Part shown: positions 1 through 64,000 of the stretch, piece by piece | Layout of the letters: the number at the start of each line of letters is the position of its first letter | How positions within the stretch are numbered: position 1 is the stretch's first letter | Assembly (NCBI GenBank): GCA_030445745.1 | Contig: JASUTE010000007.1 | Coordinates: 1,839-65,838 of the forward strand | Direction of reading: 5' to 3' | From: Candidatus Cloacimonadota bacterium | GTDB lineage: Bacteria > Cloacimonadota > Cloacimonadia > Cloacimonadales > TCS61 | Length of the DNA stretch: 64,000 bases | The notes under the pieces: generated by a model | What the model saw: only the letters and a program-made list of their open reading frames with translations | Told to the model about the DNA's origin: nothing | The model's database searches: none | Position numbers and translations under genes: made by a program

Positions 1-3000
1 TCATCTAAAGCGCCATAAGAATTCCATTTTATAGTATCTTGACTAGTAGCTATCAGATGTTCACCTCCATTTGGATATTCCAGCCAGATAAAACCAGAAG
101 AAGTAGGGTCAATAAATATAGAACCAGAATTTGTATGAGGTTCATTACCGCTACCATCTCCCTCGATATACCAAGGTATCTCTACAGTTTCAGTCATATT
201 TTCGTCTATTATCACTGTAACTTGAAAAGCTTGTACTCCAGTTTCATCAAAATTGTCACCATTTCCAAATCCCCAAGTTACCGTGGCTCCATCTCCAGTT
301 TCACCATTCCAATTCATACTACCTAAATTGGAGGCGGTTTGCACTGTAAATCCAGTCGGAAAATCTAAACTCAAGCCATGAACAGGTTCACTTTGAGCAT
401 TATGAAAGAGATAAAACAAAAGTTCCATTGGTAATATTGGTATATAGCCATTATTACCACGAATAACTTGATCCAGGCTTATATCTCTCTCGGTTTTTTG
501 CTGTTTAGTAAAATGGGAAAATTCTACCGAGAAATCTATAGCTTCCCCAAATTGTGAATGATTGGTTAAATTTAATGTAATATCTTGAGTTTCGTTTTCG
601 GCCAAATTTAGCTGAAATGCTTCTGGAGAGGAGGTAAGATAGGGTATATCGGAGTATGGATCTACTGTGAAAAGAATCGCTGTTTCCGATTCCAGAGGAT
701 GAGCACTGCTTGGTTGTCGATTGGCATAGGACATATTTATACCGTCATCTTCTGTGTAATTTTCTATTCCCACAGTGGCATAATTGTTTTCCTGGTCTTC
801 ATTGTGAACTTCCTTATATTGGAATAGAATTTTGACATCTGCAGAAGGTGTTTGATAGTAGTCAGGATCAAAGATAATAGCCTGGAATGTATTTTGATTA
901 TTATCATAATTTTCCCAGTTGGTCCATTGTACGATAAATTGATTATTCTCGGAATCGTAATAGTAGTGAACCTGGCCATTTTCCAGTTCATCCCAAAAAG
1001 GTGCTACTATACTGTTAGGTCCATTTCCCGAGGGAATTTGTCTATTTCTGTGGAAAACTTGTTCGCATACACCCATGCTAAACCAGCCGTCTGTACAGAT
1101 CGATATTGTATCGTAGGAATGTTCGAAATAATTTACCCAGAATGGTAATGGTACTATTTCCACTGCGCCATCATAAGTTATGAAATCGTATTCTAAAGCT
1201 ACTCCGTTGCCCCCATATTCAGGGTTTATCTCTATCCAATTGTAAGCTGGAATATCAAAATTACCGGCATCTCTACTCTCTATTGCACAATAGCCATATT
1301 TACTGTAGGTGGGAGCTGTTTCGGAAACTAAACCCACCGGCAGTTCGAATTGAGTTGAAAAAACAGAGTTTCCAGCTTGCATTATTTGCAGTAGAAAGTT
1401 AGCGCTGCTACCTGGATATACATCAAAAACCTCTATCTGAAGAGGATTGTTACTCATTTCAAAATTTTCTGGGTCAATAGAAGAAAAACCAGCTGTGGCT
1501 TGCAATATTTGGCAGCGCGGCGAAAGACTACTTAAATTTGCTGTAAAGTCACCGGTTGCAATTGCGCCGATATTTTCCAATTCTAAATAGATATTTTGAA
1601 TAGAGTTTGGCAGCAGATAATCACGGGTAGTAGTTTGGAAATTGGAGAAAATAACTTCTGGTGAGAGAAGCTGAGTTTGTACCAAAAATTCTTGATTGCC
1701 ACTGGCTGAATTTACTTCTATAATTAAATTTTTACACTGCTGATTTTGCCACGCGGGTTGCGAAGTGAGATTAAAAATGCCTGTATAAGTATTCTGAGGG
1801 AGTAATGATTCCACATAGATAGAGTTAGTTTCTATCTGAAAGTAGTTGTCTAGGGAATTTAGATTAATGTTTATGGAATTAATTGCGTTGCTATTATTGT
1901 TTTTAAGGGTAAATTCCAACTGAATGGAGCTGTTATTTTGGGGTGGTTGCTCAAAAGAATATTGGACCAATTGCAAATACTGGGCAGAGCTGCGGGATAT
2001 ATCTTTTGTTATAGGAATAAACCCGTATTTACTTGTGGTAATGCTAAATTCGGTAATTTCTGTTGGAACTGGCAGATAAGCTGAACCAGCAGAATTTGTT
2101 TTAGCAACAGCTATTAGGCTATCTGCTGCCGTTATACTAACAGTAAACTCAGCAGCATTCTGTACGTTTTCAATAGTTACAGGCAGGTAGTTTTGGTTTG
2201 CATCCAGTTGGTCTGGACAAATCAGCTGAAAGGGCTGTGGTGGTGAGTGTAATACTCTTAAACCAGGATCTCCCAGTAGATTGTACACAAAAAAATATAG
2301 TTGATCAGATTCTTCAGGACCACCCCATTCATGACAATCAGGAAAATTATTGTAAAGCTCCATCTTACCACGTAACATCAGCCCAGCACAGGTATTTATA
2401 CCTTCTTGGGTAAACCCCTGGTAAATTCCCAAATCGTGACAGTTGTTCCAAGCTGTAGATGTGTTATACTCGCTGGGTCCAATAAACCCAATTGCACCTT
2501 TGGGTTGGCCGGGGTCACCAGCATTTAGCCATATTTCTCCAAAACATGATGGAATATTTTCCACAGCGAAATCTCCTCCGGCGCATACTATGCTGGTTAC
2601 AAATGGCAGCTTAAAACCATTATTCAAGTTCATTAAGTTCTCGTTAGCAAAAATATTGTATCCATCAATAGAAGACCAATGGTCGTAGCTACCGCAACCA
2701 CGGTAATTTATAATTGAACAACCCTCGTTTATTAAATTTTCCAAAGAAGTTTGCGAAGTTTGCTCGGGATAGATATGGTTGTGTACAGTTGTATAATCGA
2801 ATTCTAATAATTTACGCCTGGCTTCCAGTAATGTTTCTCGGGGAGAATAATTATCGTAATTTGGGGATATACCACCTACCATTATTGCTTTCGTGAACCA
2901 ATCTACTGAAGTATCGGGTTCTTTTTCATAGGTTATTATCTTGTTTACCACCGTCATTAACTGCATCATATCCTGAAAAGAAACTCGGCCCAGCATAATG

Positions 3001-3926
3001 TCGGGGAAATAATCATCTCCTTCCAATAAAGTATAGGGATGATCACTAACATCGAATTCCGAATAAGGTCCGCCTTCCACATAAAAAGATGGCACTATAT
3101 AATTTCCACTTACATCGCCAAATAAAATTACATTTTCGGGCGGGATTTCCCAATTATCGTAGGCATTTTGCAGGTAGTTTTTTATTTCATCTTTGGTATA
3201 ACCAGTTTCCGCAAGTGTGGCGATTTTGGTGTGATAACCCAGCTGTTGTTTCCAACTTTTAAGTTCTTGCAAATAGGAAGCACAATTTTCTGGGCAAATA
3301 AAAAGATAGGAACCTGTGGTAGAATTTTTTTCTGACTGAAAACCAGTGATATTTTGTTGGGCAATTTGCCTAAATATTGGAGTGGAAGCAATGTTTTTAA
3401 GCAAAGGGTTACTATTTTTATTGCTATCTATAGAAAGAGTTATATCTATATCCTTAAAATAACGAATCTTCTGTTTAGCAGGATTGTATTGACAACTGGC
3501 AACCGAGATTTGCGCAAATCTAATTCCGCGCATAATAACCGGTTTAGAAATTTGAACAACTTTTTCTGGCAGCCATTTATCTTGTTTATTCTGGGAAGCT
3601 TGAGAGTTCTCTTGTTCACCGCTGCACAATTCAAACCCAATGGTTTGTTCATCTGTATTGTAAAATTGTTTATCAATTTGCCAATTGCCGTTAGCAGGTA
3701 ATTGTACCAGTTTGGTAAATCTGGGGATTTTGGATAACCCTGCAGCAGCACTGTTATTGCATTCTTTGGCTGTTAGCAGCAGATAGGTTTTTCCGTTAGC
3801 TGTTATTTCCTGTTCTTGTAAATCGAAATTACCAGTAATAGATATTTCATAATTCTGGTGCTTAAATTGGAGAGAGAAAAGAGTTGAGATGGAAAAAATT
3901 AAAAAGAGGATTAAATATTTCTTCAT
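1..3926 (-). CDS. Peptidase C25 (gingipain-like) family secreted protein; C-terminal part lies beyond the left window edge
   Basis: Manual reverse-complement translation from ATG (3926-3924) stays open for 1308 codons plus 2 nt to position 1. N-terminal signal peptide [18 protein letters not shown]. Catalytic-domain layout ...[12 protein letters not shown]...[14 protein letters not shown]...[10 protein letters not shown] aligns with the gingipain His/Cys region. Absent from the ORF track because it has no in-window stop; only other-frame shadow ORFs are listed there. Confidence 0.75.
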
Positions 3927-5587
3927 AGCAGATTCCTTTCCTTCATTTTCTTAAATTTATTGATAAGATTATTAGTAGAGCTATCATAGGAATTTATTTC
4001 TGTACTTGTTTTTAGATGTGGCAGCAATTTTTTTGCTAATTGCTTTCCTAATTCAACCCCCCATTGGTCGAAGCTGTAAATATTCCAGATAATGCCTTGT
4101 ACAAAGATCTTGTGTTCATACATGGCAATTAATTCCCCCAAAGTGGCTGGTGTTAACTTCCTAAATAGAATAGAGGTGGTGGGTTTGTTACCTTGGAAGA
4201 TTTTATAGGGTAATAGTCTTTCTATTTCGCTTTCACTTTTACCTGCTTCTTCTAGTTCCTGGCGAGCTTCCTGCTCTGTTTTACCTTGCATTAGCGCCTG
4301 GGTTTGGGCAAAAAAGTTGGCCAGCAATTTTTCATGATGATCTCCGATAGGATTTGAACTAGCAGCTGCAGCTAGGAAATCGCAGGGAATAAGTTTGGTA
4401 CCCTGATGAATAAGTTGGAAAAACGCATGCTGGCCGTTGGTGCCTGGCTCACCCCAAATTATGGGTCCAGTTTGGTAGTTAACAGCTTGGCCGTTGCGAT
4501 TTACATATTTACCATTGCTCTCCATATCTGCCTGTTGTAAGTAAGCTGTAAAGCGATGTAAATATTGATTATAGGGAATTATCGCCTGGGTTTCTGCTCC
4601 CCAAAAATTGTTGTACCAAATTCCTAAAAGAGCCAAAATAACAGGAATGTTCTTTTCCCAATGGGAATTTTTGAAATGACAGTCCATATCATACGCGCCA
4701 CGTAAAAGTTCTTCAAAATTTTTGTAACCAAGGCTGCACGCTATAGAAAGCCCGATAGAGCTCCACAGAGAGTAGCGTCCCCCTACCCAATCCCAAAAGA
4801 TAAACATATTTTCTGGAGCAATCCCAAATTTTTCCACACCTTCCTGGTTGGTAGAGATGGCCACAAAGTGTTTTTTAATAAATTCAGGTTTTGGAGCTGT
4901 ATGCAAAAACCACTGGCGGGCAGTGTGGGCATTAGTCATGGTTTCTTGGGTAGTAAAAGATTTGGAAGCGATGAGAAAAAGAGTAGTTTCGGGGTTCAGC
5001 TTTTTCAGGGTTTCGGCGATATGAGCAGCGTCGATATTGGAAACAAAATGGGGAGTTATATGTTCTACCCGATAAGCCTGCAAAGCTTCAGTAACCATTA
5101 CCGGCCCCAAGTCGGAACCACCAATACCAATATTCACAATATCAGTGATCGGTTTGCCGGTGAATCCTCTCCAGCTACCAGAAATTATTTGTTCGGAAAA
5201 TTGTTTTATCTTTTTTAAAGCTGCCTGCACCTGCGGCATCACGTTTTGGCCATCTACTTTTACTGGTTTACCGCTGAAATTACGCAAAGCTGTATGCAAA
5301 ACTGCGCGATTCTCTGTTTTGTTTATCTTTTCGCCTGTAAACATAGCTGTGATAGCTTCATCTAAACCGCATTCGTCTGCCAATTGGAAAAGCAACTGCA
5401 TTATCTTATCATCAATATGGTTTTTGGAATAATCCACAAAAATATCTTCAAATTCTACACTGAATTTAGTAGCGCGTTGTTCATCTTGGGCAAAAAGTGT
5501 GCGCAGGTGAGTTTGCGAGATTTGCTTTTGTAATTTTTGTAATTTTCCCCAGGTTTCTGTGGTGGTTGGATCTACATTTTTTAACAT
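3923..5587 (-). CDS. pgi: Glucose-6-phosphate isomerase
   Basis: 554 aa, full-length PGI with typical motifs ([40 protein letters not shown]). The stop TGA overlaps the ATG of the downstream C25 gene (ATGA). Confidence 0.95.
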
Positions 5588-5605
5588 AAATACACTCCTA
5601 AAATT

Positions 5606-5770
5606 TTAAGTATTCAAAGTAAATTTGTTCATATTAGCATCGTGGGAAGTATGCAAGAAATTCCAGGTCTGCAGGATGTTATCGCTCATAATTACAACTC
5701 CTTCTAAAGCGTATTGCAACTCACGAATGTTTCCAGGTTAGTTGTATTTTCCCAATTTTTCCCCATTTTT
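5606..5770 (-). pseudogene. 3'-terminal remnant of a sigma-54-dependent (NtrC-family) transcriptional activator
   Basis: Minus-strand translation gives ...GEKLGKYN*PGNIRELQYALEGVVIMSDNILQ...*. This is the conserved WPGNVRELxN segment of the AAA+ sigma-54 interaction domain, with TAA replacing the Trp codon. No upstream gene body. Confidence 0.4.
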
Positions 5771-5879
5771 TTCTCCATAGCTATTTTGGAAATCGTCTTC
5801 TATTATACTGTTCCTTTTCTAAAAAAAATTACTAACTTGCCAAGTTTTTTTTAATAAATTTTTATGCCATGAGGTGGCC

Positions 5880-6038
5880 GATGGATATTTGTGGTTGACG
5901 AATCTGGTGGGTTTGCGGTAAAAAGGTTCATAAAATTAGGCGGTCAAAACCCCGCTTCTATGAAGTTTGGAAGGACTGAAGTCAGGTGAAAAGGTCATAG
6001 TTTCCTGTTACGAAAATTTTGGCGAAGCAGATAAATTG
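5880..6038 (+). pseudogene. 3'-terminal remnant of a MacA/HlyD-type efflux periplasmic adaptor, frameshifted
   Basis: Three frames together read DGYLW/VVDESGGFAVKRFIKLGGQNP/FYEV/LEGLKSGEKVIVSCYENFGEADKL. This resembles the conserved C-terminus of Bacteroidetes-type adaptor subunits (recalled from memory). At least 2 frameshifts. The track ORF 5967-6161 starts at TTG inside this debris. Confidence 0.35.
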
Positions 6039-6162
6039 AAGGAGCATAAGGATTACAAAAGGTTGAAAGAAGAAGGTGCTGAACTGAAACAGCGCTTGCA
6101 ATCGGTTGGTTATGCTCCCGCTAAAAGTATTTTTTATGTCGGTATAAAACAAGGAGATTAAA

Positions 6163-7389
6163 ATGGAAGAAAAGAAAACTATTATTAAAGCAAAAGTGCT
6201 TTACGATGGCAAAACCAAACACGAAGATGTTTATGTAATAGTGCAGGGAAACACAATATTAAACATCAGCAAGCAAAAAATGCAAGCAGATTACGAAGGT
6301 TATGTAACACCCGCTTTTATCGATGCTCATTCTCATATTGGAATGGATAGAGAAGGTGAACCCTCCCAAGAATCGGAAACTAACGATGTCCTAGACCAAT
6401 TTAACCCCACTAATAATCCTATTAACAGTATTTATTTCGATGACAGAGCTTTTAAAGATGCCGTTGATTTTGGTGTTTTATATAGCTGTGTGGTGCCCGG
6501 TAGCGGTAATTTGATAGGTGGACGAGCAAAAGTAATTCGTAACTTTGCCAAAAATCGTAATGAAGCAGAACTAAAGGATTATGGTTTTAAAATGGCTTTG
6601 GGGTTCAATCCACGCTCTACTACGGAATGGAAAGGTAAAAGACCTAATACCAGAATGGGTATTTATGCGCTTTTGGAAAAGAAACTGGATGATGTTATTT
6701 TAAAGCGTGATAAACAAAAGGTGGCCAAACAGAAAAAGCTGAATAGTTTGGAAAAGAAACTTAAAGATAAAAAGATAAACAAAACCGAATATAAAGAAGA
6801 AAAAGAACTGATTGAAAGAGAATATGATTATCAGTTCGACAGTGACGAGAAAGCGCTTTTAGAAATTCTTTCTGGTGAAAAAGTGGTAAAAGTGCATGTT
6901 CACAAAGAAGATGATGTGCATTATCTTATTTATCTTGTAAAAAAATATAATTTAAATGTAACTGCCGACCATACTGGTGATGTTTGGAACAAAAAGATAT
7001 TCGACCAATTGGCCGAGAACAATATTCCCATAGTTTATGGTCCTTTGGGCTCTGTAGGTTATAAGGTAGAACTGAAACATGCCTATTATCAAAATGCTAA
7101 ATTGCTAATGGAATCAAAAGCTTTCTATGGATTGATGACTGACCACCCCGTGATTCATACTATTGCCCTGCGCGATAGTTTGAAATTTTTCCTTATCCAA
7201 GGTATGAAACCAGAAGAAGCTATTTCACTTATTACCTACAAAAATGCTCACATTTTAGGATTACAGGAAACCTTAGGCAGCATTGAAGCCGGTAAAGTGG
7301 CCAGTTTAGTTGTTTGGAACCAAGATCCGCTTAATTTAGGTGCATTCCCTGTATTAGTGATGGCCGAAGGCGAAGTTTTGCGTTCTTAA
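6163..7389 (+). CDS. Amidohydrolase family protein (metal-dependent hydrolase) with a Lys/Glu-rich coiled-coil insertion
   Basis: 408 aa. HxH metal motif (FIDAHSHIG) and C-terminal G..AD.V.W pattern (AGKVASLVVWN). A charged insertion at about residues 165-225. Confidence 0.8.
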   Translation: MEEKKTIIKAKVLYDGKTKHEDVYVIVQGNTILNISKQKMQADYEGYVTPAFIDAHSHIGMDREGEPSQESETNDVLDQFNPTNNPINSIYFDDRAFKDAVDFGVLYSCVVPGSGNLIGGRAKVIRNFAKNRNEAELKDYGFKMALGFNPRSTTEWKGKRPNTRMGIYALLEKKLDDVILKRDKQKVAKQKKLNSLEKKLKDKKINKTEYKEEKELIEREYDYQFDSDEKALLEILSGEKVVKVHVHKEDDVHYLIYLVKKYNLNVTADHTGDVWNKKIFDQLAENNIPIVYGPLGSVGYKVELKHAYYQNAKLLMESKAFYGLMTDHPVIHTIALRDSLKFFLIQGMKPEEAISLITYKNAHILGLQETLGSIEAGKVASLVVWNQDPLNLGAFPVLVMAEGEVLRS

Positions 7390-7424
7390 AAAATAATACT
7401 AGTAGAACCTGGATTAAATATAAT

Positions 7425-7458
7425 AAGCAGGTGGTTTTATAAACCTCCTGCTTTTTTA
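7425..7458. terminator. Intrinsic terminator between convergent genes
   Basis: Stem aagcaggtgg / cctcctgctt (one mismatch), loop ttttataaa, followed by a T-run. Lies between the amidohydrolase (+) and glycerate kinase (-). Confidence 0.7.
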
Positions 7459-7575
7459 TTCATCAGATTATAAGTTATGTTGTTCGTAGTAGCTGAGGTT
7501 TTGTGTTCGAAGAAGAACAGTTTTGTTGCAAAAGTGGACAGAGTGTATTCCTATTTCAGGACGGGACAAATAACC

Positions 7576-8661
7576 CTACACCTCCACCATTCCTGCAGCC
7601 ATTTGCAAATATTTCCGTGGATTTTGCAACGAGTCGTGCTTGTTACCGCTTAATTTTTCCAGTGAAATTATCTGCTGGAAACGCTCTTCCAGGTTACTTT
7701 TGTCTGGGTAGCGTCCAACAATTGCTATTACTGGGATATCGCCAGCTTTTTCCAGCACTTTGCCAACCAATTTACCCCAATTTATTTGGTTATCCAAACT
7801 GCCCTCACCTGTTATCAGCAGGTCGGCATTGGCTATCTCTTGTTCAAAATGACATTTTTGCATAAAATACTCAGCACCACTAACAATGCTGGCATTTAAA
7901 AAAGCAACTAACCCCGCTGCTAAGCCGCCTGCAGCACCGGCGCCAGCAATATTGGTTACATCTCTACCCCATTTTTGCTTTATCAGCTTGGCCAAGTTAG
8001 CTAGACCTGCTTCCAGGTGTTCCACCTGCTGGGGCGTAGCTCCTTTTTGGGGAGCATACACAGCTGCTGCGCCGGTGGGTCCTAAGAGCGGATTGCTCAC
8101 ATCGCAAGCAGCTACTGCTGCGATGTGCGGCAGCTGCGACTCTGTTATTCTAGCTATTTTTACTAAATTATCTCCAACTGGCTCTAACTCTCTGCCCTGG
8201 GCATCCCAAAATTTATAGCCCAAAGCAGCTGCCATGCCAGTGCCGCCGTCACAACTGGAACTACCACCCAAAGCTACTACGATTTGTTTAAATCCCTGGT
8301 TGCCAAGTTTAACAATTAGCTGACCCAAGCCATAGGTAGAAGTCTGCCCCGGATTGCGTTTAGCAGGCGGCACTAGCTGCAATCCGCTCACATTTGCCAG
8401 TTCCACTACAGCTGTTTGGTCTAGTTTGGCAAATTGTACTTCATGGGGTTTTCCTAACGGGCCCTTTACCATCTCTGTATCTAATTTAGCGCCCACATTG
8501 TGTTGCAAACATTGCAAGCTACCTTCACCGCCATCGGCCAAAGGGAAATTGACGATCTGAGCCTGCGGCCAACGTTTCTGCAAAGCTTCTTGTAGTTCCT
8601 GGCCAGCATCTACAGCCGAGATGGAATCTTTGAACGAATCAAAGCAAATTACTATTTTCAT
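7576..8661 (-). CDS. glxK: Glycerate kinase
   Basis: 361 aa. N-terminus MKIVICFDSFKDSISA and PLADGGEGS are typical of the GlxK/GarK family. Confidence 0.9.
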   Translation of the reverse strand: MKIVICFDSFKDSISAVDAGQELQEALQKRWPQAQIVNFPLADGGEGSLQCLQHNVGAKLDTEMVKGPLGKPHEVQFAKLDQTAVVELANVSGLQLVPPAKRNPGQTSTYGLGQLIVKLGNQGFKQIVVALGGSSSCDGGTGMAAALGYKFWDAQGRELEPVGDNLVKIARITESQLPHIAAVAACDVSNPLLGPTGAAAVYAPQKGATPQQVEHLEAGLANLAKLIKQKWGRDVTNIAGAGAAGGLAAGLVAFLNASIVSGAEYFMQKCHFEQEIANADLLITGEGSLDNQINWGKLVGKVLEKAGDIPVIAIVGRYPDKSNLEERFQQIISLEKLSGNKHDSLQNPRKYLQMAAGMVEV

Positions 8662-8665
8662 AATA

Positions 8666-8691
8666 CAAAAAAGGCGACTTTGCAGCCGCCT
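8666..8691 (-). terminator. Intrinsic terminator downstream of the M3 peptidase gene
   Basis: On the minus strand: aggcggc-tgcaaa-gtcgcct followed by TTTTTTG. Confidence 0.6.
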
Positions 8692-8701
8692 GTGAAGTTA
8701 T

Positions 8702-10738
8702 TTATTTTTCCAGCAATCCAAATTTTTTCAGCATTGCATCTGGATCTGGTTTTTTCCCACGGAATTTTACATAAATGTCCATCGGATGCTCGGTATTGCC
8801 GCGAGCCAGGATATTTTTACGGAAGGAAGTGGCTGTTTCGGTATCGAAAATCCCCTTTTCCTTAAACAGCTCAAAAGCGTCCGCTTCCAATACTTCAGCC
8901 CATTTATAGGAATAATAACCAGCGGAATACCCACCAGCAAAAATATGGCCAAAGCTAGCAGAAGTATTCTTGTTCTCTACCTTAGGAAAGAGTCTGGTAT
9001 CTTCTACTACCTTGTCTTCAAATTCACCTACATCTTCAATTCCTGAAGGGTCTTTATCGTGCCAGCTCATATCGATGAGTCCTAATTGAATTTGGCGCAG
9101 GTTGTTCATACCAGCGTGATATTTTTTCATCTTTTTAATTTTCTCTATCATATCTTCAGGAATTACTTCACCAGTTTCGTAATGTTTAGCAAAAAGGTTT
9201 AAAGCTTCTGGTTCAGTTACCCAATTTTCCATAATTTGGGAAGGAAGCTCCACGAAATCCCAATAAACATTGGGACTAGCCAAACTGGCATAGGTGCAGT
9301 TGGAAAGTAAGGCATGCAGGGAATGACCAAATTCGTGGAACAAAGTAGTAACTTCGTTTAAATTCAGCAAAGATGGCTTTTTTTTGGTAGAAGGCGTAAG
9401 GTTTGCCACTACTGCAGCGTGTGGTCTTTTCAACTCGCCATAGTGTAAGCCTTGAGTGCGGAATGTGGTCATCCACGCACCAGAATTTTTAGTCTCGCGT
9501 GGGAATAAATCTACATATAAAAGTCCCACAAATTCGTTTTTGCCTTCGGTTACTTTGAAAACTTTCACATCTTCGTGATATACAGGAACGTCATCCAGTT
9601 GTTCAAATTTTACTCCATAAAGCTTATTTGCAACTTTAAAAAGTCCTTCTACCACGTTTTCCATTTTAAAGTATGGGCGTAGTTTTTCTTCATCAAAATC
9701 GAATTTCTTTTGTTTTAATTTCTCGGAATAATAGGTTGAATCCCAGCTTTGCAACTTTTCTATACCATCTTCTTCTTTAGCTAATTGTTGCAATTCTGCC
9801 ACTTCCTTTATAGCAACTGGTTTAGCAGCATTTTTTATTCTATCCAGGAAATCTTTCACCTTTTCTGGAGTTTCGGCCATTCTCTCTTTTAAAACATATT
9901 CAGCATGGTTTTTAAAGCCAAGCAGTTTTGCGCGTTGATAGCGCAAGGAGGCAATTTTTTTCAGAATTTCGCGGTTGTCGAATTTATCTTTATAAGCCCG
10001 AGAGCCAAAAGCACGATTCATCTTTTCGCGTAGTTTGCGATTTTTGGCAAATTTAAGTACTGGGAGCAAACTGGGAATTTGCAATGTGAATAACCAGCCA
10101 GAATCATAACCTTTCTTTTCAGCAGCATATTCAGCTGCATCTAAAGCACTCTCTGGAATTCCTTCCAATTCTTTTTTATCGGTTATATGCAGTTGAAAAG
10201 CATTGGTAGCGCCTAAAACATTCTGCGCAAATTTAGGACTTAGCTTAGAAAGCTCACGATCGATCTGCAACAATTTCTTCTTATCTTCATCGTTCAGAAG
10301 AGCACCATTGCGGGTGAAAGATTTATAATTTTGATCTACCAAGCGCTTTTGTTCCTCGTTCAGGTCTGCCATGTTGTTATAAACTGTCTTTACTTTGTCG
10401 AACAGCACAGCGTCTGTCATAATTTCATTTCTAAATGCGGAAAGCAGTGGTGAAATCTCCTGTGCTAAAGCCTTGAATTCATCATCCGATTCCATTCCCA
10501 TCAAGTTAAAATAGAGGGTTGTAACCTCATCTAACTTTTCACTGCTAGTTTCTAAAGCTAAGATTGTGTTTTCGAAATTGGCTTTTCCCTTATTTTTTCG
10601 TATTTTCTCAATGTTTTGTTTAGCTTCTTGCAAAGCTTCTTTTACTGCTGGCAGAAAATGTTCTGTTTTTAGCTCATCCAAAGGAAAAGCTTCGTATTTT
10701 CCAACTTTTTTACCAGCTATAAGCGGATTTGTACTCAT
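8702..10738 (-). CDS. M3 family metallopeptidase (peptidyl-dipeptidase Dcp / oligopeptidase A-like)
   Basis: 678 aa. HEXXH zinc motif in LFHEFGHSLH. Overall length and layout match thimet/Dcp-type peptidases. Confidence 0.9.
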   Translation of the reverse strand: MSTNPLIAGKKVGKYEAFPLDELKTEHFLPAVKEALQEAKQNIEKIRKNKGKANFENTILALETSSEKLDEVTTLYFNLMGMESDDEFKALAQEISPLLSAFRNEIMTDAVLFDKVKTVYNNMADLNEEQKRLVDQNYKSFTRNGALLNDEDKKKLLQIDRELSKLSPKFAQNVLGATNAFQLHITDKKELEGIPESALDAAEYAAEKKGYDSGWLFTLQIPSLLPVLKFAKNRKLREKMNRAFGSRAYKDKFDNREILKKIASLRYQRAKLLGFKNHAEYVLKERMAETPEKVKDFLDRIKNAAKPVAIKEVAELQQLAKEEDGIEKLQSWDSTYYSEKLKQKKFDFDEEKLRPYFKMENVVEGLFKVANKLYGVKFEQLDDVPVYHEDVKVFKVTEGKNEFVGLLYVDLFPRETKNSGAWMTTFRTQGLHYGELKRPHAAVVANLTPSTKKKPSLLNLNEVTTLFHEFGHSLHALLSNCTYASLASPNVYWDFVELPSQIMENWVTEPEALNLFAKHYETGEVIPEDMIEKIKKMKKYHAGMNNLRQIQLGLIDMSWHDKDPSGIEDVGEFEDKVVEDTRLFPKVENKNTSASFGHIFAGGYSAGYYSYKWAEVLEADAFELFKEKGIFDTETATSFRKNILARGNTEHPMDIYVKFRGKKPDPDAMLKKFGLLEK

Positions 10739-10795
10739 TTTTTACACTCCTTATATATTTTTTTATATCTTTGAAGTAGACCCCCGTCTGCTGTG

Positions 10796-11605
10796 TCAAG
10801 AGTTAGTTCGCAATATTTTTACTTGTTGCATAAATTTTTGCAGGCGCTGTGGAGCTATAGCATTTTTCCAAATTCCCTCTTTTTTAAAGTAGGAACCTAC
10901 AATAAATCCCTGAGCTAAGTTCCAGTATTGGGAAATATTATCTGCTGTTAAGCCAGAGCCAATAAAAATGGGAACAGAAAGATGTTTTAAAGTTTTAAGT
11001 TCTACTATGTCTGCTGTTTCGCCAGTGCTGTTGCCGCTTACTATTACGCCATCTGTTAAAAAAAACTCAGCGGCCTTGGCTGTTTGCTCTATATTTACAT
11101 CGCTAGTAAGGTTGTGGGCTGAGTGCTTTTTCTTGATGTCGGTAAAAATGGCCACATCTTCTGCTTCCAATAACTTGCGGTAGCGCAAAAGCTGCCCAGC
11201 ATCACTATGCATAAATCCTTCATCGGCTATATGAGCAAAAACAAAACCTTCACAGCGCACAAACTGCAAAGAAGCAGCTTGGGCAACTGCTAGTGCTTGT
11301 TTGTTAGCGCCAGCTAAGATCTGTATCCCAATCGGAAGTTTTATCTCTTTTCTTATTTGAGTTGCTATAGAGGTCATTGCTGCAGTTATTTCGGGGCCAA
11401 CTTGTCGGTTCAAATAGGGAAGATCGTGCATATTTTCCAAAATTATACCGTCTAGCCCAGCAGTTTCATAAATTTTGGCTTCATGTACTGCAGTTTTTAT
11501 TACCTTTGTTAGATTTCCCTGATAACGAGGTGTCCCTGGCAAAGCGCCCACATGCACCATACCGAAGATCATTTTGCCGTATTTTAAATGCTCTGTTATT
11601 TTCAT
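10796..11605 (-). CDS. BtpA/SgcQ family protein
   Basis: 269 aa. MIFGMVHVGALPGTPRY ... GLDGIILENMHDLPY matches the BtpA family N-terminal signature (from memory). Confidence 0.7.
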   Translation of the reverse strand: MKITEHLKYGKMIFGMVHVGALPGTPRYQGNLTKVIKTAVHEAKIYETAGLDGIILENMHDLPYLNRQVGPEITAAMTSIATQIRKEIKLPIGIQILAGANKQALAVAQAASLQFVRCEGFVFAHIADEGFMHSDAGQLLRYRKLLEAEDVAIFTDIKKKHSAHNLTSDVNIEQTAKAAEFFLTDGVIVSGNSTGETADIVELKTLKHLSVPIFIGSGLTADNISQYWNLAQGFIVGSYFKKEGIWKNAIAPQRLQKFMQQVKILRTNS

Positions 11606-11663
11606 TTAAACTCCAATCTGCTTACTTATTTTTATCGGTTCTTGTGTCAAGATAAGAAATTCT

Positions 11664-11691
11664 TTGACAAGAAGTTATAACTCTTTATAAT
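11664..11691 (+). promoter_or_regulatory. Sigma-70-type promoter (TTGACA-16 nt-TATAAT)
   Basis: TTGACA at 11664-11669 and TATAAT at 11686-11691, about 115 nt upstream of the 953-aa gene. Confidence 0.6.
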
Positions 11692-11807
11692 TTTATTCGG
11701 AGTTTGGGATTAGGAAAATATTACGCAAGATAGACGATATGATTTAGACTTTTTTTACACGGGAACCAGTTATTTTAAGAGCACTAGATAATTCAAGGAG
11801 GAGAATT

Positions 11808-14669
11808 ATGAGGAAGTTGCTTATTTTATTATTATTTTTAGTTTTAGGTATTAGCTTAGCTGCCGAATGGTCGGTAATTGCCACTTATGAAATTCCGGAA
11901 GGTGCTTCTGGATTGGCTTATGACGGAGAATACTTGTACTGTGGCATTTATGGCAGTAATGGAGATAAAATCTACCAGCTCAACCCTGCCGATGGCAGCT
12001 ACACAGAATACTTAAGCGGAATGCAAGAAGATTGTTATGGTCTTACCTTCGATGGGGAATATTTATGGACTACCGATCACCCAGGTTCTTCCAGCAATCC
12101 CGCTACCGCCCTGAAACTGGATAGTGATGGCAACATAGTAGAACAATTTGATTTGCCAGATCACTACATGAGCGGAATAGCATACGACGAGGGGAATTTT
12201 TGGGTTTCTAGCTATTACGATCCCGAAGGATATATCTACCAAGTAGACCACGAAGGCACTATTTTACAGGAATTCGATGCTCCAGACGAACAACCCTGGG
12301 ATCTTTGTATGGAAAATGATTACCTATGGATGGCAGATTACTGGGGAGATGCTCTCTATAAAATCGATCCCACAGATGGTTCAATGCTGGAATCACATGC
12401 TTCGGAAAGCACCAATCCAGCCGGCATAGTTTACGATGGCCAATATCTGTGGTATTGCGACAATGGTTTTGAAGGTGTTGATTATCTTTACAAAGTAGAT
12501 TTGGAAGGTGGTGGCACTCCAGCTATCGATACAAATTTCACTAGCTACGATTTTACTAATGTGCAAATCGATACTATGGATGAGACAGAAATAACTGTGT
12601 ACAATAATGGTGATGGCGATTTGGAAATTTCCGAGATGGATATTCCCTCCTCTGCCTTTACAATCTATTATGAATTACCAATTGTTATTTCTCCTTCGGA
12701 CGCTGCTTCCTTTGTTATTGAATTTCTTCCTACTACATATGGGGCATATAACTCAGCTCTGGCTATTACTTCGAACGACCCTCTAAATCCGGTCTGGGAA
12801 GTAGAACTAAGCGGTTTTGGCGTTTACGAAAACCAGGAAATTGCTGTTGACCAGCAAGATCTGAGTTTTGGTTCTGTAAGAAAAGGCTCATCTACTGCAT
12901 TAAACTTGGAAATTGTCAATCAGGGCTTGAACTGCCTGGAAATTTCCGATATTGAAACTACAGATGATAATTATTATTTCATTGCAGAACTGCCTGCTAC
13001 CTTGGAAGTAAACGAAGTTTTGCTGGTTACTGTTTGGTTCAATCCTTATGTTGCCGGTAATATTGAAGCTGAACTGCAAATAACTTCTAACGATAGTGAT
13101 GAAAACCCGCTGATAGTGGAACTAAATGGTACAGCTACTGATGAGACCTATTCTATTGGCGAAGAATTGTGGCACTACACTGTAACCGGTGGTTACGATA
13201 ACAGCCTGAAAGCCCTAGCTTATATTCAGGATATAACTGGTGATGACAAAGAAGAAGTTATAGCCTGTTCCGAAGACAACTATGTGCGTTGTATCAATGG
13301 GAACGCTTCCAATGAAGCTGAGGTAATTTGGGAAACTGAAATAAGTAATGTCTATCACCAAAATAATTTGTATATTGCTCCTGATTTAAATGATGATGGG
13401 TGTAAGGATGTTCTGGTAGGTACAGCCGGCAAAAAGGTTTATGTTCTTTCAGGTAAAGAGGGCAATATTATTTGGATATTCGATACAACTGTCTATGGAG
13501 AGGGTGGCTGGATCTATCAAACATTTGCTAAGTACGATTACAACGAAGATGGCACTATAGATGTGCTAGCGGCAAGTGGAGATGATGCCTACGATACTGG
13601 ACCACAGAGAATATTTTGTTTAGACGGCACTAATGGTGAAGAGATTTGGAACTACTTCTATGCTGGACCTAAATTTGCTGTAATTGGAGTAGAAGATTTC
13701 ACCGGCGATGGTTTCCCAGACGTGGTAGGAGGAGCTTCCAATGCCTATGAAACTGAAGGAAAAGTATTTGGCATAAATGGTGCTGACGGTGGAGTTGAAT
13801 GGACTTATAACACTAGTGGCTCCTCGGTATGGGCCTTAGCAAGTGTAGCCGATATCAATGATGATGGCATAAAAGATATTGTAGCTGGCGATTTTGCTGG
13901 TGCAGTTTATGGAATCGATCCCACAACAGGAGACGAAATTTGGGCTAATGGCCTGGGTTCGATGATAATTCTTCGCTTCGAAGACGTAGGAGATGCCAAC
14001 GGTAATGGCTATAGCGATTTGGCTGTAGCGCATAGTTCCAGCAGTAATGCCCTGCTTATAGATAGTTACGATGGCAGTATAGTCTGGACGCACCAAGTAG
14101 CCGATCAGCCTTGGTGCGTGGATGTTGCTAACGATTTGAATGGTGATGGTGTAAAAGATTTGGTAGTAGGAACTCTTTTCCAAAATAACCGAACTTATTT
14201 TCTTGATGGTAGCAATGGCAATGAATTGGGTTCCAATAATTTCTCTTCAGCAGTAGATGCTATTTGCGCTCTTCCCGATGTAACCGATGATGGTAGTTGG
14301 GAAATGGTAGCTGGTGGCCGCGATGGCACCATAATTTGTTATTCCGGAGGGTTAGGTAGTTCAGCTAATCATCCCAATACAATATCACCTAACAATATGT
14401 TGCCTGTGCAAAATTATCCAAATCCTTTCAATCCTACCACTAACATAGAATTTACCCTGCCCACAGCTCAACAAGTTCAGCTTACTGTTTACAATCTAAA
14501 AGGTCAGAAAATTAGAACTTTGGTAGATGAAATTTATCCAGCAGGCAAAAACACGGTGGTTTGGAATGGAAAAGACAAAGCTGGCCGAGAGGTAAGTTCG
14601 GGCGTTTATTTCTATAAACTGGAAACTGCGCATGCTAACATCACTAAAAAAATGCTGTTAATGAAATAG
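11808..14669 (+). CDS. Secreted multi-domain protein: beta-propeller repeats, two Ig-like (choice-of-anchor-D/HYDIN-like) domains, FG-GAP-like repeats, T9SS C-terminal sorting domain
   Basis: 953 aa. Signal peptide. YDGxYLW-type blades. ITSNDPLNP / ITSNDSDENP Ig-like modules. DxxGDGxxDVVxG repeats. C-terminus NYPNPFNPTTNIEFTL...VYNLKGQKI...SGVYFYKLET. Confidence 0.8.
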   Translation: MRKLLILLLFLVLGISLAAEWSVIATYEIPEGASGLAYDGEYLYCGIYGSNGDKIYQLNPADGSYTEYLSGMQEDCYGLTFDGEYLWTTDHPGSSSNPATALKLDSDGNIVEQFDLPDHYMSGIAYDEGNFWVSSYYDPEGYIYQVDHEGTILQEFDAPDEQPWDLCMENDYLWMADYWGDALYKIDPTDGSMLESHASESTNPAGIVYDGQYLWYCDNGFEGVDYLYKVDLEGGGTPAIDTNFTSYDFTNVQIDTMDETEITVYNNGDGDLEISEMDIPSSAFTIYYELPIVISPSDAASFVIEFLPTTYGAYNSALAITSNDPLNPVWEVELSGFGVYENQEIAVDQQDLSFGSVRKGSSTALNLEIVNQGLNCLEISDIETTDDNYYFIAELPATLEVNEVLLVTVWFNPYVAGNIEAELQITSNDSDENPLIVELNGTATDETYSIGEELWHYTVTGGYDNSLKALAYIQDITGDDKEEVIACSEDNYVRCINGNASNEAEVIWETEISNVYHQNNLYIAPDLNDDGCKDVLVGTAGKKVYVLSGKEGNIIWIFDTTVYGEGGWIYQTFAKYDYNEDGTIDVLAASGDDAYDTGPQRIFCLDGTNGEEIWNYFYAGPKFAVIGVEDFTGDGFPDVVGGASNAYETEGKVFGINGADGGVEWTYNTSGSSVWALASVADINDDGIKDIVAGDFAGAVYGIDPTTGDEIWANGLGSMIILRFEDVGDANGNGYSDLAVAHSSSSNALLIDSYDGSIVWTHQVADQPWCVDVANDLNGDGVKDLVVGTLFQNNRTYFLDGSNGNELGSNNFSSAVDAICALPDVTDDGSWEMVAGGRDGTIICYSGGLGSSANHPNTISPNNMLPVQNYPNPFNPTTNIEFTLPTAQQVQLTVYNLKGQKIRTLVDEIYPAGKNTVVWNGKDKAGREVSSGVYFYKLETAHANITKKMLLMK

Positions 14670-14695
14670 TACCAACCCGTATTGCATAAGCAACG

Positions 14696-14725
14696 AGCCT
14701 GTGTCTTTGGCACAGGCTTTTTTTC
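14696..14725 (+). terminator. Intrinsic terminator
   Basis: agcctgtg-tctttgg-cacaggct followed by TTTTTTT. Confidence 0.8.
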
Positions 14726-14929
14726 TTGGAACAGCTGAGATTCTTCCTCAAATTGTTTCGGATTTAATCTGTGAAAATGTATAAAAAATGTAGTCCCATT
14801 TCAGGATGGGGAAAGTGATGAAAAAGATGATATTAAGGAAATAGTATCAATTGACCATATTTTTTTAACGAACTGCTTTGCAAGCAGTTACGAGAGTTTT
14901 ATCTCGTGTTATGAGCATAGCAAAAAAGA

Positions 14930-15345
14930 CGCTTTCCTTTTTGTGGCAATTTAAAAACCAAAAAACATGGTTTTATTTACAATAGAATTCTCACAAATCG
15001 TGGCAGGGTAAACCGGAAAACACAACGGTATCTGTGTAAAGAATGTGGCAAAACTTTCACTCATTTTAGCACAAAAACAAGCAAGCATACAAGTGTTAAT
15101 TTAAAAAAGCGAGACATGCTGGACTTTGTATTAACCAAAAACTCTCTGCGTGAAGTAGGTAAACGCTATTATGAATTCCTGACTAAATTTTTTGATTAGG
15201 ATTACTTGATAATAAATACCAATCGTATCGAAAACATGATTAGACAACTGAATAGAAAAATTAGACACAGTTATTTTTACACTACCTACTTTTCAATTAA
15301 ACTACGTTTTGTTTTAGCAAGCTTTTTCCTACAAACAAGCTAATT
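14930..15345 (+). mobile_element. Degraded IS1-like transposase remnant (zinc-finger N-terminal piece plus C-terminal piece, middle missing)
   Basis: No-start frame reads ...CGNLKTKKHGFIYNRILTNRGRVNRKTQRYLCKECGKTFTHF..., an InsA-like CxxC...QRYxCxxCxKTF pattern. A second piece reads INTNRIENMIRQLNRKIRHSYF..., resembling the TNxIExxNxxLR transposase C-terminus. No intact ORF. Confidence 0.45.
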
Positions 15346-15424
15346 CTCTATTTTTTTTGCCTTTTCCAAATAAAAATGGGAAGCCACTCAGCAGCTTCCC
15401 AACTTTTGCGGTTTTACAAAGTTC

Positions 15425-18400
15425 CTAGAACTTGATCTCGGCTGTTAAGAAAGCATTAAATAATGGAGCCGGAGTTACATACATATATTCGTTATCAGTA
15501 AGATAATCATCCACAAATTCGCCTTCTTCGTTGTAATATCCACGATTGTAATCAGTACGCACATTAGCCGACTGCAGGTTTTCTCGGTTCAAGATATTAT
15601 TCAAGCTTAGTTTCAGGAAAGCATCTTTTTCGCCGATCTTGAAACTGTATTTAATATCTGCGCCCATCTCGAAGAAATAGGGCAATTCACTGCTTTTTAT
15701 AGAAGTAGAGTCTGGTTCGAAGGTTTGGCTGCTTTCATTCCAAACGTAGTTACTGTAATATTCATTGGTATAGTTAGCATAATAGCCATCCCAATAACGT
15801 CCGCGCAGGCCAAATCGAAGTTTTCCATTATAGGGCATGTTTTTGAAAGTATATCCTACCGAGCCGTTTATAATAATTTCGGGTGCAAAGGGAACTACTT
15901 TATCTTCCATCTCTTCCGCACTCATATCGAATATCTGTTCCACATTCATATCGGTCCAACGATTGTGTGACCAGGTAAGTGACGAGTAAGCGTCAAAATT
16001 GGCGATATCGAGGTTGGAACTAAACTCCACGCCTTGATGACGTGCCTTTCCTGCATTCAGTACCATACTGGCATCGAACTTATTGGTCTCGATAGAATCG
16101 TTTTCGGCATTGTAGTATTGCTCTGTAATTGGAATAGTAACATATTCTATTTTGTCATAGTAGTCACTCATATAGTAGTTTACATCGAAATCTACATAAA
16201 CTCCATCGTAACCTAGTCCAAATTCTATTGTGTTAATCTTTTCCGGTTCCAGTTCGCCATAAAAATGTTCTTCTTCCTGGTTGTAGTAGGCACCGGTGCT
16301 GTCTTGCAAAACTATATTTTTGGTATACATTTGGCGGGTATCTGGCCCATCGTAACCATACCATTCGGAAGTACGGGGCTCTTTGTAGGCTATAGAGTAG
16401 TTTGTTCTCACATTAAAATATTTGGAAATATTATAATTTACCCCGAATTTGGGAGAGAAGAAGCTATAAACTTTCTCATAATCGGAATCTTTGAATTTAT
16501 ATACAGTGTCTTGTCCAACCACTTCGGTTATATCTTTAGTAGAATAGAAATATTCGCCGGTTGGTTCGCCTGTTCCCAAATCATAGATCTCGATAGGATT
16601 TTCATCGATGCTGGAAGCATAACGGGCTATTTGGCCGTCTGCCATCAAATTCAATTTTTCAATCGGTTTGAAACTTACACGGGCAAAAGCAGACATATTC
16701 AGCACATGGGAAGTATAATCGTAGTTCTTTTGCATTTTGTCGTAGGTTTCCACGCTATCTGGAAAGTCTGGGTTGAAGTGACGGAATTTTTCGATTTTGC
16801 CGATATGATCGGCATTCCAGCTTCTAACTTCACCACCGCAGACTATTTTAAATTGGTTATTTACTTGGTAATCGAAATATGTGTTCCCGCCAAACTGGAA
16901 GTGATCGCTTATTTGGTTATTGCGCCAGGAATACTCGTAGCGAGTAGGAGAATCGAAAAAATCGGCGCCCTTACCACTAATAAGCTCGCCTTTATAGGAA
17001 GGGCCTACTACCGGAATAACACCACCAACCAGAACGGTATCGACCGGACAGAAATTTTCTGACTCTACGCCATAGTTTTCGTATAGGAATAAGGCATGTT
17101 TTCCAAAAGCGTTATCTTCGAAAGCTTGGGGATCATCTGAATCTAAAAACCCATCGCGGAAAGCAACTTCGCCAGTATTGATATCGAATTTATCTTGGCT
17201 GAGATATTTACCACCACCATCACCTTTAGTAACGAACAGGTTGGTCATCAGCAATTTATTATCGGAAATTTCCCATTCATCGCGAATCGAAAACTGCGGT
17301 TTAAAATAGTAATTTTCCTGATATTCATGGTTGTTTCTATTATATTCACGGCCCAAGGTATTCATAAGATCGGGGTCAGATTTAAAATATGCCTGGTTGT
17401 GTTCCTGCGGCGCACCCAAAAAGTTGGTGTAGATCTTATGATTTCCCAGAATATGCTGGGTATCTAACCCGAAAGACCAACCGCGATAGTTGGTTCCAGT
17501 TATGTAATAATCACCCACTTTTCGTTCCACCATAAGCCCATAGTTTAGTTTCCCGTTATACAAGTTACCAGAGTTATATCGCATCAAAACATTGTAGTTA
17601 TATGGATTATAATCTTCCATATTGCCTTCGCCATCTGCCACTTTATCTTCACTTACATAAGCACCGTAGGAAGAGCGGATAGTAAACTCTGGTTCCGGTT
17701 TAGTACCCATTGTTTCTATGTTTAAAGAACCGCCAAAGGCGCCTGAACCGTACAGAGAAGAGCCGGCTCCCTTTTGCACTTGCACCGATTTCACATTGGA
17801 AGTTAGGCCTGTCCAGTTACTCCAGTATACTTTTTGGCTTTCCGGGTCGTTTACTGGAATTCCATTGATAAGTACCTGAATTTTATCTGCTTCAAAACCA
17901 CGCATAGTGATCTCGGCATCGCCCAAACCGGTGGTATTAGCAAAAATACCAGAAACATCTTCCAATAATTGCGGCATATCTTCCGTTGTGTATTTATCGG
18001 AAATCTCTTCTTCTTTGATATTGGTAAAAGCAATTGGGGTTTCACGCTTTTTGGCTCGGTTAGCGCTTACGCTAATGCCTTCGGTAGCTATAGCTTCTTT
18101 GCGCATTTTCACATTTAACACGCTAGTTTCATTTGCCACTACCTCTATCTCTTTTTCCAATTTTTTCATTCCTACTAAGGTAAACTCAACAGTGTATTTT
18201 CCTTCAGGCACATTCTGAATAAGGTAAGTACCATTTTCCTTAGTATAAGCACCTATTTCAAGCTGCTGTATTTTTACGGAAACATAACCTATAGGTTCTT
18301 GATCGGAAAAAGTGACTACACGGCCAGCTATTTTCCCGGTAGCTGCTGTTAAAGATGTTACAATAAATAACACAATGCAAAATAGAACTAATTTCTTCAT
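15425..18400 (-). CDS. TonB-dependent receptor with N-terminal carboxypeptidase-regulatory-like domain
   Basis: 991 aa. Signal peptide. GKIAGRVV...GTYLIQNVPEGKYTVEF (CarboxypepD_reg). Plug domain (ITMRGFEADKIQVLINGIPVND). Long beta-barrel ending in ...TAEIKF. Confidence 0.9.
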   Translation of the reverse strand: MKKLVLFCIVLFIVTSLTAATGKIAGRVVTFSDQEPIGYVSVKIQQLEIGAYTKENGTYLIQNVPEGKYTVEFTLVGMKKLEKEIEVVANETSVLNVKMRKEAIATEGISVSANRAKKRETPIAFTNIKEEEISDKYTTEDMPQLLEDVSGIFANTTGLGDAEITMRGFEADKIQVLINGIPVNDPESQKVYWSNWTGLTSNVKSVQVQKGAGSSLYGSGAFGGSLNIETMGTKPEPEFTIRSSYGAYVSEDKVADGEGNMEDYNPYNYNVLMRYNSGNLYNGKLNYGLMVERKVGDYYITGTNYRGWSFGLDTQHILGNHKIYTNFLGAPQEHNQAYFKSDPDLMNTLGREYNRNNHEYQENYYFKPQFSIRDEWEISDNKLLMTNLFVTKGDGGGKYLSQDKFDINTGEVAFRDGFLDSDDPQAFEDNAFGKHALFLYENYGVESENFCPVDTVLVGGVIPVVGPSYKGELISGKGADFFDSPTRYEYSWRNNQISDHFQFGGNTYFDYQVNNQFKIVCGGEVRSWNADHIGKIEKFRHFNPDFPDSVETYDKMQKNYDYTSHVLNMSAFARVSFKPIEKLNLMADGQIARYASSIDENPIEIYDLGTGEPTGEYFYSTKDITEVVGQDTVYKFKDSDYEKVYSFFSPKFGVNYNISKYFNVRTNYSIAYKEPRTSEWYGYDGPDTRQMYTKNIVLQDSTGAYYNQEEEHFYGELEPEKINTIEFGLGYDGVYVDFDVNYYMSDYYDKIEYVTIPITEQYYNAENDSIETNKFDASMVLNAGKARHQGVEFSSNLDIANFDAYSSLTWSHNRWTDMNVEQIFDMSAEEMEDKVVPFAPEIIINGSVGYTFKNMPYNGKLRFGLRGRYWDGYYANYTNEYYSNYVWNESSQTFEPDSTSIKSSELPYFFEMGADIKYSFKIGEKDAFLKLSLNNILNRENLQSANVRTDYNRGYYNEEGEFVDDYLTDNEYMYVTPAPLFNAFLTAEIKF

Positions 18401-18557
18401 ACATTACCCTACTTTCTTAATTTAATATTTATAAAATTCTAAAAGCTGCAGAAATTTTAAAAATGTCAAGCTCATTATAAAATTACGATGATTTAATTTA
18501 TCAAAATTAGCTGATAGCGCTGGTTAAGTTAATTTAGAAAAAATAAAAAAGGAGGTT

Positions 18558-18776
18558 ATGAACAAGTTAGAAAACTTTTAGCTGTAACTGAAAAGCAGTT
18601 GCTCGTTCATGGCAGTCGTGATGATTTATATCTTTGGATAGCTCTTTGTGGAATTTGGTCAGCCTGCAAAAATCACAACTTCATTTCCATAAAAAACAGT
18701 TAATTGCAAGGTGCAAGAATTATACAAAAAACTGGGATTTACAAAACTAGTCAAAGAGGAAATTTGGCAGAGATAA
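18558..18776 (+). pseudogene. GNAT-family acetyltransferase remnant
   Basis: SD plus ATG gives MNKLENF*. Downstream frame reads LFVEFGQPAKITTSFP*KTVNCKVQELYKKLGFTKLVKEEIWQR*, the GNAT C-terminal pattern N..A..LY.KLGF, interrupted by stops. Confidence 0.4.
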
Positions 18777-18795
18777 AGCTAGATTCGCAGTCAGT

Positions 18796-20598
18796 TTAAT
18801 TTTTTCTGTTTCTTTTCCTATCTGCTGTTTTCAATATTTTTTTGCGCATCCGCATGTTTTGCGGAGTTACCTCCAGCAATTCATCTTCTTCGATATATTC
18901 CATAGCTTGTTCCAAGCTAAATTGGCGGGGTGGATTCAATTTAATAGCATCATCGGAACCGGCAGCCCGGACATTGGTAAGCTTTTTACCCTTGCATACA
19001 TTTATCACCAAATCGTTCTCGCGGCTGTGTTCACCTACGATCATACCTTCGTAAACTTTGGTTCCCGGATTAATAAAAAGCGTACCGCGCGGCTGAAAAC
19101 TATTCAAAGAATATCCGGTAGCTTCGCCTTTTTGCATAGCTACCAGAACTCCACGAGTTTTTCGTTCTATTTCTCCCGTAAAATATTCATATTCATAAAA
19201 GCTGTGGTTCAAAATGCCGGTACCTCTGGTTTCAGTTATAAATTCATTGCGGAAACCAATTAACCCGCGTGAGGGAATTTTATATTCCAACCGGGTATAA
19301 CCATCACTACCGGCTACCATGTTCAGCATTTTGCCTTTGCGTGTCCCCAGCATCTCGATAACTGTGCCTACAAATTCATTGCTCACATCAATAATCGCTA
19401 TCTCTACCGGTTCTGTTTTCTTACCATTTAACTCACGGAAAATGACCTTGGGTTTGGAAACCTGAAACTCGAAACCTTCCCGGCGCATATTTTCAATAAG
19501 AATGGAAAGCTGCAATTCACCGCGTCCCTTCACAATAAATTCATCTGCTTTGTTTGTGCGTTCCACCAAAATACTCACATTAGTTTGCAATTCTTTCTGC
19601 AACCTTTGCCATAGATGGCGCGCATTTACATATTTGCCTTCTTTCCCAGCAAAAGGCGAATCATTTACCTTAAAATTAATTGTCAGGGTAGGTTTATCAA
19701 TTTCGATAAGCGGTAAAGGTTGGGGCCGTAGTTTATCGGCAACTGTTTCACCCACATCTATCTTCTCTAACCCAGCTACCGAAACGATATCGCCGGCAAA
19801 AGCTTCTTTTATCTGTTTTTTTTGCAAACCTACATATTGGAAGATCTGAGCTATCCGATATAGCAGCTGCTCACCATCTCTTTTCAGCAGCAGCACTTCT
19901 TCGCCCACCCTCAATTTGCCATTGCTAATTTTACCAGTACCTATTTTTCCCAAAAAATCGTTGTATTCAATAGCGGAAATAAGCATCTGCAAAGGTTTTT
20001 CTCTATCGCCCTGAGCATCTTCAACTTGGTTTATAATTGTATCGAACAGAGGAATCAGATCTTCATTTTTATCTTCCAGCTCATAGCGTGCTATCCCAGC
20101 TTTTCCGGAAGAGTACAAAATAGGAAAATTCAGCTGGTCGTCATCTGCATTAAGTTCCACGAACAGGTCAAAAACCATGTCCAGCACATCGCTGGGACGG
20201 CTATTGGGGCGATCGATCTTGTTTATAACCACGATCGGTTTTAGTTTAAGTTCCAAAGATTTCTTTAGCACATATTTGGTCTGCGGCATCGGCCCTTCAA
20301 AGGCATCTACCAGCAGCAGTACCGAATCTACCATTTTCAAAATACGCTGTACTTCCCCACCAAAATCGGCATGCCCGGGAGTGTCCACTATATTCACTTT
20401 GTAGTCTTGGTAGTAAAATGAAGCATTTTTGGAAAAGATGGTTATTCCGCGCTCCCTTTCCAGGTCATTAGAATCCATGATGCGTTCTTGCACTTCCTGA
20501 TTTTTGCGAAAAACTCCACTTTGTTTCAAAATAGCATCTACTAAAGTTGTTTTGCCATGATCCACATGAGCTATAATTGCTATATTCTTAATTTTCAT
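18796..20598 (-). CDS. typA: Translational GTPase TypA/BipA
   Basis: 600 aa. NIAIIAHVDHGKTTLVD, DTPGHADFGGEV, NKIDR G-motifs and BipA-type C-terminal domains. Confidence 0.95.
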   Translation of the reverse strand: MKIKNIAIIAHVDHGKTTLVDAILKQSGVFRKNQEVQERIMDSNDLERERGITIFSKNASFYYQDYKVNIVDTPGHADFGGEVQRILKMVDSVLLLVDAFEGPMPQTKYVLKKSLELKLKPIVVINKIDRPNSRPSDVLDMVFDLFVELNADDDQLNFPILYSSGKAGIARYELEDKNEDLIPLFDTIINQVEDAQGDREKPLQMLISAIEYNDFLGKIGTGKISNGKLRVGEEVLLLKRDGEQLLYRIAQIFQYVGLQKKQIKEAFAGDIVSVAGLEKIDVGETVADKLRPQPLPLIEIDKPTLTINFKVNDSPFAGKEGKYVNARHLWQRLQKELQTNVSILVERTNKADEFIVKGRGELQLSILIENMRREGFEFQVSKPKVIFRELNGKKTEPVEIAIIDVSNEFVGTVIEMLGTRKGKMLNMVAGSDGYTRLEYKIPSRGLIGFRNEFITETRGTGILNHSFYEYEYFTGEIERKTRGVLVAMQKGEATGYSLNSFQPRGTLFINPGTKVYEGMIVGEHSRENDLVINVCKGKKLTNVRAAGSDDAIKLNPPRQFSLEQAMEYIEEDELLEVTPQNMRMRKKILKTADRKRNRKN

Positions 20599-20882
20599 AT
20601 ATAACCTTCTCTATAATTAGGAAACACATCTATGAGGAGAGGATTTTACGTCAATGTTTACCGTATATTATTTTTGCAATAGGATGGGAAGCCTTTTGTG
20701 TTTCTATTTTTATTACATTTATTTAATAACCTGGCACCGAGCTGCATTCAAGCAGAAAAAAAGTATGTAAATTCCTCATAAAGGATTTAAGTATAATTTA
20801 TTTAAAAACCAGATCAATCTTAGAAAATAGAAATAAACAGTAACGAAATGCAACTACAAAACCTCAGAGGCCGGTTGACCAC

Positions 20883-20913
20883 AAAAAAGAGTCCGACTTT
20901 TAAAGCCGGACTC
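20883..20913 (-). terminator. Intrinsic terminator of the 990-aa cargo gene
   Basis: Minus strand: gagtccgg-cttta-aaagtcggactc followed by TTTTTT. Confidence 0.75.
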
Positions 20914-20932
20914 TTCGGGGAGGAAGGTGATA

Positions 20933-23893
20933 TTATTTCATTAATATCATCTTCTTTATGTGGGAATAATTATCGGTTTGCAGTCGATAGTAATAAATAC
21001 CGCTGCTAACTTTCTGGTTGTAGTTGTCTGTTCCATTCCAAACCACTGTATGAGATGCTGCTGTCATGCTTGTGTTCAGCAGAGTGGCAATTTTTTCGCC
21101 CTTAACATTAAAAATATCCAAGCTTACCTTACCTGGTTTGGCTAAAGTAAACTTAATCTGGGTGGTAGGGTTGAAAGGATTGGGATAGTTGCCTACCAGA
21201 GTAGTTACTGCTGGCACATTAGGATTGTCGTTGTCGGAAGTGTAGTGTTCCACCGTTACAGCCTCAGAAGCATCTGATTCATATTCTTCGCTGTAAACAG
21301 CTGTAGCATAATATTCGTAGGTGCCATCTGGAACATTTGCATCTACATAAAGTGTATTTGTGGGTGTTCCTACAATTTCGCCATCGCGATACACGTTATA
21401 ATGAGTAAGCGCACGTTCTTTAGCAGGAGCATCCCAGGTACAAAGTATATTGCTTGAAGTTGGTGCCTGAGAGACTGCACTAAAGTTAGCTGGAGCTGGC
21501 AGGGTCACCTCTACAGTTTCTGTATTGGAAGCAGCTGATTCTACACCCTCGTAAACGGCGGTTACATAATAATCATAGCTGTCTGCCAATAAGTCAGCAT
21601 CGGTGTATTCCAGAATAGTTGGATCAGTTATCTCGGCTATTTCGGTGCTGTTACGATAGATCTTGTAGCCACTAAGAGAGCGAGTGTTGTAGTTAGAATG
21701 TGTCTTCATCTCAAAGTTAGCGTTGCCTGTTACTTTGTAGTTTGTTTGCGGAAGAGTGTTGTGATTAAGTGCCAGAACAGCGTCTTTACCACCTACTATA
21801 CCTTCTACACACCAGTTGTAATCTAGACCAGCACCTAAGTTAGGTAGCATGTCCCAAGCTCCGTTGAAATACATCCAAGCCCCTTTTTCCGGTACCATAG
21901 GTCCATCATCAACTGCTGCAGGATGATCGGCTGTAGCACTAATAGCATAACCGATCCAGTATTCATTGCCATCTACCAGGTTTACTGGTGAATTCAAGGT
22001 GTGGGTTGTCCAATCGCCTACGATAACATCGGCGGTTATGTCTTGAGAGTATATTTCGGTACCAGCATCACCATAGCTGCCACCTTCCCAAACTTTAATC
22101 TCAACACTGGAATAATCAGCTGAACCAATAACGATATTAATCTGAGTCAAGTTACCGCCGTAGAAATCGATTAGTTCTGCAGATGTGAAGCGAGCTGCAC
22201 ATTCAAAATTAGCAGCAGAACCAGTTCCAATACCATTACCACTATAACCGGTATGATAAGCTAAGGTACCTCCCGTACCGCTGGGTTGTTCCCAAGTTAG
22301 TTGAACATCGTTGTAGTTTTCTAAACTGGCTGATAAGTTCTCGGGTGGGTTGTATGTAGGTGGTTGATAGGTGAATTCATCAGTAACAATAGCAGATTCA
22401 CCAGCATCGTACACAGCGCTTACACCCGCTGTGTAGGTAGCGCCTTCGGTTAAATCTGTATAAGTATAGAATGTGTCTGTTGTATTATCTACCAGTACAT
22501 CATCCAAATAAACATTATAACTTTGCAATCCAGTATCTGATGGAGCTTCCCAAGTTGCTTCTCCTAGACCGGTTACATTGAAGTTAGACGGTTGTTCAAA
22601 ATCGCCTTGAGAAATGTCTCCCTCTATACAATAAACATACCCGTTATCTGAGCAACAAATCATATCCGTATAACCACTATTGTTTACATCATCTATTTGT
22701 GTTACCGACCAAACCATTCCAGTTGTTTCATAACTCCAAAATAATTCTCCGGTAGCTCCGTTTACACAATAAATTGAACCATAGTAAACATTTGGACTAC
22801 CTTCTTCACCTCTATCTCCGACTAATAGATCTTGATGATTATCTCCATCAATATCATCAATAATTTGTATAGTATGTACCCAATTGTTTACGGTAAAATC
22901 CCACAATAACTCTCCTGTAGTTCCGTCTACACAATACACATTATTATCCCAAGATCCAGCCACAACTTCTGGAATATCATCACCAGTAATATCATTTATT
23001 ATCTGAACTTCTTGCAATATGTCTGAAGTTATTTCATTCATCCATATAGGAGGTGGAAAGGTTGGGTCAAATGTATATAATATTCCTTCCATAGAACCCA
23101 CGACAATTTCTGGAACATCATTTCCTGAAATATCTGGTATACTCTTCACACAATTAGATTGAATATTTCCGATTGTACTTTCAAACAAAATAGAACCATC
23201 TGTACTTCTTAAGCAATATACACCACTTGCTGCTTCATTATCCCAATTACCTACTAGAACGTCATTTAAATTATCACCATCAACATCACCAATTTGAGAA
23301 ACAGATTGATTCTGTTGACTTGGTAAATCTACTGACCATAATTGTTGTCCCGAAACGCCATCTATTAATGAAATCCAATAATTTTGAGAACCAGCTATAA
23401 TATCTGGTTTTCCATCTCCTGTTACATCATCGATTAACGACAAATCAAATATAAATCCTTGTGGATCAGGAGTATATTCCCATATTAATAAACCAGTTTG
23501 ACTGTCAACACAATATAATTCGGGGCCTGTTGGCTGGGTAGCAGGTATAGTAAAGATAAATTGATTGCTAAATAAAACTTCATTATACCCATTATCATTT
23601 ATATCACAGGGATAATGAACGATATCTCCAACTACTGTGGTAACAGGATAACTCCATAATTGATGCCCATCAACGCCTTCTAAAACATAAACAGAATCTG
23701 GAACAGAACCATTTTTTGTTCCTACTATAACTTCATTAATACCATTACCAGTAACATCTGGTATCCATTCAGAATTTTCAACATAATTGCCCTCACCTAT
23801 TAGGTGTTGCCAAATAACCTCTTGTGCCGAAATTAAATTAAAAAAGACTAACAATAAAAAAATTGTTAGCGTCATGCTTTTGTGTCTTCTCAT
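20933..23893 (-). CDS. Secreted FG-GAP/VCBS-repeat beta-propeller plus fibronectin-III-like domains plus T9SS C-terminal sorting domain protein
   Basis: About 986 aa. Start preferred at the ATG at 23893 (MRRHKSMTLTIFLLLVFFNLISAQE), which is preceded by GGAGGAG. Eight DxxGDxxxDxxVG repeats. C-terminus NYPNPFNPTTQIKFTL...SGIYYYRLQT. Confidence 0.8.
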   Translation of the reverse strand: MRRHKSMTLTIFLLLVFFNLISAQEVIWQHLIGEGNYVENSEWIPDVTGNGINEVIVGTKNGSVPDSVYVLEGVDGHQLWSYPVTTVVGDIVHYPCDINDNGYNEVLFSNQFIFTIPATQPTGPELYCVDSQTGLLIWEYTPDPQGFIFDLSLIDDVTGDGKPDIIAGSQNYWISLIDGVSGQQLWSVDLPSQQNQSVSQIGDVDGDNLNDVLVGNWDNEAASGVYCLRSTDGSILFESTIGNIQSNCVKSIPDISGNDVPEIVVGSMEGILYTFDPTFPPPIWMNEITSDILQEVQIINDITGDDIPEVVAGSWDNNVYCVDGTTGELLWDFTVNNWVHTIQIIDDIDGDNHQDLLVGDRGEEGSPNVYYGSIYCVNGATGELFWSYETTGMVWSVTQIDDVNNSGYTDMICCSDNGYVYCIEGDISQGDFEQPSNFNVTGLGEATWEAPSDTGLQSYNVYLDDVLVDNTTDTFYTYTDLTEGATYTAGVSAVYDAGESAIVTDEFTYQPPTYNPPENLSASLENYNDVQLTWEQPSGTGGTLAYHTGYSGNGIGTGSAANFECAARFTSAELIDFYGGNLTQINIVIGSADYSSVEIKVWEGGSYGDAGTEIYSQDITADVIVGDWTTHTLNSPVNLVDGNEYWIGYAISATADHPAAVDDGPMVPEKGAWMYFNGAWDMLPNLGAGLDYNWCVEGIVGGKDAVLALNHNTLPQTNYKVTGNANFEMKTHSNYNTRSLSGYKIYRNSTEIAEITDPTILEYTDADLLADSYDYYVTAVYEGVESAASNTETVEVTLPAPANFSAVSQAPTSSNILCTWDAPAKERALTHYNVYRDGEIVGTPTNTLYVDANVPDGTYEYYATAVYSEEYESDASEAVTVEHYTSDNDNPNVPAVTTLVGNYPNPFNPTTQIKFTLAKPGKVSLDIFNVKGEKIATLLNTSMTAASHTVVWNGTDNYNQKVSSGIYYYRLQTDNYSHIKKMILMK

Positions 23894-23906
23894 TTTCTCC
23901 TCCATT

Positions 23907-24734
23907 TTATTTTTTTACGGGAAATGTCTTTATTAATGATGAAACTGAAGTAGCGCTTTTCCAATATTCATTAAAAGCACATTTTAGCATTTCTACAAAA
24001 CCAGAATGTTCAACAAATATGGTTGTCAACTCTGTTGAAAGAGTTATGGGGTTATTAAGTATATACATTGCCACTTTATCATCAAATATTGAGAGTTTCA
24101 TTGGAAGATTGTTATACAATCTAATTTCTACACCTGCGTCAATATGCCACTGGGTAGCTGTTTTAATTAAATCGCTATCCAAATCTTTTTTTTCATTTAT
24201 ATTTTGAATCCTAACCCCTCTGTCAATTAGCATCTTGTTTATTTTTTTTACTTCCACTATATCTTTTTTTGCCATAGAATAAGGTGATTTAACAAATTCT
24301 TTTATAGTTTCTCTGGATTCGCTGTAGAGAGCTTTATACCTTTCTACTACATCTTGTGAATCTTTAACTATATGTACAAATTCATAACCAAAATAACTAT
24401 AATCATTATAGTCAACTAACAATTCTTTGCCTATAGCAGAGGCCTCCTCGTACATATCTTCATATAGCTTCATCTTTTTTTTAATCATTTGAGGTAAGGA
24501 CTTGTGTGGGTTTTCAGCAGAATATTTTTTTACCTTACCCTCAGAATGTTCTTTGCATAAACCCTTGTTTACAAGTTTATCTAGAATATCATATATTTTA
24601 GATCTTGGAATCTTAGTTAATTTCGCTATCTCTGATGCAACCATTGGTTTTGTTTTAATTAAGGATAAAACAATTATTGATTCTCTTTTAGTAAGCCCAA
24701 ATTTCATTAACTGCTCTTTTTGTTTTTCACTCAT
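23907..24734 (-). CDS. TrmB family transcriptional regulator
   Basis: 275 aa. N-terminal winged HTH FGLTKRESIIVLSLIKTKPMVASEIAKLTKIPRSKIYDILDKLVNKGL. Its stop lies 1 nt before the ORF of the downstream cargo gene. Confidence 0.8.
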   Translation of the reverse strand: MSEKQKEQLMKFGLTKRESIIVLSLIKTKPMVASEIAKLTKIPRSKIYDILDKLVNKGLCKEHSEGKVKKYSAENPHKSLPQMIKKKMKLYEDMYEEASAIGKELLVDYNDYSYFGYEFVHIVKDSQDVVERYKALYSESRETIKEFVKSPYSMAKKDIVEVKKINKMLIDRGVRIQNINEKKDLDSDLIKTATQWHIDAGVEIRLYNNLPMKLSIFDDKVAMYILNNPITLSTELTTIFVEHSGFVEMLKCAFNEYWKSATSVSSLIKTFPVKK

Positions 24735-24827
24735 GTCACCATTCCTCGCTACAAATACTTTTTATTTTTGTCCCTTTATGGGGATAACAATTTTATAAAC
24801 ACATAACTTGTCAAGTTTTATCTATAA

Positions 24828-25130
24828 TTAATTTATTTTAGTATACCTTTTATACTCTATCAAAGCCATCTTCGTTATTTTGTCATTTATAAAAAACAAA
24901 AAAAATATTTTTCGCTTGACACAAAATACAAACCGGACAATATCCGGACAGAAATTTTTGGCAACTAAGTTTGCTAATAAACTGTATACGCGGGGACGTG
25001 AAATTTGTGTTAGCTTAGCAATTTCAGAAGCTGTAGCATACTCCCTCTTTAATAGAAGACAATAGATATTAGCCTCATATTCACTAAGACCTAAATCCAT
25101 AAGCCGCGATATCAAGTCATCCATATTCAC
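24828..25130 (-). pseudogene. Truncated TrmB-type HTH (N-terminal ~55 aa only)
   Basis: MNMDDLISRLMDLGLSEYEANIYCLLLKREYATASEIAKLTQISRPRVYSLLANLVAKNF matches the TrmB HTH. The remaining ~45 aa are low-complexity read-through. A hairpin tccgg-atatt-gtccgg plus T-rich tract follows the HTH part on the minus strand (about 24936-24955). Confidence 0.5.
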
Positions 25131-25367
25131 CTCTAAATTTTGTTGTAAATTTATTTATTACAAAATGCAATTTGCGTTCCAACTTTATAAATATGCTGAA
25201 TATTTCAAAAAAAAGCCACTAATAAGGCGCTTTAAAGAGTTTATAAAACAAAATCAATCTAAAAAAAATTTAGAATACTGTTATCTAATATTACAATCTG
25301 TAAACAAAGTTGTCATCTTTTTCGTTTTTCCGAGATGGAAACAGATATTTATGACTAGATATAAATT

Positions 25368-25400
25368 AAGCCCGAAATAACTGCTTATTCCGGGCTTTTT
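25368..25400. terminator. Hairpin terminator downstream of the 843-aa lipoprotein gene
   Basis: aagcccgaa...ttccgggctt with TTTTT on the plus side and TTAATTTAT on the minus side. Confidence 0.55.
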
Positions 25401-25415
25401 AAAATGTTAACTAAG

Positions 25416-27896
25416 CTATTTTTGCGGAAGTATCTGAGGATTTATAAATGCTCTTTCATTTACTTCATTAACCCTGTAAATACCATCAACACCTAATGTA
25501 ATAGTTGTAACTGTCCACAAATCACCTGTATCTATAAGGTAGCCGTAATAGTTTAGTATTTCTTCATCTTCGGTTCCTTCGTTCAGGCGAATAACAACAG
25601 AGCAGCTGGTTGAAATAGCTTCTTCGCTATTATGGTCTGAGTAGTAGTGAACTTGAACCAGATAGTCTCCTGCCATTGGCGTTTCGCTGGTAATATTTTC
25701 GGGGCCATAACCATTAGTATCGTCGAAATCTAATACCAAACCACTGGCTGTAGCAGGATGAGCGTAATAGCACTTTTCGCCATTGGGATCGGTAGTCCAC
25801 AAGTCTACATCCGTGCCGTTCGTATCCCAGCTTAAGGTTACTCTAAATCCTAGTGGGGCAATTTCGGCAGTAAAGCTAGTGTTTGCGGTTTCTTCCCAAC
25901 CACCAGACTGGGCCGTAAGTTCCAGGGTATGTTCTTCTGGTTCCGAACTACCAGAAAGAGCTATCTCTTTGGAAAAATTACCATTATTTAGATTAACTTC
26001 ATACATTTCGTCATAATCGCCGTCCATTACCAAAACAGCACTAGTTAAGGAAGGATTAGCCACGCTTCCCGAAACATTTATGATGCGGTCTGTAACGGGA
26101 GAAGTAATAGGATCGATCTCTGCATAGAAAGATACATCCAAAATTACCGGACAGGAAATTGTAATGTCTAATTTTTCTTCATAAGAAGTATCAAAATCCA
26201 AGGTAAGCTCGGCATAATTATAGGAATAATCTACAGGCAGGTTAACTGTGGCTGTGTGGTAAGCAGTGCCATTGCCTGGTAGGGTTACATTGTAGGAAGC
26301 GTTTTGCGGAACATCGATTCCTACAGAACCTTCCACAAAGATATCGCCGGTAACTGGATTTTCACTTAAATTTGTCACATGAAATTTAATTTGAACAGAT
26401 TCGCCCGGATTAGCCTGATCATCATGGAATTGTTCACCTACCAGATCAAAATCGCTTACCATAACATTTACATCGCTTACTGCTACTTCTATACTGCTGC
26501 TTTTGGATGCACCTAGGGCATCGGTAACTGTCAGGTTAACCAGATAGGATCCAGGCTGAGTAGGTGTGAAGGAGAGAAGATTATCTTGGTTACTAAGGCT
26601 TTCATGTTCTCCGCCAGTTACTGTCCAGTCAAAAGTTAAATCACCACCCAGTAAGCTAATAACTGTGGCATTAATTTCTACGGGTTGATTCACCACAGGA
26701 GCAAAAGTGATAACTTGCATATTTTCTATAAAGATCGAAAATTCATTATACTTGTACATTTCTAAGGTTTTATCTACCAAATCGTTAGCAGCCATTTCCA
26801 CAGCATCACTCAGAGAGCGTACATAATCTTCTGCTATAACGATAATATCGTAAACACCTGCTGGTAGGTTAACTTCCAATTCTTCAGAAGCTTCATCCAA
26901 CATTACAATTTTGGGTTGGTTTTCCGGTTGGTTTCGTTTGGAAATAATAATAGTTTTGGGCTCTTCCACATTGTTCTGGGTGGAAATATCTATTGTTTGC
27001 AGTTTTACTGTACCCGGAGTAGGGTCTTGCTCTTCATTCATCATTTCATCCATAATTTCAGCTTGAGTCTCACTGGAAATTGTCCCAGTATAATGTTTTA
27101 AACCAGCCTTGGCATTTTTCTTAACATTATTGTAAATACGAATTGCGTTGTCTCTATCCCACAGATGAATATTTTTGCGATTGTATTTTTTTACAGGATC
27201 ATCGTTACTCATATTCAAATAGTTATTAGCTTTTTCTTGGTTAGTCTCCCCAGGAATTGACTCTATATCGATAAGACCATCATGATCATCACCTATTGCA
27301 ATTTGATTATAGATGGCTTGGTCGGTTTGCGCTAGATGTTCCTGTGCATTAGCAGCCCAATCGGAAATCAATGGAATCCCGGAATCTGGATCGTTAAAAG
27401 CGTCTGGGATAGATTGCTGGCCTGTGAAAACCCGGAATGTAGTTCGAGCCATTTTAGCTGTGTTAACAACAGTATTTTTAGCAGCGTTATAAGTTCCCAC
27501 TACTATGGCTTTAGCAGCATCTGTGAACATATTGCGTCCTTGGCCACCATAAGCAGTGATATTGTCTTCCAATTCCAATAACTCATCAAAACAGCCAGCT
27601 ACAACTTCCGATTGTGCATCCAAATCATCTAGCAATGACATTATTTCTTCATAGGAATCGCGTTCTGTTTTGCCTTCTGGCGGCAGCAGAATAGCTTCCA
27701 TCGCATCTACGATTTCATCACGTGCTTCCATTGCAGAATTAACAGATTGATTAGCACCCCAATAATTTTCCATAGCCTGATAGGTGTCTGAATCTTCGAG
27801 GTTTGGTTCTGTTGCATTGTCGGATTCTTCACTACAAGATGTAATTACTAATATAAAAAAAAGAACAAAAATGAATAAGATACCCTGCTTTTTCAT
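25416..27896 (-). CDS. Lipoprotein with PKD domain(s) and a C-terminal YfaP/DUF2135-like domain
   Basis: Start preferred at 27896 (AAGGAGG-7 nt-ATG; MKKQGILFIFVLFFILVITSC lipobox). PKD-like segment FDWTVTGG...GSYLVNLTVTDALGASKSSSIEV. C-terminus FRVTLSWDTNGTDVDLWTTDPNGEKCYY...LDFDDTNGYGPENIT resembles DUF2135 (from memory). Confidence 0.7.
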   Translation of the reverse strand: MKKQGILFIFVLFFILVITSCSEESDNATEPNLEDSDTYQAMENYWGANQSVNSAMEARDEIVDAMEAILLPPEGKTERDSYEEIMSLLDDLDAQSEVVAGCFDELLELEDNITAYGGQGRNMFTDAAKAIVVGTYNAAKNTVVNTAKMARTTFRVFTGQQSIPDAFNDPDSGIPLISDWAANAQEHLAQTDQAIYNQIAIGDDHDGLIDIESIPGETNQEKANNYLNMSNDDPVKKYNRKNIHLWDRDNAIRIYNNVKKNAKAGLKHYTGTISSETQAEIMDEMMNEEQDPTPGTVKLQTIDISTQNNVEEPKTIIISKRNQPENQPKIVMLDEASEELEVNLPAGVYDIIVIAEDYVRSLSDAVEMAANDLVDKTLEMYKYNEFSIFIENMQVITFAPVVNQPVEINATVISLLGGDLTFDWTVTGGEHESLSNQDNLLSFTPTQPGSYLVNLTVTDALGASKSSSIEVAVSDVNVMVSDFDLVGEQFHDDQANPGESVQIKFHVTNLSENPVTGDIFVEGSVGIDVPQNASYNVTLPGNGTAYHTATVNLPVDYSYNYAELTLDFDTSYEEKLDITISCPVILDVSFYAEIDPITSPVTDRIINVSGSVANPSLTSAVLVMDGDYDEMYEVNLNNGNFSKEIALSGSSEPEEHTLELTAQSGGWEETANTSFTAEIAPLGFRVTLSWDTNGTDVDLWTTDPNGEKCYYAHPATASGLVLDFDDTNGYGPENITSETPMAGDYLVQVHYYSDHNSEEAISTSCSVVIRLNEGTEDEEILNYYGYLIDTGDLWTVTTITLGVDGIYRVNEVNERAFINPQILPQK

Positions 27897-28246
27897 AATA
27901 TCCTCCTTAGTTGGACAAATTAGATAAATTGAAGATAATTCAGTCAAGATAATTTAATGTATGCCAGAGAATTAGAGCAAAATGAATTTAGCAGAAATGG
28001 ATAAAGAATGGAACGTCCATTACTTACTTAATCTATCAATCTATACATTTCCAAACTGCAAGCAATAACACTTTAGGATGAAAGTTCAGCGCCAAGCTGA
28101 AATATTAAGCGCTATATTTCCAAATAGTTGTAATAATGCCCCGATAAGTTGCTAAAATTAAAATTATTAATCTCTATATTAAAATATTCAAAACTAAGCT
28201 TGACATATTTAATATTTAAAATTTTTTTTAACAAAAGGAGATAGCT

Positions 28247-28609
28247 ATGAATCGAAGATTAAAAAAATGCCCTGTCTGTAACAGCGATTTGCAGATTGTG
28301 GAATACAGGTGTCCCAATTGCCAAACCAGTATCAGAGGTGAATTTGGAGTGGGAGATTTTGCTGTACTCTCGGCAGCACAAAATCAGTTTGTAAAAACAT
28401 TTATCTGCTGTGGCGGTAATATACGTGAGGTGGAAAAAGAGCTGAAGATTTCCTACCCCACGGTAAAAAACCGCTTAGCGGAAGTGCAGGAAATTTTATG
28501 TAATAACAAAACGGCGTCAGCTTCCAATGAGATTTTGGATAAAGTAGAAGCTGGAGAAATAAGTGTGGAAGAGGCAATTGAAAAAATCAAGCAAGGGAGG
28601 AATAAATGA
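28247..28609 (+). CDS. DUF2089 family protein (zinc ribbon plus HTH)
   Basis: 120 aa. CPVCNSDL...YRCPNCQTSIRGEF followed by ...GGNIREVEKELKISYPTVKNRL. AAGGAG RBS. Confidence 0.75.
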   Translation: MNRRLKKCPVCNSDLQIVEYRCPNCQTSIRGEFGVGDFAVLSAAQNQFVKTFICCGGNIREVEKELKISYPTVKNRLAEVQEILCNNKTASASNEILDKVEAGEISVEEAIEKIKQGRNK

Positions 28610-29859
28610 TTACCTTGGAAAAAAATCAGAAATTTGCAACACCCAGCGGGGTGGTTGTGGAAATTTATTTGCAAAATATAGCCTTGGATTTGGCTGGCGG
28701 TAATGCTAATGAAACCAACTTAAATTTAAATTGGCAGGCAGAAGAAGATATGCAACTAGAGGATCTGCTTCAAGTAGAATATTTTGCAGACGAGAACCGT
28801 TTGAAGGTCGAAGAGAAACAGGCCAAAGTGAACAATGCTAAATTTACTGTACAACTACCGCCAGAATGCGAAGTGCTGGCAGATAACGAAAATGGCAGCA
28901 TTAGCGCTAATAATTTAGATGGGAATGTGAAACTAAAAACCGAAAATGGTTCTATAAGCTTGCAGAATAGTCAGGGGAAATTTAGGCTGAAGTCAGAAAA
29001 TGGCTTTTTACGGGCTAAAGCGATCTCGGGTGAATTGAAATTAAATAATGAGAATGGGGCCAGCAAAGTTGTGCAATGTTCAGGAAAACTTAAGGTAAAG
29101 AGTGAAAATGGGGTTATCCGTGTTTTAGAAGCCGGGTGCGACAAAGCGGAGATTACCAGTGAAAATGCACTTATTTATTTTGAGTTTGCCGAAATCGAGC
29201 AGGGTAAGTTTAAATTCAAAAACGAAAATGGGAAGATCCATCTGGCAGTTCCGTCCCAGCTTCCTTACAATATCGATGCTGCTACCAAAAGCGGAAAAAT
29301 GCACATTGGCCTGAAAGGTGAGTACGATGGTGAAAGTGATTCTACTTCCAAGATAATAGAGATGACCCAAGGCGCTGGGACAGTAGCAATTAAGGTACAA
29401 AATAAGCAAGGTTCGATTAACATAATGCCGGCCAATAAAGGTTTTGGGTATAGCCACCATTTCGATTTCGATTTTATTACCAATACACTCGATAATGTTC
29501 TCGACATTATTCCGCAAGAATATCGGAAAAAAGCACAACAAGATTTCAACAAAACAAAGGAGAAATTACAGAATATTGATTTAGGAAAAATTTCTGGTAA
29601 TGTGGAAACCGCTTTGAACGAAGTGAAAGATGAGCTAGATAAATTTGCTCAGAAGGTTTCTGAATCTAAATTTCAGGAAGACTTGAAGCAAAAAGTACGG
29701 CAAGGTGTGCAGAAAGTAAAAACAAACTTAAGTAGCAGTAGCCGAAAAGAGGTAGATGAGCGCAGTCGTCTAAAAATATTGCAACTTTTGGAAGATGGTA
29801 AAATAACTCCCGATGAAGCAGAACGGCTTTTGGCAGCTATAGGTAAAAATGATGAATGA
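28606..29859 (+). CDS. DUF4097 beta-strand-repeat protein (YvlB/LiaX-like) with a C-terminal SHOCT-like helix
   Basis: 417 aa. 4-nt overlap with the upstream gene. Repeated xENGxIxL/V strands (TENGSISLQN, SENGFLRAK, NENGASKVV, SENGVIRVL, NENGKIHLA). C-terminus RLKILQLLEDGKITPDEAERLLAAIG. Confidence 0.7.
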   Translation: MITLEKNQKFATPSGVVVEIYLQNIALDLAGGNANETNLNLNWQAEEDMQLEDLLQVEYFADENRLKVEEKQAKVNNAKFTVQLPPECEVLADNENGSISANNLDGNVKLKTENGSISLQNSQGKFRLKSENGFLRAKAISGELKLNNENGASKVVQCSGKLKVKSENGVIRVLEAGCDKAEITSENALIYFEFAEIEQGKFKFKNENGKIHLAVPSQLPYNIDAATKSGKMHIGLKGEYDGESDSTSKIIEMTQGAGTVAIKVQNKQGSINIMPANKGFGYSHHFDFDFITNTLDNVLDIIPQEYRKKAQQDFNKTKEKLQNIDLGKISGNVETALNEVKDELDKFAQKVSESKFQEDLKQKVRQGVQKVKTNLSSSSRKEVDERSRLKILQLLEDGKITPDEAERLLAAIGKNDE

Positions 29860-30220
29860 AAAAAGGCGAATTTTGCAGATGGTTGCTGCTGGGAAAATAA
29901 CCGCCAGAGAGGGTGAAAAATTACTAACTGCTTTGCAAAAAACTAAATCTGCCGAAAAGCTGTATATCCAAATTACTAGAGAAAATGCCAGCAAACCCAG
30001 CCTGAACTTAGCAATTCCTATGAAATATGTTCATTTAGGTTGGAAGCTATTACCCAGCAAGCTTACAGTGGTTTCCCAGCAGGCAGGCTACGATCTTTCC
30101 CAGCTAAATTGGCAGCAGATAAACAGTATGGCTTCGGCTGGCGAAAAAGGTGAGCTGTTCTATACTGAGATTACCGAGAAAGATGGCTCTACCAGCGAAG
30201 TTAGAGTGTTTATAGAATAA
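29849..30220 (+). CDS. SHOCT-like/LiaX-N-terminal-motif protein
   Basis: 123 aa. Overlaps the upstream gene by 11 nt. N-terminus KRRILQMVAAGKITAREGEKLLTALQ repeats the motif that ends the preceding protein. Confidence 0.6.
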   Translation: MMNEKRRILQMVAAGKITAREGEKLLTALQKTKSAEKLYIQITRENASKPSLNLAIPMKYVHLGWKLLPSKLTVVSQQAGYDLSQLNWQQINSMASAGEKGELFYTEITEKDGSTSEVRVFIE

Positions 30221-30255
30221 AAAAAAGACCGTCGCTTACATTAGCGGCGGTCTTT
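30216..30255. terminator. Terminator hairpin, copy 1 of a 40-bp exact direct repeat
   Basis: AATAAAAAAAAGACCGTCGCTTACATTAGCGGCGGTCTTT. Stem agaccgtcgct/agcggcggtct. The 8-nt A-run gives the strong U-tract on the minus strand. Confidence 0.75.
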
Positions 30256-30388
30256 GTACTATTTATTTTTTTGGATCATATACAAAAAGCTAAAATGTTG
30301 AGTATTATTTTTTTAAATAAAAAACATATATAAATTATTTGACACATTTTATTTATCGGAACATTTTACCCTTTAAAAGGAGGGATTT

Positions 30389-31381
30389 ATGCTATTTGGT
30401 AAAAGTAAAATTATTTTGTTTATTGTGATTTTATGTTTTACTACTGTTTTATTAGAAGCTGCTGAATTTGGGATAAAAATAGGTACAGGTTATTCCAATT
30501 TAGAAAATGGTACATATAAAATGGAATTTAATGGACTGCGGGAATCACAATATTATGAGGCGTTCTACGATTCAGCAGGTCAAGAAACGATTATCGACAC
30601 TGCTTTTATAAAAATGATGTTAACCACCACAACAGAAGCGGAAATTGAAAATAAAATGACTTTTTCAGGTGGTTTTTATGCACGTTTTAATTTACATAAA
30701 AATGTAAATAATAAAGAAAAATCTTATAATGGAATAAATCTACTACTGGAAACCAATTATCAACATCACAAGGTTACATTTAAGTTTGGTAATTCAATCA
30801 ATAACTCTATTGTTACTTCACCAGATGTAACTCAAACTATGATAAATTCTGGCCAAATAAGCAATACCGAGGCTACAAATATTATTTCAGGAGTTAACAG
30901 CAATCCGACTTCTGATTTGAGTTTGGATTATGTAGAAATACCATTAATGCTAGAATTGATGAAAAAGTATGAAAAAACAGAAAGTCCCTACCATAGTGCA
31001 TATATATATTTTGGTCCTGCTTTACGGGTTTGCTTAAATAGTGTGGAAGAAATTTCTAAAGATCTAAAAAGAATATTGCCTCTTTATGAAGAAGGGCTTA
31101 ATTTCAATTATGAAGCGAGTTCCGATACCGTAACTGTTATTGAGGATTATCGAAAAATAGAAACTAGTAGAACTGAAATAGCTGATAGCTTTAATGAAGT
31201 AACAAAGTCAATTACAGTAGGTTGCGGTATCCAACTTGATAAAATATTTAATTTAGATTTAGGCTCAGATACTTTTTCGTTTGATTTTAGAGCAAACATC
31301 GGATGGGGAAAGATTAATGATTTTTCTAGCAAAGATTTCACTTTAAATAGCTATAACTTTCTGTTAGGCTATAAATTCTAA
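30389..31381 (+). CDS. Outer-membrane beta-barrel protein (porin-like), function unknown
   Basis: 330 aa. Signal peptide (ILFIVILCFTTVLLEA). Alternating-hydrophobic strands. C-terminal ...FLLGYKF. AAGGAGG RBS. Confidence 0.55.
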   Translation: MLFGKSKIILFIVILCFTTVLLEAAEFGIKIGTGYSNLENGTYKMEFNGLRESQYYEAFYDSAGQETIIDTAFIKMMLTTTTEAEIENKMTFSGGFYARFNLHKNVNNKEKSYNGINLLLETNYQHHKVTFKFGNSINNSIVTSPDVTQTMINSGQISNTEATNIISGVNSNPTSDLSLDYVEIPLMLELMKKYEKTESPYHSAYIYFGPALRVCLNSVEEISKDLKRILPLYEEGLNFNYEASSDTVTVIEDYRKIETSRTEIADSFNEVTKSITVGCGIQLDKIFNLDLGSDTFSFDFRANIGWGKINDFSSKDFTLNSYNFLLGYKF

Positions 31382-31419
31382 TAAAAAAAAGACCGTCGCT
31401 TACATTAGCGGCGGTCTTT
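31380..31419. terminator. Terminator hairpin, copy 2 of the 40-bp exact direct repeat (serves galE on the minus strand)
   Basis: Identical 40 nt to 30216-30255. On the minus strand the hairpin is followed by TTTTTTTT, 22 nt after the galE stop. Confidence 0.8.
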
Positions 31420-31441
31420 ATGATATTTTTAAGAAAAGTTT

Positions 31442-32449
31442 TTAGTAACCTTCCGGATTATTTTTCTGCCAGCGCCAGGAGTCCTCGCACATTTTTAGTA
31501 GGTCATATTGTGCCTTCCAGCCCAAATCTTTAGCGGCTTTGGAAGCATCAGCGTAACATTCGCCGATATCACCGGGGCGTCTTGCGGTAATTTGGTAAGG
31601 AATTTTTTTGCCGCTAACCTGAGAAAAAGCAGCTATCACTTCCAATACGGAATATCCGCGCCCTGTCCCTAAATTATAGGTGACTATGCCGGGTTTTTCT
31701 TGTAATTTTTGCAAAGCTGCTAAATGTCCCCGAGCCAGATCGACCACGTGGATATAATCACGCACGCCGGTGCCATCAGCTGTTTGGTAATCGTTACCAA
31801 ACACATTCAATTTTTTACGTTTTCCCACAGCAACCTGAGAAATATATGGCATCAAATTATTGGGAATACCTTGCGGATCTTCACCCATAGTGCCAGAAGG
31901 ATGAGCTCCCACTGGGTTAAAATAGCGGAGCAGAGCTACATTCCAGCTACTATCGGCATTGTAAAGATCGCGCATAATTTGTTCGATCATTAATTTGCTG
32001 GTACCGTAGGGATTGGTAGTATGTAGTGGGAAATCCTCGGTGATGGGTACCGTTTCCGGCTCGCCATAAACTGTTGCCGAGCTGGAAAAAACTATATCTT
32101 TAATGTTATATTGTGTCATAACTTGCAGAAGAACCAGAGAGCCATTCACATTATTTTCATAGTAAGCCAAGGGTTTAGCTACCGATTCTCCTACAGCTTT
32201 CAATCCGGCAAAGTGAATAACAGCTTCTATGTGGTTTTCCTGGAATATCTTGTGCAGAGCTGCGCTATCACGAATATCTTCTTGGTAGAATTTAGGTTTA
32301 TTACCTGTTAGGTTGGAAATGCGGTTCAATACTTCTTGTTTACTGTTGGAAAGATTATCGATTATAACTACCCGGTGACCAGCTTGCATCAGTTCCACCA
32401 CAGTGTGGCTGCCGATATAGCCAGTACCACCTGTTACTAATATATTCAT
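31442..32449 (-). CDS. galE: UDP-glucose 4-epimerase
   Basis: 335 aa. [15 protein letters not shown]..., YGxxK ([10 protein letters not shown]), full-length GalE pattern. Confidence 0.95.
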
Positions 32450-32508
32450 ATAAGATTTATCCTTTCTTATGTTTAAATTTCAACTTACAGTTCTCGGCTA
32501 GTGGAATC
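32419..32508 (-). repeat. Direct repeat DR1-proximal (galE 5'UTR plus first 10 codons plus 1 nt)
   Basis: 90 nt identical to 32760-32849 by direct comparison. Confidence 0.9.
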
Positions 32509-32759
32509 TCGCTTTCAGCGGGAATTTGAAAATGAATTTATATAATTTTTAAGACGTTTTTTAGGGCATCTTTTTTTAAACAAACTTCGTAATAAACTAA
32601 TTTCAAAGGAACTCTATATTTTGTTGCTGTAACATCACGTTATTGTGTTGTTTTAACCGCTCTATTAAATCTTTAGTAAAACCGTAATAATATTTATTAT
32701 CTTTTTAGCTTATAAGCACTTAGGTATAATATTTCATTTTCAAATTATTCCACCTGGCA
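32509..32759 (-). mobile_element. Decayed GIY-YIG cassette (pseudogene) inserted upstream of galE
   Basis: Same junction TGCCAGGTGGAATAATTTGAAA-ATG as the intact copy. Reads MKYYT*VLIS*KDNKYYYGFTKDLIERLKQHNN..., then a frameshift and a ~30-nt deletion relative to 33933-34205. Confidence 0.75.
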
Positions 32760-32849
32760 AGCCAGTACCACCTGTTACTAATATATTCATATAAGATTTA
32801 TCCTTTCTTATGTTTAAATTTCAACTTACAGTTCTCGGCTAGTGGAATC
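32760..32849 (-). repeat. Direct repeat DR1-distal (copy of galE 5'UTR plus start plus 10 codons)
   Basis: 90/90 identity to 32419-32508. Continues into the cassette junction instead of into galE. Confidence 0.9.
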
Positions 32850-32909
32850 CCGATCTCCTCGGGTGAAGTAAACTAAGATTCAATCCTAAGCTACAGAACT
32901 GTTTTATTT

Positions 32910-33869
32910 CTATAACTCGGGTAAAAAGCCGTTTTCTGTTTGTAGTAGATTTAAATATTGGGAAACACCTTTTTCTAAAGAGGTGAATTCTGTTTTATAC
33001 CCGGCATTTCTCAGGTTATTCAGATCGGCTTTAGTAAAGGTTTGGTATGTATCTTCCAGATCTTGGGGGAAAGGGATAGGCGCGATGCTGCTTTCTGGAA
33101 ATTGGGATTGTACAAGTTCAGCCAGTTTTTGAAAACTGCGTGCTTCCCCACTCCCACAGTTAAAAATACCCGATTTTTCCAAATTTTCCAAGAAAAATAA
33201 ATTAACATCAACAGCATCCTCTACCCAGATAAAATCGCGCAGATAGTTGTCACTGCCTTCAAACACACTTATCTTTCCCTCTTTTGCAGCCTGATGATAG
33301 AAGTGATAAATCACCGAAGCCATGCGACCTTTATGGTTTTCTTGAGGACCATATACATTAAAATAGCGTAGCCCGACAACCTGAGATAGCTCTTTTTTGC
33401 TAAAATTATTAGTTAGACGGCGGACGTAGTTGTCGAAAGCAAATTTGGAAAAACCGTAGATGTTCAAGGGATATTCACTGGCGCGTTCTTCTTTGAAACC
33501 ATTTTTGCCATGGCCATAAGTGGCAGCACTGGAAGCATAGATGAAATTTATTTTGTTGTTAAGGGCAAACTTAAGTAATTTTTTGGAATAAGTGTAGTTG
33601 TTATCCATCATATATTTTCCATCTTGTTCAACCGTGGAAGAGCAGGCACCTTGATGAAAGATGATATCGTAATCGTTGAATTGCTCCAACTGTTGTAAAA
33701 AATCATTTTTGTTTATGTAATCTAGGAATTTTAATCTATTCAAATTTAAATGTTTGGCAGCATTACTAAGGTTATCTACAATTGTGATATGGTCAAAACC
33801 ACGTTTGTTGAGTCCATATACCAGGTTACTGCCGATGAAGCCAGCCCCTCCAGTTACTATTATTTTCAT
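32910..33869 (-). CDS. hldD: ADP-L-glycero-D-manno-heptose 6-epimerase
   Basis: MKIIVTGGAGFIGSNLVYGLNKRGFDHITIVDNLSNAAKHLNL... closely follows the RfaD/HldD N-terminus. Start preferred at the second ATG (33869); the track ORF begins at 33887. Confidence 0.88.
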   Translation of the reverse strand: MKIIVTGGAGFIGSNLVYGLNKRGFDHITIVDNLSNAAKHLNLNRLKFLDYINKNDFLQQLEQFNDYDIIFHQGACSSTVEQDGKYMMDNNYTYSKKLLKFALNNKINFIYASSAATYGHGKNGFKEERASEYPLNIYGFSKFAFDNYVRRLTNNFSKKELSQVVGLRYFNVYGPQENHKGRMASVIYHFYHQAAKEGKISVFEGSDNYLRDFIWVEDAVDVNLFFLENLEKSGIFNCGSGEARSFQKLAELVQSQFPESSIAPIPFPQDLEDTYQTFTKADLNNLRNAGYKTEFTSLEKGVSQYLNLLQTENGFLPEL

Positions 33870-33943
33870 AAGTTTAAATCCTTTCATTAAAAAAAATATA
33901 ACTTTATGTTCTCGGCCAGTGGAATCCCGCTTTCAGCGGGAAT
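33838..33943 (-). repeat. Direct repeat DR2-proximal (hairpin motif plus hldD 5'UTR plus first 10 codons)
   Basis: 106 nt matching 34227-34332 with one mismatch (33915 g vs 34304 a). Confidence 0.9.
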
Positions 33944-34205
33944 TTGAAAATGAATTTAAATAATTCTTAAGACGGTTTTTCAGAAACATTTTACCATGAT
34001 GGGTCTTAAAATACTTTTCTCTTTTTAGGGCATCTTTCTTATTAAAACAAACTTCGTAATAAACTAATTTCAATGGAGTTCTATATTTCGTTGCTGTAAT
34101 ATCACTGTTATTGTGTTGTTTTAACCGCTCTATTAAATCTTTAGTAAAACCGTAATAATATTTATTATCTTTTTCGCTTTTAAGTACATAGGTATAATAT
34201 TTCAT
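33933..34205 (-). CDS. GIY-YIG nuclease family protein (minimal URI domain, COG2827/YhbQ-like)
   Basis: 90 aa from the ATG at 34205: MKYYTYVLKSEKDNKYYYGFTKDLIERLKQHNN...LVYYEVCFNKKDALKREKYFK (GIY..YxG, R..xH, E motifs). The stop TGA lies in the loop of the hairpin that begins DR2. Confidence 0.85.
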   Translation of the reverse strand: MKYYTYVLKSEKDNKYYYGFTKDLIERLKQHNNSDITATKYRTPLKLVYYEVCFNKKDALKREKYFKTHHGKMFLKNRLKNYLNSFSNSR

Positions 34206-34226
34206 TTTCAAATTATTCCACCTGGC

Positions 34227-34332
34227 AAGCCAGCCCCTCCAGTTACTATTATTTTCATAAGTTTAAATCCTTTCATTAAAAAAAATATAACTTTATGTTC
34301 TCGACCAGTGGAATCCCGCTTTCAGCGGGAAT
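34227..34332 (-). repeat. Direct repeat DR2-distal (copy of hairpin plus hldD 5'UTR plus start plus 10 codons)
   Basis: 105/106 identity to 33838-33943. Runs into the junction TGCCAGGTGGAATAATTTGAAA. Confidence 0.9.
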
Positions 34333-34874
34333 ATTTTTCCTAAGCATGCTTTTCTTGGACTTTGCAGTAAATTAGCATTATCAGATTTCTGCAAAATTTT
34401 CTTAAAGTTTTTTTATAAGTTTTCTCCGCCCACTAAATTCTACCACAATGAAAAATTCCAGCAGTTTTCAGGTAGCCTAATATTTCTGAGCAGAGTTTTC
34501 TCTGTCTTCTGCTTGGAAACGGAAACGAGGATTTTGTGGCTTCTCTTAAGCTATATCCAGGTCAGGTAAATTTGCCAATCTCAGCTTTTTGATAGAGTCC
34601 ATTTTCAACATTTTTTCGGCAACATTCTATCGTTGCGCCTAAATGAATAACATCGAGATTTAGCTGGTCCGATTCTTTGCTTTAGCTGTTGGCGAAATAA
34701 ACGAGCAAATAACCAGATAACCCCAGCGTTTCAAAGAGGACAAAATCTATTGCAAAAATTTACTAGGGATATTACTCGGTTTAATAAATCGGGGATGATG
34801 ACGAGTTTTATTTCATAATTTTTTTGCAAAATAAAGCAATGTCAAAATTGCATATTCACAGTGAAGTGAAAGTT

Positions 34875-35699
34875 TCAAAAGAACTTCCTCATCTTTATAA
34901 TAAATTTTTCCAGTTCGTCTTTTTTGATCTCCATTCCTAGCGGAATATGAGGCTTATTAGCACCGTGAAAATCAGAACCACCAGTTATTATAAGGTCGTA
35001 CTTTGCTGCCAGATTTTTATATTCTGTAATTTGTTGAGTTTTATGTTGAGAATAATAAACTTCTATTCCTTGTAGTCCCTCGTAAGCCAGGTCGTGTACA
35101 AGACTTTCCAGTTCTTGTGCTTGCAAGCCGGTTTGACACGGATGCGCCAGAGCTGCAAAACCACCTGCAGCACGAATCAGTTGGATTGCTTCAGCCGGTT
35201 CCATTCGCTTTTTGTCTAAATAGAACGGCGCCCCTTTTTTTAGGTATTTATCAAATGCTTCTTGTTTGTTTTGTACATATCCTTTTTGTAATAGAAGTTG
35301 AGCAAAATGGGGACGTCCAACTAAATCGCTACCAGCTACTTTTACCAATTCATCCCAGCTGATTGCAAACCCGTGTTTTTGTAGGTTTCCCACCATTTTA
35401 TAATTACGTTTTTCTCTAAATTCCTGAAGTTGTGTGAGTTTTTTTTGTAAAGGTTGATAGTTGGAATCGACTCCATATCCCAGAATATGCAAGGTTTTAG
35501 GGTATTCAGCACTTATTTCCAGCCCGGGAATCAGCCGCAATTCATTGGGAATTTTCTCTATCTGGTTATAGGCGTCTAAGGTGTCGTGATCGGTTATAGA
35601 GAGTAGGGTAATTTGAGCATCAACAGCAGCCTGTAACAAACTAGAAGGGCTATAGGAACCGTCGGATGCGGTAGTATGAGTGTGTAGATCGATAAACAT
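34875..35699 (-). CDS. PHP-domain metal-dependent phosphoesterase (TrpH/YciV-like)
   Basis: Start preferred at 35699 (AAGGAAG-5 nt-ATG; MFIDLHTHTTASDGS...). ...ITDHDT..., ...GGSDFHG. Confidence 0.85.
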   Translation of the reverse strand: MFIDLHTHTTASDGSYSPSSLLQAAVDAQITLLSITDHDTLDAYNQIEKIPNELRLIPGLEISAEYPKTLHILGYGVDSNYQPLQKKLTQLQEFREKRNYKMVGNLQKHGFAISWDELVKVAGSDLVGRPHFAQLLLQKGYVQNKQEAFDKYLKKGAPFYLDKKRMEPAEAIQLIRAAGGFAALAHPCQTGLQAQELESLVHDLAYEGLQGIEVYYSQHKTQQITEYKNLAAKYDLIITGGSDFHGANKPHIPLGMEIKKDELEKFIIKMRKFF

Positions 35700-35745
35700 A
35701 ATACTTCCTTTAATGATGTGGCAAATAGGGTGTGGCGCCAAGCTC

Positions 35746-36090
35746 CTATTTTTGTGGATATTCCAAAATGTGGAGTTTGGTGGCGCGAATTCGTACCCGA
35801 GCTTTCTTGTTGAGATCTTTGTCTTCCCAACGGTCTTGTTTCAGGGTACCTTCCACTATTACAGGGGTTCCCTTCTTGCAATACTGTTGGTAACGGTCCA
35901 CCAAACCTCCCCAGAGTTCTACCTCGAAATAGGAGGTGAACTGCTGCCACTGACCTTTTTTGTCCTTGTAAGGATGATCATGTGCCAGATCAATTCTAAG
36001 GGTACGGGTATCGCCAACTTCACGTATGTCACTTTCCCTGACCACGTTCCCAGCTATTTGTACATTATTTATGTTTGGAATACGTGACAT
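35746..36090 (-). CDS. ssb: Single-stranded DNA-binding protein (OB fold only, no acidic C-terminal tip)
   Basis: 114 aa. NNVQIAGNVVRE...FEVELWGGLVD...KGTPVIVEGTLKQDRWEDKD matches the SSB OB-fold pattern. Ends ...LEYPQK with no Gly/Pro-rich linker and no DDxPF tail. Confidence 0.8.
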   Translation of the reverse strand: MSRIPNINNVQIAGNVVRESDIREVGDTRTLRIDLAHDHPYKDKKGQWQQFTSYFEVELWGGLVDRYQQYCKKGTPVIVEGTLKQDRWEDKDLNKKARVRIRATKLHILEYPQK

Positions 36091-36181
36091 GCTACTTTCC
36101 TTTCTGTGGCGCCATCACCTCTATTTGCCTTTTAAATACAGCTTCGCCGCCTCGCTTACAGCTTATTGGGCGAGCTTGGTT

Positions 36182-36210
36182 TATTTAGGAATAAAAGCGG
36201 CCAATGTCAA
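36182..36210 (-). promoter_or_regulatory. Sigma-70-type promoter for ssb (TTGACA-17 nt-TAAATA)
   Basis: Minus strand: TTGACAttggccgcttttattccTAAATA, about 90 nt upstream of the ssb ATG. Confidence 0.5.
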
Positions 36211-36398
36211 ACCTTTTTTTAGTGGCGCTAAAGCAACAAATAGCAGCCTTACTTTATCTTTTTGGTTTAGTATAAGTTAGAAAACCAAGTTAACAAATTG
36301 TGGCCTTGATGAAAATTTTTGTGGCGCAAAAGCAACACTCAGATTTTGCATTTGCTGCAAGGGCTGAATAGGTTAACTTATTTGGAAAGGGGGTAGTT

Positions 36399-36767
36399 AT
36401 GAAAGATTTGGTCGTTTGGTTTGAGATACCTGTAAATGATTTTATTCGAGCTAAGCAATTTTATGACAAACTGTTAGAAACGAATATTGAAGCCGAAAAG
36501 ATTGGCGGGGTTTTAATGGGATTTTTCCAACTTCCCAATTACAGCAATAGTGGTGCGATAGTACAAGGTCAGGGCTATGAACCTGGAGATAAAGGTCCAC
36601 TTTTATATTTTAATGCTGGCCAAGATCTACGTCCAATGCTGAAAAGAGCAGAAGCTGCTGGAGCTGAAATTCTACAGTCACGAACTTTTATAAGTGAAGC
36701 AATAGGCTATTATGCTATTTTTCGCGATCCTGAAGGAAACAGAATAGCTCTTCATTCTAAGGGTTAA
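36399..36767 (+). CDS. VOC (glyoxalase/bleomycin-resistance) family protein
   Basis: 122 aa. VWFEIPVNDFIRAKQFYDKLL ... FRDPEGNRIALHS, typical VOC beta-alpha-beta-beta-beta modules. Confidence 0.8.
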   Translation: MKDLVVWFEIPVNDFIRAKQFYDKLLETNIEAEKIGGVLMGFFQLPNYSNSGAIVQGQGYEPGDKGPLLYFNAGQDLRPMLKRAEAAGAEILQSRTFISEAIGYYAIFRDPEGNRIALHSKG

Positions 36768-37287
36768 GCAGCCAGCACCCGGGTTTACTGGCATGGTCTG
36801 ACACAAAACTGCTACTAGACAATTTTCTAATTTCTAATAATATAAAAAAATCTCCCAGCGCTGCAGTAGTCATTAAAATGGCATACACAAAAACTATTGG
36901 CCAACCCCAAGCAAAAGAGAGCAGCAATGGAATTATTCCCAACAATAAGCCGGGAATAATTACAGAAATTCTATAGGCATTTATCTTCATAGGTGTGGAA
37001 CAGTGAGCATACGGCGTTCCCGATTTTATACCTATATGCCAATCCTGGCGGCGTGTTTTTCCCAATAACCAAAACCCTAAAATATGCAATACTTCGTGCA
37101 GTAAACTTAATATCAAAATAGCTGGGATAAATATGTAAATACGTAACCATAAGTTGCTAAGAGCAGCAAATAGATTGTTCCAAAGTAACTGATAGACCAA
37201 GGTAGCACCAATTATTAGTAAAATTGTAACAGGAAGTGCTTTTATATAAATCTGTTTCAAGGTGAGAGAATAATCGATTTTCTTCAT
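36757..37287 (-). CDS. DUF3267-like membrane protein with HExxH motif (putative zincin)
   Basis: 176 aa. Multiple TM segments. LLHEVLHILGF. The 3' end overlaps the convergent VOC gene by 11 nt. Confidence 0.6.
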   Translation of the reverse strand: MKKIDYSLTLKQIYIKALPVTILLIIGATLVYQLLWNNLFAALSNLWLRIYIFIPAILILSLLHEVLHILGFWLLGKTRRQDWHIGIKSGTPYAHCSTPMKINAYRISVIIPGLLLGIIPLLLSFAWGWPIVFVYAILMTTAALGDFFILLEIRKLSSSSFVSDHASKPGCWLLNP

Positions 37288-37415
37288 ATAAATAATTCGA
37301 ATTTTGTAGTAGGTAATGTCAAGAAAATAAATATAGTTTATTTTAGCACTGAATGACTAAAAATTTTCTTTACAGAAATGGTAAAAAAAATTTATCAGAA
37401 TAGAAAGGAGTATGT

Positions 37416-37616
37416 ATGCAAATAGAGCGCGATACACCTATCGAAGAGATTGTGGAAACTAGTAGCCAGGCGGTAGCTTATCTAATGAAGAATGGTATAC
37501 ATTGCGTAGTTTGTGGTGAGCCGGTTTGGGGAACTTTGGAAGAATTAGCGCAAAGTAAAGGTTTTTCCGAAGCTGAGATCGATAATTTCGTGAAAGAATT
37601 AAATAAACAAAATTAA
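37416..37616 (+). CDS. DUF1858 / hybrid-cluster-protein-associated redox disulfide domain protein
   Basis: 66 aa. ...AVAYLMKNGIHCVVCGEPVWGTLEELA... pattern. AAGGAG RBS. Confidence 0.65.
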   Translation: MQIERDTPIEEIVETSSQAVAYLMKNGIHCVVCGEPVWGTLEELAQSKGFSEAEIDNFVKELNKQN

Positions 37617-37628
37617 TCAGGAGGAGTT

Positions 37629-39260
37629 ATGTACAATTCAGTTGTTAATATGCCCTTTCCCACCAATGAACCTAACATTATGTACGAAAAAGGGTCAATT
37701 CATCGTAAAAAGATCGAAGAAGCGTTAAAGAAAATTTCCAGTCAACAGGTGGAAATCCCGCTTATAATCGGGGGAAAAGAGATCAAAACAGGTGATATGG
37801 GTAAGATGATAGAACCCCATAAACATGCCAATGTGCTGGGTCAATATCATAAAGCCGGCAAAAAAGAAGTCGAAATGGCTATTCAAGCAGCTTTAAAAGC
37901 TCAGAACGAATGGGAATTGATGAGCTTTGAACAACGTGCTGCTATTTTCTTAAAAGCGGCTGAACTAATCTCGACTAAATACCGTTATGAAATCAATGCA
38001 ATAACCATGTTGAATCAGAGTAAGAATGTATTCCAAGCTGAAATAGATGCTGCTTGCGAACTGATCGACTTTTTGCGTTTTAACGCGTATTTCATGCGTC
38101 AAATTTATGAACAGCAACCCATGCATAATCCTAAAGGGGTCTGGAATTATGTTCAATATCGACCCATCGAAGGCTTTGTGTTTGCTGTAACTCCCTTCAA
38201 CTTTACAGCTATCGGCGGTAATTTGCCTACAGCACCAGCTATGATGGGTAATGTGGTAGTTTGGAAACCTGCATCTACCGCTGTTTATGCTTGTTACAAA
38301 GTTATGCGAATTTTGGAAGAAGCTGGTCTGCCAGCCGGAGTTATTAATTTTGTGCCTGGTTCGGGAGCCAAGGTAGGGGACCCAGCCTTGCAATCACCAG
38401 ATTTAGCTGGAATTCATTTCACCGGTAGTACCGCAACTTTCCAAAATATGTGGAAAACTATTGGAACAAATATTCACAACTACAAAAACTATCCTAGAAT
38501 AGTTGGTGAAACAGGTGGTAAAGACTTTATCGTAGCTCATCCTTCTGCACAGGTAGAACCACTGGTAGCAGCTATTACTCGCGGTGCTTTCGAGTATCAG
38601 GGACAAAAATGTTCGGCTGCCTCGCGTGCTTATATTCCCAAGAGCTTATGGCCTCAATTAAAACCACTTATCGAGCGCGATGTAAAATCGTTGAAAATGG
38701 GGGATGTGCGTGATAATACCAACTTTGTAAATGCTGTTATCGATAAAGCTAGTTTTGAAAACTGCAAAGCTTATTTGCAGCATGCCAAAGATTCCGATGA
38801 TGCAGAAATTCTGCTGGGTGGCGGTGCTGATGACAGTGTAGGCTATTTTGTGGAACCAACAGTAATTTTGGCAAAAGATCCTAAATACAAATCGATGGTA
38901 GAAGAGATATTTGGTCCTATCATCACTATATATATTTACGAAGATGAAAAATATGAAGAAACCTTGAAATTGTGCGATCAGACTTCTATCTATGCACTCA
39001 CTGGTGCCATTTTCTCGCAAGATCGTATGGCAACAAATAAGGCCTTGGAAATATTACGTCATAGTGCCGGGAATTTCTATATTAATGATAAACCAACCGG
39101 TTCTATAGTTGGTCAACAGCCATTTGGCGGTGCTCGTGGTTCTGGAACAGACGACAAAGCTGGTTCATATCAGAACCTGCTGCGCTGGGTAACTACTCGT
39201 TCTATAAAAGAAACATTCAACCCACCTACAGATTATCGTTATCCTTTCTTAGAAGAATAA
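37629..39260 (+). CDS. pruA: L-glutamate gamma-semialdehyde (1-pyrroline-5-carboxylate) dehydrogenase
   Basis: 543 aa. Aldehyde dehydrogenase fold (VGETGGKDF, GQKCSAASR) with the long-type P5CDH N-terminus (FPTNEP...). Confidence 0.85.
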   Translation: MYNSVVNMPFPTNEPNIMYEKGSIHRKKIEEALKKISSQQVEIPLIIGGKEIKTGDMGKMIEPHKHANVLGQYHKAGKKEVEMAIQAALKAQNEWELMSFEQRAAIFLKAAELISTKYRYEINAITMLNQSKNVFQAEIDAACELIDFLRFNAYFMRQIYEQQPMHNPKGVWNYVQYRPIEGFVFAVTPFNFTAIGGNLPTAPAMMGNVVVWKPASTAVYACYKVMRILEEAGLPAGVINFVPGSGAKVGDPALQSPDLAGIHFTGSTATFQNMWKTIGTNIHNYKNYPRIVGETGGKDFIVAHPSAQVEPLVAAITRGAFEYQGQKCSAASRAYIPKSLWPQLKPLIERDVKSLKMGDVRDNTNFVNAVIDKASFENCKAYLQHAKDSDDAEILLGGGADDSVGYFVEPTVILAKDPKYKSMVEEIFGPIITIYIYEDEKYEETLKLCDQTSIYALTGAIFSQDRMATNKALEILRHSAGNFYINDKPTGSIVGQQPFGGARGSGTDDKAGSYQNLLRWVTTRSIKETFNPPTDYRYPFLEE

Positions 39261-39276
39261 ACCAGATAAAAAATTA

Positions 39277-39303
39277 GGGGCTCGTCGATGAGCCCCATTT
39301 TTT
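39277..39303. terminator. Intrinsic terminator between convergent genes
   Basis: ggggctc-gtcgat-gagcccc followed by ATTTTTT. An A-run upstream allows use from the opposite strand. Confidence 0.8.
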
Positions 39304-39312
39304 GTGCTAATT

Positions 39313-40146
39313 TTACATGAATTTATAGGTTAAACCCAAAGCCAGAGTCTGACGAAATTGTCCGGCCTTGTCTTCTTGTTTGTCGTAAATAAGTTGGGCA
39401 TAGAAATTTACCATTATATATTGACTAATGGATACCGTAAAAGTGTTTTCCCAATCTACATCTACAGCTTTCCAGTCATCGTTATTTATCTTGTCTTCTT
39501 CTGAAAAATATAGCGCTTTGTACATACTAAAGCGGGTGTTGTACTGAATGCGGTTTTGTGCAAGAGGAGTTTTGTATTCGGTTACAAATTCCAAGCCACC
39601 ATCGTTGGTATTGCCAATGCTGTCGTGTGAGTTAAGATTCTGTTTAAAAGCAGCACCGAAGCGGCTAGAGAGCTCGGCTTTTTCTTTTTTATACAATATT
39701 TTAGCAGCACCAAAGCTCTCAGTAAGTGTAATAGGGTTAAAATATTTTTCTTCGGATAACGATTGATCGATGAATTGGCTTTCCAGACGAGCGCCTACAA
39801 AGGGGTCTACTATCAAACCCAAAGTAAAGCGTTCGATCGATTCAAAATCGATAAGATCTGTTGATTTTTCTGGTTTTCCCCATTTTCCCGTATCTGCATT
39901 CTGCCGATGGGTTTGGCCAAATGCTAATTTCAAAGTGTTTTTACTATATAAAATCTGAGAGAGTTGCTTTTGAGCTAAAAAATTTGCCTGAAAAGACCAG
40001 GTGACGTTCCCTAGTTCACTTCCTTCCCAATTATCGCTGTAGGCATTTTGATTCAGGGTAAGATTGACATCTGCTTCTGTTTCCCATTCTGCTGCACTTA
40101 AGGTAACAGCAATTGTTAATAAAATTATAATAATAATTTTTTTCAT
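39313..40146 (-). CDS. DUF3078-like outer-membrane beta-barrel protein
   Basis: 277 aa. Signal peptide. NLTLNQNAYSDNWEGSELGNVTW... resembles DUF3078 (from memory). Ends ...GLTYKFM. Confidence 0.5.
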   Translation of the reverse strand: MKKIIIIILLTIAVTLSAAEWETEADVNLTLNQNAYSDNWEGSELGNVTWSFQANFLAQKQLSQILYSKNTLKLAFGQTHRQNADTGKWGKPEKSTDLIDFESIERFTLGLIVDPFVGARLESQFIDQSLSEEKYFNPITLTESFGAAKILYKKEKAELSSRFGAAFKQNLNSHDSIGNTNDGGLEFVTEYKTPLAQNRIQYNTRFSMYKALYFSEEDKINNDDWKAVDVDWENTFTVSISQYIMVNFYAQLIYDKQEDKAGQFRQTLALGLTYKFM

Positions 40147-40147
40147 A

Positions 40148-40852
40148 TTAATTTTCCTGAATCCATATTTTTATCATTTCATACAATATTTCTGCTGTAA
40201 TTCCCCAAATTATTTCACCTTGGAATTTATAAACATAAATATTCTGCAACTTACCTCCCCATGGCTTGTGGTAGCGGCTGGGGATTTGTAGTTTTTGGGT
40301 AGGAAAAGTCGTTATTTTATCACCATTCTTATTGTAATGATAAGGCTTTATTTCCAATTTCACCTTATAAATTTCTGGATCATTTTCCAAGAAAAAGGAT
40401 AATGGAATTTTAAGTATAGATTGTACTTCGGAAAGATTGGGAACGATGGGGTTATGTTCCTCTAACTGCAATTCTCCGATGAACACATCGATAATAGAAC
40501 CGATAGGTGATACTAAGGAATCTAGCTGTCCTAAAACCTCGATTGTATTCTTGGCAATTCCCAGCTCTTCACTGGTTTCGCGAATGGCCGTTTCTTGGGT
40601 GTTGCTATCTTCTGTTTTACTAAAATGCCCGCCAGGAAAACTGATTTCATCACCTTGACGAATATGAGAAGCGCGTTTTTCTAAAATAATATAAAGCTCA
40701 CCATTTTCCCACAGCAGAGGTATAAGAACAGCAGTCTCATGATATTTTACTCTTCCTAAAATACCGGGTTTATCGGGTAAGTTCTTTAAAAATTTCTTTA
40801 ATTTATTCCGCAAATCAACCTCGAGCTTATCTTTTCTACAGCCTGAGTCCAA
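40148..40852 (-). CDS. NUDIX hydrolase (CoA pyrophosphatase-like) with a C-terminal extension
   Basis: 234 aa. Nudix box GGHFSKTEDSNTQETAIRETSEELGI preceded by AVLIPL...LEKRASHIRQGDEISFPGG. Confidence 0.8.
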   Translation of the reverse strand: MDSGCRKDKLEVDLRNKLKKFLKNLPDKPGILGRVKYHETAVLIPLLWENGELYIILEKRASHIRQGDEISFPGGHFSKTEDSNTQETAIRETSEELGIAKNTIEVLGQLDSLVSPIGSIIDVFIGELQLEEHNPIVPNLSEVQSILKIPLSFFLENDPEIYKVKLEIKPYHYNKNGDKITTFPTQKLQIPSRYHKPWGGKLQNIYVYKFQGEIIWGITAEILYEMIKIWIQEN

Positions 40853-40891
40853 TTATATCAAATTCATTGTTTGTCAACAGATAAGTGTGCA

Positions 40892-41053
40892 CTAGTGAAT
40901 CTCGGTATAACAAAATATTCCCGCTCCGTCGGCAATATCTTCTGCCAACCGGCGAGCAGCTAACTTGGCTGTTATACCCTGCTGTCTGGCCAAAAAGCTG
41001 CAGATCACACCTGTTACAGCCGAAAATTTCAGGTCTTCCTGCGAGCATTTCAT
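40892..41053 (-). CDS. Small DUF3791-like ORF (53 aa), possibly truncated
   Basis: Not in the ORF track (under 60 aa). MKCSQEDLKFSAVTGVICSFLARQQGITAKLAARRLAEDIADGAGIFCYTEIH* resembles DUF3791 (..f.v.ciE.yA...gis..ev...l......Y..lH), from memory. No convincing RBS. Confidence 0.3.
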   Translation of the reverse strand: MKCSQEDLKFSAVTGVICSFLARQQGITAKLAARRLAEDIADGAGIFCYTEIH

Positions 41054-41887
41054 ATTAACAAAGTAGGAACACGGTTAAGGCTTCAGCTATTCTGTTTATT
41101 TCCACAGTCAAACTATGCCCTCGCTTTAGATGTATGTGAAAATATTCTCTTTTTTCGCTATCTGTTCAGCCAGCTTTATTGAGTTTGTTAAACACTACTT
41201 TGGCATCTTTTTTTATATCAAATTCCCTTATCTTCAGTTTTTTCTCCTATTTCATTACTAAAAAATCGCGAAAGTTTTCTAAATCACATTTATTTACTAC
41301 AACCTCTACCCCATAATCCTTTTTCATTGTAATCCCTTTTTTACAATTTTGGCATAATTATGCAATAGTTTACTTTTTGCTGTGCTGCATGAGGAATTTG
41401 TAATTCCTCGTTCAGGTTCTGGTGCAATTTATCGTATATCATCTATAAGTTAGGAAATATTATAGATAGTTCAAGCTGAGATCTTGGCATTATTTTTCCT
41501 AACATAGCGATATGCACGCAAGATTTTATTATAGAAGAAAATGCTCAGGAAAACCAAGCTGGCATCACTGTTAGGGTTATCAGAACTAATGTCCAATTTA
41601 GGAATAGTATCACGCTGCTGATTTCAAACATAAGGTTACTGCCCCGAATTATATCCCTCCCATAATGCTTCCCAATCTTTTGCTATCGGAGGTAAGGCCT
41701 GTTTCTATTTTGCTTACTAGTGAAATGCAAAAAAGAATATTCACGCCTGTATTGCAATTTAAGCAAGGAACAAAAGCCAAATTTAACTAGCTCTTTTACA
41801 TTTTGGTAGACAAAATCCGACAAATATTAGTTACAATTGCTTGACTTATTTTTTTATTTTCGGCGAGTTTACCAAAAAGGAGTACCT

Positions 41888-43030
41888 ATGAGATTTTTTT
41901 TGGCAGTTTTAATACTTTTTTGTACGCTAAGCCTGTTCGCTCAGTCCGATTTTGAACAATTTAAATCACAGCAGGAGCAGCAATATCAACAATACGAGGA
42001 GACCGGGAAAAAAGCGCAGGCCAATTATTACAGTCAGCAAGATTCTATGTTCATTCAATACAAAGAAGAGATCGAAAAACTATGGAATGAATTTCTGGAA
42101 TCTACACCCAAAAGCTGGGTGAGTTACAATTCCAATTTTAATGGTCGTAGTCAGGTAGATTTCGAAAAGAGTGAGGTGAAGGTAGAAAGTGTGGTAGATG
42201 AAAAAGAGGTAAAAAGTGAAGAAGAAGCCAAAGAGGTAATTAAAGAGCAGTTAGTTTCTATTCTAAAGGAAAAAGATAAATCCACCCACAAACCGATTCT
42301 AATGAATCAGGTTGCCTCACCAGACGATGATTCTAAACCTATAACACCACCAGAAGTGGAAAAAGCTGCCGAAAAAATAGTGGAAAAAGCCGAAAAAAAG
42401 GTGTTCACAGATAAACAAGGCAACCAGAAAACCAAATATGTTATCACCCTGAACCTGATTCCCAAAAACATACAGGTGCGAGTGGATATGTACAAACCGC
42501 TCATCGAACAATATTGCCAGCAGCACGATATCGAGCCCAAATTGGCAATGGCGATCATTCATACCGAATCATTTTATAACCCCAAAGCTTACAACAGACA
42601 CGGAAATGCTTATGGCATGATGCAAATAGTTCCAGCTTATGCTGGTAAAACTATGAACTATGTGCTTTATAAAAATAAAAGTAAACCTAATTCAAGTCAG
42701 TTATACGATCCCAAAGTAAACTTGAATATGGGGATTGGTTATTTGCGCTGGCTGGCCGATAATAAGTGGGAAAAGATAAAAAATCGTGATAACCAGAGCT
42801 ATTGCATAATATGCAGTTACAATGGCGGGCCTGGTAGTATTTACAAAGCTATGACAGGTAAAATGCGCCGTATAGGCCAAGCTGAATGGGATAGAATGAT
42901 AGATGATTTGAACACGATGGAAACAGACGAGCTTTATAAAAAATTACGCAAAGATATCCCCTGGGCAGAAACTAGAAATTACATAAAACTAGTATGCGAC
43001 AGAATGGAAAAATATTACAAAGATCAGTAG
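41888..43030 (+). CDS. Lytic murein transglycosylase (MltC-like; SLT domain with N-terminal DUF3393-like region)
   Basis: Start preferred at 41888 (AAAAGGAG RBS; MRFFLAVLILFCTLSLFAQ). SLT motifs AIIHTESFYNPKA, YGMMQIVP, YNGGPG. Confidence 0.8.
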   Translation: MRFFLAVLILFCTLSLFAQSDFEQFKSQQEQQYQQYEETGKKAQANYYSQQDSMFIQYKEEIEKLWNEFLESTPKSWVSYNSNFNGRSQVDFEKSEVKVESVVDEKEVKSEEEAKEVIKEQLVSILKEKDKSTHKPILMNQVASPDDDSKPITPPEVEKAAEKIVEKAEKKVFTDKQGNQKTKYVITLNLIPKNIQVRVDMYKPLIEQYCQQHDIEPKLAMAIIHTESFYNPKAYNRHGNAYGMMQIVPAYAGKTMNYVLYKNKSKPNSSQLYDPKVNLNMGIGYLRWLADNKWEKIKNRDNQSYCIICSYNGGPGSIYKAMTGKMRRIGQAEWDRMIDDLNTMETDELYKKLRKDIPWAETRNYIKLVCDRMEKYYKDQ

Positions 43031-43039
43031 GAGAAAGGG

Positions 43040-43555
43040 ATGAAGATGAATCTATTTTGGGGAGTAATATTAATTTTATGGGGAATAACCCTGGTATTAA
43101 AAGCACTTTTCAAGATCGATATTCCCTTTTTTCGTATTTTAATGGCAGCTATTCTCATCTATTTTGGGGTAAAACTGCTAATTTCCGGTTGGGGTGGAAA
43201 AAATGGCAGCAGAACAGCTTTTAATAGTACTCATGTAACAGTTCACAATACTGTTTCGCAGCACGATGTTATCTTTGGCAGTTCCGATATCGATTTGCGT
43301 AACATGGATTTAACTGAAAAAAATGCACGAGCAGAAGTGAATGTTATCTTTGGTTCTGCAAATATTTTGGTTGACCAGCAAACCCCTGTTAAAATTTATC
43401 TGGATACCGTTTTTGGAGATTGCCGTGTGGATGGGAAAAATATTGGTCCATTGGGTAAATCTGTATATACTACGGAAAGTTTTAAAGAAGGAGAATATTA
43501 TTGGGAAGTAGAGCTGGATATTGTTTTTGGCTCTGCTATAATAGTCAATAGATGA
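43040..43555 (+). CDS. LiaF-like (DUF2154-type) cell-wall-stress-associated membrane protein, tentative
   Basis: 171 aa. Two N-terminal TM helices, then repeated (V/I)FG(S/D)xxI strands (VIFGSSDIDL, VIFGSANILV, TVFGDCRVDG, IVFGSAII). Confidence 0.45.
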   Translation: MKMNLFWGVILILWGITLVLKALFKIDIPFFRILMAAILIYFGVKLLISGWGGKNGSRTAFNSTHVTVHNTVSQHDVIFGSSDIDLRNMDLTEKNARAEVNVIFGSANILVDQQTPVKIYLDTVFGDCRVDGKNIGPLGKSVYTTESFKEGEYYWEVELDIVFGSAIIVNR

Positions 43556-44448
43556 ATAAAAAGCTACTAGAATATTTGGAAAAGATATTGCCACTTACCC
43601 AGGCAGCAGGATTTGTATTGGCAGATGAAAAAGAGATTCCTTATGGAGTACAGTTAAAATTCGCGAAAGCCGACAATAAAATCCCGTTAAATATCTATTT
43701 TTCAACAAAAAAAGGCATCAATCCGGTTTTGGGTGGTTCTGCCAAAAATCCACTGCGAGCTCAGTTACAGCAAGTTTTGGTAACCAGAGAATCGGAGTTG
43801 ATTCACAGCTGGCAAATATGGTGTGGCAGCGATGAATCTGGCAAAGGAGATTTTTTCGGACCGCTGGTGGTAGCTGCTTTTGTAGCCCAAAAAGATGAAC
43901 TACCGCAGTTGCTGGCAACTGGGGTGAAAGATTCCAAAAAAATAACCGATAAAAATATAGAGCAAATTGCCAAAAAATTGTACGGTAAATTCAACAATAG
44001 AATCAAAGTATTGGTGCTTAATCCGCTTAAATATAATCAACTTTATAACAAATTCCGCCAACAAGGCAAAAAATTGAATGAGCTTCTGGCCTGGATGCAC
44101 GGCCGCTTGATTGTGGATTTACATAAAGAACACCAATTTGCCGGTGCCGTGGTAGATAAATTTGCTTCCAACCGTAATTTGATGGAAAGTCTGCAAGCTT
44201 TGCAGCAAATAAAAGTGAAAAATGTAGTGCGAGCTGAACAGGACCCAGCTGTGGCAGCAGCTTCGGTTATTGCCCGCTATCATTTCCTGCAAAATATGCA
44301 AATGCTACAAAAAAAATACCAGATGAAACTGCCTAAAGGTGCTACCAATAATGTGATTAATGCTGCTCGCGTATTTTCCCAAAAATATGGCAAAAACCGG
44401 TTGAAGGAAGTTGCAAAAATTAATTTTAAAACAATACAAAAAGTTTAG
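43552..44448 (+). CDS. rnhC: Ribonuclease HIII
   Basis: 298 aa. N-terminal extra domain, then GSDESGKGDFFGPLVVAA (the HIII-type DESGKGD motif). Confidence 0.8.
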   Translation: MNKKLLEYLEKILPLTQAAGFVLADEKEIPYGVQLKFAKADNKIPLNIYFSTKKGINPVLGGSAKNPLRAQLQQVLVTRESELIHSWQIWCGSDESGKGDFFGPLVVAAFVAQKDELPQLLATGVKDSKKITDKNIEQIAKKLYGKFNNRIKVLVLNPLKYNQLYNKFRQQGKKLNELLAWMHGRLIVDLHKEHQFAGAVVDKFASNRNLMESLQALQQIKVKNVVRAEQDPAVAAASVIARYHFLQNMQMLQKKYQMKLPKGATNNVINAARVFSQKYGKNRLKEVAKINFKTIQKV

Positions 44449-44458
44449 GAAGGCAAAT

Positions 44459-44962
44459 ATGTTACATGAATTTGAAGGAAATAAACCCAAAATTGGCAAG
44501 GCAAGCTGGATAGCAGATAGTGCAGATGTTATTGGCGACTGCCGCATAGGTGAAGATTGTTCCATTTGGTTCGGCTGTGTAGTGCGTGGCGATATTAATT
44601 TCATTCAAATTGGCCGTGGTAGCAATGTGCAAGATGGCACAGTGGTGCATGTAGATACAGATTTACCCGTGGAAATTGGTGAAAATGTGACGATTGGGCA
44701 TAAAGCCACCATTCATGGCTGCAAAATTGGCGATGGCTGCTTGATTGGCATGAGTGCGACCATATTGGATGGAGCTGAAATAGGCGCTGGCAGCATAGTA
44801 GCTGCAGGCGCTGTGGTTACACCACATAAAAAATTCCCTCCCCGCAGCATGTTAATGGGTATCCCAGCAAAAGTTGTGAAAAAACTAGATGAAAAGGAAA
44901 CTGCTGAGCTTATAGAACATGCCAAAAACTATGCCAAACTAAAAGATAGATATTTAAAATAA
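44459..44962 (+). CDS. Gamma-carbonic-anhydrase-family / hexapeptide-repeat protein (YrdA/PaaY-like)
   Basis: Start preferred at 44459 (AGGAAGG RBS; MLHEFEGNKPKIG...). SIWFGCVVRGD..., GHKATIHGC... left-handed beta-helix repeats. Confidence 0.85.
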   Translation: MLHEFEGNKPKIGKASWIADSADVIGDCRIGEDCSIWFGCVVRGDINFIQIGRGSNVQDGTVVHVDTDLPVEIGENVTIGHKATIHGCKIGDGCLIGMSATILDGAEIGAGSIVAAGAVVTPHKKFPPRSMLMGIPAKVVKKLDEKETAELIEHAKNYAKLKDRYLK

Positions 44963-45897
44963 TGCTAACAACTGTTTTGGAAAAAATGCCGAATAATTTC
45001 TGGCAACTGCTGGAACAAAATGGCTGGCAACAACATTTCACCAGTAAGGAAGACAAACGAGCTAAAATAGCTATAATTCGCACCTACACCGATTTCGATA
45101 AAGCTAAATTTGCTCATTTTCCCAATCTGAAGCTAATAATTCGAGCAGGAACTGGCTACGATAATATCGATTTAACTGAAGCTAAGAAGCGTGCTGTAAC
45201 TGTTTGTAATACTCCAAATGCTAATGCCATTTCGGCAGCAGAACATACCCTGGCATTTATAGCAGCTATGCTGAAACAGCAGCAACCAGGTAAACAGATA
45301 ATTCAGAATAAAAAATGGCGGGAAACAGCACAAAATTGCTGGGAATTTGCCGAGTTAAAAGTTTTGATTATCGGTTTGGGACGGGTGGGAAGCCGCACAG
45401 CTAAGCTACTGCAATCGTTAGGTGCGCAGGTAAAAGCATACGATCCCTATTTAAATAAGGCACAATTTGAAAAAAAACAGGTTACTAGTACGGAATTAGA
45501 ATTTGGGCTTGGCTGGTGTAATTTGCTTAGTTTTCATACTCCGCTTACCAGCCAAACTTATCACTATTTTTCAGCCAAATTGCTGCAAATGTTGCAATGT
45601 CCATTTTGGCTGGTTAATACTTCTCGCGGCTCTGTAGTAGATATTGCTGCTATTAAGCTAGCGCTAGAGCAGAACAAACTTTTAGGTGCAGCTCTGGATG
45701 TATTTCCCAAAGAACCTTTTAATATGCCAGATTTTATGCGAGCTGATAAGATTTATCTTACACCTCACCTGGGAGCTTTTACCAAAAATGCAAAAGAGCG
45801 AATGGCAGAGGAAACTCTGCAGGTTTGGCAGAAATTTGTTTTTGAAAATAAAATAATCTCGGAAGTTGACCCTCGTTTTACCTTCCGAAAAAAATAA
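44962..45897 (+). CDS. D-isomer-specific 2-hydroxyacid dehydrogenase family protein
   Basis: 311 aa. IIGLGRVGSRTAKLLQSLGAQVKAYDP NAD-binding motif. ...NTSRGSVVD..., ...TPHLGA. TAATG overlap with the upstream gene. Confidence 0.8.
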   Translation: MLTTVLEKMPNNFWQLLEQNGWQQHFTSKEDKRAKIAIIRTYTDFDKAKFAHFPNLKLIIRAGTGYDNIDLTEAKKRAVTVCNTPNANAISAAEHTLAFIAAMLKQQQPGKQIIQNKKWRETAQNCWEFAELKVLIIGLGRVGSRTAKLLQSLGAQVKAYDPYLNKAQFEKKQVTSTELEFGLGWCNLLSFHTPLTSQTYHYFSAKLLQMLQCPFWLVNTSRGSVVDIAAIKLALEQNKLLGAALDVFPKEPFNMPDFMRADKIYLTPHLGAFTKNAKERMAEETLQVWQKFVFENKIISEVDPRFTFRKK

Positions 45898-45965
45898 TCT
45901 ATACAGTTAAAATACCGTCAATAAAAGCCATACTAAACATACAAAACCTCCCGGAATAATAAAAC

Positions 45966-45995
45966 TTGACAGAAGCGATAAAATCTTGCTAATTA
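45966..45995 (+). promoter_or_regulatory. Candidate sigma-70-type promoter of nrdDG (TTGACA-18 nt-TAATTA)
   Basis: cTTGACAgaagcgataaaatcttgcTAATTA, about 95 nt upstream of the nrdD ATG. Confidence 0.4.
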
Positions 45996-46087
45996 ACAAG
46001 CTAGCTAATCTATATCAAAACAGAGGTTTATGGGTTTTAAAATTGTAATATATTGGAAATTAAGAAATTAGCGCTTGAGGAGCTTTA

Positions 46088-48181
46088 ATGTTCAAATTTA
46101 TTAAAAAAAGAGATAATCAAGTACTACCATTTGAAACCGAGAAAATAGCTGCAGCTATTGCCAAAGCGGGTAAAGCGACTGGCGAATTTGACGATAATAA
46201 AGCTAAGAAATTAACTGTATCTGTGTTGAATTTAGCCCAGCAATTGGTGCAAGATAATGTGCCTACAGTAGAACAAATTCAAGATTGTGTAGAAGAAGTG
46301 TTGATTTCTTCACCCTATAAAAAAACAGCAAAAGCTTACATTATCTATCGCGACCAACATGCTAAAATCCGCGAAATTGTTTCCAATGCCGAGATCGATT
46401 TAATTGATAAATATTTGGAAAAACTGGACTGGCAGGTAAAAGAAAATAGCAATATGGCCTATTCTTTGCAAGGTTTGAACAATTATATCGCTTCTGAAGT
46501 GAGTAAAATATACTGGCTAAACAAGATCTATCCGCCCGAGATAAAAAAATTGCATACGAATGGCGATTTTCATATTCACGATTTAGGCTTGCTCTCTGTT
46601 TATTGTGTAGGCTGGGATTTAAAAGATCTGCTGATGATCGGGTTTAAAGGAGCTCCCGGTAAAATTGAAAGTTCTCCTGCTAAACATTTCAGAGCCGCCT
46701 TAGGACAAATAGTGAATTTTTTCTACACATTGCAAGGTGAAGCAGCTGGAGCTCAAGCTTTTTCCAATTTCGATACCCTGTTGGCACCGTTTATTCGTTA
46801 TGATAATTTAAAATATGCAGAAGTGAAGCAAGCAATCCAAGAATTTATTTTTAACGTGAATGTGCCTACCCGGGTAGGTTTCCAAACTCCTTTCACCAAT
46901 GTAACCATGGATTTAGTTGTACCGGAAATGTATCAAGATCATCCAGTGATAATCGGTGGCCAGTTGCAAGCGGAAACTTATAGCGACTACCAGGAAGAGA
47001 TGAATATTTTCAATAAAGCATTTTTGGAAGTGATGTGCGAGGGTGACGCCAAAGGCCGCGTTTTCACTTTCCCCATTCCAACCTACAACATTACTCGTAA
47101 TTTCGATTGGGATAATCCAACTTTGGAATATTTGTGGGAAGCTACTGCAAAATATGGAATTCCTTATTTTTCCAACTTCGTAAATTCCGATCTTGATCCT
47201 AATGATGCTCGCTCGATGTGCTGTAGGTTGCGCCTGGATACACGTAAATTGGAAGCACGTGGAGGAGGACTTTTCGGAGCTAATCCGCTTACCGGCTCAA
47301 TTGGAGTAGTTACCATAAATATGCCGCGCCTGGCCTATACTTCCCAAAATATAACTGAATTTTTCCAAAATCTTACAATTTTGATGGAGCAAGCTAAAAA
47401 CAGCTTGGAAATTAAGCGCAAAGTGCTGGAAAATCTCACTAGTAACAATTTGTATCCCTATACCAAATATTATTTACGAGATATAAAAAAGCGTTTCGAC
47501 CAGTATTGGAAAAATCATTTTTCCACAATCGGGCTTATCGGTGTTAATGAAGCTTGCCTAAACTTAATAGGAGAAAATGTAGGCATCGAAAAGGGCCAGA
47601 AATTTGCCGTTAAAATCATGGATTTCATGCGGGAAAAATTGATTGATTTCCAAGGGGAAACTGGTAATAATTATAATTTGGAAGCAACTCCTGCCGAAAG
47701 TACTACCTATCGTTTAGCACGTTTAGATAAAGCCAAATATCCCGAGATAATTGTGGCCAATGAAGAGGAATATCAGAAAGGTGCAGAACCTTTTTATACA
47801 AATTCCACCCAACTACCGGTAAATTTCTCGGAAGATATCTTTGAAACCCTGGAGCTACAAGACGATATCCAAACAAAATACACTGGCGGCACCGTGCTGC
47901 ATTTATATGCTGGCGAACGAGTCCAAAATACCGAAACTATTAAAAATCTGGTAAATAAAGTATGTAGCAATTTCAAACTTCCCTATTTCACTTTTTCACC
48001 TACGTTTAGCATCTGCAAAGAGCACGGCTACCTGAATGGTGAACACGAAGAGTGTCCTTATTGTGGCAAAGCCTGTGAAGTGTATGCACGAGTAGTGGGA
48101 TATTTAAGACCGGTGCAGCAGTGGAATGATGGCAAAAAAGCAGAATTTAAAATGAGGAAAAATTTTAAGGTGGTAGATTAA
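46088..48181 (+). CDS. nrdD: Anaerobic ribonucleoside-triphosphate reductase (class III)
   Basis: 697 aa. N-terminal ATP-cone. C-terminal zinc site CPYCGKAC and glycyl-radical motif RVVGYLRP. Confidence 0.95.
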   Translation: MFKFIKKRDNQVLPFETEKIAAAIAKAGKATGEFDDNKAKKLTVSVLNLAQQLVQDNVPTVEQIQDCVEEVLISSPYKKTAKAYIIYRDQHAKIREIVSNAEIDLIDKYLEKLDWQVKENSNMAYSLQGLNNYIASEVSKIYWLNKIYPPEIKKLHTNGDFHIHDLGLLSVYCVGWDLKDLLMIGFKGAPGKIESSPAKHFRAALGQIVNFFYTLQGEAAGAQAFSNFDTLLAPFIRYDNLKYAEVKQAIQEFIFNVNVPTRVGFQTPFTNVTMDLVVPEMYQDHPVIIGGQLQAETYSDYQEEMNIFNKAFLEVMCEGDAKGRVFTFPIPTYNITRNFDWDNPTLEYLWEATAKYGIPYFSNFVNSDLDPNDARSMCCRLRLDTRKLEARGGGLFGANPLTGSIGVVTINMPRLAYTSQNITEFFQNLTILMEQAKNSLEIKRKVLENLTSNNLYPYTKYYLRDIKKRFDQYWKNHFSTIGLIGVNEACLNLIGENVGIEKGQKFAVKIMDFMREKLIDFQGETGNNYNLEATPAESTTYRLARLDKAKYPEIIVANEEEYQKGAEPFYTNSTQLPVNFSEDIFETLELQDDIQTKYTGGTVLHLYAGERVQNTETIKNLVNKVCSNFKLPYFTFSPTFSICKEHGYLNGEHEECPYCGKACEVYARVVGYLRPVQQWNDGKKAEFKMRKNFKVVD

Positions 48182-48870
48182 TGCGCATTGGAGCTATCCA
48201 AAAATTTTCCATGATCGATTATCCGGGTAAATTAAGCGCTATAGTTTTTACTCAGGGCTGTAATTTTCGTTGCCCCTATTGCCATAATCCCGAGCTTGTG
48301 GATAGTGCTAAATTCCTTGATCCAATTCCAAAAGAAACACTTTTTACGTTCTTAAAAAAGCGGGTAGGAAAATTGGATGCAGTCTCCATTACTGGTGGCG
48401 AACCTACTTTACATAAAGATTTGCCACAGCTTATGAAGAACATAAAAAAAATGGGGTTTTTGGTGAAGCTGGATACTAACGGCTCCAATCCTGAAATGTT
48501 AAGTAAAATCATTGCAGAATCAGCAGTAGATTACCTGGCCATGGATATAAAAGCGCCTTTGGAAAAATACTCACAAATTACTCGCAGCCAGGTAGATACC
48601 CTAGCAATTCAGCGCTCTATTCAGCTTATAAAAAAATCGGGTGTCGATTATGAATTTCGTAGCACTTTGGTGCAAGATATGCTTTCTAAGAAAGAAGTTT
48701 TGCAAATGGGATCCCTTTTAGGAAACGCTAAGCGTTACTTTCTGCAGAAATTCGTTCCTAGCAAAACTTTGAATCGCGATTTTGCTGAAGCCACTAGTTT
48801 TTCCAACCAAAAAATGGATAATTTACAACAAATTCTACAAAATAACTTTCAGGAATTTGCAATCCGCTAA
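48181..48870 (+). CDS. nrdG: Anaerobic ribonucleotide reductase activating protein (radical SAM)
   Basis: 229 aa. CNFRCPYCHN radical-SAM cluster motif. TAATG overlap with nrdD. Confidence 0.9.
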   Translation: MRIGAIQKFSMIDYPGKLSAIVFTQGCNFRCPYCHNPELVDSAKFLDPIPKETLFTFLKKRVGKLDAVSITGGEPTLHKDLPQLMKNIKKMGFLVKLDTNGSNPEMLSKIIAESAVDYLAMDIKAPLEKYSQITRSQVDTLAIQRSIQLIKKSGVDYEFRSTLVQDMLSKKEVLQMGSLLGNAKRYFLQKFVPSKTLNRDFAEATSFSNQKMDNLQQILQNNFQEFAIR

Positions 48871-49079
48871 ATTTATTTGCAAAATTTAAATTTTTCATTT
48901 TAGATAGGCATGAATAAAATTTCTATACCATTTTAAAAACAACTGGAATTTTTTCCGTCTTGACAGACTTCTAACCGAGCAAAATTTAACATAGATATGA
49001 GATTAGAAGCGTAGAGGGAATAATTGCCTCATAGACTTGTAATCATTTGGAATATAGTTGTTTAACAATGTGGGGGCTT

Positions 49080-51335
49080 ATGGAAATTTCTAAGAATGCT
49101 TTAACGGTTTTAGAACGACGTTACTTTAAAAAAAACGACAAAGGGGAACCGGTAGAAGATTGGGCTAAACTTATTGGTAGAGTAGCCAAAGATATAAGTA
49201 ATGGCGATGATGAAAAAGAGAAAAAGTTCTATTCTTTACTCGATTCAGGTGATTTTTTGCCTAATTCGCCTACTTTAATGAATGCAGGCAACGACCTGCA
49301 GCAGCTTTCTGCCTGTTTTGTGCTACCCATTGAAGATAGTATGGACAGTATTTTTACCACGGTTAAAAATGCTGCTTTAATCCACAAAAGTGGTGGTGGA
49401 ACCGGCTTTAGTTTTAGCCGTTTGCGCGAAGCTAATGCCCGGGTGCGTAGCACTAATGGAGTTTCCAGTGGCCCAATCTCTTTTCTGAAGGTGTTCAATG
49501 CTGCAACCGATGCTGTAAAGCAGGGTGGTACCCGACGGGGCGCTAATATGGCGATTTTGAATGTGGATCATCCCCAAATTTTGGAATTCATTACCTGTAA
49601 AGAAGATCCCAGCCAACTTACTAATTTTAATATTAGTGTGGGAATTACCGAGGAATTCATGCAGGCTTTTTACCAGGATTCTGAATACGAACTTATCTCA
49701 CCACACACCAAAAAGGTGATCAATAAACTAGCGGCTCGCGAAGTTTTTAGTCTTATAGTGGAGATGGCGCACAAAAATGGTGAGCCCGGTATCATATTTT
49801 TGGACAGGCTGAATCAATATAATCCCACTCCCCAGGTTGGAAAGATAGAAAGCACCAATCCTTGTGGAGAGCAGCCGCTGCTTCCTAACGAGGCTTGTAA
49901 TTTGGGCTCTATTAATTTGGCAACTATGATAAAAGATGGCGAGATAGACTGGCAGAAATTGGAAAAAGTGGTAGGCGCTAGTGTATTATTTTTAGATAAT
50001 GTAATCGACCGCTCTAAATTTCCGCTACCAGAGATAGACAAAATGGTGAAAAGCAACAGAAAAATAGGGCTTGGTGTTATGGGCTGGGCCGATATGCTTT
50101 TTCAACTTGATATTGCTTACAATAGTCAGGAAGCTATAGAATTAGCCGCTAAAGTGATGGAATTCATCGATTTTCATTCCAAAAAATATTCGATGCGGTT
50201 AGCGCAGGAAAAAGGTAGTTTTCCAAACTTTGAAAAAAGCATCTATGCCACAGGCGAATTGCAGCGCGAAGGTGAATTGGACTGGGAAAAATTGATCGCA
50301 GAGATCAAGAAAACCGGCATTCGTAATGCCACCACAACCACCATTGCTCCCACTGGCACTATAAGCATGATAGCTAATACTTCCAGCGGCATTGAACCCC
50401 AATTTTCGCTGGTGTTTGTAAAACACGTGATGGACGACGATGATTTGCTTTATGTGAACCCCCTTTTTGAAGATAGATTACGAGCAGAAGGTATTTATTC
50501 GGAAGAGCTAATGAAAAAAGTTTCTGATAGCGGTAGTTTGCAGGAAGTAGAGCAAATTCCTGCTAAGATTAAAAAAACTTTTGTTACATCGCACGATATC
50601 TCGCCAGAGTGGCATATTCGGATGCAGGCAGCTTTCCAAAAATATGTAGATAATGCTGTTTCCAAAACTATAAATTTCCCGCGCCAAGCTACCAAAGAAG
50701 ATATTCGGATGTCTTACGAGCTGGCTTATGAATCCGGTTGCAAAGGGGTTACGGTATATCGTGATGGCAGTCGTGATAACCAGGTTCTGAACGTGGGTAA
50801 AGAGCGCAAAAAAGAAGAAAAACAGGAAGCAAGAGTAAATCCGCGCCAGCGACCAGAGATTACTAGCGGCATTACCCAAAAAATTGAAACCGGCTGCGGC
50901 CATCTTTATGTAACAGTGAATTCTGATAAGCGTGGTGCTTGTGAAGTTTTCACCCAGATGGGTAAAGTAGGTGGATGTGCTTCAGCTCAGTTGGAAGCAG
51001 TGGGCAGGCTTATTTCACTGTGTCTGCGCTCCAATGTAAGTATAGATTCTATCAGCAGGCAGTTGCGCGGTATTCGTTGTCCGTCGCCAATGTGGCATAA
51101 AGGTGAGATGATAACTTCCTGTGCAGATGGAATTGCGCGTTCACTGGATAATTTTTTACAGATAGAAAAAGATGCTCTGAGCGATATAGAAAAGCTAAAT
51201 GGGAATAAAGATAAAGTTAAGAAAAAGCGGCCAAGCAGTGGTAAATTAAGCGGGATTTGTCCCGATTGTGGTAGTCCTATCGAGCATTCGGAAGGGTGTT
51301 TGAAGTGCCTCAACTGTGGTTGGTCGAAATGTTAA
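49080..51335 (+). CDS. nrdJ: Adenosylcobalamin-dependent ribonucleotide reductase (class II)
   Basis: About 751 aa from the ATG at 49080 (MEISKNALTVLERRYF). SCFV, TNPCGEQPL, NLGSINL motifs. C-terminal Cys-rich zinc ribbon (CPDCGSPIEHSEGCLKCLNCGWSKC). Confidence 0.9.
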   Translation: MEISKNALTVLERRYFKKNDKGEPVEDWAKLIGRVAKDISNGDDEKEKKFYSLLDSGDFLPNSPTLMNAGNDLQQLSACFVLPIEDSMDSIFTTVKNAALIHKSGGGTGFSFSRLREANARVRSTNGVSSGPISFLKVFNAATDAVKQGGTRRGANMAILNVDHPQILEFITCKEDPSQLTNFNISVGITEEFMQAFYQDSEYELISPHTKKVINKLAAREVFSLIVEMAHKNGEPGIIFLDRLNQYNPTPQVGKIESTNPCGEQPLLPNEACNLGSINLATMIKDGEIDWQKLEKVVGASVLFLDNVIDRSKFPLPEIDKMVKSNRKIGLGVMGWADMLFQLDIAYNSQEAIELAAKVMEFIDFHSKKYSMRLAQEKGSFPNFEKSIYATGELQREGELDWEKLIAEIKKTGIRNATTTTIAPTGTISMIANTSSGIEPQFSLVFVKHVMDDDDLLYVNPLFEDRLRAEGIYSEELMKKVSDSGSLQEVEQIPAKIKKTFVTSHDISPEWHIRMQAAFQKYVDNAVSKTINFPRQATKEDIRMSYELAYESGCKGVTVYRDGSRDNQVLNVGKERKKEEKQEARVNPRQRPEITSGITQKIETGCGHLYVTVNSDKRGACEVFTQMGKVGGCASAQLEAVGRLISLCLRSNVSIDSISRQLRGIRCPSPMWHKGEMITSCADGIARSLDNFLQIEKDALSDIEKLNGNKDKVKKKRPSSGKLSGICPDCGSPIEHSEGCLKCLNCGWSKC

Positions 51336-51344
51336 TAAAAAGTT

Positions 51345-51372
51345 AGCCTCGTTATTTAGCGGGGCTTTTTTT
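51345..51372 (+). terminator. Intrinsic terminator of nrdJ, overlapping the 3' end of the convergent deaminase gene
   Basis: agcctcg-ttatttag-cggggct followed by TTTTTTT. Confidence 0.7.
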
Positions 51373-52581
51373 ATGCACAGTTTTACCGGCAATAATAGTT
51401 TCCGTAGCTAATTTATCGCTGGAAAGATAGAGCAATTCCGATAGAATTTCCTGTTTATTTTGCAAATTATTGGTGGAAAAGAAGGTTAGGTCTGCTTGTT
51501 TTCCTACTTCTACCGAACCGATTATATCTTTTTTACCAATGATATCGGCAGCACCTAGGGTAGCATAATAAAGTGCTTCTGCAGGTGAAACGATATAGTT
51601 TTCCTGGCGATAGTTGCTCATTTTCATCACATTCAGCATGGAAAGACTGCTGCCAGCACCAACATCGGTAGCTAAAGCAAATTTGATATCCTTTTCCAAA
51701 ATTCTTTGGTAGGGGAAGGTGCCGCTTTTCAGGAAAAAATTGGAATCGGGACAATGGGCGATCTTACTGTTGTATTTTTTTATAATATCCAGCTCAGCTT
51801 CCGAAATATGGATCACATGTCCTAAAATCGTATTTTCATAAAGCAGATTATGCTGAGCGTAAACATCGGTGTAGGAAGCAGCTTCAGGGAAAAGCTCTTT
51901 TACCCATTTGATCTCACCTGTATTTTCGGAAAGATGAGTTTGAATGAAGATATTGTTCTTCTGGGCGTAGTTTCCTACTTCTTGCATAAGTTTGGGTGAG
52001 CACACAGGTGCAAAACGAGGTGAGAAGATATAGTCCAACAGATCTGTGCTTTGATGCCATTTTTCGCAAAGTTGGAAGCTATCGCGTAGGCTCTTTTGAG
52101 TATCTTCCTGCAGATAATCGGGGCTGTTGCGATCCATCATGGTTTTACCTATCATAGTGCGAGCTCCCAGTTGTTTAGCAGTTTCAAAAGCTATGTTGCA
52201 AGCCTGAAAATAGGGTGCGGTGTAGATAACAGTAGTAGTGGTGCCATAGGCAAATGTTTCCTGAAAGAATTGTTCTGAGATCTGGCGGGCATATTTTTCC
52301 TGTTGCGAGCGTTTTTCTTCCTTAAAAATGTAGGTGTTTAGCCATTCCAGCAAGCCACTGCTGTGTTTGCCTTTGGCATTATTCTGGGAAAGATGCACAT
52401 GTGTATCGATAAGCCCGGGAAGACAAATGGTGTCGGTTTTATCCTCATAATTTGTAGCTGGTGGTTGGGAAGATATTTCGCTGATCTTATTGCCATCAAG
52501 GTGGATATAAACTGCTTTCTGAAAATCAGTTCTTTGAGGGGAGAGTGGGTTCAGCAGATTGGTTTTAATTATTCTGTTCAT
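51352..52581 (-). CDS. guaD: Guanine deaminase (amidohydrolase superfamily)
   Basis: 409 aa. PGLIDTHVHLSQ and THLSENTGEIKWVKELFP (the HxSEN...E..WV..LFP signature of guanine deaminases, from memory). Confidence 0.7.
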   Translation of the reverse strand: MNRIIKTNLLNPLSPQRTDFQKAVYIHLDGNKISEISSQPPATNYEDKTDTICLPGLIDTHVHLSQNNAKGKHSSGLLEWLNTYIFKEEKRSQQEKYARQISEQFFQETFAYGTTTTVIYTAPYFQACNIAFETAKQLGARTMIGKTMMDRNSPDYLQEDTQKSLRDSFQLCEKWHQSTDLLDYIFSPRFAPVCSPKLMQEVGNYAQKNNIFIQTHLSENTGEIKWVKELFPEAASYTDVYAQHNLLYENTILGHVIHISEAELDIIKKYNSKIAHCPDSNFFLKSGTFPYQRILEKDIKFALATDVGAGSSLSMLNVMKMSNYRQENYIVSPAEALYYATLGAADIIGKKDIIGSVEVGKQADLTFFSTNNLQNKQEILSELLYLSSDKLATETIIAGKTVHKKSPAK

Positions 52582-53833
52582 AATTATAACTAGCTGGATT
52601 TTTTTCCAAAGCTACAGTAACAATTTTTTTATCGGTTACCTGCAGAACTTTTATTTTCCAAGCTCCTGCTTGTATAGTAGTACCTTGTTTAGGAATACGG
52701 GCAAGTCTGTCTATAACCAGTCCAGCAATAGTTTCATAATCACCTTCGGGGATATTCAGGTCATATTCATCGTTCAGAAAATCTATTTCCACATAACCCT
52801 GAACTTTGTAATTGTTTTCATCTAATTTTTCTACTTCCTGAGCTGTGTTGTCGTATTCATCCTCTATTTCGCCGACAATTTCTTCCAAAATATCTTCTAT
52901 GGTAACAATACCCGAAGTTCCACCAAAAGAATCTACAATGATCACCATACTTTTTTTGTAAGTTTGCATTTCGGTAAGCAGGGTAGTTACATCGATGCTT
53001 TCGGGGGCGAAATAGGCTTCGCGGACAAAATCGAAAGCGGTAAGGCCATCATGACGATTGCGTTTCATTATATCGTAGATTATCAAAATTCCAATAATGT
53101 TATCCAGGTCTTCGTTATAAACTGGGAAGCGGGTGAAGCCCTCTTTTTTGGCGAGTGCTAATATGTCCTGCACAGGCATATCCTGAGGTAATGCTACTAT
53201 TTCGGTGCGGTGGATCATCACATTTTCCGCTTTCAAATCTTTAAATTCTAAAACTTCTTCCAACATTTCGCGCTGATTTTCTAAAAGCTGTCCATCGTTT
53301 TCGGTTTGGGAAAGCATATAGGAAAGGTCTTCCTTAGTGATGTTTTGCAAATTTCCATCTTCTGGTAGTTTAAAAAGCTTAGAAATACTTGAATCTAATA
53401 CGTTTACTATTCCCAGAAAAGGTTTAAAAATTATGGCAAAGAAATTTATAAGAGGGTATGAATTTTTTACCATTTTTTTAGCATTATCGCGAAACAGAGC
53501 TTTGGGAATGATTTCGGTGAATATTAGAACAAATCCAGTGAGAATTAGGATAAAAAGTTCATTGCTAAGGTTAATTTGTTTGCGAGAATAGAAAAGTAGG
53601 AGGATACCGAGAGAGGTTATAATGATGAGAGAAAAGTTGGCCCCAATAAGTGTGGTAGCGAAAAATTTATTGGCCTGTTTATCGAATTTAGAGATGGTTT
53701 TGCTGGAATTTTCTTTTCCAAGTGGTCCAGAAAGCTTTAGTTGGCCCAAAGAGATGAGGCCAGTTTCCATGCCGGAAAAAAAGGCAGCCAGAACAAAAAA
53801 AACTAAGATAATAATAAAGGCGATTAACCACAT
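52565..53833 (-). CDS. Hemolysin-family/CNNM protein (DUF21 plus CBS pair plus CorC_HlyC domains)
   Basis: 422 aa. N-terminal TM DUF21 region, CBS pair, C-terminal ...ETIAGLVIDRLARIPKQG... transporter-associated domain. Confidence 0.85.
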   Translation of the reverse strand: MWLIAFIIILVFFVLAAFFSGMETGLISLGQLKLSGPLGKENSSKTISKFDKQANKFFATTLIGANFSLIIITSLGILLLFYSRKQINLSNELFILILTGFVLIFTEIIPKALFRDNAKKMVKNSYPLINFFAIIFKPFLGIVNVLDSSISKLFKLPEDGNLQNITKEDLSYMLSQTENDGQLLENQREMLEEVLEFKDLKAENVMIHRTEIVALPQDMPVQDILALAKKEGFTRFPVYNEDLDNIIGILIIYDIMKRNRHDGLTAFDFVREAYFAPESIDVTTLLTEMQTYKKSMVIIVDSFGGTSGIVTIEDILEEIVGEIEDEYDNTAQEVEKLDENNYKVQGYVEIDFLNDEYDLNIPEGDYETIAGLVIDRLARIPKQGTTIQAGAWKIKVLQVTDKKIVTVALEKNPASYNYEQNN

Positions 53834-53836
53834 TTT

Positions 53837-54910
53837 TTAATTATTCATTATTTCGTTTTTATGAGCTAATTTCAGATTTTCAATAAATTCATCCAAATCG
53901 CCTGCCAGAATGTTATCTAATTTATAAGATGTCAAATTTATTCTATGATCGGTAACTCGAGATTGGGGAAAGTTGTAAGTGCGAATTTTGGCACTGCGAT
54001 CACCGGTTCCAACTTGTGATTTACGTTTTTGAGCAATTTCAGCTTCTTGTTTGGAAATTTCCTGGGCTAGAAGGCGGGAGCGTAAAACTTTCAGCGCTTT
54101 TGTTTTGTTCTTCAGCTGCGATTTTTCATCTTGGCAAGTAACCACCATACCACTGGGAAGGTGAGTAATACGTACAGCTGAATCGGTAGTATTTACACTT
54201 TGCCCACCATGGCCAGAAGAGCGATAAACATCTATTTTCAGGTCATTGGGATTTATTTCCACATCAATATCTTCAGCTTCGGGCAACACAGCCACACTTA
54301 CGGCAGAAGTATGTACCCGACCTTGCGATTCAGTTTCGGGTACACGCTGCACTCGGTGCACACCGCTTTCATAGCGCATAGTGCCGTAAACATTTTTGCC
54401 GCTAAGTGAAAAAATAATCTCTTTGTAACCGCCCTGGCCAGTAGGGTTTGCAGAAATAACTTTATGCTTCCAGTTATTCTTTTCAGCAAAGTAGGAATAC
54501 ATTCTATAAAGATCAGCTGCAAATAGTGCAGCTTCATCGCCGCCAGTACCAGCGCGTATTTCCACGATAGCGTCTTTTTCATCATTGGGGTCTTTAGGTA
54601 GCAACTGCTCTTTTAAAATTTCCAACTGCTTATCGTATTGCTGTTGCAGTTCTTCCATCTCCATCTCTGCCAACTGACGTAACTCTTCCTTGTTGCTGGT
54701 GGCAATGATTTCCTTATCACCGTTTATATCTTTTTCCAAATCTTTTACAGAATCATAGCTGCGCAGGATCTTTTCCAATTCTTTAAAACGACGGGAAATT
54801 TTGCCATAGTACTTTCTGTTACTCATTTTGGCAGGGTCATAGATCTCTTTTTTCAGATCTTCGTATTCGTTTTTCAGTTCGATTATCTTTTCTTCAGGAA
54901 TAGATTCCAT
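53837..54910 (-). CDS. prfA: Peptide chain release factor 1
   Basis: 357 aa. [14 protein letters not shown] (PxT) and [10 protein letters not shown] (GGQ) motifs. No frameshift. Confidence 0.95.
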
Positions 54911-54912
54911 AT

Positions 54913-55872
54913 TTAATTTTCCTCAATTATTTTAACATTTGCTGGAATATCCATTTCCAAAGCACATTTCATAGCTATTACAGCTGTTTCTATTTGTTCA
55001 TGGTCTGGAGGTTGTGTAGTGATTTTTTGCAACGCCAGACCGGGCGCTGTCATTAATTTTACCAGGGGATGATTAATATTTTTACCAGATAATTTTAGGA
55101 TTTCATAAGAAATTCCGGCAACAAGCGGGGTTAGAAAAATAAGATGATAGGCAATACGCATTGGCAGGCTAGGAGTGTGCCATAAATAAGCCACCAAGGT
55201 GTCCACAAGTGAAAATATGATAATAGAAACCAATAAAACAAAGAAAATAAAACTTGTGCCACAGCGCGGATGCAGGGTGGAAAAATTATCTATCTGTGGT
55301 GGTATCAGCTCTGCTTTATTCTCGTAAGCAAATACGGATTTATGTTCAGCGCCGTGGTATTGGAAAAGTCGTTTTACATCTTTCATAAAACTAATAATCC
55401 AAACATAGAGCACAAAAAAGATAATACGAACAGCACCAGCAAAAAGGTTGAAATAGAGATTTTCCTTACTCAAGTTCAACCAGGAAGCTATTTGGTATGG
55501 TAAATAAACAAAAAGTAGAAAAGCTAGAGCAAAGGCAAAAATGTAGCCCACAATATCTTCAACTTGTTGGCGAAATTTCGATTTTTCCTTACTTTGCGTC
55601 TCTTTTTCTGCTTCCCAATCTATTTCAGCTCGTTTAGCAGAAAAATTTAGTGATTTCATTCCTATTATCAGCATCTCTATAAGCGAGACAAAACCGCGAA
55701 TAATGGGAAGTCCTAAAAATTTATTTTTTTGGGTAATACTGATGAATTTTTCTTTTTTTACTTCTATCGATTTATCTTTACGGCGAATGGCGGTTGCCAA
55801 ATACAGTGGACCACGCATCATTACGCCTTCTATAACGGCTTGGCCACCCACTTGGATGTTTTTTTCGGACAT
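54913..55872 (-). CDS. DUF1385 domain-containing membrane protein (YqhQ-like)
   Basis: Start preferred at 55872 (AGGAG-7 nt-ATG; [21 protein letters not shown]). The longer track ORF would run through the rpmE terminator. Confidence 0.8.
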
Positions 55873-55884
55873 ATGGTTACTCCT

Positions 55885-55929
55885 AAAAAAAGCGCACCAC
55901 AAGCCTGAAAATGTTCAGTTGTGGTGCGC
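55885..55929 (-). terminator. Intrinsic terminator of rpmE
   Basis: 11-bp stem gcgcaccacaa/ttgtggtgcgc followed by TTTTTTT on the minus strand. Confidence 0.85.
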
Positions 55930-55940
55930 AAATAAAAAAA

Positions 55941-56150
55941 CTATTTCTTATTATTTTTGCTATATTTTTGTTTAAATTTTTCTACACGACCAGCTTTTTC
56001 TAAAGATCGTTGTTTACCTGTGTAGAAGGGGTGACATTCAGAGCAGATTTGCACATTAAGCTCTTCTGCAGTGGAACGTGTCTCGAATGTGTTTCCACAA
56101 GCGCATTTTACAGTTACTTTTTCATACTTGGGATGAATTCCTTTTTTCAT
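55941..56150 (-). CDS. rpmE: 50S ribosomal protein L31
   Basis: 69 aa. [27 protein letters not shown]...[13 protein letters not shown]. Confidence 0.95.
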
Positions 56151-56241
56151 GATATATCTCCTAATTTTTTACAACATATTTTTATCGAATGACGATATTT
56201 TAAGCTAAGGTTTTGCTGTCAACGATTTTATCATAGTTTTC

Positions 56242-56514
56242 TTATTCCAATTTATAAAGATAATAATTTCGACCGATAGCACGCTTTATATCCAGAAGGG
56301 TTTCGTTGTCACGAAATAAAAATTCTTCTAAAAGCATATAATTTTCGCTATTATACTGGTAGAAATATTTGTAGAGCAGGGTTTTGGGGTTATTCTGTCT
56401 TTGAATCTGCTCTACATCTAATACAAAATCCCGCTTTAATAAATCTGCCTGCTCAGATGAGATACGGTAGGGAAATTTAGGACAGGAATCAATAATCTGA
56501 AGGGTTGTTTTCAT
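56242..56514 (-). CDS. Hypothetical protein
   Basis: 90 aa ORF overlapping the upstream membrane-protein gene by 26 nt. No recognisable motif. Confidence 0.35.
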   Translation of the reverse strand: MKTTLQIIDSCPKFPYRISSEQADLLKRDFVLDVEQIQRQNNPKTLLYKYFYQYNSENYMLLEEFLFRDNETLLDIKRAIGRNYYLYKLE

Positions 56515-56938
56515 CTGTTTTCTTTCTGAACAACACTACGATTCCCAAAATTATCAATATAATTCCCAAAAAGGCGGTAAAGGAAATTTTTCCGAAATAT
56601 TCGTGTTCCTGCAGCCCAATTCCAATTAGCACCACACCTGGAACAAGGGGCCACCAGTGAGAAGTTTTCCTATATAATTTGTGGATAATGTAAATTGCAG
56701 AAAATCCTAAGCCTAAGCCAATAGTTGGAAAATTAAACATCTCACCCACAGAAATACCTAAAAGTATGCAGCCTGGGATAAGGTAGCCATAGCGATTTCG
56801 ATAAAAATAGGCTGCCACAAAAACAACTCCTAAAATTAGCAGAAAGTAATTTTGACTTTGATAATTGAAAATCTCTGAAAGCAGCAAAACTATTCCGATG
56901 AGAATAACAAAAATACCTGCAAATAAATTTTTCTTCAC
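56489..56938 (-). CDS. Polytopic small membrane protein (LiaI/LiaF-TM-like, tentative)
   Basis: Start preferred at GTG 56938, 4 nt after AGGAGG (VKKNLFAGIFVILIGIVLLL...). About 149 aa with 4-5 TM segments. Confidence 0.5.
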   Translation of the reverse strand: MKKNLFAGIFVILIGIVLLLSEIFNYQSQNYFLLILGVVFVAAYFYRNRYGYLIPGCILLGISVGEMFNFPTIGLGLGFSAIYIIHKLYRKTSHWWPLVPGVVLIGIGLQEHEYFGKISFTAFLGIILIILGIVVLFRKKTDENNPSDY

Positions 56939-56946
56939 CTCGCCTC

Positions 56947-57126
56947 CTAACCGGACTGGATTATCGCCAATACAATGAATAAAATAACGAAAACTAACAG
57001 TGCTAACAAGATAATATTTCCCAAAAGCGGCATTTTTAACAACGTACCACAATGGGGACAACGTTTGGCATTTTTGCCCACTTTTTTACCACAACTTCTG
57101 CATACTATTGTATTTTTCTTTGCCAT
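56947..57126 (-). CDS. Zinc-ribbon plus single-TM small protein (59 aa)
   Basis: Not in the ORF track (under 60 aa). GGAG RBS. MAKKNTIVCRSCGKKVGKNAKRCPHCGTLLKMPLLGNIILLALLVFVILFIVLAIIQSG*. Its stop overlaps the SD of the next gene. Confidence 0.55.
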   Translation of the reverse strand: MAKKNTIVCRSCGKKVGKNAKRCPHCGTLLKMPLLGNIILLALLVFVILFIVLAIIQSG

Positions 57127-57292
57127 TATTACTCCAGATTTTTTATAGTTACTAAGATAATTTTTACATTGAACTTGTAAATAAAAATAAGTTTGCCTAT
57201 TTTTTTGCCAACTTAATTTCGATTCTTAAACAACTTTGCTTTACAATACTAAGAAAAGAATATTTCTGGTATAAAAAAATAAAAGGAATATA

Positions 57293-58126
57293 ATGATGGG
57301 AAAGATCGATCTTCATATTCATACGAATTGTTCCGACGGAGTTTTTAGTGTTAAAGAAGTTTTGGAAATGGCAGGAAATAATAGCTATACACCCATCTCT
57401 ATAACAGATCATGATACAATTGAAGCTTATGATACAGCTTTTCCTATTGCTCAAGCAATGGGAATAGAGCTGATACCAGGTGTGGAAATAAGCAGTGAAT
57501 ACAAAACCCGCGATGTGCATATCTTAGCTTACAATTTCGATTTGGAAAATAAAACGTTTCGCAAGTTGTTGCATAAGATATACAAAGGCAGGTTTGTACG
57601 TGCTAAGAAAATTATAAAAAAATTGGCTAATTCGGGTTTTAACGTTAATTTGAAAGAGATAAAAAAGGTAGCTGGTGACAGTAATCTTATTGGGAGACCG
57701 CATATTGCCAGGGTGCTAATGGAAAAAGGGTATTTTAAACATCCGCAAATTATATTCGATAAATATTTGGGAGAGGAGGGCAAAGCGTTTGTACCCAAAT
57801 TAACCTTTACAACCGAAAAGGTGATAAAAAAGATCCAAGAAGCCGGCGGCGTAGCAGTTTTGGCACACCCGCATCTATTAAAAGATGATAAGATGGTAAA
57901 AGAAATTATTGAGATGGGAATTGACGGTTTGGAGGTGTTTTATTATAAATGTACAGAACAGGAAAAGGAACGTTACAACAACTTAGCTCTGCAACACGGC
58001 CTTATTCGCACTGGTGGCAGCGATTTCCATGGCTTTATGAAAGATGATGCTTTGCAAAATTTTTCAGCGCCACCGCTGGTTTTAGCTGAGCTTAACAAAA
58101 TGAAAAGGAGTAAGCAAGATGAGTGA
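57293..58126 (+). CDS. PHP-domain metal-dependent phosphoesterase (second TrpH/YciV-like paralog)
   Basis: 277 aa. IDLHIHTNCSDG, ITDHDT, GGSDFHG. Confidence 0.85.
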   Translation: MMGKIDLHIHTNCSDGVFSVKEVLEMAGNNSYTPISITDHDTIEAYDTAFPIAQAMGIELIPGVEISSEYKTRDVHILAYNFDLENKTFRKLLHKIYKGRFVRAKKIIKKLANSGFNVNLKEIKKVAGDSNLIGRPHIARVLMEKGYFKHPQIIFDKYLGEEGKAFVPKLTFTTEKVIKKIQEAGGVAVLAHPHLLKDDKMVKEIIEMGIDGLEVFYYKCTEQEKERYNNLALQHGLIRTGGSDFHGFMKDDALQNFSAPPLVLAELNKMKRSKQDE

Positions 58127-58610
58127 TAGATTATTTATTAAGCAATTACCCAAAAAGTTTAAAATGAATCCTTTTGTACGCTGGTTTACATTTTTATTTG
58201 GAATTTTTGCCATTGTATATGCTATATGGGTCATATTCTATAAGATAACAGCAGATTCTTCTACATTTTACAAAATAGTACCTTTTATTATCTTATTTTT
58301 AGCGCTAAATTCAGTTATGAAAAATCTGATAAGCCTTAATTCTGTAAAATTCACTAAAGACAAATTAATATTTGGTTTTTTGGGTAAGAAAGCTGTAAAA
58401 ATCGATTGGGATAAGATAAAAAAATTACAAGTTCATCCCAGTAAAAACCGTTATGCTACTTTGATCTACGAAGAAGATGGACAAGAGAAAGAATTTCATT
58501 TCACCATTGCCTTTCCTCAAATTTTAGAAATATTAAATGGCATAGGCGAAATGGCACCAGATATCGAGCTGGATGATTTTATGAAAAAGGTGATAATTAA
58601 TGAAGGTTAA
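58119..58610 (+). CDS. Hypothetical membrane protein
   Basis: 163 aa. Two N-terminal TM helices. Overlaps both neighbours (8 and 11 nt), suggesting an operon. Confidence 0.45.
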   Translation: MSDRLFIKQLPKKFKMNPFVRWFTFLFGIFAIVYAIWVIFYKITADSSTFYKIVPFIILFLALNSVMKNLISLNSVKFTKDKLIFGFLGKKAVKIDWDKIKKLQVHPSKNRYATLIYEEDGQEKEFHFTIAFPQILEILNGIGEMAPDIELDDFMKKVIINEG

Positions 58611-59658
58611 AACCGCTTGTCGCCATTTTAAAGGCGATATTCCCTGCCAGCCACATAAAGAGTACGGTGTACACTGTTCAGAGTGCGCCTATTATGAAAA
58701 AATTGATCATTCTATCTTAATAATAAAACTTGGCGCTGCTGGAGATGTGATAAGAACAACGCCAATACTGCACAAAATAAGCAAAGAATTCCCCAAAGCC
58801 GAAATTACTTGGCTCACCGATTATCCGGAGTTTGTTCCTAAAAGGTATGTGCAGAACATTTTAGCATGGAATTTGCAAAACGTTATTTGGTTGCAGAATC
58901 GTGAGTTTGACCTGCTGTTGAATTTAGATAAAGATAAACCCGCTTTAGGGTTGGCAGAATCTGTGCAGGCTGAACAGAAAATAGGCTATTTACCAAACAA
59001 CACCGGTAAATGTGTGCCAGCAGATGAAAATGCCAAGTATAAATGGCTTACCGGACTTTTCGATGATGTGAATAGGGAAAATACAAAATCGTATCCGCAG
59101 GAGATTTTCGAGATTTGCGATTGGAAATTTAACCAAGAAAAATATATTTTAGAGCTTCCCACTTATGAACCTGTTTTTGAACTCTCTCAAACTAAAAAGA
59201 TAATTGGTTTGAACACTGGCTGCGGTACACGCTGGCAAACCCGGTTGTGGGGAGAGGAAAATTGGCAAAAACTGGCAGATTCATTAGCAGCAGAGGGTTT
59301 TTTACCACTACTTCTGGGCGGTAAGCAGGAAGATGAACTTAATCGCAGGATAGCAGCAGCCAGCCCAGCAGTCTATCTGGGTGCATTTTCACTGGCAAAT
59401 TTTATTCATCTGGTGAATAGATGCAGTTTGGTGGTTACATCTGTAACTATGACTATGCACATTGCCATCGCTTTAGAAAAGAGATTGGTAGTTTTGAACA
59501 ATATTTTTAATAAAAATGAATTTGAAATGTATGGATTGGGAAAGATCTTAGAGCCAGATAAACCCTGTTTGGGTTGCTATAGGAATAGTTGTCCTGAACC
59601 ATGCCTGAAAACCATTTCACCTCAAACTGTTTTACAAGCTATTGAAGAGTTATTATGA
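58600..59658 (+). CDS. Glycosyltransferase family 9 (heptosyltransferase-like) with terminal Cys clusters
   Basis: 352 aa. ILIIKLGAAGDVIRTTP is the GT9 N-terminal signature. An extra 4-Cys segment at the N-terminus and CLGCYRNSCPEPC at the C-terminus. Confidence 0.75.
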   Translation: MKVKTACRHFKGDIPCQPHKEYGVHCSECAYYEKIDHSILIIKLGAAGDVIRTTPILHKISKEFPKAEITWLTDYPEFVPKRYVQNILAWNLQNVIWLQNREFDLLLNLDKDKPALGLAESVQAEQKIGYLPNNTGKCVPADENAKYKWLTGLFDDVNRENTKSYPQEIFEICDWKFNQEKYILELPTYEPVFELSQTKKIIGLNTGCGTRWQTRLWGEENWQKLADSLAAEGFLPLLLGGKQEDELNRRIAAASPAVYLGAFSLANFIHLVNRCSLVVTSVTMTMHIAIALEKRLVVLNNIFNKNEFEMYGLGKILEPDKPCLGCYRNSCPEPCLKTISPQTVLQAIEELL

Positions 59659-60773
59659 AAATAGCTTTTTTAGGGCCGGCCTATCCGTTTCGCGGCGGCA
59701 TTGCTCAATTTATCGAATTACTGGCTAAGCAGTTTGACAAAGAGCATCAAGTTAAAATATTTACCTTTCATAAACAATATCCTAAGCTGATATTTCCTGG
59801 TAAAGAGCAGCAAGATAGAACTGGTAAAACGCCAAATATCGAAATTGAACCGGTTCTTACTCCCTATAATCCTATCACTTGGCCTTCTGCTGTAAAAAAA
59901 ATAAAAAAGTGGCAGCCTGACCTGCTTATCTTTAAATATTGGATACCATTTTTTGCTCCAGCTTTTGGTTACATCGTGCGCAGACTAAAATGCAAAACAG
60001 TTTGCCTGATCGATAATATAGAATTTCACGAAAAATGGCTATTTGCCGAGAAGTTTACTCGCTATGCATTGGGAAATTGCGATTTGCTTTTTACCATGTC
60101 TGCTGCGGTTTGGCAAGATGCTAAGTGCATCTTTCCCCAAAAACAAATTGTAGAGGCTTTTCATCCGCCTTACGATTGTTATAATCAACAAAAATATACC
60201 AAACAAACCGCTAAACAGAAGCTGGAATTAACAGACAAGCGAGTTATCCTGTTTTTTGGTTATATAAAACCATACAAGGGCTTAGATTTACTAATCGCAG
60301 CCTTTTCTAAGCTAAAAAAACAGCTTCCAAACTTGCATTTGCTTATTGTAGGCGAAGTATATGGTGATGACCAAGTTTATTTTGATATGCTCCGTGACTT
60401 TGACGTGGCAGCCGACACAACTTTTATAAATAGATTTGTAAGTGATGTTGAAGTGGAACTATATTTCAAAGCTGCTGATGTTTTAGCATTGCCCTACAAG
60501 CAGGCAACTCAGAGCGGGGTTTTGCATATAGCCTATGATATGGGATTGGGAGCAGTTTCTACTCCCCAGGGTGGTTTACCGGAGCTGATAGAAGATGGTA
60601 AAACTGGTTTGGTTGCCAAGGAAACAACTGCTCAGGCAATATCTACAGCGTTAGCTTCCTATTTGGAATTGGATTTAGAAAAAATAAGCGCAAATTGTAT
60701 TGCAAAGAGCAAAGAGTCGTCTTGGAGTAAATTAGCGGAATTGATAATCAAAAAAGTTCAGGCCGAAACCTGA
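59655..60773 (+). CDS. Glycosyltransferase family 4 (GT-B, GT1-fold)
   Basis: 372 aa. ...LPYKQATQSGVLHIAYDMGLGAVSTPQGGLPELIEDGKTGLV (E-x7-E-like region). Confidence 0.8.
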   Translation: MKIAFLGPAYPFRGGIAQFIELLAKQFDKEHQVKIFTFHKQYPKLIFPGKEQQDRTGKTPNIEIEPVLTPYNPITWPSAVKKIKKWQPDLLIFKYWIPFFAPAFGYIVRRLKCKTVCLIDNIEFHEKWLFAEKFTRYALGNCDLLFTMSAAVWQDAKCIFPQKQIVEAFHPPYDCYNQQKYTKQTAKQKLELTDKRVILFFGYIKPYKGLDLLIAAFSKLKKQLPNLHLLIVGEVYGDDQVYFDMLRDFDVAADTTFINRFVSDVEVELYFKAADVLALPYKQATQSGVLHIAYDMGLGAVSTPQGGLPELIEDGKTGLVAKETTAQAISTALASYLELDLEKISANCIAKSKESSWSKLAELIIKKVQAET

Positions 60774-60781
60774 ACTTTTTA
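60755..60781. terminator. Bidirectional intrinsic terminator
   Basis: agttcagg-ccgaaa-cctgaact flanked by an A-run and a T-run. Overlaps the GT4 stop codon. Also lies downstream of the minus-strand ferredoxin gene. Confidence 0.7.
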
Positions 60782-60785
60782 AGTT

Positions 60786-60962
60786 CTATTTTCCGTTGTT
60801 AATCTTTATCGCTTCTATGGGGCATGCTTCTGCACAATCCCCGCAGGTGATGCAGGCATTGGTGATCTCATATTGCCCTTCTCCTTCTACAATAGCAGAA
60901 ACTGGACAAACATCAGCACAGATACCGCAACTAACACATTCCGAAGTTATAATATATTTCAT
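60786..60962 (-). CDS. 2x[4Fe-4S] ferredoxin (58 aa)
   Basis: Not in the ORF track (under 60 aa). AAGGAG-5 nt-[61 protein letters not shown] has two CxxCxxCxxxCP motifs. Confidence 0.85.
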
Positions 60963-60987
60963 GCAGGCTCCTTGATGAGGAAGTTGA

Positions 60988-61542
60988 TTAAACTTCCATT
61001 ATTTCTTCTTCCTTAGCTTTAGCTGCCTCAGTTATTTTATCTACCCATTTATCGGTAAGTTCCTGGATATCTTCCAGAAGTGCTGTTTTATCATCTTCGC
61101 TTATTTCGCTGTTCTTTTCCATTTTTTTGGCTACGTCATTGCTGCTGCGCCGAATATTGCGAATTTCTATTTTAGCTTCTTCCTCCATTTTTTTTATTTC
61201 TTTCACAATCTCTTTTCGGGTTTCTTCGGTTAGAGGTTGGAAAGGAAGGCGAATTACGTTACCATCGTTATCTGGAGTAACACCAATATTGGAAGCTAAG
61301 ATAGCTTTTTCGATAAGAGGCAGAGTAGATTTATCCCAAGGTTGAATTACGATGAGCCTTGGTTCTGGAATAGAGATGTTGCCGAGTTGTTTAATGGGAG
61401 TAGGCTGACCATAATAATCGATTTTAACGTCATCCAGAGCAGAGCTGTTGGCTCTTCCTGTGCGTGTTTTCGAAAATCTTTGCAGCATTGCTTTAAATGC
61501 GTTTTCCATTTGGGTTTCAGTGTCTTTTAAAAGCTTATCCAT
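60988..61542 (-). CDS. frr: Ribosome recycling factor
   Basis: 184 aa, typical RRF sequence (...[19 protein letters not shown]...). Confidence 0.95.
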
Positions 61543-61561
61543 AATTTATTCCCTTGTTTAA

Positions 61562-62290
61562 TTACTCATGGACAAATGTTCCAACTTCATCATTCAACAA
61601 AGCTTTTTCGAAATTACCCTGCTTTAAAACATTGAAAACCTTGATCGGCATATTATGTTCGCGGGCTAAAGAAAAAGCTGTCATATCCATTACTTTCAGC
61701 TGTTTATTAATTGTTTCAGCATAGGTGATATTTTTCAGCAGCTTAGCAGTTTTATCTTTTTGTGGATCAGCAGTATAAACACCGTCAACTTTAGTACCTT
61801 TGAAAACTATATCGGCCTTCAATTCGATCGCACGTAATACAGCAGCAGTGTCGGTAGTGAAGAAGGGATTTCCTGTGCCAGCGCAGAAGAAACATATTTT
61901 ACCTTCATTCAACGAAGTTTCGGCGCGGCTAGGTGTGTAGAACTTGGCTACTTTATCTAGTTGAATAGCAGAGAAAACTTCGGCGCGGTAATTCTTCTGT
62001 TTAAGTTGGTCATCTAAGATCAGAGCATTTTGCACAGTAGCCAGCATTCCAATGTTATCGGCAGTAAATCTTTGTAATTTATCACCTATTTCGGAAGCTC
62101 CGCGGAAAATATTACCCCCTCCTAAAACTACACCAATACTGAAACCAAGTTTCTTTACTGAAAGGATCTCTTCAATTAGGTAATCTACCTTATCCATATT
62201 GATGCCAAATTTAGACTTTCCAGCCAATATCTCACCGCTAATTTTAAAGATGATCCGGTTGATGCGTTCCGGTTTATACTGTCTTTCCAT
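61562..62290 (-). CDS. pyrH: UMP kinase
   Basis: 242 aa. IIFKISGE..., GGGNIFRG, ...GTGNPFFTTDTAA. Confidence 0.95.
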   Translation of the reverse strand: MERQYKPERINRIIFKISGEILAGKSKFGINMDKVDYLIEEILSVKKLGFSIGVVLGGGNIFRGASEIGDKLQRFTADNIGMLATVQNALILDDQLKQKNYRAEVFSAIQLDKVAKFYTPSRAETSLNEGKICFFCAGTGNPFFTTDTAAVLRAIELKADIVFKGTKVDGVYTADPQKDKTAKLLKNITYAETINKQLKVMDMTAFSLAREHNMPIKVFNVLKQGNFEKALLNDEVGTFVHE

Positions 62291-62293
62291 AAT

Positions 62294-63175
62294 TTATCCC
62301 TTTATTTGTTCAGCAACTTCAGTAGCGAAATCTGTTTCATCTTTTTCTACACCTTCGCCAATTTTAAAGCGAACGTAAGATTTCACAGAAAGTGGAGCCA
62401 GATATTGGCTTACACTTATTTTATCGTCTTTCACAAATTTTTGTTGAAGCAAACAGTTTTCTTCGTAAAATTTATTCATCTTACCCATAATAATCTTATC
62501 GATTATTTTTTCAGGTTTACCCTGTTCCAGAAGCTGCTTACGCATAATTTCGCTTTCCTTCGCTTTCACATCTTCGGGGACATCGGTTTTATCTAGGTAA
62601 TCGGGAGACATTGCAGCAATGTGCATAGCTACATCGTGAGCTTTTTCTTTATTTTCAGAAGAAAAGTCGCCATCGATTTCCACCAAAACACCTATTTTAC
62701 CACCCATGTGAATATAGGAGGTTACAAAACCCTCTGTAACTATCTTGGCAAGACGGCGGGGATGCAGGTTTTCGCCAATTTTAGCGATCATATTGGTAAG
62801 TGCATCTTTCACCTTCAGACCGTCTATTTCTTCCTTTAACAAGGCATCGATATCGGCTACGTCTTTTTTCAGGACTAACTCAGTCATTTTTTCGCCGAAA
62901 CTAATAAAGTTTTCGTTTTTGGCTACAAAATCGGTTTCAGAGTTGAATTCCAACATAGCACCTTTTTTATGGTCATCGCTAACAACGGCGAAGATAAGGC
63001 CTTCGGCTGCTACTCTATCTGCTTTTTTGGCTGCTTTAGCGATTCCCTTTTCACGCAGGTATTCAATAGCAGCTTCCATATCTCCATTTGTTTCTTTCAA
63101 TGCTTTTTTGCAATCCATCATGCCGGCATTGGTTTTGGAACGTAATTCCATTACTGTTTTTGCAGAAATTTTCAT
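62294..63175 (-). CDS. tsf: Elongation factor Ts
   Basis: 293 aa. ...ELRSKTNAGMMDCKKALKETNGDMEAAIEYLREKG... UBA-like N-terminus and EF-Ts core. Confidence 0.95.
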   Translation of the reverse strand: MKISAKTVMELRSKTNAGMMDCKKALKETNGDMEAAIEYLREKGIAKAAKKADRVAAEGLIFAVVSDDHKKGAMLEFNSETDFVAKNENFISFGEKMTELVLKKDVADIDALLKEEIDGLKVKDALTNMIAKIGENLHPRRLAKIVTEGFVTSYIHMGGKIGVLVEIDGDFSSENKEKAHDVAMHIAAMSPDYLDKTDVPEDVKAKESEIMRKQLLEQGKPEKIIDKIIMGKMNKFYEENCLLQQKFVKDDKISVSQYLAPLSVKSYVRFKIGEGVEKDETDFATEVAEQIKG

Positions 63176-63238
63176 ATTTTACTCCTACAATTTTTGCAAA
63201 GTAGGAAGAAACTGTCCTGTCTCTCCCTAAAAAATCAA

Positions 63239-64000
63239 TTATTCAGGTTTATCTTCTTTTTGGGGTTCTTTTGTATCTTCTTCTTGAGATTCTTCAGTAA
63301 TTTCAGATTCTTTTTCATCTACTTTTTTTGAAGAAGCTTCTTGTTTAGGTTCTGCTTTTTTAGGTTTTGCCGCACTTTTCTTTTTTGGTTTTTCTGTTTC
63401 TTCTCTTTGTTTTTCTTCTTCGTTATTATCTTCTGGTTCATCTGCTTGTTCTTCCTGTTCGGTTTCAGGTGTGAGTTCTCCTAAATCTTCACTACCTTCG
63501 GAGGCTGCTTGTTTGCCTTCCAAAACAGCATCAGCCATAATACCAGAAATAAGGTGAATAGCGCGAATAGCATCATCGTTGGAAGGAATAACATAATCAA
63601 CCAAATCGGGATCGCAGTTGGTGTCTACCATAGCAATGATTGGAATACCTAATTTACGAGCTTCGTGTACAGCTATTTTCTCTTTTAAGATATCTACTAT
63701 GAAAATAGCATCTGGCAAAGTTTCCATTCCGCGAATACCACCTAAGTTGTTCAAAATCTTGTCATAGTTTTTTTTCATGCGGGTGGCTTCCAACTTGGTG
63801 AAACTGTTGATAGTGCCATCTTCCACAATTTGTTCATAGTAGTCTAGCTTGGCAATACTGTTACGGATGGTTTTCATATTAGTTAACGTACCACCAGCCC
63901 AGCGGTTGCTTACATAGAAAGCACCGCATTTTTCAGCAGCTTTTTCTATAGCTTCTTTGGCTTGTTTTTTGGTGCCCACGAAAAGCACCTTTCCACCTTT
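63239..64000 (-). CDS. rpsB: 30S ribosomal protein S2, N-terminus beyond the right window edge; carries a ~90-aa Glu/Lys-rich C-terminal extension
   Basis: The frame is open to position 64000 (...[15 protein letters not shown]...). The conserved S2 core ends near ...AVLEGKQ, followed by the acidic/basic tail [18 protein letters not shown]...KEDKPE. Confidence 0.95.

Follow-up and report, generated by a model that had tools for sequence, protein, structure and literature searches.

The hldD and galE genes in the 64-kb stretch of DNA analyzed here (the window) each carry a small GIY-YIG nuclease cassette at their 5' end, and, judging from sequence comparisons, this cassette is probably a selfish element of the homing type that is site-specific and carries a replacement 5' end with it. 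The cassette would bring spare first codons of the gene, so the gene still works despite the insertion. The core element is ~330 bp long, with a left inverted repeat, a gene for a 90-residue single-domain GIY-YIG protein, and a right inverted repeat. In the lineage that occupies extended-SDR (epimerase/dehydratase) genes, the right end seems to be followed by a patch. It consists of ~40 nt of spacer, including a ribosome-binding site (RBS), and of the start of the gene from its ATG through 11-17 codons, as far as ...T-G-x-x-G-F. In the literature searched, we found no description of a cassette with a carried replacement 5' end. The statement in the initial annotation that no element with this architecture has been described holds for that literature, with the caveat of the Ssn family, reported in 2025, in which small GIY-YIG genes are bracketed by hairpins (PMC11893778).

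Both loci lie on the minus strand and share the order repeat, junction, cassette, repeat, and gene. The direct repeat at hldD is 106 nt long and 99% identical (34332-34227 and 33943-33838), with a single T/C mismatch (34303 versus 33914). The one at galE is 90 nt long and exact (32849-32760 and 32508-32419), and a longer repeat of 104 nt at 95% identity is also present (32863-32760 and 32522-32419). Each repeat pair encloses a 22-nt junction, which is the same at both loci, and a GIY-YIG cassette, which is intact at hldD and decayed at galE. The 22-mer, TGCCAGGTGGAATAATTTGAAA, has exactly two copies (34227-34206 and 32759-32738), with 0 expected from shuffles. Both repeats stop directly after ...CTGGCT within the GxGxxG codons of hldD and galE, and the GGNRCNGGNTWYATHGG pattern has two matches in the window, only at these two genes. 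The initial annotation had described this two-locus layout, the common junction, an intact 90-residue ORF at 34205-33933, a decayed copy at galE, and a common endpoint in the glycine-rich loop, and all of these parts were found.

The hldD locus begins with a solo right end (34297-34332), which contains the hairpin TCCCGCTGAAAGCGGGA and the right inverted repeat GATTCCACTGGTCGAGAAC and has the same sequence as the intact cassette at its right end. Just 5' of it, bases ~34333-34360 show a faint likeness to the cassette 3' coding end. The first copy of the hldD 5' segment follows (34227-34296), with a spacer, the RBS AAAGGA, an ATG at 34258, and the codons MKIIVTGGAG. This stub ORF (34258-34208, MKIIVTGGAGLPGGII) runs into the left end and stops at a TGA, with 2 nt between this stop and the nuclease ATG. 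Positions 34206-34227 hold the left junction and the left inverted repeat, (T)GCCAGGTGGAATAATTTGAAA, in which GCCAG is complementary to CTGGC of the target, and the nuclease gene occupies 33933-34205. The right end of the cassette (33908-33954) consists of CATTTTCAAATT, which pairs with the left end, the inserted hairpin CCCGCTGAAAGCGGG, and then ATTCCACTGGCCGAGAAC; the inverted repeat (I9) pairs 33941-33954 with 34201-34214. The second copy of the 5' segment (33838-33907; spacer, RBS, ATG at 33869, and the first 11 codons) serves the working gene, a full-length hldD (ADP-glyceromanno-heptose 6-epimerase, 32910-33869; TIGR02197, 396 bits, above the cut-off). Its target, ...GGGGCTGGCT followed by TCATCGG, lies at 33848-33832.

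The galE locus also begins with a solo right end (32831-32864; hairpin CCCGAGGAGATCGGG and GATTCCACTAGCCGAGAAC), which is found in a cassette-free allele (L005) and in a relative (L152) as well. It is followed by the first copy of the 5' segment (32760-32830, with a 16-residue stub ORF at 32790-32740), the left junction with the left inverted repeat (32738-32759), the GIY-YIG pseudogene (32524-32737), and the right end (32490-32544), which contains part of the terminal inverted repeat, the hairpin CCCGCTGAAAGCGAG, and ATTCCACTAGCCGAGAAC. The inverted repeat (I4) pairs 32523-32544 with 32725-32746. The second copy of the 5' segment, identified by repeat comparison (32419-32489), serves a full-length galE (UDP-glucose 4-epimerase, 31442-32449; TIGR01179, 487 bits), with the target ...GGTACTGGCT followed by ATATCGG at 32428-32412. 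The solo right end at hldD is probably a remnant of an older cassette. The initial annotation regarded the 106- and 90-bp copies as the host 5' end. The repeats are real, but their first ~19-36 nt (the hairpin and GATTCCACTRGCCGAGAAC) are the right inverted end of the cassette and not host UTR. The UTRs were also said to differ otherwise, which is contradicted by the 75% identity between the two loci from the right end to the junction, versus 53% for the gene bodies.

The nuclease encoded at hldD matches PF01541 as its sole domain (residues 2-72; E 2.5e-16, 60 bits versus a cut-off of 22.6), and an NCBIfam search with it gave no match. All 27 family-invariant residues are retained, and Y6, Y17, R27, H31, E51, and E63 are invariant in an alignment of 25 sequences including the window protein. 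The AlphaFold2 model (pLDDT 91) contains a three-stranded sheet and helices, and Foldseek matched it to UPF0213 (YhbQ/YazA-type), Slx1, and I-TevI catalytic domains, the best being BH0048, Slx1, and HIGLE (query-relative TM-score ~0.6). These observations, namely the invariant residues and a confidently predicted GIY-YIG fold nearest to the structure-specific Slx1, suggest that the nuclease appears to be functional. The minimal GIY-YIG core is shared with UPF0213 and Slx1, which give the best sequence and fold matches, but at only ~29-41% identity; the best PDB sequence matches are 1zg2 (E 2.7e-8) and 1ywl (E 3.9e-7). To our knowledge, UPF0213 genes are not mobile, and Slx1 requires Slx4 and acts on branched DNA. 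The cassette copy at galE is 90-93% identical in DNA and contains two in-frame stops, a frameshifting 1-nt deletion, and a ~48-nt deletion. The window holds one intact and one dead copy, and the exact nuclease protein was found only at hldD; the element is not multiplying within this organism, which counts against homing.

We surveyed relatives at the best 80 homologue loci, with some analyses performed on 81 loci. Relatives with 54-67% identity share the exact insertion codon, between F and I of ...T-G-x-x-G-F-I-G, in PF01370 epimerase/dehydratase genes, each with a 5'-end stub upstream. Relatives of the nuclease in this identity range, at any insertion site, are found in Bacteroidota, Ignavibacteriota, Cloacimonadota, Desulfobacterota, Patescibacteria, Nitrospirota, Planctomycetota, and Bdellovibrionota, a distribution that suggests horizontal spread. 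Twelve of the best 80 loci are at this codon (L012, L016, L018, L020, L032, L040, L044, L051, L061, L063, L082, and L085). In these loci, ...TG(G/T/M/A)AGF is fused to the left repeat, and an extended-SDR gene restarts 25-46 nt past the right repeat. A thirteenth locus, L049, has its insertion right at a galE ATG. All ten downstream genes tested belong to PF01370, with subfamilies including RfbB, GalE, TviC-like, and others. The SDR-codon loci span Bacteroidota, Balneolaceae, Melioribacter, and Cloacimonadota, and include the isolates Lutibacter agarilyticus DSM 29150, Oceanihabitans sediminis, and Draconibacterium orientale and one complete MAG chromosome. Other nuclease clades occupy other fixed sites: they lie in split PF05635 four-helix-bundle genes, in GxxExxY genes, or at the stop codon of ...FSVRCVKD* genes, and removal of the element from these host genes restores the frame. 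The target class follows the nuclease tree, and site preference thus seems to be heritable within the nuclease family. Target-specific, homing-like insertion had been suggested in the initial annotation, which also proposed to look for further copies behind duplicated N-termini of Rossmann-fold genes. The suggestion is supported here by the same-codon relatives in other phyla, the target class tracking the nuclease tree, and the precise cassette-free allele and tandem arrays described below.

The 5' segment (spacer, RBS, ATG, and first codons) seems to behave as cargo of the element, tracking the element over the host gene. In L152, the segment before hldD, up to the first 11 codons, is 88% identical to the galE segment of the window and 77% to its hldD segment, and the L152 hldD gene itself is 89% identical to the window hldD. 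The cassette remnant in L152 has the same ~48-nt deletion as the galE pseudo-copy of the window. Across loci, stub and working copy differ by 33 synonymous versus 10 non-synonymous codons, and their nucleotide differences by codon position are 12/2/35. These mostly synonymous differences suggest that the two copies diverged as functional genes before juxtaposition, and the target was not simply copied onto itself to give the long repeats seen at SDR genes. At L020, the native stub is MKKVLVTGMAGF, and both tandem units carry MSKHKIKKILVTGMAGF instead. Donor-derived sequence beside the insertion, as in co-conversion, is thus seen in the codon differences, the 88% versus 77% identity, and the L020 units. 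The proposal of an imported patch draws on L152 and other genomes, as the two repeat copies in the window are identical. The idea that the interrupted 5' end is rebuilt is therefore right, but this is not simply a local duplication of the host: the segment is likely cargo, and the repeat includes the right end of the element.

The left end matches the target at degenerate codon positions. When the GCn-GGn wobble bases of the working copies were compared with the complement of the left repeat, with registers assigned by hand and loci not fully independent, 22 of 28 matched (permutation mean 11.1, P = 5e-5). When each related group was reduced to a single locus, 16 of 20 matched (P = 7.5e-4), and the stubs gave 17 of 28. 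In the proposed homing cycle, the nuclease would recognize a motif that can pair with the left end of the element: GCCAG/CTGGC in the window and ACCCTG/CAGGGT in most relatives. This motif happens to be encoded by the A/T-G-F codons in the glycine-rich loop, and the DNA would be broken between ...GGNTT(C) and A. Candidate substrates are single- or double-stranded DNA with GGAGGGGCTGGCTTCATCGGC, the left junction, or the right end. As the anatomy suggests, break repair would then use as its template an allele or paralogue that is already occupied, with the left end pairing with the donor stub and synthesis crossing the cassette and patch and rejoining in the conserved F-I-G-S codons. In the anatomy of the loci, the recipient promoter, RBS, and first codons persist as a stub, which ends within the left repeat and leaves 2 nt to the start of the nuclease gene. 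The nuclease would thus depend on transcription and translation by the host, and the intact gene body would be expressed from the imported patch. Because a perfect target remains in the patched gene, further rounds can yield tandem arrays, and such arrays are found at L012, L020, and L032. Finally, recombination between the flanking repeats appears to cause precise loss, homogenized copies, and internal deletions down to ORF-less minis. Retention of a perfect target by the patched gene counts against homing, as a classical homing element normally destroys its target. Cleavage of only single-stranded DNA by Ssn relatives counts against homing by double-strand breaks (PMC11893778).

Parts of this architecture are found in known systems. 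The Seg/Mob genes of T-even phages are likewise nuclease-only selfish genes aimed at a conserved sequence of a specific gene. These free-standing GIY-YIG genes spread by break repair that co-converts flanking markers and leaves mosaic flanks ('intronless homing'). Their enzymes are ~200-250 residues long, have separate DNA-binding domains, and cut duplex DNA; the genes lie between genes, lack inverted ends, and neither duplicate nor replace an end of the target gene. They are also phage-borne, whereas 2.9 million viral contigs yielded only one relative. A further parallel comes from islands and phages that target tRNA/tmRNA genes by means of tyrosine integrases: they insert in the gene and supply a substitute end, so function is kept, and their flanking direct repeat allows precise excision. 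In-gene insertion, a substitute gene end, and a flanking direct repeat are shared with the cassette. However, these elements are kilobases long, contain an integrase and att site, and replace the 3' ends of RNA genes, whereas the window unit is ~0.4 kb, encodes only a nuclease, and substitutes for the 5' end of a protein-coding gene, RBS included.

By analogy, the closest known relatives appear to be the Ssn nucleases described in 2025, which the 90-residue single-domain size fits (PMC11893778). The Ssn family (SsnA/NTS; CDD cd10448; Chenal et al., Nat Commun 2025) comprises site-specific single-stranded DNA nucleases whose small single-domain GIY-YIG genes lie between hairpin repeats; the authors remarked on an IS-like 'repeat-gene-repeat' layout and raised mobility only as a hypothesis (PMC11893778). 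The cassette is similar in its ~90-residue GIY-YIG protein without an extra DNA-binding domain, in the inverted-repeat/hairpin DNA around the gene, in the short ORF-less hairpin copies nearby, and in the inner hairpin ATTCCCGCTGAAAGCGGGAT of the window, which resembles the NTS core ATTCCCGCG-MAV-GCGGGAAT. However, the published Ssn-related motif (HGTCWY..YYVSBRH..WNVSBRG..RNCYNB) has 0 matches in the 81 loci and 0 in the window, and NTS positive controls do match; the loci contain their own inverted ends and minis instead. Ssn genes have also not been shown to be mobile, and the text of the Ssn paper contains no fixed-codon insertion in a gene family, gene stub, or carried 5' end, with no occurrence of 'epimerase' (PMC11893778).

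The ends of the cassette bring in another explanation, a 'peel-and-paste'-like single-strand transposon, which we consider unlikely. In single-stranded form, on the lagging strand or in incoming DNA, the two inverted ends would form a stem at which an Ssn-type nuclease cuts, and host enzymes would rejoin the element at a complementary target. Staggered breaks or repair synthesis would give rise to the long SDR repeats as a side effect, and these would persist because only gene-sparing insertions survive. The cassette ends are indeed inverted (GCCAGGTGGAATAATTTGAAA at the left, ...ATTCCACTGGCC at the right), with terminal inverted repeats GCCAGGTGGAATAATTTGAAAATG versus CATTTTCAAATT, a hairpin, and ATTCCACTGGC in the window, and inverted ends occur in most relatives (family median 13.5 nt versus 8 in shuffles). 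ORF-less minis with an end-loop-end structure are present in 12 of 81 loci, in addition to the mini in L152. Simple insertions (L083 and L013) restore the host frame and show no duplicated target bases, as for IS200/IS605, and the element end is complementary to the target. IS200/IS605 and REP/RAYT elements move by HUH Y1 transposases with covalent chemistry. No transposase (DDE, HUH, or serine/tyrosine recombinase) is found in the cassette, whose only ORF encodes the nuclease; GIY-YIG enzymes are hydrolytic and form no covalent intermediate, so they have no strand-transfer chemistry. Hairpin ends, target choice by end pairing, miniature derivatives, and the lack of target-site duplication are nevertheless shared with both families (PMC11893778, discussion). 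In addition, Ssn proteins cut single-stranded DNA only, beside a stem, which two separate strands can form (PMC11893778). Against this explanation, the repeats are not target duplications, as stub and working copy differ mainly synonymously, the 5' segment follows the element and not the host gene, and there are few copies per genome.

Of the cassette-free alleles that the initial annotation proposed to align, one was found, at galE: in the near-identical strain L005, the galE cassette is precisely absent and exactly one repeat is left. A cassette-free hldD allele did not turn up among the assemblies compared, which also counts against homing. The simplest explanation for L005 is secondary loss by repeat recombination, because the more distant L152 already has the galE insertion, with a mini element between intact repeats; L005 is therefore no proof of recent gain. 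Both genes were colonized before the split from this nearest sampled relative, with the hldD copy intact and the galE copy dead. The two repeat copies of the window are identical to each other, as are those of L152, but the window copies differ from the L152 copies. Such precise loss and concerted evolution per lineage are also expected from ordinary RecA recombination, in which the repeats would loop out a circle (cassette and one repeat) that re-enters a homologous 5' segment, the nuclease being a passenger or at most a recombination stimulant. A single crossover of this circle reproduces the repeat-cassette-repeat order. We regard this as quite improbable: it explains neither the same-codon endpoint in unrelated genes and phyla nor the complementarity of the left end to wobble bases, nor how the first repeat arises in a new gene with only ~20 nt of similarity, nor the conservation of the nuclease ORF across phyla.

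It is very improbable that the cassette serves the host, as proposed for Neisseria SsnA/NTS, by marking surface-polysaccharide genes and modulating uptake, recombination, or expression, with old and fixed insertions. The targets are LPS/capsule sugar-nucleotide enzymes, the association with hldD and galE is older than the L152 split, and the inner hairpin resembles the NTS core. In Neisseria, NTS repeats cluster near genes for surface structures, and DNA flanked by NTS is transformed less efficiently when SsnA is present (PMC11893778). However, the galE pseudogene, the mini in L152, and the traceless loss in L005 are what a selfish element in decay would leave behind. In addition, unrelated genes are split by other members of the family, and none of the 81 loci contains the published Ssn-related motif.

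Repeats can be joined wrongly in metagenome assemblies from short reads, and contig L005 begins near the first repeat, but chance similarity or an assembly artefact, a concern of the initial annotation, has a negligible probability, as shuffles expect 0 copies of the junction and end motifs, the window structure is found in at least five independent metagenome assemblies, and equivalent structures are found in isolate genomes and a complete MAG chromosome of other phyla.

Direct reading of the sequence revealed two units of identical build on the minus strand, within positions 34332-31442. At hldD, a 106-nt direct repeat with one mismatch (34332-34227 and 33943-33838) encloses the 22-mer TGCCAGGTGGAATAATTTGAAA (34227-34206) and an intact 90-codon nuclease ORF (34205-33933). 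At galE, the repeat (32849-32760 and 32508-32419) is exact over 90 nt and 95% identical over 104 nt, and it encloses an identical 22-mer (32759-32738) followed by a decayed copy of the nuclease ORF. The intact ORF encodes a GIY-YIG domain (Pfam PF01541, E 2.5e-16), and the host genes encode ADP-glyceromanno-heptose 6-epimerase and UDP-glucose 4-epimerase, both exceeding the curated cut-offs. Both repeats end directly after CTGGCT, within the codons of the glycine-rich NAD-binding loop. The uninterrupted target sequences at the two genes are GGAGGGGCTGGCTTCATCGGC and GGTGGTACTGGCTATATCGGC, and a degenerate target pattern matches only these two places in the 64-kb window, both of which are occupied. 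The junction and end motifs are expected 0 times in shuffled sequence, and at least five independent metagenome assemblies contain the structure. These observations confirm the twin repeat-junction-cassette loci described in the initial annotation, and the feature is real and not due to chance.

The left end of the cassette is GCCAGGTGGAAT-AATTTGAAAATG, and the right end, CATTTTCAAATT-hairpin CCCGCTGAAAGCGGG-ATTCCACTGGCC, is its reverse complement with an inserted 15-nt hairpin. In relatives, the stretch matching this right end encodes the C terminus of the nuclease (...K-S-Y-F/L-T-G). Because the right end mirrors the left end, the hairpin motif plus GATTCCACTRGCCGAGAAC that opens each repeat belongs to the element, and its initial assignment to the host 5' UTR must be abandoned. 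We also rejected the hairpin plus ATTCCACT as a native regulatory element common to both UTRs, since it is homologous to the C-terminal coding or right-repeat region in a Melioribacter MAG (locus L016; L-numbers denote the loci compared) and in L012, and since the motif terminates the cassette itself. An Rfam search of the region returned nothing at the hairpins and only sub-threshold terminator look-alikes, so the motif is not a known RNA family. A solo right end precedes every upstream repeat copy, at hldD and galE alike. The inner 15-nt hairpin (33926-33940, 34315-34329 and 32850-32864) sits between the two halves of the right inverted repeat and occurs in two versions, CCCGCTGAAAGCGGG and CCCGAGGAGATCGGG. 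Its core is similar to the Neisseria NTS/dRS3 repeat (ATTCCC-N8-GGGAAT), and the hairpin might represent a mini element from another Ssn-type family (Ssn being small single-domain GIY-YIG nucleases of ssDNA) nested here, or a site bound by the nuclease.

The upstream copy of the gene start forms a 16-codon stub (MKIIVTGGAGLPGGII, then stop, at hldD), which runs into the left end and terminates at TGA, with the nuclease ATG 2 nt further. The cassette lies in sense orientation relative to the host gene. A promoter and terminator scan gave no convincing promoter of its own (14 promoter-like sites versus 11.7 in shuffles, not clearly higher) and no terminator on its strand (5 terminator-like sites versus 2.8, not clearly higher). 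We infer that host signals probably drive nuclease expression and that expression of the gene body relies on the ribosome-binding site (RBS) of the downstream copy. The longest hldD ORF begins at an upstream ATG (MKGFKL-MKIIV..., 33887-33870), which is the start used in the 325-aa JGI gene call. This ATG falls in the element-derived spacer, and its six codons are also duplicated in the stub copy; the ATG at 33869 is more likely the true start. Tandem repeats made by the element can break assemblies and mislead gene callers, here through a probably wrong start for hldD and through stubs left unannotated.

Outside its own cluster, the window nuclease has no relative above 69% identity and hundreds at 54-69%. 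Scanning one genome per species (GTDB) gave at least 475 relatives, and the best 80 were examined. These belong to Bacteroidota, Ignavibacteriota, Cloacimonadota, Desulfobacterota, Patescibacteria, Nitrospirota, Planctomycetota, Bdellovibrionota and others. The window-type architecture was present in 12 of the 80 loci: a stub (...T-G-x-x-G-F) joined to the left repeat, usually as GGGTTC followed by ACCCTGTGAAAT (read as F-T-P-stop), then the nuclease gene, the right repeat (ATTTCACAGGG...), a spacer of 25-46 nt and an intact extended-SDR (epimerase/dehydratase) gene restarting at ATG. A 13th locus is placed directly at the start codon of a galE gene. Ten downstream genes were tested, and every one belongs to PF01370; NCBIfam identifies among them dTDP-glucose 4,6-dehydratases, GalE, TviC-like enzymes and other epimerases. 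Since extended SDRs make up an estimated fraction of a percent of bacterial genes, 13 of 80 at one codon is not chance. The loci include the isolates Lutibacter agarilyticus DSM 29150, Oceanihabitans sediminis S9-10 and Draconibacterium orientale DSM 25947 and a complete MAG chromosome, which excludes assembly error, and tandem arrays occur at L012, L020 (Lutibacter agarilyticus) and L032. The initial interpretation, in which a nuclease-only cassette has target-specific, homing-like mobility, holds up in essence and now has comparative evidence behind it.

A metagenome scan with the right-end 18-mer ATTCCACTRGYCGAGAAC gave 62 single matches, approximately the number we estimate for chance; all lie within unrelated high-GC coding sequence, and none has a GIY-YIG gene nearby. 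A tblastn search of plasmids with the nuclease returned only three distant UPF0213/YazA matches and no link to Ssn-bearing replicons. Viral contigs contained a single relative, so phages are not the usual carrier. In Oceanihabitans sediminis (L082:2920-2965), a 32-nt palindromic mini element (TACCCTGTGTAAT-GGAGCTC-AATTACACAGGGT) separates the SDR stub from the left end of the full cassette, and this target appears to have been struck twice, once by a non-autonomous copy. The cassette of the Melioribacter MAG is the most similar in DNA to the window's ends, and the SDR gene 3' of it stops after about 42 codons (L016:1069-1190), so that the patched gene has decayed.

Sequence differences separate the stub from the working copy at several loci: in the nine codons that precede the junction, 33 differing codons are synonymous and 10 non-synonymous, and nucleotide differences number 12/2/35 at codon positions 1/2/3. 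This bias indicates that the copies diverged as working genes in separate places and were juxtaposed later, since a stub drifting after local duplication would lack it. In Lutibacter agarilyticus, the native stub encodes MKKVLVTGMAGF, and both tandem units instead start with M(N/S)KHKIKKILVTGMAGF. The two copies are identical in the window, L061, L082 and L085, which reflects either an event within the species or later homogenisation.

The replacement 5' end (the patch) was found only in the SDR lineage among the nuclease clades compared, plausibly because an SDR without its glycine loop would be dead. Elsewhere in the nuclease tree, clades have their own fixed insertion positions in three other multi-copy gene families: inside PF05635 four-helix-bundle ('23S rRNA intervening sequence') genes after ...S-x-G-A-N-Y (L083, L023, L011, L022, L030, L067, L159), inside GxxExxY genes after ...L-E-x-V-Y (L013, L027, L046), and directly 3' of the stop codon of genes ending ...FSVRCVKD (L007, L021, L024, L029, L078). 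Site preference is thus heritable and lineage-specific, as in homing endonucleases. Pfam detects the split halves of the host gene on both sides of the element; taking the element out leaves a continuous reading frame and no duplicated bases (L083, L013). In the GxxExxY genes, the right repeat provides a GTG or ATG that could be a restart for the C-terminal part. Inverted ends are general in the family (median 13.5 nt versus 8 in shuffles), and end-loop-end hairpins of 30-50 nt without an ORF (e.g. ACCCTGTGAAAT-N15-ATTTCACGGGG) are scattered near the nuclease genes of 12 of 81 loci, for example at L011:2051-2091, L022:797-837, L037:3311-3360, L051:2858-2887 and several times at L008. Possibly non-autonomous derivatives, they are similar to hairpin repeats that have been reported near Ssn genes. 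Inverted ends, mini elements and the lack of target duplication lend real support to a route of single-strand transposition, but this would have to proceed without a joining activity, and it leaves the imported patches unexplained.

The closest relatives are consistent with import of the patch. The hldD of L152, the nearest sampled relative, is 89% identical to that of the window. Upstream of it are a decayed 3' half of the cassette, the hairpin, the right end and the 5' segment, with no upstream stub. This remnant shares with the window's galE pseudo-copy an internal deletion of about 48 nt and the TATATAAATTC variant. From right end to junction, the L152 hldD 5' segment is 88% identical to that of window galE and 87% to that of L152 galE but only 77% to that of window hldD, and the gene bodies of hldD and galE are 53% identical. 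The 5' segments thus do not track the host gene, and spacer, RBS, ATG and first codons travel with the cassette between the two paralogues. The initial view that the interrupted 5' end is rebuilt thus survives in that the host gene stays intact, but the codon differences, Lutibacter agarilyticus and L152 argue against a mere local copy. At L152 galE, full repeats of about 95 nt enclose only a mini element (L152:1741-1810; left end TGCCAGGTGGAATAATTTGAAAT, hairpin and right end, no ORF), which as ssDNA is predicted to adopt a three-stem fold (-19.1 kcal/mol, z = -5.8 versus shuffles). The galE insertion is thus older than the split between L152 and the window lineage. The galE copies are identical or nearly so within each of these lineages and different between them, indicating concerted evolution. 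In L005 (JGI 3300035530), a near-identical strain, the hldD-galE spacer is 120 bp versus 461 bp in the window, and galE carries exactly one repeat copy, with the solo right end still ahead and no cassette. Of the two empty alleles sought, a precise one therefore exists for galE, most simply read as secondary loss through recombination between the repeats, but an exact-protein look-up of hldD gave none for that gene. Loss and homogenisation are also what RecA-driven looping out and re-entry of the cassette would produce; this route explains the data in part but leaves the codon specificity unaccounted for.

Direct observation covers the anatomy, the recurrence at a single codon, the imported patches, the tandem arrays, the decay to pseudogene and mini element, and precise loss; a homing-type element with a patch is the account that these support best, one we consider somewhat probable. 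The mobile unit would comprise left end, nuclease, right end and patch. Cleavage would fall between GGNTT(C) and A, repair would use an occupied donor as template, whose stub would pair with the left end, and expression would occur through read-through and translational coupling. Against this account, the sequences are static and movement itself was never seen, the window organism holds one live and one dead copy with no empty hldD allele found, and Ssn-type enzymes cut ssDNA only. The patched gene also retains a perfect target, which may explain the formation of tandem arrays. For the exact window protein and the relative P0005, a single genomic context each was found, which gives no direct sign of recent spread to several sites.

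At its outer end, the left repeat has bases that can pair with the target codons, and together they make a palindrome across that junction: CAGGGT-TC-ACCCTG in most relatives, CTGGC-TT-GCCAG in the window, CGGGC-TT-GCCCG in L016, CTGGTT-TC-AACCAG in L020 and CGGGGT-TC-ACCCCG in L085. Within the target, variation is possible only at the wobble bases of GCn-GGn. In the working copy, these match the element end at 22 of 28 positions (permutation mean 11.1, P = 5e-5), or 16 of 20 when each related group is represented by a single locus (P = 7.5e-4), a match that is suggestive rather than proven because registers were assigned by hand and loci are non-independent. An origin of the outer bases by palindromic fill-in of a hairpinned host end was rejected, since the flanking stub matches at 17 of 28 positions versus 22 of 28 in the downstream working copy, and the same bases pair with the right end in elements at non-SDR sites. 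The nuclease lacks a DNA-binding domain, and its fold as predicted (pLDDT 91) most resembles UPF0213 proteins and Slx1, which recognises the structure of DNA. Both this and the action of Ssn nucleases, which bind a stem, including one assembled from two separate strands, and cut the adjoining ssDNA (PMC11893778), would fit the complementarity of end and target. It is possible, though we think it improbable, that the element's own end serves as a DNA guide, with the target chosen by base pairing and not by protein-DNA contacts. On ssDNA, the left inverted repeat would pair either with the right repeat or with complementary host GCn-GGn-TTy codons of the Rossmann loop, creating the stem that a structure-specific Ssn/Slx1-like nuclease requires, and the cut would fall beside it. 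Such guidance would account for the site specificity of a 90-aa protein without a DNA-binding domain, for the retargeting of sister lineages to other gene families, and for the covariation of wobble bases with the element end.

This architecture was not described in the literature searched. The Ssn family is closest: its proteins are of equal size, its genes also lie in a 'repeat-gene-repeat' arrangement, and the authors who described it suggested mobility as a hypothesis (PMC11893778). The published Ssn-related motif had 0 matches in the homologue loci searched, so we call the element Ssn-like in possible action and not a member of the family. Like phage Seg/Mob homing genes, it would spread site-specifically with co-conversion; like tRNA-targeting islands, it carries a replacement gene end; and like IS200/IS605, it has hairpin ends and possibly pairing-based target choice. 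The full combination is absent from each of these systems, and the sparing of the host gene is unusual. Introns and inteins splice themselves out, and a spare gene end was, to our knowledge, previously a strategy only of integrase-driven islands that target RNA genes at their 3' ends. Supplying a spare promoter-proximal gene end would thus be a third way of living inside an essential gene.

Across bacterial phyla, small GIY-YIG genes with a single domain usually bear the annotation 'putative endonuclease' or even 'excinuclease subunit C'; a biological role, as mobile, site-specific selfish elements, would now be assigned to at least one large branch of this large orphan family. The element would also shuffle 5' ends (RBS and first codons) of surface-polysaccharide genes between paralogues and species, and an Ssn-like role serving the host at these genes may exist as a secondary effect. 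If the complementarity reflects recognition by pairing, it would link to the unexplained specificity of Ssn enzymes, and a 90-residue programmable nuclease would interest tool developers. Together with the portable 5' patch, true guidance would define a new class of bacterial homing element with a naturally guide-programmed minimal nuclease.

Copies of one 32-nt G+C-rich hairpin (AAAGACCGCCGCTAATGTAAGCGACGGTCTTT), each followed by a T-run, lie at 30224-30255 and 31388-31419, bracketing a 330-aa ORF (30389-31381). They gave sub-threshold Rfam matches to STnc240 (36 and 32 bits versus a gathering score of 55) and look like bidirectional terminators, and the presence of identical copies 1.2 kb apart suggests a small repeated terminator element.

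Follow-up and report, generated by a model that had tools for sequence, protein, structure and literature searches.

A hairpin-plus-tail motif as the probable 3' end of a small mobile GIY-YIG nuclease unit lodged in two epimerase genes of a Cloacimonadota bacterium

The window, by which we mean the whole 64,000-nt stretch analysed, carries on its minus strand an hldD-like NAD-dependent epimerase gene and a galE-like UDP-glucose 4-epimerase gene, each accompanied by an insert with a GIY-YIG nuclease gene or its remnant (Table 1). The two epimerase genes are intact, hldD because a second copy of its leader and first 10 codons follows the insert, and galE because a downstream repeat copy is present there as well. 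The nuclease of the hldD locus is a protein of 90 residues, matched by PF01541 over residues 2-72 (E 2.5e-16) and having no second domain; the identical protein is encoded in 37 blocks of public assemblies, each time in the same context. The pseudogene of the galE locus exists as four population haplotypes. At both loci a hairpin followed by an 18-nt tail lies upstream of the nuclease (at hldD it ends at 34297, 92 nt ahead of the ATG at 34205), and another copy overlaps the nuclease 3' end. The first-pass annotation had described this motif in four minus-strand copies, with a G-to-A change in the hairpin of the 32490 copy and the nuclease stop codon in a hairpin loop; the coordinates and sequences proved correct, as did the base change and the position of the stop codon, a TGA.

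Table 1. Features of the hldD and galE loci (positions in the window)
Feature	Position	Strand	Remarks
Hairpin H, copy 1	34315..34329	-	CCCGC-TGAAA-GCGGG; -7.6 kcal/mol as ssDNA; upstream of truncated hldD 5' copy; no nuclease gene adjoining
Tail copy 1, 'solo' right-end repeat	34297..34314	-	ATTCCACTGGTCGAGAAC
Upstream copy of hldD leader and first 10 codons, 68 nt	34229..34296	-	
hldD-side decoy ORF, 16 codons	34208-34258	-	start 34258; ends 2 nt ahead of nuclease ATG
Left terminal inverted repeat, hldD insert	34201..34228	-	TTGCCAGGTGGAAT-AATTTGAAAATGAA; directly after GGC codon of GxxG; holds nuclease ATG (34205)
Single-domain GIY-YIG nuclease gene (Ssn-like), intact, 90 residues	33933..34205	-	PF01541; stop in loop of hairpin H
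Right inverted repeat, inner part	33941..33954	-	TTCATTTTCAAATT; pairs with 34201-34214 (14/14)
Hairpin H, copy 2	33926..33940	-	15-nt palindrome between inner and outer parts of right repeat
Tail copy 2, outer right terminal inverted repeat of hldD insert	33908..33925	-	
hldD-like NAD-dependent epimerase gene, intact	32910..33887	-	downstream repeat copy 33838-33943
Hairpin H'	32849..32863	-	outside galE duplication; resembles M1-type module; 5' flank CTTCA
Tail copy 3 (solo)	32831..32848	-	opens 89-nt galE direct repeat (32760-32848); kept in empty-site allele L239
Left terminal inverted repeat, galE insert	32733..32760	-	joined after GGC codon of GxxG
galE-side decoy ORF	32740-32790	-	
Nuclease pseudogene, decayed	32523..32737	-	frameshifts and 46-nt deletion; about 93% identity to hldD-locus copy
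Hairpin H, copy 4 (one G-to-A) and tail copy 4, right end of galE insert	32490..32522	-	tail 32490-32507, hairpin 32508-32522
galE-like UDP-glucose 4-epimerase gene, intact	31442..32449	-	downstream repeat copy 32419-32507

The tail is found four times in the window, where 0.06 matches are expected from shuffled sequences, and no further copy with up to 2 mismatches exists in the whole 2.04-Mb assembly. Because the genome holds only these four copies, the suggestion that the motif is a generic dispersed REP-like repeat is not supported. The copies upstream of hldD and galE, two different genes, agree at 17-18 of 18 nucleotides. The hairpins differ more: copies 1 and 2 read CCCGCTGAAAGCGGG, copy 4 reads CCCGCTGAAAGCGAG, and the hairpin of the 32831 copy, H', reads CCCGAGGAGATCGGG (CCCGA-GGAGA-TCGGG). 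As ssDNA the four fold with -7.6, -7.6, -5.2 and -3.0 kcal/mol, with z-scores from -3.0 to -0.6, and the 15-nt palindrome is confined to the present genome. The genome also carries related hairpin modules without an ORF, in 11 and 25 copies; the 11-copy module, M3, is built as CTTGCCCTATGGAAT-(two small GC hairpins)-ATTCCACTAGGGCAGAGC.

The four copies cannot be counted as independent, since they are sited in two long direct repeats, each pair of which brackets one GIY-YIG insert. At hldD the repeat is 106 nt long, with 1 mismatch, and opens with the motif; at galE it is 89 nt long and identity, which is 100%, begins only with the tail, both as the first-pass annotation had it. The copies are thus two local pairs, amounting to 2-3 independent sequences at most. 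The proposal that a compensatory change in H' reveals selection on the structure is not upheld. The double, pair-preserving substitution is real, but it concerns one pair in one sequence, 120 of 500 shuffles equal its pair count, and covariation statistics are not obtainable from n=4 sequences. Moreover, of the six occurrences of the pattern TCACCCGA-N4-5-TCGGG that the genome holds, five are the inner hairpin of another module (M1-type), so that H', with its CTTCA flank, looks from its sequence more like a copy of that 25-copy module than a compensated variant. That the solo tail of galE carries this differing hairpin is an observation that counts against regarding the motif as part of a mobile unit.

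The ends of the inserts pair with each other. In the hldD insert a 14/14 inner inverted repeat is followed by an outer repeat of 11-12 nt, and the ssDNA of the whole element folds with -41 kcal/mol, whereas shuffled sequences give -23 +/- 3.2 (z = -5.7); the minimum-energy and centroid structures both contain the terminal stem and the hairpin. Once the 15-nt hairpin is left out, the right end aligns gap-free with the right ends of inserts in G167 and G189, genomes of different genera within the family of the host (...CAATTCTT-ATTCCACTGGTCGAGAAG), and also aligns with the classical right repeats TTATTTCACTGGGTAAAG and TTATCTAACGGGGTAAAC. The nuclease ORF of G167 continues through the tail and ends in ...SYSTGREDDN; removing the hairpin in silico from the present gene yields a nuclease C-terminus of ...NYSTGRE, as in G167. 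Judged by sequence, then, the tail forms the element's right terminal inverted repeat, paired with the left end (TTGCCAGGTGGAAT...). This agrees with one of the roles first suggested for the motif, that of a recognition or end structure of an element, the hairpin being likened to an Ssn-type subterminal palindrome.

Similar units are widespread. Related nucleases were found at 62 loci from many phyla (37-68% protein identity), and in 35 of the 47 relatives examined a perfect inverted repeat of at least 10 nt brackets the ORF, mostly ACCCCGT[GT]AGATA / TATCT[CA]ACGGGGT and 13-16 nt long. Both ends of the insert, TTGCCAGGTGGAATA on the left and ATTCCACTGGC(CGAG)AA on the right, can be aligned with those of these inverted-repeat-bounded GIY-YIG mini-elements, and the insert fits a unit of about 275-330 nt in which a single GIY-YIG ORF lies between terminal inverted repeats related to TTCACCCCGTNAGATA. 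On these alignments the tail appears to grade into the inverted repeats of distant relatives. A literature search brought up no paper describing inverted-repeat-bounded GIY-YIG mini-elements as transposons.

It might be asked whether the motif has any role of its own, or is ordinary upstream DNA caught in two tandem duplications. The exact motif does occur nowhere but inside the two duplicated blocks or at their edges, and an exact metagenome scan for ATTCCACTNGNCGAGAAC gave at least 120 loci which, among the matches listed, were all chance matches in coding DNA (of the IPLxEN type), none with the hairpin. Against this, the tail is kept at 17 of 18 positions at the 3' end of a nuclease gene of another genus that is 71% identical and whose flanking leader is unrelated; it stands nearly unchanged ahead of two different genes; and it pairs with the left end. 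In a pattern search of the whole order, allowing 1 mismatch, real tails were present in G167 and G189 only, the remaining five matches lying in coding DNA and equalling the control rate. The G167 and G189 loci contradict the explanation by duplication alone, which we consider scarcely credible.

All the inserts lie at one and the same place, the GxxG^(F/Y)IG codon boundary in the Rossmann motif of epimerase genes (the caret marks the junction). In hldD and galE the junction reads GGC^TT(C/A)ATCGG, and in the capI-like epimerase gene of G167 and G189 it reads GGG^TT(T/C)ATCGG. Four insertion sites, in hldD, galE and the capI-like gene and in three genera, thus share one target. At each locus of the window the stretch from the tail to the junction (68-70 nt, leader plus 10 codons) occurs both before and after the insert. 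In G167 the decoy ORF corresponds to the native N-terminus of uninterrupted orthologues.

The position of the tail ahead of sugar-nucleotide genes raised the possibility that, with or without the hairpin, it is a conserved 5' leader of the host, i.e. a cis-regulatory element of sugar-nucleotide/LPS genes such as a promoter module or a site that recruits an anti-termination factor, beside which the nuclease cassettes have landed. The distance from the tail end to the GxxG site is indeed nearly constant (68 nt in hldD, 70 in galE, 68 in G167, 71-72 in G189 and 72 in G015) and holds despite leaders that share no significant similarity; in addition, the tail precedes intact genes without a nuclease gene in G015 and in the empty-site allele L239. 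However, no tail is present upstream of galE in G001, a genome of the same genus in which galE is uninterrupted and lacks the upstream motif, nor upstream of the epimerase orthologues of genus g18 or of the capI-like orthologues of G164, G169, G166 and G165. In G167 and G189 the tail is nuclease coding sequence, it is complementary to the left end of the element, and it is homologous to inverted repeats of relatives that reside in unrelated genes. Signals of regulation were equally wanting: there was no Rfam match on the motif (positions 30000-37000, permissive thresholds), the ops core GGCGGTAG of the JUMPstart leaders known from polysaccharide operons is absent from the region, its closest copies being at 28855 and 37469, and sigma-70 promoter and terminator signals on the coding strand did not exceed those of shuffles. 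No intrinsic terminator (GC hairpin plus U-tract) was detected on the minus strand, where ATTCCACT comes after the hairpin; the one match of the scan is on the plus strand, at copy 1, which is not at the end of any plus-strand gene. We therefore regard a host leader as quite improbable.

A different account of the repeats holds that the unit brings a gene start with it: the mobile DNA would run from the left repeat through the nuclease, the tail and the leader to the ATG and 10 codons, and this replacement 5' end would be swapped in at GxxG^FIG, much as some integrative elements bring a spare gene end. The upstream tails would then be remnants of earlier tandem copies produced by re-insertion or by unequal crossing-over. 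Since the target junction is rebuilt upon insertion, re-insertion is possible. The G167 locus is in keeping with such a course of events, for there the decoy is the native 5' end and the functional start (MHILITGCSGF, behind an unrelated leader) differs from it; so is G189, where a tandem array places a 5'-truncated nuclease copy, a tail and a decoy ahead of a full copy, a tail and the gene. The constant length from tail to site points the same way. The galE locus argues otherwise: the leader-proximal sequence and the N-terminal codons of its repeat are nearer to the native galE of G001 (27 of 30 nt) than to the hldD version, its two repeat copies are identical to each other, and its solo tail has a different hairpin. 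In the flanks upstream of both solo tails, moreover, no significant resemblance to the nuclease gene betrays a remnant, and the leaders of the four loci share no significant similarity. Resemblance between leaders is weak, p being about 0.04-0.06 at best, so that it does not decide between a local duplication and a portable module. On balance a portable 5' end seems unlikely.

Public metagenomes add a population view. The locus is present on at least 17 metagenome contigs, with 99.7-99.9% identity. On one 32-kb contig (L239/L246) the galE site is empty, consisting of a single H'-tail-leader-galE arrangement without the insert, and on another (L250) the two inserts are joined and hldD is missing. 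The empty allele could be the ancestral state, or it could have arisen by secondary loss through recombination between the 89-nt repeats. The alleles with and without the galE insertion show that the unit is still dynamic.

Taken together, the hairpin-plus-tail is probably the 3' end of a mobile unit of about 330 nt, whose sole gene encodes a 90-residue Ssn-type GIY-YIG nuclease. The tail, ATTCCACTRGYCGAGAAC, would be its right terminal inverted repeat and, ancestrally, would also have coded for the nuclease C-terminus (YSTGRE). The 15-nt hairpin would be a palindromic module that entered the right repeat in the present lineage only and now provides the stop codon. In ssDNA the left end (TTGCCAGGTGGAATAATTTGAAAATGAA) and the right end are predicted to form a stem of about 26 bp, from which the hairpin projects as a side arm. 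We infer that the nuclease recognizes this stem of paired ends and cuts beside it, as SsnA does with NTS hairpins, and that such a cut then sets off recombination-dependent copying. Copies 2 and 4 of the motif each form the right end of one insert, and the flanking direct repeats open with copies 1 and 3; the upstream 5' copy in these repeats makes up the 16-codon decoy ORF ending at the nuclease start, while the downstream copy keeps the essential gene whole. As to the origin of the repeats, our guess is that a resident upstream tail served as the second junction, either through homology or as a nick site. Enzymes of the GIY-YIG class act by hydrolysing DNA, and we know of no strand transfer by any of them, which counts against a mobile unit.

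A bolder proposal, which we put forward tentatively, is that the 90-residue nuclease and its paired ends may constitute an autonomous mobile element with a new mechanism, a hydrolytic ssDNA nuclease taking the place of a transposase or recombinase. Such an element would home to the GxxG^(F/Y)IG boundary of Rossmann-fold epimerase genes, and it could survive in essential genes because insertion itself would duplicate a stretch of constant length (about 70-90 nt), anchored on a copy of the element's right end already in place; this duplication would rebuild the gene start and turn the old one into a translational decoy that serves the nuclease. The locus indicates a way for a selfish unit to persist within essential genes without killing them, and it offers an explanation for annotation oddities such as short 'truncated epimerase' ORFs and direct repeats that hold a promoter-proximal leader. 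It also unites an intact enzyme with its presumed substrate, the two pairing ends and the side hairpin, and the metagenomes provide natural filled, empty and recombinant alleles.

Among known systems, the closest analogue is that of the Ssn nucleases (clade cd10448), described only in 2025, which are single-domain GIY-YIG proteins of about 94 residues, encoded by genes with hairpin repeats on either side (Chenal et al., Nat Commun 2025, PMC11893778). SsnA of Neisseria meningitidis (NMB0047) has NTS/SRM repeats, and Ssn nucleases cut ssDNA site-specifically beside a hairpin, even when the stem halves are on separate strands, while being inactive on dsDNA and RNA; mobility of the unit has so far been a remark in the discussion of that paper, where the repeat-gene-repeat layout is likened to an insertion sequence (PMC11893778). 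The present locus resembles it in having a single-domain GIY-YIG protein of about 90-94 residues with a hairpin-forming repeat on both sides of the gene. The hairpin core, ATTCCCGC-loop-GCGGGA.TC, is near the NTS (ATTCCCGCG-MAV-GCGGGAATC), recalling the Neisseria NTS/dRS3 core, and the 25-copy module of the host genome shares the NTS flanks CGTCATT and AATCYR. The NTS consensus has no match at the motif, and the SRM pattern HGTCWYN(0-2)YYVSBRHN(0-5)WNVSBRGN(0-2)RNCYNB has none at 0-2 mismatches; at 3 mismatches it matches three motif copies, but also five unrelated sites in the same 2 kb, which is background. Membership of the family is unproven, because the nearest structures (best PDB matches weak, E 6e-5 and 1.4e-3) and the plasmid matches of a tblastn search for a bridge to proteobacterial SsnA (Firmicute YazA-like proteins only, 37-41% identity) are of the UPF0213/YazA type. 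The ends here pair across the gene like terminal inverted repeats, whereas each Ssn repeat is a complete hairpin, and there are four repeat copies rather than hundreds. The insertion within coding DNA at a defined codon boundary, the direct repeats of 89-106 nt and the natural filled and empty alleles have no counterpart in PMC11893778.

With REP/RAYT and IS200/IS605 systems the locus shares small hairpin repeats that are recognized as ssDNA by a small cognate nuclease (a recognition we presume here), as well as copies without an ORF and mosaic clusters of modules in the genome. It departs from them in having a hydrolytic GIY-YIG nuclease instead of a Y1 HUH transposase, element ends that are mutually pairing inverted repeats, and, compared with REP/RAYT, four copies instead of tens to hundreds of extragenic ones. 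Long target duplications are no feature of the peel-and-paste transposition of IS200/IS605.

The free-standing GIY-YIG homing endonucleases Seg and Mob of T4-like phages, which promote intron-less homing, provide another parallel: a GIY-YIG gene is tied to a highly conserved target in a conserved gene, spreads among paralogous or orthologous targets and leaves the host gene functional. Seg and Mob enzymes possess separate DNA-binding domains and cut double-stranded DNA, whereas the nuclease described here is a bare catalytic domain of 90 residues; to our knowledge, they have no terminal inverted repeats, no hairpin modules and no duplication of a gene 5' end.

Finally, integrative elements that restore the gene they interrupt, such as tRNA-gene islands and the lambdoid phage 21 and e14 at icd, likewise have flanking direct repeats that are part of the target gene, which stays intact, and in both cases recombination between the repeats could remove the insert precisely. 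Those elements rely on tyrosine or serine recombinases, and it is the 3' end of the gene that they restore. Here there is no recombinase, the repeated part is the 5' end with its leader and start codon, and the displaced copy forms a decoy ORF abutting the nuclease start.

The four copies of a hairpin-plus-tail motif reported in the first-pass annotation are all present; their 18-nt tail, ATTCCACTRGYCGAGAAC, is matched four times against 0.06 expected, and a search of the whole 2.04-Mb, 37% GC assembly at up to two mismatches found no further copy. On the minus strand, the hldD part reads: the 15-nt hairpin H (CCCGC-TGAAA-GCGGG), tail, 68 nt (hldD leader and first 10 codons), left repeat, a 90-residue GIY-YIG ORF, H, tail, the same 68 nt and intact hldD. 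The galE part reads: H' (CCCGA-GGAGA-TCGGG), tail, 70 nt (galE leader and 10 codons), left repeat, a decayed GIY-YIG pseudogene, H, tail, the same 70 nt and intact galE. Since all four tails lie within direct repeats, the copies amount to two pairs. The hldD repeat spans 106 nt with one mismatch; that of galE spans 89 nt with none and begins only at the tail, which is why the two galE hairpins are unlike each other. As observed earlier, the hldD duplication opens with the motif and the galE one shares the tail only.

Comparison with relatives identifies the tail as both the right terminal inverted repeat of the insert and an ancestral C-terminal coding segment of the nuclease, and H as an insertion specific to this lineage, now the source of the stop codon. 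Each insert opens with TTGCCAGGTGGAAT-AATTTGAAAATGAA and closes with the reverse complement of this, TTCATTTTCAAATT-[H]-ATTCCAC-TGGC. When 203 genomes of the same order were searched at the DNA level, nuclease genes 68-71% identical turned up in G167 and G189, which represent two further genera, and the 3' ends of these genes lack the hairpin: ...CAATTCTT-ATTCCACTGGTCGAGAAG and ...ATTCCACAGGTCGAGAG. Minus the 15 nt of H, the right end aligns without gaps to both; TTATTTCACTGGGTAAAG and TTATCTAACGGGGTAAAC, the right repeats found in more distant relatives, align with it as well, and the left ends match in the same way. In G167 the nuclease ORF continues through the tail, ending ...SYSTGREDDN*. 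Removal of H in silico from the window turns the ORF into ...NYSTGRE, followed in frame by hldD; the nuclease stop codon does sit in the hairpin loop, as remarked earlier. As single-stranded DNA, the 328-nt unit folds to -41 kcal/mol, against -23 +/- 3.2 in shuffles (z = -5.7), and the terminal stem with H as a side hairpin is seen in the minimum-energy and centroid structures alike.

All four insertions, in hldD and galE and in a capI-like epimerase gene of G167 and G189, have their junction exactly at the 3' edge of the second glycine codon in the motif GxxG|(F/Y)IG. The native uninterrupted sequence is seen in five orthologues (G164, G169, G166, G165, G170) and, for galE, in the same-genus genome G001; comparison with uninterrupted orthologues identifies the displaced 5' copy in G167 as the native 5' end. 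The host start codon now begins a short ORF extending into the left repeat, whose stop lies 2 nt before the nuclease ATG in the window, overlaps it in G167 and lies 1 nt before it in G189, an arrangement that suggests translational coupling. Five loci have 68, 70, 68, 71-72 and 72 nt between tail end and insertion site; in one of them, G015, the gene is intact and is preceded by nothing more than a degenerate solo tail. The leaders filling this near-constant distance show no significant similarity among loci.

By analogy to SsnA, the paired ends might form a stem on single-stranded DNA that the nuclease would recognise. A cut at the stem or at the target could then lead to recombination-dependent copying into GGC|TT, and the second junction would be made at a tail already resident 5' of the gene, by homology or through a nick that the nuclease makes there. 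The stretch from resident tail to target would thereby be duplicated, so that both duplications would open with the motif, the galE copies would have the tail alone in common, and only such events would survive in essential genes. The origin of the first resident tails and the constant ~70-nt spacing lie outside the reach of this copying model. That the unit instead carries a portable 5' module and re-inserts in tandem is favoured by G167 and G189, but galE speaks against it.

The locus recurs, 99.7-99.9% identical, on 17 or more metagenome contigs, and in public assemblies all 37 blocks encode an identical nuclease protein, without exception in the context seen in the window. One 32-kb contig (L239/L246) carries a single H'-tail-leader-galE without the insert. 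Its hldD insert, with identical repeats, is resolved on the same contig, which makes assembly collapse at galE unlikely; the empty allele is either the ancestral state or a precise loss via the repeats. On another contig (L250) hldD is absent, and the commonest galE-pseudogene haplotype is fused to the repeat and left end of the hldD side, the pattern expected of recombination between two inserts 1467 nt apart. The pseudogene has four haplotypes, with five variable sites in 265 nt, and its flanking repeats never differ, which suggests either a recent event or gene conversion between those repeats.

H' does carry a base-pair-preserving change, but this is a single event whose score is equalled by 120 of 500 shuffles, and it has no statistical weight as a sign of structural selection. 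Taken with its 5' flank (CTTCA-CCCGA-GGAGA-TCGGG-ATT), H' gives the genome's sixth instance of TCACCCGA-N4-5-TCGGG; because the other five are inner hairpins of an ORF-less module, M1, it is more economical to place H' among these hairpin modules as a different member than to derive it from H by compensation. The reading as a dispersed repeat, raised earlier, is not supported, the tail occurring only four times; related modules do recur. M1, with 25 copies of GATTGCTTCACCC(GA)TAAA(TC)GGGTTCGCAATGACGG, has as reverse complement CCGTCATTGCGAACCC..GGGTGAAGCAATCTG, starting CGTCATT and ending AATCTG, with flanks CGTCATT and AATCYR as in the Neisseria repeat NTS. In M3, also ORF-less and present 11 times, CTTGCCCTATGGAAT ... 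ATTCCACTAGGGCAGAGC form the arms around two small GC hairpins, a design ('small hairpin + ATTCCACT') shared with the GIY-YIG element ends. H with its flanks, AAATTCCCGC-TGAAA-GCGGGATTCC, is similar to the NTS/dRS3 core ATTCCCGCG-MAV-GCGGGAATC. The closing pair of the modules varies between C-G and A-T, which would fit a hairpin-dependent function, as a compatibility and not a test of it. Mosaic clusters of M1, M3 and a module TGTCATTTCGAC... interrupt the assembly, mostly at contig ends, and in G188 and G189 these modules precede the capI-like gene.

Coordinates of the features discussed (C, contigs of the studied genome; L, loci and metagenome contigs)
Feature	Location	Observation
Nuclease 3' end at hldD	window 33908-33955 (minus)	without the 15-nt hairpin, no stop; in-frame run through the leader would give a nuclease-epimerase fusion
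Junction lacking hldD	L250 (JGI 3300043117, Ga0484788_002579), 2070-2540	
Sub-threshold Rfam matches, sRNA model STnc240	window 30217-30293; 31381-31453	weak, 32-36 bits against a gathering score of 55; either side of an outer-membrane beta-barrel gene; probably a duplicated terminator hairpin downstream of galE
Module clusters	C33:82700-83000; C17:36600-37300	examples
Module cluster	window near 63400-64000	
Module cluster	C32:67253-67366	just past the window end
GIY-YIG paralogue	C9:4483-4695 (L075)	57% identical; ends TGCCCCGTGGAAT / ATTTCACAGGGCA
GIY-YIG paralogue	C9:9714-9917 (L077)	30% identical
GIY-YIG paralogue	C16:11347-12035 (L078 1034-1722)	115 nt downstream of the tmRNA gene (tag ANDNLALAA), then a second degenerate copy

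The 90-residue protein has relatives (37-68% identity) at 62 loci, spread over Bacteroidota, Patescibacteria, Ignavibacteria, Proteobacteria and other phyla. Of the 47 loci examined, 35 have their ORF between the arms of a perfect inverted repeat of 10-16 nt, most commonly ACCCCGT[GT]AGATA / TATCT[CA]ACGGGGT. Many sit within conserved genes at a position equal across genomes: AlbA_2-type ATPases (at REAxI|NAxxH), integrases (at GYDI|..TVQELLGH) and four-helix-bundle '23S IVS' proteins. Both C9 paralogues split genes of the latter kind, and relatives of theirs occupy the equal position of the same gene family in G014 and G197. Long direct repeats flank a minority of distant relatives (L062, L067, L023, L060), measuring 33 nt (a tRNA 3' end), 49, 104 and 121 nt; long duplications are thus recurrent in this nuclease family.

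A literature search found no description of such GIY-YIG units as transposons; mobility of Ssn units appears as a hypothesis, in the discussion only, in Chenal et al. (PMC11893778). The Ssn proteins (cd10448) are single-domain GIY-YIG proteins of ~94 residues that cleave single-stranded DNA beside hairpin repeats, whose stem halves may come on separate strands; at least one repeat flanks the gene in 71% of homologues, and repeats lie on both sides in 42% (PMC11893778). The published degenerate repeat pattern finds no match here; the window protein has the size and single domain of an Ssn, and its gene, too, is flanked by repeats.

Follow-up and report, generated by a model that had tools for sequence, protein, structure and literature searches.

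The window analyzed here, a 64,000-nucleotide stretch of Candidatus Cloacimonadota DNA, carries at the 5′ end of hldD a cassette of approximately 290 bp that is bounded by terminal inverted repeats and contains one gene, encoding a 90-residue, single-domain GIY-YIG nuclease (Table 1). GIY-YIG is the only Pfam match of this protein (E = 2.5e-16, residues 2-72), which consists of the catalytic domain alone and retains 24 of the 24 alignment columns that are invariant across its family. When PDB, NCBIfam and plasmid collections were searched with the nuclease, they returned weak UPF0213/YazA-type matches or nothing, the only PDB hits being weak UPF0213 matches (1zg2, E = 6e-5; 1ywl, E = 1e-3). 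The terminal inverted repeat combines a perfect 14-bp inner repeat (34214-34201 / 33954-33941) with an outer repeat matched at 11 of 12 bp; the left end reads GCCAGGTGGAAT followed by AATTTGAAAATGAA, and the right end is its reverse complement, interrupted by a 15-nt hairpin. The outer arm of the right end is homologous to the ancestral C-terminal codons YSTGRE.

The insertion point lies after ...CTGGC within the codons for the NAD-binding GxGxxG motif, both in hldD (VTGGAG before the junction, FIGS after it) and in the neighboring galE. In each case the host gene is intact because its 5′ end (104-106 nt) is duplicated on both sides of the element. The direct repeat at hldD is 106 nt long and 99% identical, and its upstream copy has as its left edge a solo end-motif (M′) that is identical in sequence to the element's right end. 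Within the window there are exactly two occurrences of the 26-mer TTGCCAGGTGGAATAATTTGAAAATG (0 expected) and four of the motif GATTCCACTRGYCGAGAAC (0.01 expected), which places the structure far beyond chance; it is no assembly artefact either, since the nuclease protein was found on 36 independent contigs and the region in more than 20 public runs.

Table 1. Positions of the features at the hldD and galE loci of the window
Feature	Coordinates	Strand	Details
Solo end-motif (M′) upstream of hldD	34297..34332	-	Hairpin TCCCGCTGAAAGCGGGA then ATTCCACTGGTCGAGAAC; stem 34314-34330
Direct-repeat copy A of host 5′ end	34227..34332	-	End-motif, UTR, RBS and first 10 codons
Host-type Shine-Dalgarno AAAGGA of leader ORF	34268..34273	-	dG -4.7, aligned spacing 5
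Leader ORF, MKIIVTGGAG then LPGGII and stop	34208..34258	-	10 host codons and 6 codons from element left end; TGA 34210-34208
Left end of element (TTGCCAGGTGGAATAATTTGAAAATGAA)	34201..34228	-	Outer arm GCCAGGTGGAAT; inner perfect 14-bp arm AATTTGAAAATGAA holds leader stop and nuclease ATG
Intact GIY-YIG nuclease ORF, 90 aa, single domain	33933..34205	-	All family-invariant residues present
Right end of element	33908..33954	-	Inner arm TTCATTTTCAAATT, 15-nt hairpin insert CCCGCTGAAAGCGGG giving nuclease stop, outer arm ATTCCACTGGC then CGAGAAC
Direct-repeat copy B	33838..33943	-	UTR, RBS, ATG and first 10 codons for the intact gene
Intact hldD/rfaD, ADP-glyceromanno-heptose 6-epimerase	32910..33869	-	TIGR02197, 396 bits
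Direct-repeat copy A2, galE locus	32760..32863	-	Starts with solo end-motif, different hairpin (CCCGAGGAGATCGGG) then ATTCCACTAGCCGAGAAC
Second leader, ending LPGGII and stop	32740..32790	-	
Decayed non-autonomous element copy	32490..32760	-	Left end 32760-32733, pseudo-ORF from 32737, right end 32544-32490
Direct-repeat copy B2	32419..32522	-	Feeds intact galE
Intact galE, UDP-glucose 4-epimerase	31442..32449	-	

The upstream copy of the hldD 5′ end runs into the left end of the element and forms a short leader ORF. Read on the minus strand from ATG 34258, it translates as MKIIVTGGAGLPGGII and a stop (codons atg aaa ata ata gta act gga ggg gct ggc from the host, then ttg cca ggt gga ata att TGA from the element), and 2 nt (aa) separate the stop from the nuclease ATG at 34205. 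This is what the original prediction had described, a shortened copy of the host N-terminus, 16 residues long, which retains the RBS and ATG of the host and is closed by element-derived sequence, and the reading bears it out, with AAAGGA at the spacing normal for this genome (aligned 5-6 nt) and the intact host gene read from the second UTR copy, as had been claimed. An alternative in-frame ATG at 34276 (MKGFKL...), six codons further upstream, has no Shine-Dalgarno (SD) sequence (dG +0.3), so 34258 is the likely leader start.

The proposal that the galE locus follows the same design also proved correct: its leader starts with the ATG at 32790 and ends with the stop at 32742-32740, followed by aa and the ATG of a pseudo-ORF at 32737. 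The direct repeat is here 104 nt long and 95% identical, and the pseudo-ORF has suffered a nonsense codon, a -1 frameshift and deletions of 3 nt and 46 nt. The two element copies of the window are not independent of each other.

Mobility and recurrence of the cassette

In a strain whose flanks are 99.8-99.9% identical (L003), the galE site is empty and holds exactly one copy of the repeat, and in oil-field metagenomes this empty allele predominates. Community contigs also contain miniatures without an ORF, made up of a left and a right end, as well as insertions in other flanks, again situated after CTGGC. A metagenome scan with the window-type left end TTGCCNGRTGGAATAATTT gave no further copies, 119 of 119 matches being unrelated coding sequences; most of these belonged to a membrane protein encoding ...AGWNNF.... 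One metatranscriptome contig contains a joint going back 390 positions, compatible with circular or tandem 389-nt units or with a de Bruijn cycle through the 106-nt repeat. Across four runs the repeat unitig reached 2.2-2.9x the flank depth and the nuclease 0.85-1.45x, with which extra copies and coverage noise are equally compatible.

The window holds two solo copies of the end-motif, each upstream of an epimerase gene, and the hairpin motif precedes both of these genes even where the galE site is empty. In the predicted RNA fold, the RBS is enclosed by pairing between the motif upstream of hldD and the left end of the element (z = -3.1). Such features, like the clustering of Neisseria NTS repeats around surface-structure genes (PMC11893778), would suit a role in host regulation, with the stub as a host leader peptide or attenuator, the hairpins as cis-regulators of LPS and sugar-nucleotide genes and the GIY-YIG gene as a domesticated passenger. 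We nevertheless consider this highly improbable, as the arrangement is polymorphic between near-identical strains, the galE copy of the element is a pseudogene, the same cassette is present in unrelated genes and phyla, and the Rfam search returned nothing at the gathering threshold for the whole window and nothing at E<=1 for 32400-34900.

The family, as recovered by a genome scan, comprises 80 loci, at 63 of which the inverted repeats match over 12 bases or more. The right arm encodes the C-terminus of the nuclease (KSYLTG and stop), and the variable base of one arm is complementary to that of the other at 64 of 68 loci, three types of pair being represented. The target consensus, drawn from 13 sites, is AC.GG.GG.GC.GG(G/C) followed across the junction by TTCAT.GG and falls in GxGxxG codons; at every locus seen of the sub-lineage to which the window belongs, the left end follows C(T/C)GGC. 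The order of stub, nuclease and regenerated gene recurs in 11 further insertions into SDR (sugar-epimerase/dehydratase) genes, mostly of Bacteroidota and related phyla (L008, L012, L014, L023, L029, L036, L045, L047, L058, L061 and L208), where the host genes encode RfbB, TviC-like proteins and other SDR paralogues. The duplications that flank SDR-gene insertions range from 31 to 106 nt. Element copies in dispensable genes show no 5′-end duplication; in the closest relative (P0005), a 23S_rRNA_IVP gene is split in two with none.

A stub is kept in 10 of these 11 independent insertions, with the host-frame stop 1-16 nt before the nuclease ATG, so that the expectation of a leader in other copies holds for SDR genes; it fails for L036, in which the stub is destroyed and the nuclease ORF intact, and for most family members, which lie in other contexts. 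The further expectation that the TGAAAATG spacing would be conserved was not borne out, the gaps being 1, 1, 6, 10, 11, 11, 11, 11, 13 and 16 nt.

As to the origin of the duplication, import of the downstream 5′ end from a previous host was rejected as a general rule: at L058 both copies contain an N-terminal extension of 12 codons that is specific to the gene, which identifies the duplicated segment as the host's own sequence. We conjecture that it probably goes back to a pair of breaks dependent on the nuclease, at the solo end-motif and at the CTGGC target, which were then filled in; in that case cuts would be expected at ...CTGGC and adjoining ATTCCACTGG. Alternatively, the element could have reinserted in tandem and then decayed, as at L008, where it stands in tandem with an older decayed copy of the kind proposed for the solo motif at hldD. 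Searches of 34333-34880, upstream of that motif, with the family HMM in six frames and with blastn at word size 7 found no decayed nuclease, so that its interpretation as the remnant of an older tandem copy is without direct support in the window.

Translation of the nuclease and the possible part of the stub

The genome makes use of SD sequences (median dG -5.7 versus -2.3 at random positions), and in 20 of the 23 SD-bearing genes of the window the aligned spacing is 2-5 nt. The only SD-like motif available to the nuclease, AGGUG, forms a predicted duplex of -7.0 kcal/mol at an aligned spacing of 13, about 9 nt too far upstream. The nuclease had been thought to possess no obvious SD of its own; this has to be qualified in that an SD-like sequence is present, although at a spacing that appears unsuitable. 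The start region of the nuclease is AU-rich and unpaired in the predicted fold, and such an AU-rich, unstructured start would permit SD-independent initiation.

Promoter-like matches between the parts of the locus numbered 13, against 9.8+/-3.1 in shuffles, and thus showed no enrichment, which is in line with the original prediction. The one candidate in front of the nuclease is a weak -35/-10-like match inside the repeat (34276-34248, 9/12), and a dedicated sigma-70 promoter before the nuclease was rejected because this match is all there is and the counts do not rise above those of the shuffles. No terminator-like sites were found on the gene strand between 32300 and 35000. From the solo motif through the leader to the nuclease, the locus is covered by a metatranscriptome contig (33973-34354), though such RNA contigs carry no strand information, are shallow and could be DNA-derived in part.

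With an upstream ORF that has a putative RBS (AAAGGA, aligned spacing 5) and with UGA-AA-AUG at the junction, the locus has the layout of termination-reinitiation, and translational coupling of the stub to the nuclease is plausible on sequence grounds. The host segment from the pre-existing solo end-motif to the insertion point lies on both sides of the cassette, the downstream copy preserving the epimerase and the upstream copy running into the left end and stopping 2 nt before the nuclease ATG. In the model that we propose, the element appears to have neither a promoter nor a correctly spaced SD of its own, so that the nuclease would be made from an additional cistron on the mRNA of the host: ribosomes from the host RBS would translate the stub and terminate at the UGA, some might reinitiate at the AUG 2 nt downstream, or at a UUG that overlaps the stop, and the epimerase would then be translated from its own duplicated RBS. 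The duplication would likewise be what allows an insertion in an essential 5′ coding region to survive. The stub layout probably lets the element borrow host expression signals; for the full proposal, in which the orphaned first copy of the hldD 5′ end acts as a 16-codon ORF that brings host expression to the element through coupling, we see the chances as evenly balanced.

The stub could instead be a mere insertion scar, the nuclease initiating by itself (SD-independently or from the distant AGGUG), possibly from a promoter in the duplicated UTR, and the nearby stop reflecting a stop-rich inverted repeat. We hold this to be possible but rather doubtful. Most of the 80 relatives have intact ORFs and no host N-terminal leader, from which it follows that the nuclease can evidently be expressed in other ways; the loss of the leader at L036, the variable stop-to-ATG gap, the unpaired start region, the strength of the AGGUG duplex and the weak promoter-like match within the repeat all agree with a scar. 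So does the location of TGAAAATG within the perfect 14-bp terminal inverted repeat, which makes its identity at the two window loci a matter of element sequence and hence no independent evidence for coupling. On the other side, the AGGUG lies well outside the spacing used by the SD-bearing genes of the window, and promoter matches of that quality are no commoner than in shuffles. A scar also sits poorly with the history of the left end, since the window's sub-lineage has lost the ancestral in-frame TGA of CCCTG-TGA-AAT (now GTGGAAT or ATGGAAT), and three different left-end sequences (the window, L012 and L008) have acquired a new stop 1-2 nt ahead of the ATG. Its place in the inverted repeat puts TGAAAATG under constraint as DNA, which counts against the coupling reading. 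In the stop-rich, AT-rich left end a stop is likely enough by chance, at approximately 0.5 per frame over 8 codons.

A further explanation, which we judge unlikely, treats the stop in the left end as an insulator, selected to end incoming host translation and so prevent toxic fusions and read-through rather than to supply the nuclease with ribosomes, while a low output of nuclease is maintained independently of the stub. Both non-nuclease frames are closed within 20 nt of the nuclease ATG in the window, two of the three frames are closed in the family left-end consensus CACCCTGTTAAATAATTTTAAAT, and selfish nucleases are generally expressed at low levels. Insulation leaves unexplained, however, why the stop has shifted to 1-2 nt from the ATG in the sub-lineage of the window, and it is compatible with coupling, since reinitiation is open to any ribosome set free 2 nt from an AUG.

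Across the family, a co-directional ORF of at least 100 codons lies downstream of the element at 34 of 67 loci, against a divergent one at 11 of 67 (p = 4e-5), and such downstream ORFs often start a few nucleotides from the nuclease stop or overlap it (ATGA, GTGA, TAGTG). For upstream ORFs entering the left end there was no significant enrichment (19 versus 11 of 67 loci, p = 0.15). If the coupling is real, the element would be a compact selfish gene without expression signals of its own that borrows those of its host, and this would explain why small 'GIY-YIG family protein' genes lie in their thousands just in front of housekeeping genes and in the same orientation. For annotation, duplicated N-terminal stubs are to be expected beside such nuclease genes. 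The architecture is experimentally tractable, since Draconibacterium orientale DSM 25947 and Oceanihabitans sediminis S9-10, both in culture, also have it.

Comparison with known systems

Judged by size, domain and repeat layout, the element appears closest to the Ssn/NTS systems (Chenal et al. 2025). Ssn enzymes cut single-stranded DNA beside hairpin repeats, and NTS-ssnA-NTS was likened by its authors to an insertion sequence; this one paper on Ssn proteins does not settle what they do beyond Neisseria (Chenal et al. 2025, PMC11893778). Like SsnA of Neisseria meningitidis, a single-domain GIY-YIG protein (about 90-94 aa in Ssn, 90 aa in the window), the nuclease is encoded between inverted hairpin-forming repeats; solo copies of the repeat, two in the window, also lie near other genes. 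Of the 16 stem positions of the window hairpin ATTCCCGC-TGAAA-GCGGGATT, 15 agree with the NTS/dRS3 palindrome halves ATTCCCGC/GCGGGAAT; a search of the window on either strand with the published SRM pattern HGTCWYN(0-2)YYVSBRHN(0-5)WNVSBRGN(0-2)RNCYNB gave 0 matches. In contrast to Ssn, the repeat arms of the window family are the ends of the gene itself, the right arm encoding the C-terminus, and insertion into coding regions, target specificity, duplication of the host 5′ end and expression from host signals are not described in the Ssn paper (PMC11893778).

To the Ssn picture the present analysis adds near-identical strains with and without the element, a target that is defined, ends that covary and miniatures without an ORF. 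It also adds a recurrent way of living in essential genes, in which the 5′ end is duplicated, a stub stands before the nuclease and a regenerated host gene follows. We tentatively suggest, with slightly less than even confidence, that Ssn-type cassettes are autonomous IS-like elements without a conventional transposase, which home to conserved coding motifs (GxGxxG codons) and persist in essential genes through a 5′-end duplication that would also supply host promoter, RBS and start codon by way of a coupled chimeric leader.

The free-standing GIY-YIG homing endonucleases of T-even phages (Seg proteins and MobE; reviewed in PMC2988022) are likewise selfish nuclease genes that are aimed at conserved coding sequence, show presence/absence polymorphism at the target and lie within host transcription units, and translational control has been discussed for them (PMC2988022). 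Compared with the features of I-TevI/Seg-type homing endonucleases, the element has a conserved coding target and filled and empty alleles and has no separate DNA-binding domain; Seg and MobE proteins have a C-terminal DNA-binding domain and cut double-stranded DNA, whereas the window protein is a bare 90-residue catalytic domain. Seg and MobE genes also differ in being without terminal inverted repeats and without regeneration of the interrupted gene by 5′-end duplication.

With the single-strand 'peel and paste' elements of the IS200/IS605 group and with REP/RAYT systems, the cassette shares its very small size, hairpin-containing ends, insertion beside a short specific sequence and non-autonomous miniatures. 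Unlike IS200/IS605, it has no HUH/Y1 transposase TnpA, its only ORF being GIY-YIG by Pfam, its ends are true, covarying inverted repeats, and its insertions in SDR genes are flanked by duplications (31 to 106 nt; 104-106 nt in the window), which IS200/IS605 elements are not known to make.

Prophages and islands that integrate in tRNA genes, icd and the like carry a replacement end for the target gene; they rely on an integrase of the tyrosine or serine type together with short att cores, and it is 3′ ends that are restored. The resemblance is that the interrupted gene stays functional and the displaced end is copied on the other side of the element. Here, by contrast, the duplicated segment is a 5′ end (promoter-proximal UTR, RBS and start codon) and is the host's own sequence, and the leftover copy is proposed to feed the gene of the element.

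Termination-reinitiation coupling in bacterial operons relies on stop/start overlaps such as ATGA or TGAnnATG. The locus matches this scheme in that the AUG has no well-placed SD and follows, after 2 nt, the end of an ORF with a good RBS, and departs from it in that the upstream 'gene' is a 16-codon chimera made by the insertion.

The leader, the nuclease and their host genes

The short reading frame predicted at the 5' end of hldD is present as described: ten host codons (ATG AAA ATA ATA GTA ACT GGA GGG GCT GGC) pass directly into TTG CCA GGT GGA ATA ATT TGA, giving the leader peptide MKIIVTGGAG plus LPGGII. AAAGGATTTAAACTT directly precedes its ATG, and the stop is followed, after the predicted two nucleotides (AA), by the start of the nuclease gene (ATG AAA TAT TAT). 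The same design was also correctly predicted at galE, where the copy behind the second leader is decayed, with a nonsense codon, a -1 frameshift and deletions of 3 nt and 46 nt. The region was recovered on 36 contigs and in more than 20 public runs, and its repeats are far above chance expectation. The source is probably a Cloacimonadota bacterium of oil-field or subsurface origin, since a Cloacimonadota MAG shares the 90%-identity cluster of its SSB protein.

Positions of the leaders, the nuclease copies, the host genes and nearby features
Feature	Position	Strand	Remark
Leader at hldD	34258..34208	-	TGA at 34210-34208
TTG in nuclease frame	34209-34211	-	overlaps leader stop
GIY-YIG nuclease ORF, intact (hldD)	34205..33933	-	90 aa; Pfam GIY-YIG E=2.5e-16
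ADP-glyceromanno-heptose 6-epimerase gene (hldD)	33869..32910	-	
Leader at galE	32790..32740	-	TGA at 32742-32740; next ATG 32737
Element copy at galE	32490-32760	-	decayed
GalE gene	32449..31442	-	
Hairpin, two copies	33926-33943; 34314-34332	-	ATTCCCGC-TGAAA-GCGGGATT
Interval between PHP-domain gene and solo motif	34333-34874	-	540 nt without credible ORF

Ends of the element and signs of mobility

Both a repeat search of the window and direct reading place the nuclease gene between inverted repeats. The left end of this element reads GCCAGGTGGAAT-AATTTGAAAATGAA and the right end, as its reverse complement, GCCAGTGGAAT-[ CCCGCTTTCAGCGGG ]-AATTTGAAAATGAA. The LPGGII tail of the leader is the left end translated in the host frame, and the predicted TGAAAATG falls within a perfect 14-bp terminal repeat, a position that counts against the role claimed for it. 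The right-end motif is a hairpin plus ATTCCACTGGCCGAGAAC, and a solo copy precedes both insertion points at a distance of about 105 nt, forming the left edge of direct repeats of 106 nt at hldD and 104 nt at galE. Each locus runs from solo motif, UTR, RBS, ATG and ten codons, through left end, nuclease and right end (the motif again), to a second UTR, RBS, ATG and ten codons that lead into the remaining gene. The junction follows ...CTGGC within the Rossmann GxGxxG codons (VTGGAG/FIGS in hldD, VTGGTG/YIGS in galE).

In the window, ATTCCACTGGCCGAGAAC is homologous to the C-terminal coding arm of relatives (YSTGRE* in the Cloacimonadota locus L008) and has been moved out of place by a 15-nt hairpin insert, which now provides the nuclease stop codon and is peculiar to the right end of the window's sub-lineage. 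The hairpin is nearly the Neisseria dRS3/NTS palindrome ATTCCCGC...GCGGGAAT, in a different host phylum, and at galE the stem of the solo copy varies with compensating changes (CCCGA...TCGGG). The 540-nt interval upstream of the hldD solo motif gave neither an Rfam match nor a nuclease remnant; contigs from four metatranscriptome runs cover about 34426-34805 of it.

Very probably, the element is a mobile, Ssn-like cassette (akin to single-domain GIY-YIG ssDNA nucleases with repeats) that comes with duplication of the host 5' end. In a strain with flanks 99.8-99.95% identical the hldD site is filled and the galE site (L003:1700-1830) empty, the latter being exactly one repeat copy, solo motif included. 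Relative to its flanks, the galE copy is covered at a depth of 0-30% in four metagenomes from oil fields, where the empty allele is therefore dominant. This copy is broken and ~10% diverged from the one at hldD, and the host repeats flanking it are identical at 92/93 positions outside the hairpin; the sequences suggest either that the copy was defective before it inserted, recently, or that the repeats have undergone gene conversion, and they also suggest mobilisation of the defective copy in trans. ORF-less miniatures (33933/34208 joint) occur in community contigs of runs X20 and X18 as left end, 18 nt and right end, the spacer being ATCGTGAATTTGAAGAAA or ATCGGGAATTTGAATATA (+ strand). The X18 miniature sits at a different locus whose left flank again ends ...TCTCTGGC, and in at least one further flank in community contigs the left end again directly follows ...CTGGC.

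In one metatranscriptome contig the sequence jumps from 34278 back to 33889 (it "goes back 390"), and within 33838-34332 a 77-nt repeat unitig reaches 2.2-2.9x flank depth and the nuclease up to 1.45x. Tandem or circular copies of a 389-nt unit could account for these observations, as could a cycle that runs through the repeat in the assembly.

The nuclease family and the recurrence of the leader

Scanning a single genome of each species gave 80 loci with relatives at 53-67% identity, in Bacteroidota, Ignavibacteriota, Cloacimonadota, Desulfobacterota, Nitrospirota, Patescibacteria, Gammaproteobacteria and others. Of the 80, 63 have inverted repeats in which 12 or more bases match; the left arm, (T)CACCCTGT[T/G/C]AAATAA, lies 10-20 nt upstream of the ATG, and the right arm forms the final codons of the gene (K-S-Y-L/F-T-G-stop). 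The variable base of the arms is complementary in 64/68 loci, with three pair types, and the ends therefore co-evolve.

Targets vary by sub-lineage: 5' ends of sugar-epimerase/dehydratase (SDR) genes, 23S_rRNA_IVP/four-helix-bundle genes (L205; also L016, L021, L059, L065, L070, L075), GxxExxY genes, 3' ends (stop codon) of Fibrobacter-type paralogous-domain genes, RHS genes, and sites directly before start codons, such as AGGATGA ahead of prs in L079. The relatives in 23S_rRNA_IVP/four-helix-bundle genes, with the closest of all, P0005 (69% identity), among them, lie inside these genes and cut them in two, and at L205 (500-1260) an ORF-less miniature lies 32 nt past the full element's end in the same gene. 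In L006 (2770-2880), right-end/left-end hairpin units (TATTTGACAGTGGGTTTACCCTGTCAAAT...) directly 3' of the nuclease gene form an array that resembles clustered solo repeats.

The order of leader, nuclease and regenerated gene recurs in 11 more SDR insertions (L008, L012, L014, L023, L029, L036, L045, L047, L058, L061, L208), two of them in cultured isolates, with host genes that include RfbB, TviC-like and other paralogues. All SDR insertions lie at AC.GG.GG.GC.GG(G/C)/TTCAT.GG. They carry duplications of 31-106 nt, and the regenerated host start lies -1 to 63 nt downstream of the nuclease stop (a TAGTG overlap in L047, TAG-A-ATG in L045). The duplicated segment is the host's own sequence, since a gene-specific N-terminal extension in L058 occurs in both copies. 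A dispensable target gene, at L205, is merely split, with no duplication; we infer that 5' duplication would be an occasional by-product of insertion and the sole survivable outcome in an essential gene.

In L008 (1600-2860, a Cloacimonadota MAG), a single epimerase gene is preceded by three successive nuclease copies or remnants. The final two make up a tandem repeat of 296 nt (95% identity, period 387), and the older of them is internally deleted. This arrangement looks like a record of repeated hits on the regenerated N-terminus, which is therefore open to renewed insertion. Earlier element copies may have left the solo motifs behind; a search upstream of hldD found no remnant of such a copy. 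In Melioribacter, an extra 46-codon epimerase N-terminal fragment (MEFTLRILVTGGAGFIGSNLVDHF...; L012:26-170) lies ~600 nt upstream of the leader and the downstream epimerase ORF is broken after ~42 codons; more than one rearrangement seems to have taken place here.

Possible coupling to the host gene and comparison with Ssn

The genome uses Shine-Dalgarno (SD) sites, with a median duplex energy of -5.7 kcal/mol before long ORFs vs -2.3 at random positions and an aligned spacing of 2-5 nt in 20/23 SD-bearing genes. The leader keeps the host AAAGGA at spacing 5, and the prediction that the nuclease lacks an obvious SD is essentially correct, its only candidate being AGGUG at spacing 13, within the inverted repeat. 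No terminator-like site was found on the gene strand, and promoter-like matches were no more frequent than in shuffles. RNA folding predicts pairing between the solo motif and the left end (ATTCCACTGG/CCAGGTGGAAT, z=-3.1), in a stem that encloses the leader RBS and abuts the nuclease start; translation of the leader would open this stem. Metatranscriptome contigs cover the region (one spans 33973-34354), shallow, unstranded and allowing no TSS to be placed. The TTG that overlaps the leader stop (aTTTGAaaATG, read as TTG AAA ATG) is a possible second candidate reinitiation codon in the stop/start overlap.

Across the family, the element is followed by an ORF of 100 codons or more in the same direction in 34/67 loci vs a divergent one in 11/67 (p=4e-5). 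The co-directional ORFs often begin at, or a few nucleotides from, the nuclease stop, a pattern consistent with an element maintained as an additional cistron at host-gene 5' ends; upstream ORFs running into the left end of family loci are not significantly enriched (19 vs 11, p=0.15). In many relatives (L079, L034, L063, L030, L062, L081 and L082) the longest downstream host ORF, for example prs in L079, starts with ATG or GTG at the right-end AGG(A/G)TGA, overlapping the nuclease stop. In these relatives the host gene appears to be translationally coupled to the nuclease.

The original prediction of a hijacked host start holds in part: a host RBS and start codon stand ahead of a nuclease with poor signals of its own, in a recurrent design. 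Its precise spacing is not conserved, the host-frame stop, located in the left end, preceding the nuclease ATG by 1, 1, 6, 10, 11, 11, 11, 11, 13 or 16 nt, and TGAAAATG doubles as repeat sequence; in L036 the nuclease is intact and the leader destroyed. Whether nuclease translation is substantially coupled to the leader is, on these signals, close to an even call, leaning slightly against.

A classical homing endonuclease was rejected, as the nuclease has no DNA-binding domain, and so was an IS200/IS605 element, as the HUH transposase is absent and inverted repeats and long duplications are present. We found no paper that deals with such cassettes inserted at coding 5' ends, with their target motifs, with the 5'-end duplication or with the leader arrangement. 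Among described systems Ssn comes closest, a family of ~94-aa single-domain GIY-YIG enzymes that cleave ssDNA alone, immediately 5' of the hairpin repeat NTS/SRM, which flanks their own gene and is also dispersed as solo copies; its authors liken NTS-ssnA-NTS to an IS (PMC11893778). Between the window hairpin and the halves of the NTS/dRS3 palindrome, 15/16 positions agree; the published SRM pattern has no match in the window. We regard the window nuclease as a likely candidate member of the Ssn family.
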